A stretch of 32,000 bases of DNA from Caldicellulosiruptor hydrothermalis 108 (GTDB lineage Bacteria > Bacillota > Thermoanaerobacteria > Caldicellulosiruptorales > Caldicellulosiruptoraceae), in the NCBI RefSeq assembly GCF_000166355.1, contig NC_014652.1, forward strand, positions 1,616,928-1,648,927, read 5' to 3'. A program made the translations under genes and the position numbers. The notes under the pieces were generated by a model. That model was not told the origin of the DNA, did not search any database, and saw only the letters and a list, made by a program, of their open reading frames with translations. Below, in pieces: positions 1-32,000 of the stretch; positions within the stretch are counted from its first letter, which is position 1; each line of letters starts with the position of its first letter.

Positions 1-1409
1 AGTTTTTTGGTCAAACTATCTCTTCTTTGTTTAAATTCTTTTCCTTGGGCCGCAATTTCATTTTTTATATGTTCTTTTTCTTCTTGACCATTAATCTGGC
101 GTAAGCATACTGGGCACCTTCCCTGATTTGCCTCTATAAGTCTGTAACTTGAAGCAAGCTCTTTTAATTTGTTTTCCACTACCTCTAACAATTTTTCATG
201 TTTTACAATTTCCTCTCTTTTCTTCTCTTGTTCCTGTTTATACTGCTTTACTTTTTCCAGCTCATTTTCGACCTTCGAAATTTCTACCTCCACTTTTTTC
301 ATCTCTTCCTCATACTTTGAAATCTCAGAAGTTTCTTTATTCAGTTGTAAATTACTCTCTTCAATACTCTTTTCAAATATCTTTTTCTGATCCAGTTTGT
401 TTTTTATATCCCTTTCATACAAAACCATCTTGTTTTTAAGCTCAATATACATTTCATAATCCTTTCTCTTAATCTCAACCTTTTCTTTTATCATCTCATA
501 CTCTTTAACCATTGCAGTTATCTTATCTTCTTCATTTAACTTTTCCTCAATTTTTAAAAGCTCTTTTCTGGCAGTTTCAATCTTATACCTTATCTCCTCA
601 GCTTTTCTCTGATGTTCTGTCATTTCATTCTTTTTCTGACTCAATAAATGAAGTTTTTGTTCTATTTCAGACCTCTGCGAAATAAGGGCATTTAGTCTAT
701 TTCTCAAACCGTTTAATTCAGCTTCTATTGCGGTTCTCTTCTTTTCCAAATCAGCCATCAAAGATTTTATTGACTCTTCTTCTGACAAAATCTTATTTTC
801 CTCCTCTATTTCTTTGTTCTTTATATCCAGCAAAACTTTTATCTCTTTTCGTTTTTCTTTTGCAAGTTCATTTATCCTGTCATATATACTCAGGTTCAGT
901 ATCTTTGCAAGAATTTCTCGCCTGTTTTCTGGCGAAGAAAGTAAAAAATCTTCTGTTCGTTTTTGAGAAAGATAGGCAGAATGCAAAAAGACATTAAAAT
1001 CTATCCCTAAAATATTCTGAAGCTTTATTTGGGTTTGGGTGTAAGTTGCTTCATTGATAGGTATGAGACTGTCTGCTTTTCTAACAAAAAGCGAAAGGTA
1101 CTTTTTCCCTCTTCTATCAAGTCTTCTCACAACTTTATATATGGTCTTATTCAATTCAAATTCAAATTCAACCTGCATATAATCCTTATGTGAGTTTATA
1201 TACTCTGTTTCTGCAACTTTTCCACGCTTGCCTGTTTGAAGTCTTTCAAACTCACCAAAAAGCGCCCAGGCAATTGCCTCAGCAATAGAAGATTTCCCAT
1301 TGCCATTTTTCCCTATGATACAGGCAACTTTTATATTACTAAAATCAATCTCGTTTTGAGTCTCTTGATATGATTTGAAATTTTCAATCCTCAAAAAAAG
1401 AGGTCTCAA
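1..1409 (-). CDS. sbcC: SbcC/Rad50-family SMC-like ATPase, N-terminal ~469 codons only (the 3' end lies beyond the left edge of the window)
   Basis: Absent from the supplied ORF track because it runs off the window. Hand translation of the minus strand from TTG at 1409 gives (M)RPLFLRIENFKSYQETQNEIDFSNIKVACIIGKNGNGKSSIAEAIAWALFG (Walker A). A long K/E-rich coiled coil follows, with a CPVC zinc hook encoded at 105..116. A GAGGTGGGG RBS lies 7 nt upstream, and the start is 17 nt after the sbcD stop. Confidence 0.9.
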   Translation of the reverse strand, partial: MRPLFLRIENFKSYQETQNEIDFSNIKVACIIGKNGNGKSSIAEAIAWALFGEFERLQTGKRGKVAETEYINSHKDYMQVEFEFELNKTIYKVVRRLDRRGKKYLSLFVRKADSLIPINEATYTQTQIKLQNILGIDFNVFLHSAYLSQKRTEDFLLSSPENRREILAKILNLSIYDRINELAKEKRKEIKVLLDIKNKEIEEENKILSEEESIKSLMADLEKKRTAIEAELNGLRNRLNALISQRSEIEQKLHLLSQKKNEMTEHQRKAEEIRYKIETARKELLKIEEKLNEEDKITAMVKEYEMIKEKVEIKRKDYEMYIELKNKMVLYERDIKNKLDQKKIFEKSIEESNLQLNKETSEISKYEEEMKKVEVEISKVENELEKVKQYKQEQEKKREEIVKHEKLLEVVENKLKELASSYRLIEANQGRCPVCLRQINGQEEKEHIKNEIAAQGKEFKQRRDSLTKK

Positions 1410-1426
1410 ATTTCATCCCCACCTCT

Positions 1427-2698
1427 TTATTCGCTTTCATTTTCCTGCACTTCATACAAAAGCTTTTTGAATTCTGATACAACTTTATCTTTATTCTCTA
1501 TACCCGTGTATTTTTTGCTTGCTGATAAAAATTTTTCAAAGGCATAAACAGGGTCTGACTTCTCGTCAACCTCAGTTATTCTAAAATCTTTCTTTGAATC
1601 AACTACTTCAATTTCAATAGGCGCTAAAACAAAACATCTGTCTCTCAAAAACTTTTCAATAAGCCCAACGTCAATCTTTTCTTTTATCAAACTTTGAGTT
1701 TTTATTATGAGCTTTACAACCGAAACCTGAATACTACTTGAAGTATTTTGCTCAAACATTTGTATTTTCTCTTCTATTTTGTCAAGAAGCTTTTTATTGA
1801 GATTTTCTACTTCGTCTTCAAACACATCAATTTCTAACTGGCAAAAAGGTCTTACCTTAACAGGTTGAAACTCAAACCTAAAGCTATCTTTGCCTATCTC
1901 AAACACAACAAACCCCTTGCTGTCGCTTGCTTCAGAAAAATCTATCCTGTCAGGTGATCCACAATACAACACAGTAGGGTTTGCTGCATGTAAAATCTGA
2001 GGTTTGTGGATGTGACCAAGGGCCACAAATTTCAACTTTGCATTTAAAAGGCATGAAAGAGGCACTTTTACATCTTTGCCAAGCATAATTGATCTTTCAC
2101 TGCCAATCTGCGCCTCTACCACAGTAAAATGCCCTGCAAGGATTGTTGGAATATTGTCTTCTAAAGAGTCTAAAATCTGGCCAAGCTTTCTCTCAAAAAA
2201 GTTAGCTGCTACCAGATCAAACTCTTCTGTATTTTGAGGAAATGTCTCATCCACAAACCTTTCAAGGTAAAGGTATGGCACAGCCACAATGCGAAGCTTT
2301 TCACTTCTTATTTCAAATTCTTTGACTTCAAACGGTTTGTCCATTACAACAATATTTGGCTGGTCGAATATCTCAAAGACCTTTATAGAATGGTCTTTTG
2401 TCTCAAATGGATGCATATCATGATTGCCTGGAATTATAATGACCAAAACACCTTCTTTCGAAATATCCACAATCCTCTTGTAAAACATATTCCTCAGCGT
2501 AGAGTTCGGTTCCCTGTCTTTAAAAATATCGCCTGTTATAAGCAAGAGGTCAATGCTGTTTTCTCTTATAAACTGCAATATTCTGTCAAATGTTTTGAAA
2601 AAGTCATGTACACGTGAGCCAAGTCCGTCTGGAGTCTCTTTGCTGTAAGTTGTCACACCAAAATGAAGATCTGCTGTATGAACACCTCTTATTGCCAT
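1427..2698 (-). CDS. sbcD: Mre11/SbcD-family nuclease (metallophosphoesterase)
   Basis: 423-aa ORF with the phosphoesterase motifs in canonical order: HTADLHFG, GDIFKD, GNHD, AGHF, GHIH. AGAGGGAGA RBS. Tightly linked to herA upstream and sbcC downstream. Confidence 0.92.
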   Translation of the reverse strand: MAIRGVHTADLHFGVTTYSKETPDGLGSRVHDFFKTFDRILQFIRENSIDLLLITGDIFKDREPNSTLRNMFYKRIVDISKEGVLVIIIPGNHDMHPFETKDHSIKVFEIFDQPNIVVMDKPFEVKEFEIRSEKLRIVAVPYLYLERFVDETFPQNTEEFDLVAANFFERKLGQILDSLEDNIPTILAGHFTVVEAQIGSERSIMLGKDVKVPLSCLLNAKLKFVALGHIHKPQILHAANPTVLYCGSPDRIDFSEASDSKGFVVFEIGKDSFRFEFQPVKVRPFCQLEIDVFEDEVENLNKKLLDKIEEKIQMFEQNTSSSIQVSVVKLIIKTQSLIKEKIDVGLIEKFLRDRCFVLAPIEIEVVDSKKDFRITEVDEKSDPVYAFEKFLSASKKYTGIENKDKVVSEFKKLLYEVQENESE

Positions 2699-2722
2699 TT
2701 TATTCTCCCTCTTGAAAAATTT

Positions 2723-4387
2723 TTAATAGTCCATCTCATCAAGCCACTTCTTAGATGCCTCTATCGTTTTTTCGTACTTTTCGTCCACCTCATGTTTTGG
2801 AGCATAAATTGAAACAAAATCATAAAAGCTGTTATCATACCCCCTTGTTTTGATTGCAATTGGCATTGGAACTGCATGACCTATCAGTAAAGCCTGCTGT
2901 TTTGAATCAAGTGACTCTATAATTGATCTTAGCTGTTTGCTATTTTTCATACCAGCAAGTGCACTTGTAATGTCAGCTTCATCAGAAAGTGCTAGAACCA
3001 CCCTTGTTCCAATTTGTGATGCAATCTCGCTGTCTATCTGAGAAGGTCTCTGGTCTATACACATAAGGCTTACCTTTGCTTTTCTCATCTCTCTTGCTAT
3101 TGTTCCAAATATTGTCTGCTTTGCAACATCGGGCGATAAAAATCTGTGTGCTTCTTCAATTGCAATCACAAGTGGCCTTGGAGGAGAATATTTTTGTCTG
3201 TTTGAGATATACCTTTCGTACATCTCCATATATCTTTGGTAAATACGTCTTGATAAGACGTTTGTAACAAAGAGGTAATTAAGTAATTTGTCACTCTTGC
3301 CAAATGTTATATCAACACTTATACCTTTTTGAAGATAGTTTAAAATAATATCAATTGAGTTTGTACCAGGTCGTCTATCATATCTAAGGTAGGGTAATTC
3401 TTTTAACACAGAAAGCTTTCTGATAAGTGCCAAAAGCGAACTTCTGTTGACTACTGCTTCGCTGTCTTTAAACCTCTCTGCTAAGTCCTCACCATTTGTA
3501 AGTATTTCTTCAAGCCAGTGTTTACCCTCTGTCTCCAACTTATTTTTCAGTGCAATCATAACCTGCTGTGCTGTCTCATTGAGGTTTAGTTCTTCTGCAA
3601 TTGATAAAATATCCTCGATCTCAACATCTCTAACATCAATCTCAATCGGCAAAACACCTGCCATTGACGATAAATTTTCAATTGTCATTATCTGGACTTT
3701 GCTTCCAAAAAGACTTTTAAGCCCTTTAACAGGCCGGTTTTCCTCATCAACGCTGTCAGGTCCATGGTCTGAGTGAGCATCAAAAATGAGAAGCGATGCC
3801 TTATCACAAAGGATAATCCCTGCCATCAATAATCTTGCAATAAATGATTTTCCTGTACCAGTCCTGCCGTAAATGCCACTGCTTCGTTCAATAAATCTTT
3901 CCATGTCTATGCATACTGTAGAGCTTTCGTCCATGTCAAGAACACTTCCAACTGGAAAATAACGTTTTGGATTTTTTTCAAAACTCCCAAACACATCTGA
4001 AATATCATCATAGGTAGCTCTTCTAACACTTGAAGCATGAACGGGTATGTTTCTTATAGGCTGATTTTTCTTTTCCTCAAGGTCGTAAGAAAGAACTGGC
4101 TGTGCCTTAAACACGGTGTAAATAGAAGTCCCCCTTGTAATCCTGTTCAAAAGCAGGCTTGAGTTTCCTCGCGGAAGTTCTGACAAAGCTTGCTTGTTCA
4201 TGCCCTCTATTACCATGTCGGTAAGCATACAGTAGTACTTTCTCTTTTCTGTTTGGCTAACAAGAATTGCTCCAATCCTTGTACTTTCCACCACAGAATC
4301 ATCCTCGACCTTTATTGCAAGACCTTCTGAATACGAACCACCTATGATTTTGCCAATTCTGTTCTCTTCATACATACTACTTGCCAT
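2723..4387 (-). CDS. herA: HerA-like (DUF87, FtsK/HerA superfamily) hexameric ATPase/helicase
   Basis: 554-aa ORF with an N-terminal barrel-like segment (IGKIIGGSYSEGLAIKVEDD...), Walker A GRTGTGKS, a Walker B-like VIAIEEAHRF, and an IDQRPSQIDSEIASQIGTRVVLALSD block typical of HerA proteins. Confidence 0.85.
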   Translation of the reverse strand: MASSMYEENRIGKIIGGSYSEGLAIKVEDDSVVESTRIGAILVSQTEKRKYYCMLTDMVIEGMNKQALSELPRGNSSLLLNRITRGTSIYTVFKAQPVLSYDLEEKKNQPIRNIPVHASSVRRATYDDISDVFGSFEKNPKRYFPVGSVLDMDESSTVCIDMERFIERSSGIYGRTGTGKSFIARLLMAGIILCDKASLLIFDAHSDHGPDSVDEENRPVKGLKSLFGSKVQIMTIENLSSMAGVLPIEIDVRDVEIEDILSIAEELNLNETAQQVMIALKNKLETEGKHWLEEILTNGEDLAERFKDSEAVVNRSSLLALIRKLSVLKELPYLRYDRRPGTNSIDIILNYLQKGISVDITFGKSDKLLNYLFVTNVLSRRIYQRYMEMYERYISNRQKYSPPRPLVIAIEEAHRFLSPDVAKQTIFGTIAREMRKAKVSLMCIDQRPSQIDSEIASQIGTRVVLALSDEADITSALAGMKNSKQLRSIIESLDSKQQALLIGHAVPMPIAIKTRGYDNSFYDFVSIYAPKHEVDEKYEKTIEASKKWLDEMDY

Positions 4388-4394
4388 ATCTCAA

Positions 4395-4991
4395 TCACCC
4401 TTCTTGTACAGTCATTATCAGATTCTCTAACCTTTCAATTATAGGCTCAAGAAGATTGAGGTCATATTTAAGATAAGCGTTCAAGCTTTTTCCCATCTGT
4501 TCTATATAGTAATAGTCTTTTCCTCTTGCAAGATATGCAAAAAAGAGCATCCATGGAACAACCTCGATTATATCAATATCTTTTGCCTTTAGTACAGAAT
4601 TTAGAAAAAGACCATTTTGAGTGGCAAGAAGAATTTCTTTTTGGTTTGCCAGTTCAACCAAACTGTGAAGTCTTATACTTTTGTCAGGAAGACATCCAAC
4701 AAACTTCTCATCTACTATGTAACCAAGAACAACGCATTTAAAATAACCTTTCAAAATCTGGCTAATTTGTGGATACTGCTTTTTAATCTCTTCTGGTGAT
4801 TTCCATAAAGCTCTCGGGTATCCTCCCTCAGATATGCTGCCGATATCATATCTTGTAACACACCCGACCACTGTGTAATCATCCAAATTAAATTTTATAA
4901 ACCTTCCAGGTGTAGGTATGTTGTTCAAATCCTTTGCCTCACAAGTAAGCTGTGTAAAAGAGATATCTATTATCTCACCCACTATCATCAC
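4395..4991 (-). CDS. Uncharacterised 198-aa protein: HerA-N-terminal (HAS-barrel)-like domain plus a short C-terminal helical region, with no NTPase motifs
   Basis: ORF sits 15 nt after the nurA stop and 7 nt before the herA start. By eye, residues ~3-50 and ~84-120 align with the herA product's ~11-60 and ~93-129 (VGEIIDISFTQL.. vs IGKIIGGSYSEGL..; FKCVVLGY..P..S..HSLVELANQKEI vs FKAQPVLSY..P..P.HASSVRRATYDDI). No Walker A or B motif. Confidence 0.6.
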   Translation of the reverse strand: MMIVGEIIDISFTQLTCEAKDLNNIPTPGRFIKFNLDDYTVVGCVTRYDIGSISEGGYPRALWKSPEEIKKQYPQISQILKGYFKCVVLGYIVDEKFVGCLPDKSIRLHSLVELANQKEILLATQNGLFLNSVLKAKDIDIIEVVPWMLFFAYLARGKDYYYIEQMGKSLNAYLKYDLNLLEPIIERLENLIMTVQEG

Positions 4992-5006
4992 TAAAACTAC
5001 TCCTTT

Positions 5007-6179
5007 TTATATTATTCTTTTTATCTTGTTGTTCTTTTTAGCAGAGTAGTGCACAAGATTATCTTCAAAACTTTGCAGCATGCTTTCTATCGAATCCTTG
5101 TCGTCTTTAGATATTACAGAAAATTCATGAGCATGTGTCAAAGATATGGGATAACCAAACCCCAGCTGACACTGATGGTAAATAGCACCAATAACATTTT
5201 CAAACCAAACCTTATCGTTCGCTATATAAAGCGGAAACTCTATTCGAGCTATTTCATAACCTGTATTCAAATAAACAAAGCCTATATCGGTCTTTTCAAA
5301 CTCATCAAAAGCTCTACCTAATGTGTAAAAGATGTTTGAATACTCTCCTTCCCTAAGGCCGGAAAATAAAACGACATCCTTTATTCTGCCTATCTTTTCA
5401 CACTCTCTTTTTTGCTCCTTTGGACACTCTCTACAGTTTATCCTTGGTTTTTCACACATATGTATTCTGTAAATATTAGAAATAATCGAATTTTTAGGGA
5501 CAGAAATAAAACCGCACACGGCTATTTTCTTTTGCTCTGCCAGGATGAATATCCTTTCAAGAATAGCATTTGCTTTTCTGCCAAAACGCATACCTTGCCT
5601 GTCTTGCGACCAGTCAACAAGATTGCCGTCGTAAAGCACTATTTTGAGCTTATCTGTTTGAGTACTCTTTTCTATATACTCTAAAATTGCCTCAAACTCT
5701 TTTTGTTGGCGCTCTTGTGATATCTCAGAAGAATTTTTAAAAGTAACATCGTCTTTGTCAGAATATAATTCCTGGTCGAGGTAAATGTAGGGAAAAGTTC
5801 TGTACCAAAATCTACTTTCTTTTTCTCCATAGGCAATAAAGACACACGCTATGTTCAGCACATAGTAAGGTGTTAGATTATGTCTATCTATTTCTGTATT
5901 ACTGCCATCTACTGCAAAGACCTCATACTCAAGATTCAAATGACATCTGTGAGATTTCAAAAATTCATCGTAATTGCTATAGTAGGGAAGGCAGAATAAA
6001 ATCTCATTTTTCTCGTCCTTGCTGGGAATTTTTGCAAGAACACTTTGAATTTTCTTCTCATCTGCCGATTTTAAAAATGCGAACACATTTTCCATATTTG
6101 ATTTTAGCTCTTTTTTGTGTTTTGCTAAAATCTCTTTCTTCTCATTTATCTGTTCAGATAAACTATAAAGGTCTAACAT
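5007..6179 (-). CDS. nurA: NurA-like 5'-3' nuclease
   Basis: 390-aa ORF with NurA-type motifs as I recall them: FAVDGS (Asp91), VLYDGNL, and C-terminal GYPISLTHAHEF. It is the first gene of the five-gene cluster. It also carries a Cx6Cx2Cx7C insert (residues 242-260). Confidence 0.75.
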   Translation of the reverse strand: MLDLYSLSEQINEKKEILAKHKKELKSNMENVFAFLKSADEKKIQSVLAKIPSKDEKNEILFCLPYYSNYDEFLKSHRCHLNLEYEVFAVDGSNTEIDRHNLTPYYVLNIACVFIAYGEKESRFWYRTFPYIYLDQELYSDKDDVTFKNSSEISQERQQKEFEAILEYIEKSTQTDKLKIVLYDGNLVDWSQDRQGMRFGRKANAILERIFILAEQKKIAVCGFISVPKNSIISNIYRIHMCEKPRINCRECPKEQKRECEKIGRIKDVVLFSGLREGEYSNIFYTLGRAFDEFEKTDIGFVYLNTGYEIARIEFPLYIANDKVWFENVIGAIYHQCQLGFGYPISLTHAHEFSVISKDDKDSIESMLQSFEDNLVHYSAKKNNKIKRII

Positions 6180-6236
6180 CTTATCACATCCAAAAAGTCA
6201 TTCTTTACTTTAATTAAATTATATCTCTTTCTTATC

Positions 6237-6245
6237 ATTATATCA
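6237..6245 (-). promoter_or_regulatory. Candidate extended -10 promoter (TGATATAAT) for the nurA operon
   Basis: The minus strand reads TTTGATATAATGATAAG immediately after the ispF stop and about 55 nt before the nurA ATG. No terminator is visible between ispF and nurA, so read-through from ispF is also possible. Confidence 0.35.
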
Positions 6246-6250
6246 AACAT

Positions 6251-6724
6251 TTATTCGTAAATCAAAACAACTGCATATGCTGAAATCCCTTCTTCTCTTC
6301 CTTCAAATCCCAATCCTTCAGTTGTTTTTCCTTTTATATTTACCTGCGTACTTTCAATCTTGAGACAATCTGCAATTTTATTTTTCATCTCATTAGTATA
6401 TGGAGAAATCTTGGGCCTTTGGCTAACCACCGTAGAATCTATATTCACTATTTTCAAGTTTTTCTCTTCTAAAAGCTTTGCAACTTCTTTTAAAAGAAGC
6501 AGGCTGGAAATGTCTTTATACTTTGGGTTGCTGTCAGGGAAAAGTTTCCCAATATCATTTTCACCCATAGCACCAAGAATAGCATCAATTATGGCGTGAA
6601 TTAAAACATCCGCATCTGAATGTCCCAGAAGTCCCTTTTCGAATGGTATTTCAACTCCGCCCAATACAAGTTTTCTTCCCTCGACAAATCTGTGAACATC
6701 ATACCCAATTCCCACTTTAAACAT
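6251..6724 (-). CDS. ispF: 2-C-methyl-D-erythritol 2,4-cyclodiphosphate synthase
   Basis: 157-aa ORF: GIGYDVHRF..., [29 protein letters not shown]. Classic IspF signature. AAAGGAGAG RBS. Confidence 0.95.
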
Positions 6725-6778
6725 TTGATTTAAACTCTCCTTTCAAATATTACATCTTCAATCCCAAATCTCATTTAA

Positions 6779-7170
6779 TCAGCCCTTCAACTTTTCCTCA
6801 AGCTCTATCAATAATGGCAAGTAATCACTTTTTATTCTATCAAATATTATTTTAGCAATACACTCATCATAGGTGCTGACCACCAAGCTCCTGTCTTCAA
6901 TCATCTTTAGCCATTTTTCTTGATTTTCAATCAAGCCCACTGAAAATGCTTCTTTGAAAACTGCTCTGGGTGAAGAAATACTTACTATGCCTTGATATTC
7001 CAAATACGCCTTCAATAATTTCCAGGCAAGCTCATAGGTAAATTCAAATCTTTGAATAGTACCATCATACAAAAGAGGATTATCGCTTCTTTCTTCTACT
7101 ACTTCTTTCAATCTTAAAAGTGCTTCTGAAAGTTAGCAAACCTTTCTTTAATTTTTTCCAAATTATTCAT
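6779..7170 (-). pseudogene. HEPN-domain protein of the HI0074 / nucleotidyltransferase substrate-binding family, disrupted by a frameshift, with no MNT partner gene
   Basis: The 110-aa ORF 6779..7111 (..IQRFEFTYELAWKLLKAYLEYQG..) lacks the family's N-terminal helix. That helix, MNNLEKIKERFANFQ.., is encoded at 7114..7170 in another frame. The main frame reads TAA-LSEALLRLKEVVEE, so a 1-nt indel lies near 7126..7135. Confidence 0.65.
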
Positions 7171-7255
7171 CCTCCATTTTCTTTTTGTCCTTTTAACATC
7201 TCGATATTTAAATTATATCACACATGAAAAAGAGCTCTTAGTCTTTCAAAAAAAT

Positions 7256-7285
7256 TTGACATACAAAGAATCTTAATGGTATTAT
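7256..7285 (+). promoter_or_regulatory. Sigma-A-type promoter for the lysine-riboswitch operon
   Basis: TTGACA (7256..7261), an 18-nt spacer, then TGgTATTAT (-10 at 7280..7285 with an extended TG). It lies about 30 nt upstream of the riboswitch P1. Confidence 0.55.
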
Positions 7286-7312
7286 TAAATAAACACCACA
7301 AGTGAATAGCTC

Positions 7313-7512
7313 ATAATATATTAATAGATAGAGGCGCGTCTTTTAAGAGTAGGCAGGTGGATGTGAAAGAAGACACAGATGAAACCTGCTGAAAGGAAAA
7401 GACGCCGAAGGGAGTTTCTTTCTTCTTGGAAACTACCCTGGGTGCATGGAGAATATCCATGCAACTGTCACCAATTGAAAAATTGGTGGAGCGCTATCTG
7501 TTAATATATTGT
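7313..7512 (+). promoter_or_regulatory. Lysine riboswitch (L-box) aptamer
   Basis: Conserved L-box blocks appear in order: AGAGGCGC, AGAGTAG, CTGAAAGG, GACGCCGAAG, CCTGGG, ACTGTCA, GGTGGAGCGCTATC. The P1 5' strand 7313..7331 can pair with 7494..7512. It sits upstream of the lysine/DAP pathway genes. Confidence 0.88.
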
Positions 7513-7538
7513 ATGGCTAATGTACAATATATTAACAG
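7498..7538 (+). promoter_or_regulatory. Perfect 16-bp palindromic hairpin, a candidate antiterminator of the L-box expression platform
   Basis: CTGTTAATATATTGTA (7498..7513) and TACAATATATTAACAG (7523..7538) are exact reverse complements. The left arm is also the 3' strand of the extended P1, so the two pairings are mutually exclusive. Confidence 0.5.
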
Positions 7539-7566
7539 AAGCTGGCTCAAAAACCAGCTTTTTTTA
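7539..7566 (+). terminator. Intrinsic terminator of the L-box leader
   Basis: AAGCTGG-ctcaaaaa-CCAGCTT followed by a T-run, located before the asd RBS (GAGGAGG at 7608..7614). Confidence 0.75.
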
Positions 7567-7625
7567 GTTTTACACAAACACATTGAAACACAACTTTAAT
7601 TTTTGAAGAGGAGGTTTACAGTAAA

Positions 7626-8627
7626 GTGGCAAAGAAAATCAGAATGGCAATAGTTGGCGCAACAGGCATGGTTGGAAGAACATTTTTAAAGGTTTTGGAA
7701 GAGAGAAATCTGCCGGTTGAAGAATATTTCCTCTTTGCATCAAGCAGGTCAGCAGGGACAAAAGTTGAGTTTATGGAAAGAGAATACACAGTTGAAGAGT
7801 TAAAAGAAGACTCATTTGACAGGGGCATTGACATTGCTTTGTTCTCTGCCGGTGCTTCAACATCTCTTCACTTTGCTCCAATTGCAGCATCAAAAGGCTG
7901 TATTGTAATTGACAACTCAAGTGCATGGCGTATGGAAAAGGATGTTCCTCTTGTTGTACCGGAGGTCAACCCTGAAGATATTAAATGGCACAAGGGAATT
8001 ATTGCAAACCCTAACTGTTCAACCATCCAGGCAGTTGTTGTTTTAAAACCTTTGCATGACAGGTACAAAATAAAAAGGATTGTGTACTCAACATACCAGG
8101 CAGTTTCAGGTGCAGGATATCAAGGATATTTGGATTTAGAAGAAGGATTAAAAGGTGCTCCGCCAAAGAAGTTCCCATACCCAATTGCAGGAAATGTTAT
8201 TCCTCATATTGACGTATTTTTAGAAAATGGATATACAAAAGAAGAGATGAAGATGATAAACGAGACAAGAAAGATTTTACATGATGACTCTATAAAGATT
8301 ACTGCAACAACTGTGAGAGTGCCTGTTTTCAACGGTCACAGCGAATCAATAAATGTGGAGTTCGAAAAGCAGTTTGATTTAGAAGAGTTAAAAGAAATTC
8401 TCAAGAGTGCTCCAGGCGTGGTTGTTCAGGACGACCCTGCAAATCTTTTATATCCGATGCCAATTTATGTTTCTGGAAAAGATGAAGTATATGTTGGAAG
8501 AATCAGAAGAGATGAGTCTGTTGAAAGTGGGGTCAATCTATGGGTTGTTGCAGACAATATAAGAAAAGGAGCAGCAACAAATGCTGTTCAGATAGCTGAA
8601 AAGGTAATAGAATATTTCTTTAGCTAA
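7626..8627 (+). CDS. asd: Aspartate-semialdehyde dehydrogenase
   Basis: 333-aa ORF with a GTG start. IVGATGMVGR NAD(P) fold, active-site NPNCSTIQ, and C-terminal ADNIRKGAA. Confidence 0.95.
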   Translation: MAKKIRMAIVGATGMVGRTFLKVLEERNLPVEEYFLFASSRSAGTKVEFMEREYTVEELKEDSFDRGIDIALFSAGASTSLHFAPIAASKGCIVIDNSSAWRMEKDVPLVVPEVNPEDIKWHKGIIANPNCSTIQAVVVLKPLHDRYKIKRIVYSTYQAVSGAGYQGYLDLEEGLKGAPPKKFPYPIAGNVIPHIDVFLENGYTKEEMKMINETRKILHDDSIKITATTVRVPVFNGHSESINVEFEKQFDLEELKEILKSAPGVVVQDDPANLLYPMPIYVSGKDEVYVGRIRRDESVESGVNLWVVADNIRKGAATNAVQIAEKVIEYFFS

Positions 8628-8681
8628 CTGAAAAGTGGCTATAATTAAAAAGTTTGAATAAATTGGGAGGTTTTATAGGCT

Positions 8682-9569
8682 ATGGCACTCTTTAAAGGTT
8701 CAGGTGTTGCCTTAATAACACCTTTTAAGGATGAAGAGAGTGTAGACTTTGAAACGCTTGGAAGACTTGTTGACTTTCATCTTGAACACAAGACAGATGC
8801 AATCATTGTATGTGGCACAACTGGAGAACCCTCAACAATGCCAGATGATGAGCATTTAGAAGTAATCAGATTTGTAATTGACAGGGTAGCTGGTAGAAAA
8901 CCTGTTATTGCTGGTGTTGGTAGCAATCACACAAAACATGCCGTTTATCTTTCCAAAAAAGCACAGGAGCTTGGTGCAGATGGTCTTTTGCATGTAACAC
9001 CATACTACAACAAGACAACTCAAAAAGGATTGATTGAACACTTTCAAAGAATAAATGAAGCTGTGTCAATTCCTATTATTGTTTACAACGTACCATCAAG
9101 AACAGGGCTAAATGTCTTACCAGAAACTATGAAAGAGCTTGCAAAACTGCCAAATATAAAAGCAATAAAAGAAGCAAGTGGCAACATCACACAGGTTGCT
9201 GAGATTGCTATGCTCTGTCCTGAAATTGATATCTATTCTGGAAACGACGACCAAATAGTACCCATTCTCTCTGTTGGTGGAATTGGCGTTATTTCAGTGC
9301 TGGCGAATATTCTACCTGATGAGACACATGACATTGTTGAATATTTCTTAAACGGTGAAATTGAAAAAGCAAGACAGCTTCAGCTAAAGCTTCTTCCAAT
9401 AATCAAAGCACTCTTTATTGAGGTAAACCCAATCCCTGTTAAAGAAGCTATGAACATGATGGGATTTAATGTCGGAAAACCAAGGCTGCCGCTTACTACT
9501 ATGACAGAAAAGAATAGAGAAATTCTCAAAAAAGCACTTGTTGACTATGGTATTTCGGTAAAGGAATGA
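8682..9569 (+). CDS. dapA: 4-hydroxy-tetrahydrodipicolinate synthase
   Basis: 295-aa ORF: [30 protein letters not shown] (Schiff-base Lys region). Confidence 0.95.
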
Positions 9570-9606
9570 GAATAAAATAATAACAAGGATTGGATGTGAG
9601 ACACAA

Positions 9607-10365
9607 ATGATTAGCATTTTACTTAACGGTTGCAATGGTAAAATGGGTCAGGTTGTTAGCAGAGTTGCTAAGAACTATGATAATATCAAAATTGTTGCAG
9701 GGGTTGATTTAAATACAGCAAAAATCTTTGATTATCCGGTTTATAAAAGTCCTGAAGAAGTGGTTGAAAACTTTGATGTCATAATTGACTTTTCTCTTTC
9801 TGAAGCAACAATGAAAATACTTGAGTTTGCAAAGCAGAAAAACAAACCAGTTGTAATAGCAACAACAGGCTTTACATCTGAACAGAAATCCAAAATTTTT
9901 GAATGTTCAAAACAAATTCCTATTTTCTGGTCTGCCAATATGTCTTTGGGAGTAAATCTTGTTGCAGAGCTCATTCAAAAGGCTTACAAAGCTCTTGGTC
10001 CTTCATTTGATATTGAAATCATTGAAAAGCACCACAATCAGAAAATAGATTCACCTTCTGGCACAGCCCTTATGCTTGCTGATGCAATAAACGAGATTGC
10101 AAATAATTCTTATGAGTATATCTATGACAGGCATACAAGGAGAAAGAAAAGACAGCAAAACGAAATTGGAATTGCATCAATACGCGGTGGAACAATTGTG
10201 GGTGAGCACAGTGTTATTTTTGCCGGCCCTGATGAGATTATCGAGATAAAGCACACAGCACTTTCAAAAGAAATCTTTGCAAACGGGGCAATCAAGGCTG
10301 CAATGTTTATGATAGGCAAAGGCGCGGGTATATATAATATGAAAGATTTGATTAATTCAATGTGA
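9607..10365 (+). CDS. dapB: 4-hydroxy-tetrahydrodipicolinate reductase
   Basis: 252-aa ORF: NGCNGKMG, EIIEKHHNQKIDSPSGTA signature, GHSVIF-like EHSVIFAG. Confidence 0.93.
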   Translation: MISILLNGCNGKMGQVVSRVAKNYDNIKIVAGVDLNTAKIFDYPVYKSPEEVVENFDVIIDFSLSEATMKILEFAKQKNKPVVIATTGFTSEQKSKIFECSKQIPIFWSANMSLGVNLVAELIQKAYKALGPSFDIEIIEKHHNQKIDSPSGTALMLADAINEIANNSYEYIYDRHTRRKKRQQNEIGIASIRGGTIVGEHSVIFAGPDEIIEIKHTALSKEIFANGAIKAAMFMIGKGAGIYNMKDLINSM

Positions 10366-10377
10366 GGTGTTTTAAAT

Positions 10378-10845
10378 TTGAAGCCTGTGACAAATTTAAA
10401 TGTCACCCAGAACGTTGCAATGATAACCCTTGACAATGTCCCCAATAAAATTGATTTAATAGCCTCCATCTTTAATGAAGTGGCAAACCATGGAATAAAT
10501 ATTGATATGATAAGCCAAACAGCACCCTATAAAGGAAGTATAAATTTATCATTTAGCCTTGACGAAGAAAACGTACCAAAGGCAATATCAGCACTCAGCA
10601 AGTTCAAAAAAGAGATCCCTCACCTGAGAATTGATATCGTGTCGGGCTTGAGCAAGCTTTCTATCTTTGGTGAGGCAATGAAAGACATTCCGGGCGTTGC
10701 AGCATCACTTTTCACCACTTTGGCTGAAGCAGGTGTTGAGCTTAAGATGGTAACAACAAGTGAGGTTGACATATCATATTTGATTGACCAGAAAGATGAG
10801 GAAAAAGCTGTTCAGATTATAAAAGAAAGATTTGATTTAAAGTAG
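10378..10845 (+). CDS. Stand-alone tandem-ACT-domain protein resembling the regulatory (beta) part of aspartokinase
   Basis: 155-aa ORF with a TTG start and a GAGGTG RBS 8 nt upstream. INIDMISQ, KLSIFGEAMKDIPGVAA and TTSEVDISYLI match the C-terminal ACT pair of LysC-type aspartokinases. No kinase domain is present. Confidence 0.8.
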   Translation: MKPVTNLNVTQNVAMITLDNVPNKIDLIASIFNEVANHGINIDMISQTAPYKGSINLSFSLDEENVPKAISALSKFKKEIPHLRIDIVSGLSKLSIFGEAMKDIPGVAASLFTTLAEAGVELKMVTTSEVDISYLIDQKDEEKAVQIIKERFDLK

Positions 10846-10856
10846 GTTGTGTGCAT

Positions 10857-10900
10857 GCTGCCCAAAACTGCCTTTGAAGTTGGGGCAGCTTATTTTTTTT
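10857..10900 (+). terminator. Intrinsic terminator ending the asd-dapA-dapB-ACT operon
   Basis: GCTGCCCAA...TTGGGGCAGC stem followed by TTATTTTTTTT. Confidence 0.75.
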
Positions 10901-10907
10901 GACAGTA

Positions 10908-10936
10908 TTGAATTTTGGTCTTCCACTTAGTATTAT
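10908..10936 (+). promoter_or_regulatory. Candidate promoter for reverse gyrase
   Basis: TTGAAT (10908..10913), a 17-nt spacer, then TATTAT (10931..10936). Confidence 0.4.
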
Positions 10937-10982
10937 TGAAAAATAGAAGTGTTTAAAACTTAAACATCAGGAGGAATGCTGA

Positions 10983-13900
10983 TTGGCAACAGGAGCAAAA
11001 TACTATCACTCTTGCATAAATTGTGGTGGGATAAATACAGATACAAGAAACGAAAAAGGACTCCCATGCGAGGAGTGTCTGGCACAAGAGCAGCTTAATG
11101 AAAATATATTTGAGTCATTAAAAAAGAAAGGGTCCTTGAAACATTACCAACTATACTGGAATTTTCAGCAAATCTATAGTATGTTTGAAAAGTTTTTTGA
11201 GCTTATTTTCCACAAACCCATGACGGGATACCAAAGAACATGGGCAAGACGGTTTTTGCTTTCAAAAAGCTTCACGCTTGTTGCCCCAACAGGAGTTGGT
11301 AAAACCACTTTTGGACTTGTAGCAAGCCTTTTTTCAGCGCTACATGGTAAAAAATCAGCGCTTGTATTCCCCACAATCTCACTTGCCCAGCAGTCTTTTG
11401 AAAGACTCAACCAATTTAAATCAAAAATCCAAAACGCAGATGCCATTCGTATCTTGTTATTTAACTCTTCCATGACAAAGAGCGAAAAGGAAGAGTTTGA
11501 GCAAAGGTTTTTATCTCAAGATTTTGAAATACTCATTGTATCTTCTCAGTTTATTTCAAAAAGAAAAGATGTTCTCTCAAAAATGTTTTTTGACCTTGTA
11601 TTTGTAGATGATGTAGACGCTATTTTGAAATCTTCAAAGAACATCGATACACTACTTCAGATGATAGGCTTTTCAGAAGATGAGATTGAAAAAGCAACCG
11701 AAAGATTGAGAAGCAAAAATAAAGAAAATGGGCAAGATACAGTTTCAAATGGTTCTAAAAATAAGGGAATGCTCATAGTATCCTCAGCAACAGCAAAGCC
11801 GCAGGGATTAAAGCCTCTTCTCTTCAGAGAACTCTTGGGTTTTGAAATTGGCAGATTTACATTTAATATAAGAAATATAACCAATATAAGAATCAAAAAT
11901 AAGTCAAATGAAAAATTGCTTGAAATAATCAATATCTTAAAAGATGGTATACTTCTGTTTGTCAACACTGAGGAAGAAGGAAAAGAAATTGTTAAATTTC
12001 TTTTAGAAAATGGTATTAAAATTGGAGCTACATGGAATGATTTTGAGAAGGAGTTTGAATTTTTCAAAGAAGGAAAGTTGAATGTCATCTGTGGCGTTTC
12101 TTCTTACTATGGAAAGCTAATAAGAGGAATTGACTTACCTTCACGCATAAAATACTGTATCTTTTGGGAAACACCTTGTTTTAGATTTTTGATTGACATG
12201 GATAAAGCTCCTCGATTTGTACTTGAAAGGGTCTTTGTTGAATACCTTGATAATCATCCTAAGCTTAAGGAATATTTTAAAAACGTTGAGTACTTACAAA
12301 CAGAAAAGCTTAGACAGCTTGTTTCAAAATATATATCTTATGAAGATTACAGCAAAATTGTAAACAAAATATTCTCGCACCTGAAATTAACCGACGATGG
12401 TAAATTAATTATTCCAGACGTTCCAACATACATCCAGGGTTCTGGAAGAACCTCGAGAATGTTTGGAATGAACCTGACAAAAGGAGTTTCAATTCTTTTT
12501 GAAGAAGATGATACTATTTTTGAGAGTTTAAAGTCACGACTTATGTTTTTGCTTGATGAGGAATGGATTGACGAAAGCGAAGTAAATCTTGAAAGTCTAA
12601 TAATGGAGGTAGAAGAAAGCCGAAAAAGCCGAAATGAAGATTTTAACGTAAACGACACAAAATCAAGACTTATGATAGTTGAATCCCCAACAAAAGCTGA
12701 TACAATATCAAAATTCTTGGAGAAAGCCTCAACAAGAAGATATGGTAAACTTTCTGTATATGAATCGATAACACCGGAAGGAATTTTGCTTATCACTGCA
12801 TCAAAAGGGCATGTGTACGACCTTGAGACAAAAAAAGGGCTGCACGGTGTTGAGTACCATGATGGAAAATTCATTCCCTATTACAACTCTATTAAACGCT
12901 GCATGAAATGCAATACACAATTTACAGATGAGCTTGATAGCTGTCCCAAATGCGCATCCAATACAATTGATGATAAAAAAGAAATCTTAAAAACATTGCG
13001 TGAGCTTGCGCTTGAGGTTGACGAAGTATTGATTGCAACAGACCCTGATGTTGAAGGAGAAAAGATATCATGGGACATTTCACAGTATATAAAGCCTGCA
13101 AATAGTAATATCAAAAGAATTGAAATGCATGAAATTACACGCTATGGTCTTGACAGTGCCTTGAAAAACCCACGACAGTTCAACACAAACCTTGTAAAAT
13201 CTCAAATTGTGCGAAGAATAGAAGATAGATGGATAGGATTTGAGCTTTCTTCAAAGCTTCAAGAAAACTTTAAAAGTTACAATCTTTCTGCTGGGCGCGT
13301 GCAGTCAACCATCCTTGGCTGGATTGTTGAAAGAGAAAAGGAATATGCAAAAAGTGAAAGAACATTTACCCTTTTAAAACTTGAAAATGGATATAGTCTT
13401 GAAATTGAAGGAGAAGAAGAGTGCGAAAGAGTAAAAGCAGAAGTTGTTGATCAGAAAATAGAAGAAATACCTGCACCTGCCCCATTTTCGACTTCTTCTT
13501 TGTTATCCTTAGCTTCACAGAAATTAAATTTGGGTGTGCAGCAAATAATGGAGATTTTGCAGTTTTTGTTTGAGCACGGCTTTATCACTTATCACAGAAC
13601 AGACTCAACAAGGATTTCAGCAACAGGCCAGAACATTGCAAGAATGTTTTTGGAAAAGGTGGGTAAAAAAGAATTGTTTTTACCAAGAAGTGTTGGAGAT
13701 GAAGGTGCTCATGAAGCAATAAGACCTGTAAAACCTATATCACCTGAGGAACTAAAAGAGCTTGCCTATGAAAAATATGCACAGGGTATATCACAAAATC
13801 ACATAAAAGTTTATCAGCTCATTTTCAACAGGTTTATGAGCAGCCAAATGAAAAATCCTAAGGTTTTGGTTCAAAAAGTACATTTTAGAATCAATGATAT

Positions 13901-14351
13901 TGAAATTGTCAAGGACATCCCTGTAAAAATAGAAGAAGAGGGCTGGCTGGAATTTCTTCCTATGCAGATTTACCCTTTGTTTGAAAATAAGGACTACAGC
14001 ATCACTGACAAGCGAAGTTATAAAAAACATACTATTCAGCTTTATACCCAGGCAAGCCTTATTGACGAAATGAAACAGAAAAACATAGGAAGGCCTTCAA
14101 CATATGCAAAGATGGTAGAAACACTTTTCAAAAGAGGGTATGTTTTTGAAGATAGCTTTAGAAGAATAAGGTCAACATCGCTTGGTAAGAAGGTATATTC
14201 TTATCTTTCACAAAAATATGGTGAATACGTAAATGAGCAAACCACACGCGAGCTTGAAAAGCTCATGGACATAGTAGAAGAGGGAAAAAGAGATTACCAG
14301 GAGATTTTACAAGAACTTTACAATGATATAAGTGTACTTTTAAACAAGTAA
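10983..14351 (+). CDS. rgy: Reverse gyrase (SF2 helicase-like domain fused to a type IA topoisomerase)
   Basis: 1122-aa ORF with a TTG start and a GGAGG RBS 8 nt upstream. N-terminal zinc finger CINCGG..CEEC. Helicase motifs APTGVGKT, DDVD, SSATA, QGSGRTSR. TOPRIM IVESPTKA and DPDVEGE. Second zinc ribbon CMKC..CPKC. Topo IA active-site Tyr in ITYHRTDS. Confidence 0.96.
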   Translation: MATGAKYYHSCINCGGINTDTRNEKGLPCEECLAQEQLNENIFESLKKKGSLKHYQLYWNFQQIYSMFEKFFELIFHKPMTGYQRTWARRFLLSKSFTLVAPTGVGKTTFGLVASLFSALHGKKSALVFPTISLAQQSFERLNQFKSKIQNADAIRILLFNSSMTKSEKEEFEQRFLSQDFEILIVSSQFISKRKDVLSKMFFDLVFVDDVDAILKSSKNIDTLLQMIGFSEDEIEKATERLRSKNKENGQDTVSNGSKNKGMLIVSSATAKPQGLKPLLFRELLGFEIGRFTFNIRNITNIRIKNKSNEKLLEIINILKDGILLFVNTEEEGKEIVKFLLENGIKIGATWNDFEKEFEFFKEGKLNVICGVSSYYGKLIRGIDLPSRIKYCIFWETPCFRFLIDMDKAPRFVLERVFVEYLDNHPKLKEYFKNVEYLQTEKLRQLVSKYISYEDYSKIVNKIFSHLKLTDDGKLIIPDVPTYIQGSGRTSRMFGMNLTKGVSILFEEDDTIFESLKSRLMFLLDEEWIDESEVNLESLIMEVEESRKSRNEDFNVNDTKSRLMIVESPTKADTISKFLEKASTRRYGKLSVYESITPEGILLITASKGHVYDLETKKGLHGVEYHDGKFIPYYNSIKRCMKCNTQFTDELDSCPKCASNTIDDKKEILKTLRELALEVDEVLIATDPDVEGEKISWDISQYIKPANSNIKRIEMHEITRYGLDSALKNPRQFNTNLVKSQIVRRIEDRWIGFELSSKLQENFKSYNLSAGRVQSTILGWIVEREKEYAKSERTFTLLKLENGYSLEIEGEEECERVKAEVVDQKIEEIPAPAPFSTSSLLSLASQKLNLGVQQIMEILQFLFEHGFITYHRTDSTRISATGQNIARMFLEKVGKKELFLPRSVGDEGAHEAIRPVKPISPEELKELAYEKYAQGISQNHIKVYQLIFNRFMSSQMKNPKVLVQKVHFRINDIEIVKDIPVKIEEEGWLEFLPMQIYPLFENKDYSITDKRSYKKHTIQLYTQASLIDEMKQKNIGRPSTYAKMVETLFKRGYVFEDSFRRIRSTSLGKKVYSYLSQKYGEYVNEQTTRELEKLMDIVEEGKRDYQEILQELYNDISVLLNK

Positions 14352-14439
14352 AAAAGATTGTGTTTTTTGCCTGTTTAATATTGGGTAAAAATATATTAGA
14401 AACACAAAAGCAATCTTAGTTTACTTAAAAGAGGAGGTA

Positions 14440-16161
14440 TTGGTTTTGTTTAAGAATGTTAAAATAAGAACCAAGCTTGTTTTTCTCTTTTCTTTTATCT
14501 TTTTAGCTTTTATCATCACCTTAGAAGCTTATATCATCCCCTCTGTCATGACAACCATTGAAAATCAGGTAAAAAATAAACTGAAAAATATTGTTCAAGT
14601 AGCAGTTTCTATTTGCGAAAATGAGCATAAATTACAACAATCTGGTAAAAAATCGCAGCAGCAAGCTCAAGATACTGCAAAAGAGATAATTAGAAACCTA
14701 AGGTACAACACTACAGACTATATATGGATAAATGACTTGCAACCAAAAATGGTTATGCATCCTTTCAACAAAGAATTAGAAGGACAAGATTTGAGCAATT
14801 ACAAAGACCCAACAGGATTTAAACTTTTTGTCGCAATGGTTGATATTGTTAAGAAAAAAGGAGAAGGATTTGTAAAGTATCAATGGGAAAAACCCAATAC
14901 AAAAAAGCTCTACCCGAAAATGTCATATGTAGCATTGTTCAAACCATGGGGCTGGGTACTTGGTACAGGTATTTACATAGACGACTTGGTTGAATATCAA
15001 AACAAGATTAAAATGACCATTAGGTTAATCGCAGGTTTAATACTTTTGATAGCCATGCTTCTCATCTTCACAATAACATTATCACTTGGTCGAAGGCTTT
15101 CACAGGTTGAAAAGATGGCAGATCTACTTTCGCATTTTGACCTGTCTAAGACAGATGAACTTAAAACTATCAGCTCAGATGAAATTGGAAAGGTAACGAG
15201 TGCCTTTATTATGATGAGTAAAAATCTAAAGGATATGATAAAACAAATAAAAGATGTTGCAAGTTCAGTTTTAGATGCTGCAAAGGAGCTTACATCTGCA
15301 TCAAGTGAGATTGCAAATGTGTCAGAGCAAATAGCACTTGCAATTTCGGATGTTGCAAAGGGAAGCTCTGAACAGGCAAGCTCAATTGAAAAGTCAAGTG
15401 AGAAGCTATCTTTCCTCTCAAATTCTGTACAGGACATTTATGAAAAAATGAAAGAGGCTTACTCTTCAGTCCAAGCTGTACATCAGACAATCAACTATGG
15501 GCAGGAGTTAATCTTATCCCAGGAACAAAACATGAACAGCGTAAAAGAAATATGGCAAGATGTGCAAAATATTATGACAAGATTTTCTGAGATGAGCAAT
15601 GAAATTGTTAAGATAACCTCTTTCATAACAAACCTTTCAAAAGAGATAAACCTTCTTGCTTTGAATGCATCAATTGAGGCGTCAAGAGCTGGTGAGGCTG
15701 GCAAAGGTTTTATGGTGGTTGCAAATGAGATAAGAAAACTTTCCGAGCAGACATCAACCTCTGCAAAACAAATAGGAACGCTCTTAAAGGATATTTACGA
15801 AAATATCCAAACAATTTCTAATCAATTTGAAGTGTTTAACAAGACATTAGAAACCCAAGATAACATAACAAAACAGACCAAAGAGGTTTACTTACAAATT
15901 TTGCAGTTCTCAAAAGACTTAATTGAAATGATAAATAACGTGACAAAAAGTGCAGAAATAGCAAGCAGTAGCATCTCTGCAATATCTCAAGAAATTGCTA
16001 ACATTGCAAGTATCGCTCAAGAAACTGCCGCTGCAACCCAGCAAACTGCCGCATCAACAGAAGAACAAACTGCAACAGCTCAGACAATTGCATCAACAAT
16101 GAAAAACTTAGAAAACTTGGCTCAGCAAATGGCCAAAAAAGTTGAAATATTTAAGATATAG
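14440..16161 (+). CDS. Methyl-accepting chemotaxis protein with an sCache_2-like periplasmic sensor, HAMP and MCP signalling domain
   Basis: 573-aa ORF. The more likely start is the TTG at 14446, 8 nt after GGAGG. Two TM segments flank a Cache-like module ([33 protein letters not shown]). The highly conserved MCP hairpin is [37 protein letters not shown]. Confidence 0.9.
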
Positions 16162-16175
16162 AAATTTAAAAAATT

Positions 16176-16210
16176 GGGGACTTTTACCTTCAAAGGTAAA
16201 AGTCCCTCTT
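16176..16210. terminator. Bidirectional intrinsic terminator between the convergent MCP and purB genes
   Basis: GGGACTTTTACCTT / AAGGTAAAAGTCCC, a near-perfect 14-nt inverted repeat flanked by an A-rich tract on the left and a T-tract on the right. Confidence 0.8.
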
Positions 16211-17641
16211 TTATATATTAACATGCGATTCAAAATTAAGCTCATTTTTATATTTTTCAAGTATTGGTTTGACATATTCATCGTAATACTCTTGCACCTG
16301 CGAAGGTGCCCTTCCCACAAACTTCTTGGGGTCTAAAATAACCTCAATCTCCTCTTTTGAAAGTTTAAAACTTGGGTCATTTGAAATAAGCTCTATAAGA
16401 TTATTTTCTTTCCCAAACTCTTTGACATTTCTTCCAGCTTCCATGGAATACTTTCTTATTCTCTCATGCAAATCCTGCCTGTCACCGCCACGCTTTACAG
16501 CTTCCATCAATATATTCTCTGTTGCCATAAACGGAAGCTCTTGCTGTATATGCCTTTCTATCATCTTTTCATACACAACAAGTCCACTTGCTACATTGTG
16601 GTAAAGATTCAATATGCTATCTACCGCCAAAAAGGCTTCTGGGATTGATATTCTTCTGTTTGCCGAATCATCCAATGTTCTTTCAAGCCACTGAACAGAT
16701 GCTGTAAACAGCGGATTTTGAATATTCACCATGACATATCTTGCCAAGGCACAGATTCTTTCACTTCTCATAGGATTTCTCTTGTACGCCATTGCAGATG
16801 AACCAACTTGAGTTTTCTCAAAGGGCTCTTCAACTTCCTTTAAGTGTTGCAAAAGTCTTATATCGTTTGCAAACTTGTAACTGCTTTGCGCAATTGAAGC
16901 TAAAACTGATAAGACCTGAAAATCATATTTTCGAGGATATGTTTGGGATGTCAGCGGAAAACTTTTTTCAAACCCCATCTTTTTGCATACAAGCTTGTCA
17001 AGCATCTTGACCTTTTCTTCATCACCATCAAAAAGTGCCATAAAACTTGCTTGAGTGCCAGTTGTCCCTTTTACTCCTCTCAGATAAGTATGTTCCATAA
17101 CATACTCCAAAAACTCTAAATCCATAACCAAATCTTGAACCCAGAGCATTGCTCTTTTACCTACAGTTGTCAGCTGTGCAGGCTGAAAATGCGTAAATCC
17201 AAGGGTAGGCATATCTTTATACTTTAGAGCAAAGTCGGACAAAACCTTTATGCAGTTTACAAGTTTCTTTCTGATAAGTTTTAACGCTTCGTACATAATG
17301 ATAATATCTGCGTTGTCTGTGACAAAACAGCTTGTTGCACCAAGATGAATTATTGGTCTTGCCTTTTTGGCCTGCTCGCCAAACGCATGGATATGCGCCA
17401 TCACATCGTGCCTGAGCTCTTTTTCTTTTTGCCTTGCTACTTCATAGTTTATATCTTCCGCATATCTTTTCATTTCTTCAATCTGCTCATCTGTAATATC
17501 AAGACCGAGCTCTTTTTGTGCCTCTGCCAGTGCAATCCAAAGTTTGCGCCAAAGCTTAAAACGTGTATCGTTTGAAAAAAGCCTTTTCATCTCATCACTT
17601 GCATATCTTGAATTTAGTGGTGTCTCATAAATATCGTTCAC
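16211..17641 (-). CDS. purB: Adenylosuccinate lyase
   Basis: 476-aa ORF with a GTG start. The fumarate-lyase signature is [15 protein letters not shown]. Confidence 0.95.
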
Positions 17642-17701
17642 CTTACTTCACATCCCCATTACTTATCAATTCTTTAGCATTTGATACCATATATTATACT
17701 A

Positions 17702-18895
17702 CTAACTTAGCTTTTCAACAAACCTCTTGATTCTCTCAAGCCCTTCTCTTATATTCTTCTCAGATGTTGCATATGAAAGTCTGATATGATTTTCCATTCC
17801 AAATCCTTCACTTGGAACTACAGCCACTTTTTCTACTTCCAACAGAAGTTTTGCAAACGTATTTGCCGAATCTATTAATTTACCCTCAAAACTCTTTCCA
17901 ACAGCAGCAGATATGTCAACCCAGATATAAAATGCACCTTCGGGCTTTAGAGCAGATAAAAATTTTGTATCATTTACAAGACTGTAAATTAAGTCTCTTC
18001 TCTTTTCAAATTCGCATATCATCTTTTTTACGCTATCCTGTGGCCCTACCAGAGCTTCATACGCAGCATACTGAGCAATTGAATTCGGGTTTGAGGTTGT
18101 GTGGCTCTGAAGGTTTGACATAATCTTTGTAAATTCCTTGTTTGAAAGGGTATAACCAATTCTCCATCCTGTCATCGCATACGATTTTGAAACACCGTTT
18201 ACAACAATTACAAACTCTTTCGCCTTTTCATTTATTGATGCCGCTGATATGTGTTTTTTGCCATCATAAATCAACTTGTCATATATTTCATCAGAAACAA
18301 TAAATATTTCTCTTTCAATACAAAACTCAACAATTTGTTTAAGCTCCTCATATGTATATACCATACCGGTGGGATTAGAAGGTGAATTTAACACAATTGC
18401 TTTTGTTTTTGACGTTGTATATTTTTCAAGGTCAGATAAAGTTATCTTATAATTCTTTTCTTTTGTTGTTGGAACAACTACTACCTTCCCACCTGCAAGC
18501 TTTATAAGTTCTGGATATGTAACCCAATATGGTGATGGCAAAAGTACCTCATCACCATCGTTTAAAAGTGCAAAAAACACATTCATAAGAGAATGCTTTG
18601 CACCATTTGAAACAACCACTTCATCTGGAGAGTAATCTACCTCATAATTTTCTTTGTAATACTTTGCAATAGCTTCTTTTAAACAGCTAATCCCCGCAAC
18701 TGGTGTGTATTTTGTATACCCTTTTACAATAGCTGAAATTGCAGCATACTTAATATTATCCGGAGTATCAAAATCAGGCTCACCCGCACCAAATCCAATT
18801 ACGTTTTCGCCAGCTTCTTTTAATTTTTTTGCAAGGCTATCGATTGCAAGTGTTGGTGATGCTGAAATGTTAAGTGCTCTTTGAGAATATTTCAT
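17702..18895 (-). CDS. PLP-dependent aspartate/aromatic aminotransferase (class I)
   Basis: 397-aa ORF: GEPDFDTP, NSPSNPTG, SKSYAMTGWRIGY (PLP lysine). Confidence 0.9.
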   Translation of the reverse strand: MKYSQRALNISASPTLAIDSLAKKLKEAGENVIGFGAGEPDFDTPDNIKYAAISAIVKGYTKYTPVAGISCLKEAIAKYYKENYEVDYSPDEVVVSNGAKHSLMNVFFALLNDGDEVLLPSPYWVTYPELIKLAGGKVVVVPTTKEKNYKITLSDLEKYTTSKTKAIVLNSPSNPTGMVYTYEELKQIVEFCIEREIFIVSDEIYDKLIYDGKKHISAASINEKAKEFVIVVNGVSKSYAMTGWRIGYTLSNKEFTKIMSNLQSHTTSNPNSIAQYAAYEALVGPQDSVKKMICEFEKRRDLIYSLVNDTKFLSALKPEGAFYIWVDISAAVGKSFEGKLIDSANTFAKLLLEVEKVAVVPSEGFGMENHIRLSYATSEKNIREGLERIKRFVEKLS

Positions 18896-18932
18896 TTTTT
18901 ATCGCTTCTCTCCTTCAAATCATTTTTGCAAT

Positions 18933-18961
18933 ACTATATCATATTTATATGCATTTTTCAA
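18933..18961 (-). promoter_or_regulatory. Candidate promoter for the aminotransferase gene
   Basis: The minus strand reads TTGAAA, a 17-nt spacer, then TATAGT. Confidence 0.45.
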
Positions 18962-19024
18962 TAGTATTGGTACAGAAAACTAAGACTTTTTCAACTAAAA
19001 ACGCAAGATGCGGCTATAAAAATT

Positions 19025-19933
19025 TCATTTTAAAAATCTTTCAGTAAACCTTGTAAGATTAAAATAGCAAATGTCCATAATCTCTTTTTCAGAAAATCCC
19101 CATTTTTTAAGCTCTTCTTGTATGTTTGGCAAATCTTCAACTCCTCTCAAGCCATCTGTAAAATCATCTGCTCCATCAAAATCAGACCCAAACGAAATGT
19201 ACTGTGCACCAATTAGCTCTGCAATATATGCTATGTGTCTGGCAACATCATTCAAATTAGCTTTACCTTCATCTTTTACAAATGGAGAATAAAAATTGAT
19301 TCCTATTATGCCATCAAAATCTCTCACAATTTTTATCTGCTCATCTGTAAGGTTTCGTGGGTGCGGGCATAAGCTAAAACAATTAGAATGGCTAACTATA
19401 AAAGGTTTATTTAGATGCTTTACAACATCAAAAAAAGTCTTCTTTGATGCGTGTGCAAGGTCTATGATAAAGTTTTCTTCAAGTAATTTTTTTAAAACCT
19501 CCCGTCCTGTACTTGTCAAACCTTTATCTGAATATGCACCGCCGCAAAGTTTATTTTCATAATTCCATGAAAGTGTTGCACTTTTTACTCCTCTTTGTTT
19601 TAAAAGCTCTATCTCATATGTGTCATTTATAAAAGATATATCCTCGATTGAAAGTAAAACATTTATCATACCATCTTCGATTTTTTGGCTTAAACCTACA
19701 TTGTTTATTTCATACTCATTTATTCTGTCCAAAAAATAAAAGGCATTTTTCAAAAAATCAATGCCTTCCTGACGAGTGTCTTGCCATATTGCCATGTATT
19801 GAAGTTTTAAATCAACTTTATTTGCTCTTTTAAAATCAAATTGACATGAATTTTTATAAAGATTTTCACCTTTTGAAAAAGCGGTGGTTACCGTATCATT
19901 GTGGGCATCTGCAAACATTTTTAAAACTCTCAT
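19025..19933 (-). CDS. Membrane (renal-type) dipeptidase, peptidase family M19
   Basis: 302-aa ORF: N-terminal DAHNDT, later LAHASKKTFFDV, VSHSN, GSDFDG metal ligand blocks. The start could instead be the second Met (MFADAHNDT). Confidence 0.85.
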   Translation of the reverse strand: MRVLKMFADAHNDTVTTAFSKGENLYKNSCQFDFKRANKVDLKLQYMAIWQDTRQEGIDFLKNAFYFLDRINEYEINNVGLSQKIEDGMINVLLSIEDISFINDTYEIELLKQRGVKSATLSWNYENKLCGGAYSDKGLTSTGREVLKKLLEENFIIDLAHASKKTFFDVVKHLNKPFIVSHSNCFSLCPHPRNLTDEQIKIVRDFDGIIGINFYSPFVKDEGKANLNDVARHIAYIAELIGAQYISFGSDFDGADDFTDGLRGVEDLPNIQEELKKWGFSEKEIMDICYFNLTRFTERFLK

Positions 19934-19948
19934 ATTTTTCTCTGTATA

Positions 19949-20671
19949 TTAAAATTCTATTGTATCTTTATCTGCCGCAAGAACAACATTTTCAAAAACC
20001 TCTTTTGCAGACAGAAGATGTTCTTTTTCGTTGCATTCAGGCTTTAAATGGGTCAAAACAAGAAGCTTTGCATTTGCTTTTTTTGTAATTTCAGCTGCCT
20101 GTTTTGGACTCAAATGGAATCTCTTTTCAGGTTCAATTTTCTCCACTTCCTTGTCTGTGTATGCTGCGTTTAGCAAAAGCAGATCTGCATTCCTGAAAAA
20201 TTCTATCAGTTCTTCTTTAAATCCTGTATCACCTGAGAATCCAAAAATCTTCCCATCCTCTTCAATTCTCACAGCAAAGCTTTTGTAAGGATGCTGACCT
20301 TCTAAAAACTTGATTGTAAGATTTCCTATTTTTGCTTCCATATTATTTTCAATATCCCTAACTCTGTACACTCCTTTTCTTATCAACTCATACTCTTCTT
20401 TTGGTTCAGATGGAATATAAAGGTCTATCTCTTTTCCTCTTGATGCAAAATAGTACCTCAAAACTCCCAAATCGCTTGTGTGGTCAGCATGAAGGTGGCT
20501 GCAGATGATAAATGAAATCTCGTCAAAAGAAATAAAGTTTAAAAGCCTTGTCAAAACTCCACTTCCACACTCAAGCAGAATATTTGCCTCTTTTGTCTTC
20601 AAAAGATACCCTGATGTAGGCTCACCCTTTGCTGGATAAGGTCCTCTTGCTCCTAAGATATTTAATATCAT
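19949..20671 (-). CDS. MBL-fold metallo-hydrolase
   Basis: 240-aa ORF with the HxHxDH motif (SHLHADH). The ATG overlaps the metX stop (ATGA). Confidence 0.85.
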   Translation of the reverse strand: MILNILGARGPYPAKGEPTSGYLLKTKEANILLECGSGVLTRLLNFISFDEISFIICSHLHADHTSDLGVLRYYFASRGKEIDLYIPSEPKEEYELIRKGVYRVRDIENNMEAKIGNLTIKFLEGQHPYKSFAVRIEEDGKIFGFSGDTGFKEELIEFFRNADLLLLNAAYTDKEVEKIEPEKRFHLSPKQAAEITKKANAKLLVLTHLKPECNEKEHLLSAKEVFENVVLAADKDTIEF

Positions 20672-21813
20672 TTTATCATCTCCTCATTATAGAGTAATTT
20701 TAAAAATTCAGATATAATATCCCTGTATTTTTCCTCTTCCACCAAAAAAGAGTCGTGACCATAATCAGACTCAATCTCTTTGTAAACAAGGTCAACCCCA
20801 GCTTCTAAAAGCTTGTCTCTCATATATCTCATCTGAGATAGCGGAAAGAGTATATCAGAGGTTATGGCAATAAGTAAAAATTTAGCCTTTATTCGTCTTA
20901 AAGCCTCCTCTTCACTGCCATATGTCCTTCCCAAATCATAAAGGTCCATTGCGCGTGTGAGATAAAGATACGTGTTTGCATCAAACCTCTGAACAAGTTT
21001 CATACCCTGATAGTGTAAATAACTTTCTACTTCAAACTCAGTGTTAAACGACTCAAAAAAGCTCTCAACAGGGTCTTTCATTCGGCGGTTAAACTTTCTG
21101 TCCATGAGCTTGTCAGACTGGTATGTTATCATGCCAAGCATTCTGGCAATTGAAAGTCCCTGAGAAGGTCCTGTCTTGTCATAGTAATCTCCACCGTGCC
21201 AGTTTGGGTCTGCCATAATAGCCCTTCTCATAACTTCATTAAATGCAATTGACTGCGCGTTAAGTTTAAGTGGCGATGCAATGTTTATAACCCCATCCAT
21301 AAAATCCGGATAGCTCACAGCCCACTCCAAAGCCTGCATTCCGCCCATGGAACCGCCAACAACACATAGTATATGGTCTATTTTTAACGCTTCTAAAAGC
21401 TTTTTCTGAACATTTACCATGTCTTTTATGGTTATTATAGGAAACCTTGCACCGTAAGGTTTTCCTGTCTCAGGGTCAACAGAAGATGGACCTGTTGTCC
21501 CCTGACAGCCTCCAAATACATTTGAACATATTACAAAATATTTATTTGTGTCAATCATCTTGCCAGGTCCAACAAACTTGTCCCACCACCCGGGCTTGGG
21601 GTCATCTTCTGAATGTTTTGCAACGTGAGAATCGCCTGTCAGTGCATGGGTTATAAGGACGATATTATTCTTTTCTTTATTTATTTCCCCATAGGTTTCA
21701 TACGCAACAGTGATTGGTCCAAATGTTTTTCCACTTTCTAATACAAAATCCTTGTTGTGAGCAAATCGTACAAATTTTTTATAACCCTCTTCCCAGAACT
21801 CAAATTTTTCCAA
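20668..21813 (-). CDS. metX: Homoserine O-acetyltransferase
   Basis: Alpha/beta hydrolase with a GGSMGGMQALEW nucleophile elbow and the MetX N-terminus ..FVLESGKTFGPITVAYETYG. The track ORF extends to 21903, but that extension contains a 13-bp inverted repeat. The TTG at 21813, preceded by GGGGGTAAAGGAAAG, is the more plausible start. The ATG at 21870 is an alternative. Confidence 0.88.
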   Translation of the reverse strand: MEKFEFWEEGYKKFVRFAHNKDFVLESGKTFGPITVAYETYGEINKEKNNIVLITHALTGDSHVAKHSEDDPKPGWWDKFVGPGKMIDTNKYFVICSNVFGGCQGTTGPSSVDPETGKPYGARFPIITIKDMVNVQKKLLEALKIDHILCVVGGSMGGMQALEWAVSYPDFMDGVINIASPLKLNAQSIAFNEVMRRAIMADPNWHGGDYYDKTGPSQGLSIARMLGMITYQSDKLMDRKFNRRMKDPVESFFESFNTEFEVESYLHYQGMKLVQRFDANTYLYLTRAMDLYDLGRTYGSEEEALRRIKAKFLLIAITSDILFPLSQMRYMRDKLLEAGVDLVYKEIESDYGHDSFLVEEEKYRDIISEFLKLLYNEEMIK

Positions 21814-21934
21814 CTTTCCTTTACCCCCACTAAGAATATTAATTAAAATGAAAGATTGCCCCGTTTTCATTCTTAAGCATTGGTTTTTGGAGCAATCTTT
21901 CATTGCTACTTGAAATGTCAGCTTAAAAACTATT

Positions 21935-23320
<1,386 letters not shown>

Positions 23321-23450
23321 TTACTTCTTATCTGCCAGGTATTTTAAAAATACCTGCTGGAATTGGCACCAAGAAAAAGGGCACCCCTACCTTTTTCCGG
23401 TTGCCGGGCTTCATTGGGCCAGTCCCTCCGCCACTCTTGATAAGAAGTAA
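23321..23450 (-). promoter_or_regulatory. SAM-I riboswitch (S-box) aptamer
   Basis: The minus strand reads TTACTTCTTATCAAGAGTGGCGGAGGGACTGGCCCAATGAAGCCCGGCAACC...GGTGCCAATTCCAGCAGG...GGCAGATAAGAAGTAA. It has a 12-bp perfect P1 and all the conserved S-box blocks. Confidence 0.93.
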
Positions 23451-23478
23451 TTTTCTGATATTCAATTTTGTTGTTTTG

Positions 23479-23507
23479 ATTATACCATTAATAATTCTAT
23501 TGGTCAA
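23479..23507 (-). promoter_or_regulatory. Promoter for the S-box operon
   Basis: The minus strand reads TTGACC, a 17-nt spacer, then TGgTATAAT (extended -10). Confidence 0.6.
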
Positions 23508-23518
23508 TACCCTACTTT

Positions 23519-23806
23519 TTAAATCTGAATTCTTGGATTTTCTTCAGACATTCTGTAAATAACAATTTTTCTACCAATCACCTGTACAGGCTCTGCGTTT
23601 AGTTTTTCGCATATATAAGCTATCGCTTCTTTCGGCTCTATCTCACAGTTCTTCTCAAGGGCAATTTTTATAAGCTCTCTTGCAGTGAGTGCTTCATCTA
23701 TTTGTTTGAGCACCCCTTCTGTAATCCCTTCCTTGCCAATTCGAATAATTGCATCCATTGTATTTGCCATGCCCCTGAGTTTTGCTCTTTGCTTAGATGT
23801 TAGCAA
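23519..23806 (-). CDS. yhbY: YhbY/YqeI-type CRM-domain RNA-binding protein (ribosome assembly)
   Basis: (M)LTSKQRAKLRGMANTMDAIIRIGKEGITEGVLKQIDEALTARELIKI matches the YhbY family N-terminus. The track start (GTG 23818) lies inside the GAGGTG RBS, so the TTG at 23806 is preferred. Confidence 0.88.
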   Translation of the reverse strand: MLTSKQRAKLRGMANTMDAIIRIGKEGITEGVLKQIDEALTARELIKIALEKNCEIEPKEAIAYICEKLNAEPVQVIGRKIVIYRMSEENPRIQI

Positions 23807-23876
23807 GATATTTTTCACCTCTTTTTGAATTTAATTTTTGATAAAATATTTCTTTTTCGCTATTTATAAACTAAAA

Positions 23877-23904
23877 CGGCAGAAAGGAACTTGCCTTTCT
23901 GCCG
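23877..23904 (-). terminator. Strong hairpin (11-bp perfect stem) between the small Cys ORF and yhbY; a terminator or attenuator
   Basis: CGGCAGAAAGG-aacttg-CCTTTCTGCCG. There is a T-run on the plus side (GCGTTTTTTT) and TTTTAGTTT on the minus side. Confidence 0.6.
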
Positions 23905-23921
23905 GCGTTTTTTTATTGTCT

Positions 23922-24107
23922 TTAGACCTCTACTTCTTTTCGAGACCTGCGCCGCTGCTTCTCGTACTCTGGATCCCCCTTTTTCCAACCGCTTCTTACC
24001 TTCTCAATCACCTTTTGTTTTGATACATCCACAACAAACCCGTTTTCCTTAAAACAAAAGTATGTGGTATTACCTACCTTGCAGTTCCCACAATTGATGC
24101 ACTCCAT
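23922..24107 (-). CDS. Small (61 aa) Cys4 protein of unknown function
   Basis: MECINCGNCKVGNTTYFCF... followed by a basic/acidic tail. GGAGG lies 13 nt upstream. It is co-directional with obg and yhbY and is followed by the hairpin at 23877..23904. Coding status is unproven. Confidence 0.45.
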   Translation of the reverse strand: MECINCGNCKVGNTTYFCFKENGFVVDVSKQKVIEKVRSGWKKGDPEYEKQRRRSRKEVEV

Positions 24108-24215
24108 TTAGAAAAGATAACCTCCAAACCTTTTAAGAATTTCTTTTTGCTTGTCAATTATTTTAACCCATTTTCACTGTTTTGTCTATATCCATTTTTA
24201 TGATAAATCTAAAAC

Positions 24216-25499
24216 TTATTCATAATATTCAAACTCAACATCAAGTATCCTCACAATGTCGCCATCCTGGATTCCCATCTCTCTTAACTTGTCAAAGACA
24301 CCAAGCTTGTTTAAGAAATTTTGAAAATACCTGAATGAGTCATGGTCATTTAAAACTATGTTTCTTGCAACCTTCTCTACAACTGTTCCTTCTACAATAT
24401 ATATACCATTTTCTTTTCTGATAGTCAGTGGCTTTACATCCTTTTTCTTATAGTACACAAACGTCCGCGGCTTTGCATCCTCTTCGACATTTTCAGCTGC
24501 CTTTTGCTGCTTCAAAAGTTCATAAGCCTTTTTTAAAACCTCTCTTACACCCATGCCAGTTGCAGCAGAGATGGGATACACTTCATAGCCCATCTTTTCA
24601 ATCTCTTCTTTGAAAAGTTCAAAATACGCCTGGGCATCAGGAAGGTCCATCTTGTTTGCTGCAACAATTTGAGGTTTTTGTGCAAGCTCTGGACTGTATT
24701 TTTTAAGCTCCTCATTGATTTTTATAAAATCCTCAACAGGCTCTCTTCCTTCACTTCCCGACACATCAACAATATGAATCAAAACCTTTGTCCTTTCAAC
24801 ATGTCGCAAAAACTGATGGCCCAAACCTGCTCCTTCGCTTGCTCCTTCAATAAGCCCCGGTATATCTGCAAGAACAAAGCTCTCACCCTCGCTAATATAA
24901 ACAATTCCAAGGTTTGGATACTTTGTTGTAAATGGATAGTTTGCTATCTCAGGTCTTGCGTTTGTTGCAACGGACAAGAAGGTTGACTTACCAACGTTTG
25001 GATAGCCAATCAGTCCAACATCTGCTAAGACTTTTAGCTCCAAAATTACCCAAAGCTCGTCCCCTTTCTCCCCAACCTCAGCAAACCTTGGAACTTGCCT
25101 TGTGGCTGTTGCAAAATGGGCATTTCCTCTGCCACCTCTACCACCGTGCGCAACAATTGCCCTGTCGCCTTCTCGTGACAGGTCAGCAATTATCTCACCA
25201 GTTTCAGCATCTTTTATTACAGTTCCAACAGGAACCTTTATTATCAAATCCTCACCGTCTTTGCCGTGCATATTGTTAGGTCCGCCACGCTCACCGTTTT
25301 GTGCCTTGTAATGTCTTTTGTATTTAAAATCAAGCAGGGTGTTCAGCTCCCTGTCAGCAACAAATATAACATCTCCGCCTTTTCCGCCATCGCCACCTGC
25401 AGGACCTCCTGCTGGAACGTACTTTTCACGTCTGAACGCAACTATGCCGTCTCCCCCATCCCCTGCTTTGACATAAATCTTTGCTATGTCCACAAACAT
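24216..25499 (-). CDS. obg: GTPase Obg/CgtA
   Basis: MFVDIAKIYVKAGDGGDG (Gly-rich Obg fold), G motifs GYPNVGKST / DIPGLIEGA / NKMD, and a C-terminal OCT domain. The true start is ATG 25499 (AAGAGGTGAG RBS). The track ORF's 17 extra codons are upstream read-through. Confidence 0.95.
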   Translation of the reverse strand: MFVDIAKIYVKAGDGGDGIVAFRREKYVPAGGPAGGDGGKGGDVIFVADRELNTLLDFKYKRHYKAQNGERGGPNNMHGKDGEDLIIKVPVGTVIKDAETGEIIADLSREGDRAIVAHGGRGGRGNAHFATATRQVPRFAEVGEKGDELWVILELKVLADVGLIGYPNVGKSTFLSVATNARPEIANYPFTTKYPNLGIVYISEGESFVLADIPGLIEGASEGAGLGHQFLRHVERTKVLIHIVDVSGSEGREPVEDFIKINEELKKYSPELAQKPQIVAANKMDLPDAQAYFELFKEEIEKMGYEVYPISAATGMGVREVLKKAYELLKQQKAAENVEEDAKPRTFVYYKKKDVKPLTIRKENGIYIVEGTVVEKVARNIVLNDHDSFRYFQNFLNKLGVFDKLREMGIQDGDIVRILDVEFEYYE

Positions 25500-25534
25500 G
25501 AAAATCTCACCTCTTTTAAGAACAACTAAAAGAT

Positions 25535-25572
25535 ACAAAAAAAGAGACAAACCTCTTTTGTCAGTTTGCCTC
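25535..25572 (-). terminator. Intrinsic terminator or attenuator between rpmA and obg
   Basis: The minus strand reads GAGGCAAAC-tgacaaaagag-GTTTGTCTC followed by TTTTTTT. Confidence 0.6.
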
Positions 25573-25603
25573 TTTTTGAAAAGCGTTAAACCATAATAGA
25601 TTT

Positions 25604-25903
25604 TTATTGAACAGCAACCATCTCTTCAGCTGGAATAACAGACACAACTTTTCTTCCTCTCTTGTTTTCAAACTTTACATACCCTGTTACTAAAGCAAAA
25701 AGTGTGTCATCTCCACCACGACCGACATTTTTGCCTGGGTGGAATTTAGTCCCTCTCTGTCTTACCAAAATATTTCCTGCCAAAACAAACTGACCGTCTG
25801 ACCTTTTAACACCAAGTCTTTTTGATTCGCTGTCTCTTCCGTTTCTTGTTGAACCACCAGCTTTCTTGTGTGCAAAAAGCTGAATGTCAAATATTAACTT
25901 CAT
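25604..25903 (-). CDS. rpmA: 50S ribosomal protein L27, with the Firmicute N-terminal propeptide
   Basis: [43 protein letters not shown] 7 nt upstream. Confidence 0.96.
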
Positions 25904-26228
25904 CCTCTTTCACCTCCACTTTAACATATTTTGGATATTGAGACTCTATCTCTTTTAACGCTAAATATGCTGTTTCAAGAAGAAGTGAACAGCCTTTTGT
26001 TACTTCTTCATTGTTATTTAACACTTCAAATTCCAAATAGCCTTCTTTTTGTTTCAACGAATGCTCAGCTTTCAATATCTCAATGCAGCCATTTACATTT
26101 GCAAGTACTATTGAAGAGACTGCACTGCAAACTATGTCTTTACCCTTTGGGGCAAAATGGCTGTGCCCTTTGACAACTATTTTATAATACCCTTTCTTTC
26201 GTGATTTTAAAAAAGTAGCTTCAATCAT
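25887..26228 (-). CDS. prp: Ribosomal-processing cysteine protease Prp (YsxB/DUF464)
   Basis: 113-aa ORF: [22 protein letters not shown] (His/Cys dyad region). It lies between rplU and rpmA, as in other Firmicutes. Confidence 0.88.
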
Positions 26229-26243
26229 CTTTGGCAGATTAAT

Positions 26244-26555
26244 TTACTTTGCTATTTTTGTTATCTGAATCTTTGTATACCACTGGCGATGTCCAAGCTT
26301 TCTGTGATAACCTGTTTTTGATTTGTAAGTAAATACTATGATTTTTTTGTCTTTTGCATGTTCCAAAACCTTTGCTTCAACATATGCGCCCTCTACGTAC
26401 GGCTTTCCAACAACAAATCCATCATCGGACGAAATTGCCAACACCTTGTCAATCTTTACCACAGAATCAACATCAGCTTTTAATTTTTCAACCTTTAAAA
26501 CATCGCCTTCCTGCACCTTATATTGCTTTCCACCTGTTTCAATTATTGCATACAT
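26244..26555 (-). CDS. rplU: 50S ribosomal protein L21
   Basis: [18 protein letters not shown]... with a GCAGGAGG RBS. The track ORF's 33 extra N-terminal codons cover the leader. Confidence 0.95.
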
Positions 26556-26655
26556 CCTCTTCTTCAAACCTCCTGCTTTTAAGAAATTTTTCAAATCCAC
26601 ATGCACGCCGCTACGGGAGCAATTTGCCCTTTGCGAGCGCTCATAAAACAACATT
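26556..26655 (-). promoter_or_regulatory. Probable L21 (rplU) ribosomal-protein leader
   Basis: An unusually GC-rich, self-complementary 5' UTR (..ATGAGCGCTCGCAAAGGGCAAATTGCTCCCGTAGCGGCGTGCAT..) sits between the promoter and the rplU RBS. Its position matches the Firmicute L21 leader, but I did not fold it against a covariance model. Confidence 0.4.
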
Positions 26656-26659
26656 CAAT

Positions 26660-26688
26660 ATTATAGCATTGAATATTGCCCATTACAA
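26660..26688 (-). promoter_or_regulatory. Promoter for rplU-prp-rpmA, overlapping the queH 3' end
   Basis: The minus strand reads TTGTAA, a 17-nt spacer, then TATAAT. Confidence 0.5.
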
Positions 26689-27258
26689 TAGCAAATTTTC
26701 CTCAAAAGCCTTTAGGTCTTTATCGTTTTTTCTTTTGTAAAATCGCTCTTTTTCGCTGTAAATACAGCCGCAATATTTCTGCATATAAAGTCCTATTTCT
26801 CTTGCCTTCTGTCTTCCTTCCTTAAATCCTTCTCTGAAGTCTCTGTAGTAAAATTCAATTTCATATTTTTTAGAAATTGCTTCTCCAAGCTCTTTTATAA
26901 GTTCATGTTTCTGATAAGGACTCACCAGAAGAGTAGTTGTAAATGCATCAAATCCACTTTTCTTTGCAATTAGCGCTGTTCTTTCTAATCTTACAGAATA
27001 ACAATAAATACACCTTGCATTTTCTCTAAAAGCACAGTTTCGCAAAAACTCTTCCAAAGGGTACTCATCTATTACAATGAGTTTTTTACCGCGCAGGTCA
27101 TAAAAAAGCTTTGCTGAATCTAATCTGTTTTTAAACTCTGTATAAGGATGAATGTTTGGATTGAAAAAAAGCCCAAAAACTTCGTGCCCCTCTTCACTTA
27201 GCTTCTCCAAAGGATACACACTGCAAGGTCCACAGCATGTGTGCATAAGTAACCTCAT
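26683..27258 (-). CDS. queH: Epoxyqueuosine reductase QueH (DUF208)
   Basis: 191-aa ORF: [32 protein letters not shown] cysteine blocks characteristic of QueH. The ATG overlaps the ruvB stop (ATGA). Confidence 0.85.
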
Positions 27259-28271
27259 CTTTTATCACCACTCTCTTTGAGCTTAAACTTTATCTTTGCT
27301 ATATGATTTATAGCTTTTTGAGTTGCAACTCTTCCACGCGCAGTCTTTACTAAAAAACCTTCTTGAATCAAATAAGGTTCATAGATATCTTCAATTGTCC
27401 CTTCATCTTCGCCAATGGCAGCTGCAATTGTAGAAAGTCCAACAGGCCCTCCACCAAACTTGTAAACTATTGCTTCCAAAATGTTTCTGTCAACAAGGTC
27501 AAGTCCATATTCGTCTACCTCAAACATCTCAAGACCACTTTTTGCAACCTCATATGTTATACTTCCTGTATGCTTTACCATAGCATAATCTCTAAGTCTT
27601 CTAAGTAGCCTGTTTGCAACCCTCGGAGTTCCTCTTGAGCGCTTTGCAATCTCTATGCATGCTTCTTTTTCTATATCGCACTTTAAAATGCTGGCAGACC
27701 TCATAACAATCTGGCTTAGCTCTTCAACTGTGTAATAGTCAAGCCTTTCTATTATTCCAAACCTGTCTCTCAGCGGTGATGATAAAAGACCTGCCCTTGT
27801 TGTTGCTCCAATGAGTGTAAAAGGTGGCAAAGTCAATCTTATGGTCTTCGCGGACGGACCTTTACCAATCACAATATCAACCTTTTTGTCTTCCATTGCA
27901 GGATATAAAACCTCTTCGATTGTCCTGTTTAGTCTATGAATTTCATCAATAAACAGAATATTATTTTCGCCAATATTTGTAAGAATAGCAACAAGGTCGC
28001 CTGCTCTTTCTATTGCAGGGCCAGATGTTACTTTTATATCAACTCCCATTTCATTTGCAATGATGTTTGCCAAGGTGGTTTTCCCAAGACCAGGCGGACC
28101 ATATAAGAGTACATGGTCAAGAGGTTCTTTTCTTTTTTTGGCAGCTTCAATAAAGATTTTTATCTTTTCTTTCACCTTTTGCTGGCCTATATAATCTTCA
28201 AGTGTCTTTGGTCGCAGTGACTCCTCATGAACATCCTCAATAGAAAATTTATTATCCAGTAATCTCTCCAT
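27255..28271 (-). CDS. ruvB: Holliday junction branch-migration helicase RuvB
   Basis: 338-aa ORF: [42 protein letters not shown]. Confidence 0.97.
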
Positions 28272-28303
28272 TTTATTTCATTCCTCTTTGAATTGGTTTT
28301 TTC

Positions 28304-28897
28304 TCAAATCTTTGATAACTTTTTCAAAGCAAGTTTTATTCCATCTTCCAAAGAAAGTTCAGAAAAATCTTCGGATGAAAGAACCTGGTTCACTTCATCA
28401 ATGTCATACCCCAAGGATAAAAGTGCCAAAGATATTTCTTCAAGTTTTTCGTAAGTTTTTTCTTCTTTACCTGAAGTAGAACCCACTTTGAACTCTTTTT
28501 TGAGTGTCTCTTTGAGCTCAAGAATTATCCTGCTCGCAGTTTTTTTCCCAATTCCTTTTACCTTCTCAAGTCTTGCCACATTTCCCTTTGCAATCTCAAC
28601 AATAAGCTCTTGAAAGTCTATTGAGGAAAGAATCTGAAGAGCTAATTTGCTGCCAACACCGGTTACCTTCTGAAGCTTTAAAAAAAGTTCCCTTTCTTCC
28701 CTTGTCAAAAAGCCATAACATTCAATCTCTGATAAATTTTCGTTAAACTTTAGGCTAACATACACTCTCTTTTCTTTGCCTAAAAATTCAGAAAATTTTG
28801 TACCATTGCAAAATATTTTTATGTATATGTTATTGTAATTGAGGATAACATAATTATTAAATACCTCTTGGATGGTTCCCACAATAGAATCTATCAT
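28304..28897 (-). CDS. ruvA: Holliday junction DNA-binding protein RuvA
   Basis: 197-aa ORF with HhH motifs VTGVGSKLALQILS and VKGIGKKTASRIILEL. The ATG overlaps the ruvC stop. Confidence 0.93.
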   Translation of the reverse strand: MIDSIVGTIQEVFNNYVILNYNNIYIKIFCNGTKFSEFLGKEKRVYVSLKFNENLSEIECYGFLTREERELFLKLQKVTGVGSKLALQILSSIDFQELIVEIAKGNVARLEKVKGIGKKTASRIILELKETLKKEFKVGSTSGKEEKTYEKLEEISLALLSLGYDIDEVNQVLSSEDFSELSLEDGIKLALKKLSKI

Positions 28898-29394
28898 ACT
28901 TCATCCTCCTGATAAAGTACCGAAGAGCTTGACAGTATATGACACATCGCAACAGCCAAAGCATCTGCAACATCATCTGGCTTAGGAATTTCAGAAAGAC
29001 CAAGTAGACTTTTTACCATTTTTTGTATTTGAGTTTTATCTGCTCTACCATATCCAGTTATGGATTGTTTAACTTGCAAGGGGGTATATTCGTAAATGCT
29101 CAGGTTATTCTGAATACATGTGAGAATAATCACACCTCTTGCCTCACCAATTGTGATAGCAGTTTTGGAGTTTTTACTGAAAAAAAGTTCTTCAATTGCA
29201 ACAACGTCAGGCTGATACAGCGAAATTATGCTACAAAGCTCAGTATAAAGATGTAAAAGTCTCATCGACTTTTTGAGACTGCTCGAAGTTTCTATTCTGC
29301 CATAGTCGATTACTTTAAACTCTGAGCCATTTTTAGACTCTATAATTCCATAACCAGTCAGCGCAATCCCGGGGTCAATACCAAGCACTCGCAA
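28894..29394 (-). CDS. ruvC: Crossover junction endodeoxyribonuclease RuvC
   Basis: 166-aa ORF with a TTG start: MRVLGIDPG, AIEELFF, PDDVADALAVA. Confidence 0.93.
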   Translation of the reverse strand: MRVLGIDPGIALTGYGIIESKNGSEFKVIDYGRIETSSSLKKSMRLLHLYTELCSIISLYQPDVVAIEELFFSKNSKTAITIGEARGVIILTCIQNNLSIYEYTPLQVKQSITGYGRADKTQIQKMVKSLLGLSEIPKPDDVADALAVAMCHILSSSSVLYQEDEV

Positions 29395-29499
29395 CTTTTC
29401 TCAAATCCTTTCTCTATATTTCGAATTTTTAAACTCCACAAACATTGATTCTTTATTCATTTTAGCACAATTTAATTTTTTTATCCACAAAATATATGC

Positions 29500-29528
29500 T
29501 TGCATTTTTATTCTTTTTAACTTATAAT
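29500..29528 (+). promoter_or_regulatory. Candidate promoter for the GNAT gene
   Basis: TTGCAT, a 17-nt spacer, then TATAAT. Confidence 0.45.
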
Positions 29529-29552
29529 TATGCATTGAAGGAGGAAAGAATA

Positions 29553-30035
29553 ATGGAATTTGTGGTTCGAAGAGCAACTTATGATGATGTAAAGGCTATA
29601 AAAGAGATAACAAAAGAGGCATTTACAAAGTATTGTGAACTTGCAGGTATTGACCCTGCCAAAAATGCAGCTGTAAACGAAACAGAAGAGGATATAAAAA
29701 GGGATATTGACACAAAAGAGGTTTATGTTGCTTTTATGGATGGAATAATTGTAGGCACTATTAGAGTAGAGATATTTCCTGACAAAACAGCATATATAAG
29801 CAGGTTTGGAGTAAGACTCAACTATCAAAATAACGGTGTTGGAAAAGCTCTTATGAAGGTGGTAGATGAAAGACTAAAAGAACTTGGGGTCAAAAAGGTT
29901 TATCTTCACACAGCTTCAAAGGTTCGCGACCTTGTTCGATTTTATTATGCAAGAGGCTTTTACATTGTATCAACATCAAATGAAAATGGGTATATTAGAG
30001 CACTTTTGTGTAAAGAATATGATGAAGAAAACTAA
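29553..30035 (+). CDS. GNAT-family N-acetyltransferase
   Basis: Starts at MEFVVRRATYDDV (GAAGGAGG RBS). Acetyl-CoA motif A is RLNYQNNGVGKALM. The track ORF's 19 upstream codons span the promoter. Confidence 0.85.
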   Translation: MEFVVRRATYDDVKAIKEITKEAFTKYCELAGIDPAKNAAVNETEEDIKRDIDTKEVYVAFMDGIIVGTIRVEIFPDKTAYISRFGVRLNYQNNGVGKALMKVVDERLKELGVKKVYLHTASKVRDLVRFYYARGFYIVSTSNENGYIRALLCKEYDEEN

Positions 30036-30100
30036 AGGGCTTTGCAGGGCTCATTGTAAAAAGGGAATTTTGAGCTTCTTGTGCATGCAAAGCCCTTTTT
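30034..30100. terminator. Compound hairpin / bidirectional terminator between the convergent GNAT and GH4 genes
   Basis: AAAGGGCTTTGCA (30034..30046) pairs with TGCAAAGCCCTTT (30086..30098). An inner GCTCA/TGAGC stem is present, and a T-run follows. Confidence 0.65.
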
Positions 30101-30126
30101 GACTTTAATTTCTATATTAATCAATA

Positions 30127-31443
30127 TTACCTATAAAACTTTTCTGGCAGCCATTCTTTTTCTGCTTCAAACATCTCATCAACCATCTGGCGTATTTGGT
30201 CTAAATCCAAAACAGCGCTTGTGAGAGGGTCCATCATAATTGCATGATAAACTGCTTCCCTATCACCCATCAAAGCAGCAAGAACAGTTAGCTCTTGAAC
30301 ATTTATATTTGTTCTGTTCAAAGCTGCAAGCTGTGGAGGAAGATCTCCAACATAAGTTGGCTGAATACCATTTTTGTCAACCAAACATGGTACTTCAACG
30401 CAGCATCCTTCAGGTAGATTTGTTATTAAACCTTTGTTTTCAACATTACCATTTATCACAGCTGGAGTATTTGTCTCTATGGAATGGATGATAGTTGCAC
30501 AGTATTCGTTACTTCTTTTTGGGTCGATGTAGTCTGCCTCTGCCATTTTCTTCAGGTCATCAAGTAAAGTCTTCGCAGCATCTAAGCAACAGTGTAGATA
30601 CATACCATTGTAATGTTCTTTGTGCCATGAATGTGTTTTATGTATTCTATTTATCCAATCGTCGCTCTTTCTAAAATAGGGAACATATTCAGACATGTGA
30701 AAACTTGACTCTGTTACATAATATCCAAAATGTTTTAGTATCTCAAATTTAGTCACATCTTGTGTGTAAATTTCCGGGTCGTTTGCCTTTTCTCTTATAA
30801 GAGGATATGCATCTTTCCCATTCCACTCAAATTTTAAAAACCATGCCATGTGGTTTATACCTGCACATAAGTATGAAACCTCTTCCATTTTTGCCCCAAT
30901 AATCTTTGCTAAAAATTCAGCAGTTCCTTGAACACTGTGACAAAGCCCTACATTTTTTTTGTTCGTAGCTTTATTTAACGCCCAGCAGTTCATTGCCATT
31001 GGATTTACATAATTGAGCAAAAGTGCGTCAGGACACAGCTCTTCCATGTCCTTTGCAATGTCAAGTAAAACCGGTATTGTTCGCAGAGCCCTGAAAACTC
31101 CACCTGGACCTATTGTATCGCCAACTGCCTGTTTTACACCGTATTTTAGAGGAATGTAAATGTCATATTCGTAAGGTTTTAAACCTCCAACTTGTATTGT
31201 GACAACCACATATTTTGCACCTTTTAAAGCCTCTTTTCTATCGGTTGTGGCTTCAAGCCGGGTAGAATACTTCTCCTGGTCAATGAGTTTTTGCAGAGCT
31301 TTTCTCATAAATTCAAGCCTTATACTGTCAATGTCCATAAGCGCTATTGTAGAGTTTCTTAGCTCTGGATATGACAAAATGTCTCTTACCAAGTTTCTTG
31401 TGAAAACTCCACTTCCTGCACCTATGATAGCTATTTTGAGCAT
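30127..31443 (-). CDS. Glycoside hydrolase family 4 (NAD+/Mn2+-dependent), MelA-like alpha-galactosidase
   Basis: MLKIAIIGAGSGVF Rossmann N-terminus and a GLCHSVQGTAE catalytic block like MelA. The preferred start is ATG 31443 (GGAAGGAGA RBS); the track start is 31461. Confidence 0.85.
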   Translation of the reverse strand: MLKIAIIGAGSGVFTRNLVRDILSYPELRNSTIALMDIDSIRLEFMRKALQKLIDQEKYSTRLEATTDRKEALKGAKYVVVTIQVGGLKPYEYDIYIPLKYGVKQAVGDTIGPGGVFRALRTIPVLLDIAKDMEELCPDALLLNYVNPMAMNCWALNKATNKKNVGLCHSVQGTAEFLAKIIGAKMEEVSYLCAGINHMAWFLKFEWNGKDAYPLIREKANDPEIYTQDVTKFEILKHFGYYVTESSFHMSEYVPYFRKSDDWINRIHKTHSWHKEHYNGMYLHCCLDAAKTLLDDLKKMAEADYIDPKRSNEYCATIIHSIETNTPAVINGNVENKGLITNLPEGCCVEVPCLVDKNGIQPTYVGDLPPQLAALNRTNINVQELTVLAALMGDREAVYHAIMMDPLTSAVLDLDQIRQMVDEMFEAEKEWLPEKFYR

Positions 31444-31536
31444 ACTCTCATCTCCTTCCATGAATATATCTTTTATTTTAACCTTTCGGCCGCTGTATTT
31501 AAATCTAATAATTTTGAAACTTCTATTAGATTTTAT

Positions 31537-31588
31537 AAAACAAACAAGACAGCTTCTTAAATTTTATACTCTTTAAGAAGCTGTCTTG
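31537..31588 (-). terminator. Intrinsic terminator after the arabinofuranosidase gene
   Basis: Perfect 17-bp inverted repeat CAAGACAGCTTCTTAAA / TTTAAGAAGCTGTCTTG with a 10-nt loop, followed on the minus strand by TTTGTTTT. Confidence 0.8.
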
Positions 31589-31606
31589 CTTAGCTTTGCA
31601 ATGTAA

Positions 31607-32000
31607 TTAATTTTCTTTCTTCTTTAACCTGATAACATTCCATGAGAATTTGGGCAATATGGATGTTAAAACATTGCCTTCTATCTTTGAAATTCCACCT
31701 TTGTGGGGCACAACATTGTCAGGCTTATCTTGAGTGTTTCCTTTGTAAATATCATCACTTTCATATACAATATGCTCCACAACCTCAAAGCCTTCAAAAC
31801 CATCAAGCTTAAATTCTACCTGCATCTCCTCTTCTAAATCTCTGTTAACTGCAAAGACTGTTATTTCATTCTTCTCCTCATTGTATGTTGCAACTGTTTC
31901 AATGTATGGAACATCAGTAAAGTCTTTTGAATCATATTTAGGAGAATTTACCTTAGGAAGCAGTGCAACTCCATGTCCAAAGTTTGCAGCATGCATGAAA
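31607..32000 (-). CDS. abfA: Alpha-L-arabinofuranosidase (GH51), C-terminal ~130 codons only (the 5' part lies beyond the right edge)
   Basis: The reading frame is open to the window edge. The C-terminal beta-sandwich sequence ..VFAVNRDLEEEM..VEHIVYESDD..FSWNVIRLKK resembles the GH51 AbfA C-terminus. Confidence 0.75.
   Translation of the reverse strand, partial: FMHAANFGHGVALLPKVNSPKYDSKDFTDVPYIETVATYNEEKNEITVFAVNRDLEEEMQVEFKLDGFEGFEVVEHIVYESDDIYKGNTQDKPDNVVPHKGGISKIEGNVLTSILPKFSWNVIRLKKKEN

Follow-up and report, generated by a model that had tools for sequence, protein, structure and literature searches.

A bacterial NurA-HASb-HerA module joined to sbcDC in Caldicellulosiruptor hydrothermalis: a putative end-resection operon

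The combination of herA, mre11, rad50 and nurA in one gene cluster is regarded as an archaeal hallmark (PMC3326311). Its presence, together with a fifth gene, on the chromosome of Caldicellulosiruptor hydrothermalis, an extreme thermophile that degrades cellulose, raises the question of where the set comes from, what the additional gene encodes, and what the five products may do together. Here we have analysed a stretch of 32,000 nucleotides (the window) that contains all of these genes, the last of them in part. A first-pass annotation had read the cluster either as a laterally acquired archaeal-type resection machine or as a HerA-driven nuclease system for repair or defence. We reach, with moderate confidence, a different view: that the cluster is a chromosomal, vertically inherited operon for the resection of double-strand break (DSB) ends, composed of two bacterial modules, in which the fifth gene product, HASb, would be a third subunit next to NurA and HerA.

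Gene layout and transcription signals

ORF analysis of the window gave five co-directional genes in the order nurA-HASb-herA-sbcD-sbcC, preceded by a promoter-like site:

6218..6246, minus strand: sigma-70-like promoter candidate, TTGATA-17-TATAAT, 11/12 (consensus match only)
5007..6179, minus strand: nurA, NurA-family nuclease, 390 aa, first gene of the putative operon (Pfam NurA PF09376)
4395..4991, minus strand: HASb, predicted stand-alone HAS-barrel protein, 198 aa (structure match and Pfam matches of its relatives)
2723..4387, minus strand: herA, HerA-family hexameric translocase ATPase, 554 aa (DUF87, 1.8e-34)
1427..2698, minus strand: sbcD/mre11, Mre11-family phosphoesterase nuclease, 423 aa (TIGR00619 sbcd)
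1..1409, minus strand: N-terminal 469 codons of sbcC/rad50, TTG start at 1409 (TIGR00618 and AAA_23; the window edge cuts the gene)

The first four are complete ORFs, and the reading frame of sbcC is open to the window edge, with 469 of ~857 residues inside; in a near-identical contig the full-length gene (L088:12982-15555) encodes 857 aa. The coordinates and the spacers of 15, 7, 24 and 17 nt match those of the first-pass annotation, and with all genes co-directional and 7-24 nt apart the packing is indeed operon-like. Its claim of ribosome-binding sites was borne out at the three starts that were read, where purine-rich RBS-like stretches are located upstream of HASb (AAAGGAG), sbcD (AGAGGGAG) and sbcC (AGAGGTGGGG). 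The HASb start is probably the ATG at 4988, which gives a protein of 197 aa, because its homologues begin with MIVGEI.

A signal scan of the minus strand inside the cluster revealed no convincing terminator-like site, in agreement with the first-pass annotation, and a consensus scan that included the near-identical contig found none downstream through recR. The promoter candidate, located between ispF and nurA, has the top minus-strand promoter-like score in 1..7700, and the same site is kept upstream of nurA in the near-identical contig. With one strong promoter-like site ahead of the first gene and nothing terminator-like as far as recR, a single transcription unit is plausible, and it probably extends past the window into ybaB-recR. 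Judged from spacing and consensus scans, then, the five genes would be co-transcribed as an operon. Reverse gyrase is encoded in the same window.

Families of the five products

Profile matches confirm the four family assignments made earlier for NurA, HerA, SbcD and the SbcC fragment, and every motif quoted for them is present in the translations. NurA matches PF09376 over residues 86-356 (3.1e-14; 53.5 bits versus a cutoff of 21) and contains AVDGS, YDGNL and GYPISLTHAHE; it has no match among PDB sequences. In 12 clade members D91, G92, S93, H100, E161, D184, G185, D268, Y343, P344 and H351 are invariant, and on account of these acidic and His residues the active site appears to be intact. 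A four-Cys cluster (C242, C249, C252 and C260) is kept in 10 of the 12.

HerA carries the Walker A motif GRTGTGKS and the Walker B motif IEEAH, and its AF2 model (pLDDT 81.3) has an N-terminal HAS barrel of its own. Full-length matches of 36-44% identity extend over thousands of bacterial proteins from Thermodesulfobacteriota, Latescibacterota, Chloroflexota, Armatimonadota and Cyanobacteria, while scores against every NCBIfam HerA equivalog are far under the cutoff. Foldseek placed Sir2-HerA, Sulfolobus solfataricus HerA and Thermococcus kodakarensis HerA-NurA at the top (1e-24 to 1e-22), ranking defence and repair structures equally.

SbcD matches TIGR00619 (2.9e-31; 109 bits versus a cutoff of 77.65) and Metallophos (5.2e-14), and contains DLH, GD, GNHD, GH and GHIH. 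The SbcC fragment matches TIGR00618 (6.8e-38) and AAA_23 (1.5e-19), with the Walker A motif GKNGNGKS and a CPVC zinc hook; the signature SGGE, the Walker B motif LILDEGF and the H-loop are found in the full-length orthologue. The active sites of HerA, SbcD and SbcC therefore look as intact in sequence as that of NurA.

HASb itself has no match in Pfam or NCBIfam. A profile search placed it in a family with at least 311 cluster representatives of ~190-220 aa, and 35 of 59 relatives match the Pfam HAS-barrel family PF09378. Its AF2 model (pLDDT 83.7) predicts a HAS-barrel fold, with an N-terminal beta-barrel (~1-115) followed by a C-terminal helical bundle (~117-197) that is conserved in the family. 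The top 50 Foldseek matches listed from the PDB are HerA-type ATPase chains throughout, the best being 4d2i (1.6e-6, probability 1.00); the alignments comprise 117-159 columns, which we take to cover the N-terminal HAS-barrel region of these chains. The AF2 models of HASb and the HerA N-terminus have the element order beta-beta-beta-beta-alpha-alpha-beta-beta-beta-alpha in common, and hhalign of the HASb profile against the HerA family was not significant (probability 0.5%, E 0.11). By fold and by the family matches of its relatives, HASb is a HAS-barrel paralogue that stands by itself, a copy of the N-terminal domain of HerA to which a helical bundle is added.

Conservation of the module and its linkage to sbcDC

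Near-identical contigs show which genes come after sbcC just beyond the window, namely ybaB and recR. The neighbourhood conservation proposed as a check was found: the order ispF-nurA-HASb-herA-sbcD-sbcC-ybaB-recR extends from Caldicellulosiruptor as far as Caldicellulosiruptoraceae bacterium PP1, with protein identities of 43-65%, and the position of the cluster between ispF and ybaB-recR, which are housekeeping genes, is fixed across the family. Its GC content resembles that of the rest of the window, and a plasmid search yielded neither a HASb homologue nor a close HerA homologue.

NurA and/or HerA adjoin HASb in all nine distinct contexts seeded with HASb, and the stop and start codons of HASb often overlap those of the neighbouring genes. 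A survey seeded with HerA comprised 72 assessable loci: nine contain NurA-HASb-HerA and two HASb-HerA, and in none does NurA directly adjoin HerA without HASb. In the remaining 61, most of them from cyanobacteria, both NurA and HASb are missing from the neighbourhood, so that a HerA of this clade is not always in local need of these partners. There are also split layouts in which HASb stays together with NurA (L005, L007) or with HerA (L004, L089, L092). In Latescibacterota, Chloroflexota, Armatimonadota, Thermodesulfobacteriota and KSB3/Moduliflexus, the same three families occur in the same order, at identities of 36-44% for HerA, 24-31% for NurA and 23-32% for HASb. These modules are uncharacterised, their genes are often translationally coupled, and HASb is auto-named 'HAS-barrel domain-containing protein'. 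HASb accompanies the nuclease NurA and the motor HerA in many bacterial phyla, and NurA-HASb-HerA is, judging from these contexts, a widespread bacterial module for which this order is standard. The first-pass annotation had it that nurA had moved to the front and that a fifth gene had been inserted, which reverses the relationship: the fifth gene is present as described, and it belongs to the module rather than being a later insertion.

Unlike the Caldicellulosiruptor locus, these modules are usually not linked to sbcDC. In some other bacteria (L025, L082, L028) a HerA of this clade does have SbcD and/or SbcC encoded in its vicinity: in L025 sbcDC lies 1.6 kb off with an opposite-strand gene between, and in L082 sbcD alone follows an unrelated hydrolase gene. 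The tight five-gene linkage was not seen outside Caldicellulosiruptoraceae among the loci examined, and this close joining of the module to sbcDC is particular to the family. It should be noted that bacterial NurA-HerA (nurA-hepA) is known from Deinococcus radiodurans and Thermus thermophilus, that in Oceanithermus profundus sbcD and sbcC lie downstream of herA (nurA-hepA-sbcD-sbcC), and that DNA-repair roles have been shown genetically for these systems (PMC9960219, PMC5448004); the nurA-herA-sbcD-sbcC order in a bacterium has thus already been published (PMC5448004). In these bacteria, as here, nurA is upstream of herA, whereas a third HAS-barrel gene has not been described for them and ybaB-recR follow sbcC in Caldicellulosiruptor. 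Their HerA appears to belong to a different clade, since no Deinococcus or Thermus chain is among the PDB sequence matches of our HerA at E <= 0.001.

Proposed role, alternative roles and origin

A role in resection is the most plausible one for the putative operon. SbcD-SbcC (Mre11-Rad50) is known to recognise and tether DNA ends and to trim them, and would do so here as the first module. In the second, by analogy with the complexes of archaea and Deinococcus, a HerA hexamer would drive duplex DNA along its central channel into a NurA dimer, resulting in long-range resection. The products of ybaB-recR, whose genes are probably co-transcribed, would tie resection to RecA loading. In solved HerA complexes the HAS-barrel domain is the NurA docking face. 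Docking of NurA on this face of HerA has been shown experimentally in S. solfataricus (PMC3326311). HASb probably serves as a third subunit through which NurA docks to HerA. In this proposal it is stoichiometric, and its HAS-barrel surface would contact NurA and couple the nuclease to HerA in one of two ways: HASb may form an adaptor ring on top of the HAS crown of HerA, or it may hold NurA and pass it on to the motor.

It is possible, although unlikely, that HASb is instead a regulator or decoy within a machine that still serves repair. By mimicking the HAS-barrel face of HerA it would tie up the NurA dimer or close off the HerA ring, so that nuclease and motor stay inactive until they are released by a DNA end or by SbcCD. 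HerA retains its own HAS barrel, so an extra one is not obviously needed for docking; in S. solfataricus, HerA-NurA association was severely impaired once the HAS domain had been removed (PMC3326311), and thus a free barrel could compete for NurA; and the NurA-HASb pairs of Thermodesulfobacteriota without a nearby HerA fit a stable subcomplex apart from HerA. However, HASb-HerA pairs without a nearby NurA exist as well, the stop/start overlaps on both sides of HASb suggest equimolar co-assembly and not titration, and the conserved helical bundle suggests a second interface, as in a bridge.

A function of the cluster in defence against phages or plasmids, as a HerA-plus-effector system with NurA as the effector nuclease, HASb as a sensor or adaptor, and SbcCD degrading foreign DNA ends, is improbable. 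In Sir2-HerA/Nezha, DUF4297-HerA and TdpAB, too, the HAS-barrel face of a HerA-fold hexameric ATPase binds a partner enzyme, and HerA-family ATPases with nuclease partners do function in anti-phage defence. Our HerA has Sir2-HerA, DUF4297-HerA and TdpA among its top PDB matches in sequence and in fold, the fold matches being about as good as those to repair HerA, and PADLOC HerA models match it (best 1.8e-32). Moreover, one NurA-HASb-HerA module has a Cas9-like gene nearby (L090), and in another locus (L006) nurA and HASb are separated by a PIN-MazE pair plus a PLD-like gene, and a pair of genes for a methyltransferase and a BglII-like endonuclease lies downstream of herA. Yet the PADLOC and NCBIfam matches to anti-phage HerA are weak and mainly confined to the C-terminal ATPase part (65 bits versus an equivalog cutoff of 800), NurA has no PADLOC match, and the effectors are other ones, since the cluster contains neither Sir2 nor DUF4297 nor dnd/tdpC. 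The fixed core-genome site, outside any defence island, the plasmid search and the host-like composition also argue against defence; of the two roles named in the first-pass annotation, repair is the more plausible.

An archaeal herA-mre11-rad50-nurA operon, gained laterally by a thermophilic Firmicute and later rearranged, is very improbable: the operon of Sulfolobus, Pyrococcus and Thermococcus has the same four families in one co-directional cluster, in a different gene order, and the thermophilic host, the reverse gyrase gene and the archaeal character of the combination would suit such an origin, but the descriptions of that operon consulted here do not mention a HASb-like gene, the order found here is common to many bacterial phyla, the cluster shows no compositional anomaly, and the scores, far under archaeal equivalog cutoffs, point toward a bacterial placement of the four proteins. 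Beyond Caldicellulosiruptoraceae, the nearest relatives of HerA are bacterial (41-44% identity over the full length), whereas archaeal HerA matches the C-terminal ATPase part only (51-54 bits). For SbcD the best fit is the bacterial model, the best archaeal Mre11 model scoring 55 bits versus 109; against individual proteins it scores 80 bits with Thermotoga maritima Mre11/SbcD, its closest solved relative, 64 with E. coli SbcD and 46 with Pyrococcus furiosus Mre11. The evidence from SbcC is mixed: the protein is short and Rad50-like, and its head scores slightly higher, at 90.6 bits, with Methanocaldococcus jannaschii Rad50 than with T. maritima Rad50 (79) or E. coli SbcC (62.5), whereas SbcC scores 246 bits with the sbcc model and 143 with archaeal Rad50 models.

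Gene order and surroundings of the cluster

In the window, the genes for NurA, HerA, SbcD and SbcC all lie in a single co-directional cluster, a predicted operon, together with a gene for a 198-aa protein that we refer to as HASb. The features are as follows.

6251..6724: ispF, the upstream neighbour of nurA
6246..6218: promoter-like site TTGATA-17-TATAAT between ispF and nurA, the best of the region in a consensus scan
5007..6179 (-): nurA, 390 aa, complete ORF
4395..4991 (-): HASb gene, 198 aa, complete ORF
2723..4387 (-): herA, 554 aa, complete ORF
1427..2698 (-): sbcD, 423 aa, complete ORF
1..1409 (-): sbcC fragment, 469 open codons, leaving the window at its left edge

ORF calling bore out exactly the gene coordinates of the first-pass annotation, as well as the gaps of 15, 7, 24 and 17 nt between the genes, and every motif that it had quoted was found in the translations. 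Profile searches placed the product of 5007..6179 in NurA (PF09376) and that of 2723..4387 in HerA (DUF87), ruling out chance. Shine-Dalgarno-like purine-rich stretches lie ahead of those start codons that were inspected, and a consensus scan of the coding strand gave no convincing terminator within the cluster, which agrees with the earlier claim that an internal one is lacking.

The neighbourhood is conserved: the order ispF-nurA-[198 aa]-herA-sbcD-sbcC-ybaB-recR is common to a near-identical Caldicellulosiruptor contig (L088) and to Caldicellulosiruptoraceae bacterium PP1 (L001), whose proteins are 43-65% identical to those of the window, and synteny is kept across the family. Immediately after sbcC, and on its strand, come ybaB, which encodes a nucleoid-associated protein, and recR (L088:15545-16564, L001:9400-10352), in the part that corresponds to sequence beyond the left edge of the window. 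Because no terminator-like site was found between nurA and recR in L088, the transcription unit probably comprises seven genes, from nurA to recR; such an operon may tie resection to RecA loading.

The GC content of the cluster (0.32-0.38) is similar to that of the remainder of the window, whose other genes are housekeeping genes, purB and obg among them. Just upstream of ispF, 6779..7111 (-) encodes a 110-aa nucleotidyltransferase substrate-binding (HEPN-like) protein (PF08780, 5.8e-35). A lysine riboswitch at 7321..7504 (+) (139.7 bits) is followed by four co-directional ORFs (7626..10845 (+)), called in L088 as aspartate-semialdehyde dehydrogenase (asd), DapA, DapB and an ACT-domain protein. 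Reverse gyrase, a hallmark of extreme thermophiles, is encoded 5 kb from the cluster at 10983..14351 (+) (1122 aa, with zf_Rg, helicase, Toprim and topoisomerase IA domains). A SAM riboswitch at 23325..23446 (-) (94.4 bits) precedes the gene of a Cys/Met-metabolism PLP enzyme (21935..23212 (-)), after which comes an alpha/beta hydrolase, possibly a homoserine O-acetyltransferase.

The fifth gene and its companions across bacteria

HASb of the window gave no match to Pfam or NCBIfam, the HAS-barrel family PF09378 included. It is 88% identical to Calow_0952 of Caldicellulosiruptor owensensis, and a word-based search returned relatives from Caldicellulosiruptoraceae alone. Searching with a profile recovered 311 relatives at E <= 0.001 from 1.84 billion cluster representatives, most of them about 190-220 aa long and matched end to end; PF09378 is matched by 35 of the 59 relatives that were aligned (best E 2e-9), and some bear the NCBI name 'HAS-barrel domain-containing protein'. 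The AlphaFold2 model of HASb (pLDDT 83.7) places a beta-barrel at the N-terminus and a helical bundle at the C-terminus. When this model was compared with the PDB using Foldseek, HerA-type ATPase chains made up all 50 matches listed, with 117-159 columns aligned, the best being Sulfolobus solfataricus HerA 4d2i (1.6e-6, probability 1.00) and others including Sir2-HerA, DUF4297-HerA, TdpA and the Thermococcus kodakarensis HerA-NurA complex. These alignments are taken to cover the N-terminal HAS-barrel region. Judged by its model, the fifth gene encodes a stand-alone HAS-barrel protein, an identification that is new.

Homologues of HerA at about 42% identity carry PF09378, and the HerA of the window has no match to the Pfam HAS-barrel at E <= 0.1; its AlphaFold2 model (pLDDT 81.3) has a barrel of its own at residues 10-123. 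Since HerA keeps this barrel, in which the order of the secondary-structure elements is the same as in the HASb model, HASb would be an extra copy of the domain rather than the product of a split gene. An hhalign comparison of the HASb and HerA families was colinear and not significant (probability 0.5%, E 0.11), and is not counted as evidence.

HASb was then followed through other genomes. Look-ups seeded with HASb gave nine distinct contexts, and in every one NurA is encoded directly upstream and/or HerA directly downstream; often the stop codon of one gene overlaps the start codon of the next.

Gene contexts found with HASb as seed (contigs from other genomes)
NurA-HASb-HerA: PP1 (L001), L090, L091
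NurA ... HASb-HerA: L006
HASb-HerA: L004, L089, L092
NurA-HASb, no HerA nearby: L005, L007

A second scan started from the HerA alignment, with one genome per species, and its loci were tabulated with HMMs built for the purpose. Among its best 80 loci, a sample skewed to cyanobacteria from which Caldicellulosiruptor genomes are absent, 72 were assessable. NurA-HASb-HerA was present in nine of these 72 (Latescibacterota, Armatimonadota, Chloroflexota, Dehalococcoidia and others) and HASb-HerA in two, while 61, mostly cyanobacterial, have HerA but lack both NurA and HASb within 10 kb. None of the 72 has NurA directly adjoining HerA without HASb. The association of HASb with NurA and HerA is conserved across many bacterial phyla, an observation that is also new: in the literature searched, we found no account of a stand-alone HAS-barrel protein accompanying NurA or HerA. 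About 300 clusters named 'hypothetical' or 'HAS-barrel domain-containing' gain a functional context in this way. One protein with an apparent NurA-HASb fusion (P0018) was rejected as Rosetta-stone evidence, since it appears to be two neighbouring genes read through after a frameshift. In some of the HerA loci with neither partner (L028, L029 and L035), a gene for SbcC or a Rad50-like protein lies close by on the other strand.

Bacterial lineages in an archaeal combination

The first-pass annotation had proposed, as one of two alternatives, that an archaeal-type resection set was acquired laterally. NurA matches PF09376 with 53.5 bits (cutoff 21, E 3.1e-14) over profile positions 2-254 of 254, and gave no meaningful match to PDB sequences. 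Residues D91, E161, D184, D268 and H351 are invariant among 12 aligned members of the clade and, going by motif position, would be the counterparts of the RNase H-like catalytic metal-binding residues of archaeal NurA. In this analysis NurA is tied to HerA by gene adjacency, and is predicted to have 5'-3' exo/endonuclease activity, to form a dimer and to bind HerA. Cysteines C242, C249, C252 and C260 of NurA (5400..5456 (-)) form a CX6-7C-X2-C-Xn-C cluster that is kept in 10 of the 12 aligned members and may be a zinc ribbon inserted into the nuclease.

HerA matches DUF87 (PF01935, 1.8e-34), has Walker A GRTGTGKS and Walker B IEEAH, and is 97% identical to the HerA proteins of C. obsidiansis and C. 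bescii. It aligns over its full length with a bacterial clade at 36-44% identity, whereas archaeal HerA aligns with the C-terminal ATPase part only (51-54 bits). The NCBIfam equivalogs for archaeal double-strand-break-repair HerA (NF040937, NF040819) and for anti-phage HerA (NF042943, NF042944) gave 70, 63, 65 and 60 bits where the cutoffs are 800-970, which places the HerA of the window, by profile score, outside both curated subgroups.

SbcD contains all its phosphoesterase motifs (DLH, GD, GNHD, GH and GHIH), matches Metallophos (5.2e-14), and clears the cutoff of the bacterial sbcd model (TIGR00619, 109.2 bits, cutoff 77.65, 2.9e-31) and none of the archaeal Mre11 equivalog cutoffs (50-55 bits versus 500-600). 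Its score is highest against Mre11/SbcD of Thermotoga maritima (80 bits), followed by Escherichia coli SbcD (64) and Pyrococcus furiosus Mre11 (46). The SbcC fragment in the window has Walker A GKNGNGKS and the zinc hook CPVC, and matches AAA_23, SMC_N and TIGR00618 sbcc (6.8e-38); its C-terminal half lies outside the window, and the SGGE signature, Walker B LILDEGF and the H-loop were read from the near-identical full-length orthologue in L088. At full length SbcC has 857-858 aa (L088, PP1), and the orthologue stays below the cutoffs of both TIGR00618 (246 bits, cutoff 478.5) and the best archaeal Rad50 model (143 bits, cutoff 700), so that the profiles describe a divergent short SbcC/Rad50. 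Its origin is ambiguous by these scores: the sbcc model is the higher of the two, whereas the head domain scores slightly higher against the archaeal structure, Methanocaldococcus jannaschii Rad50 (90.6 bits), than against T. maritima Rad50 (79 bits).

The proposed archaeal origin is thus at odds with the scores of HerA and SbcD, which are bacterial, and is marginally favoured by the SbcC head alone. The same four genes form the archaeal herA-mre11-rad50-nurA operon, also in one co-directional cluster, but the components here, apart from the marginal score of the SbcC head, are without archaeal sequence affinity. Overall, the gene set appears to be an archaeal combination in function, constructed from bacterial lineages; on this reading, it illustrates that bacteria can arrive independently, with bacterial parts, at 'archaeal-looking' repair operons. 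A mobile-element origin was rejected, HASb being without plasmid homologues and the sole plasmid match of HerA having 24% identity.

Among the loci seen, the tight joining to sbcDC is found in Caldicellulosiruptoraceae alone, and three others have a looser linkage.

Looser linkage to sbcDC in other loci
L025: sbcDC 1.6 kb off, with an opposite-strand gene between
L082: sbcD, after a hydrolase gene
L028: sbcC divergent, adjoining herA

Archaea are already known to have the four-gene combination, and there is a precedent in bacteria: Oceanithermus profundus has sbcD and sbcC downstream of nurA-hepA (Blesa et al. 2017, PMC5448004). No paper discussing the Caldicellulosiruptor cluster was found in the literature searched, including searches on Caldicellulosiruptor with HerA, NurA and AddAB.

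A possible three-component motor, and repair versus defence

Mre11-Rad50/SbcCD binds and trims DNA ends, and duplex DNA is fed by the HerA hexamer to the NurA dimer. NurA-HerA is regarded as a two-protein resection motor, and has been studied mainly in archaea, Deinococcus and Thermus. The HAS domain of HerA mediates its association with NurA, which has been modelled docked on the face of the HAS-barrel (PMC3326311, PMC9960219). HASb consists of the very domain that mediates this docking, and is a conserved third protein. The active-site residues of the set are intact, with the invariant NurA residues and the ATPase and phosphoesterase motifs present. We tentatively propose, with somewhat less than even confidence, that the NurA-HerA machines of a large bacterial clade are three-component motors. 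On this proposal HASb would sit between the HerA hexamer and the NurA dimer as an additional ring or adaptor, and the coupling of translocation to degradation would depend on it. In Caldicellulosiruptoraceae the motor would belong to one seven-gene operon, nurA-HASb-herA-sbcD-sbcC-ybaB-recR, serving the recognition of DNA ends, long-range resection and the transfer to RecA loading; this may be the principal route of resection in these extreme thermophiles. HASb would be a stoichiometric third subunit whose HAS-barrel surface grips NurA and whose helical bundle touches HerA or NurA, either forming an adaptor ring or handing NurA over to HerA. The main rival within this scheme is that HASb is a decoy or a regulator. 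Should HASb prove to be a genuine subunit, the machine in its most widespread bacterial form would differ from the solved complexes in architecture and regulation. HASb as a bridge or gate at the NurA-HerA contact is a concrete structural and biochemical hypothesis, and C. bescii is genetically tractable.

We favour a role in repair because the position of the locus is fixed across the bacterial family, between housekeeping genes, because ybaB and recR come next, because plasmids yielded no homologue of HASb and no close one of HerA, and because a known defence effector is absent and defence HerA models match weakly and partially. The cluster may instead be a HerA-based anti-phage defence system, as the first-pass annotation had allowed. 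Foldseek cannot tell defence HerA from repair HerA: whole-chain matches of the HerA model (1.4e-24 to 4.5e-22) include Sir2-HerA as well as S. solfataricus 4d2i and T. kodakarensis HerA-NurA (9x1m). However, such defence systems have a known effector and a variable island context, and neither is present at this locus: Sir2, DUF4297 and TdpB with dnd genes are all missing, and the flanks hold ispF, lysine biosynthesis genes, reverse gyrase and ybaB-recR in an arrangement conserved family-wide. NurA has no meaningful PADLOC match, and that of HASb (E 0.003) covers a 29-residue stretch only. A TdpAB-like phosphorothioate-sensing defence was rejected (TdpA 22.7 bits, dnd and tdpC genes not nearby), and CedD-like DNA import was judged unlikely, the CedD model scoring 56 bits (cutoff 600).

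It should be noted that toxin-antitoxin, PLD-like, restriction-modification or Cas9-like genes lie in or beside the NurA-HASb-HerA module of two loci from other phyla (L006:6189-7698 and 10961-12474, L090:10240-13491); these may be inserted mobile or defence genes, or may reflect a link to defence in those lineages.
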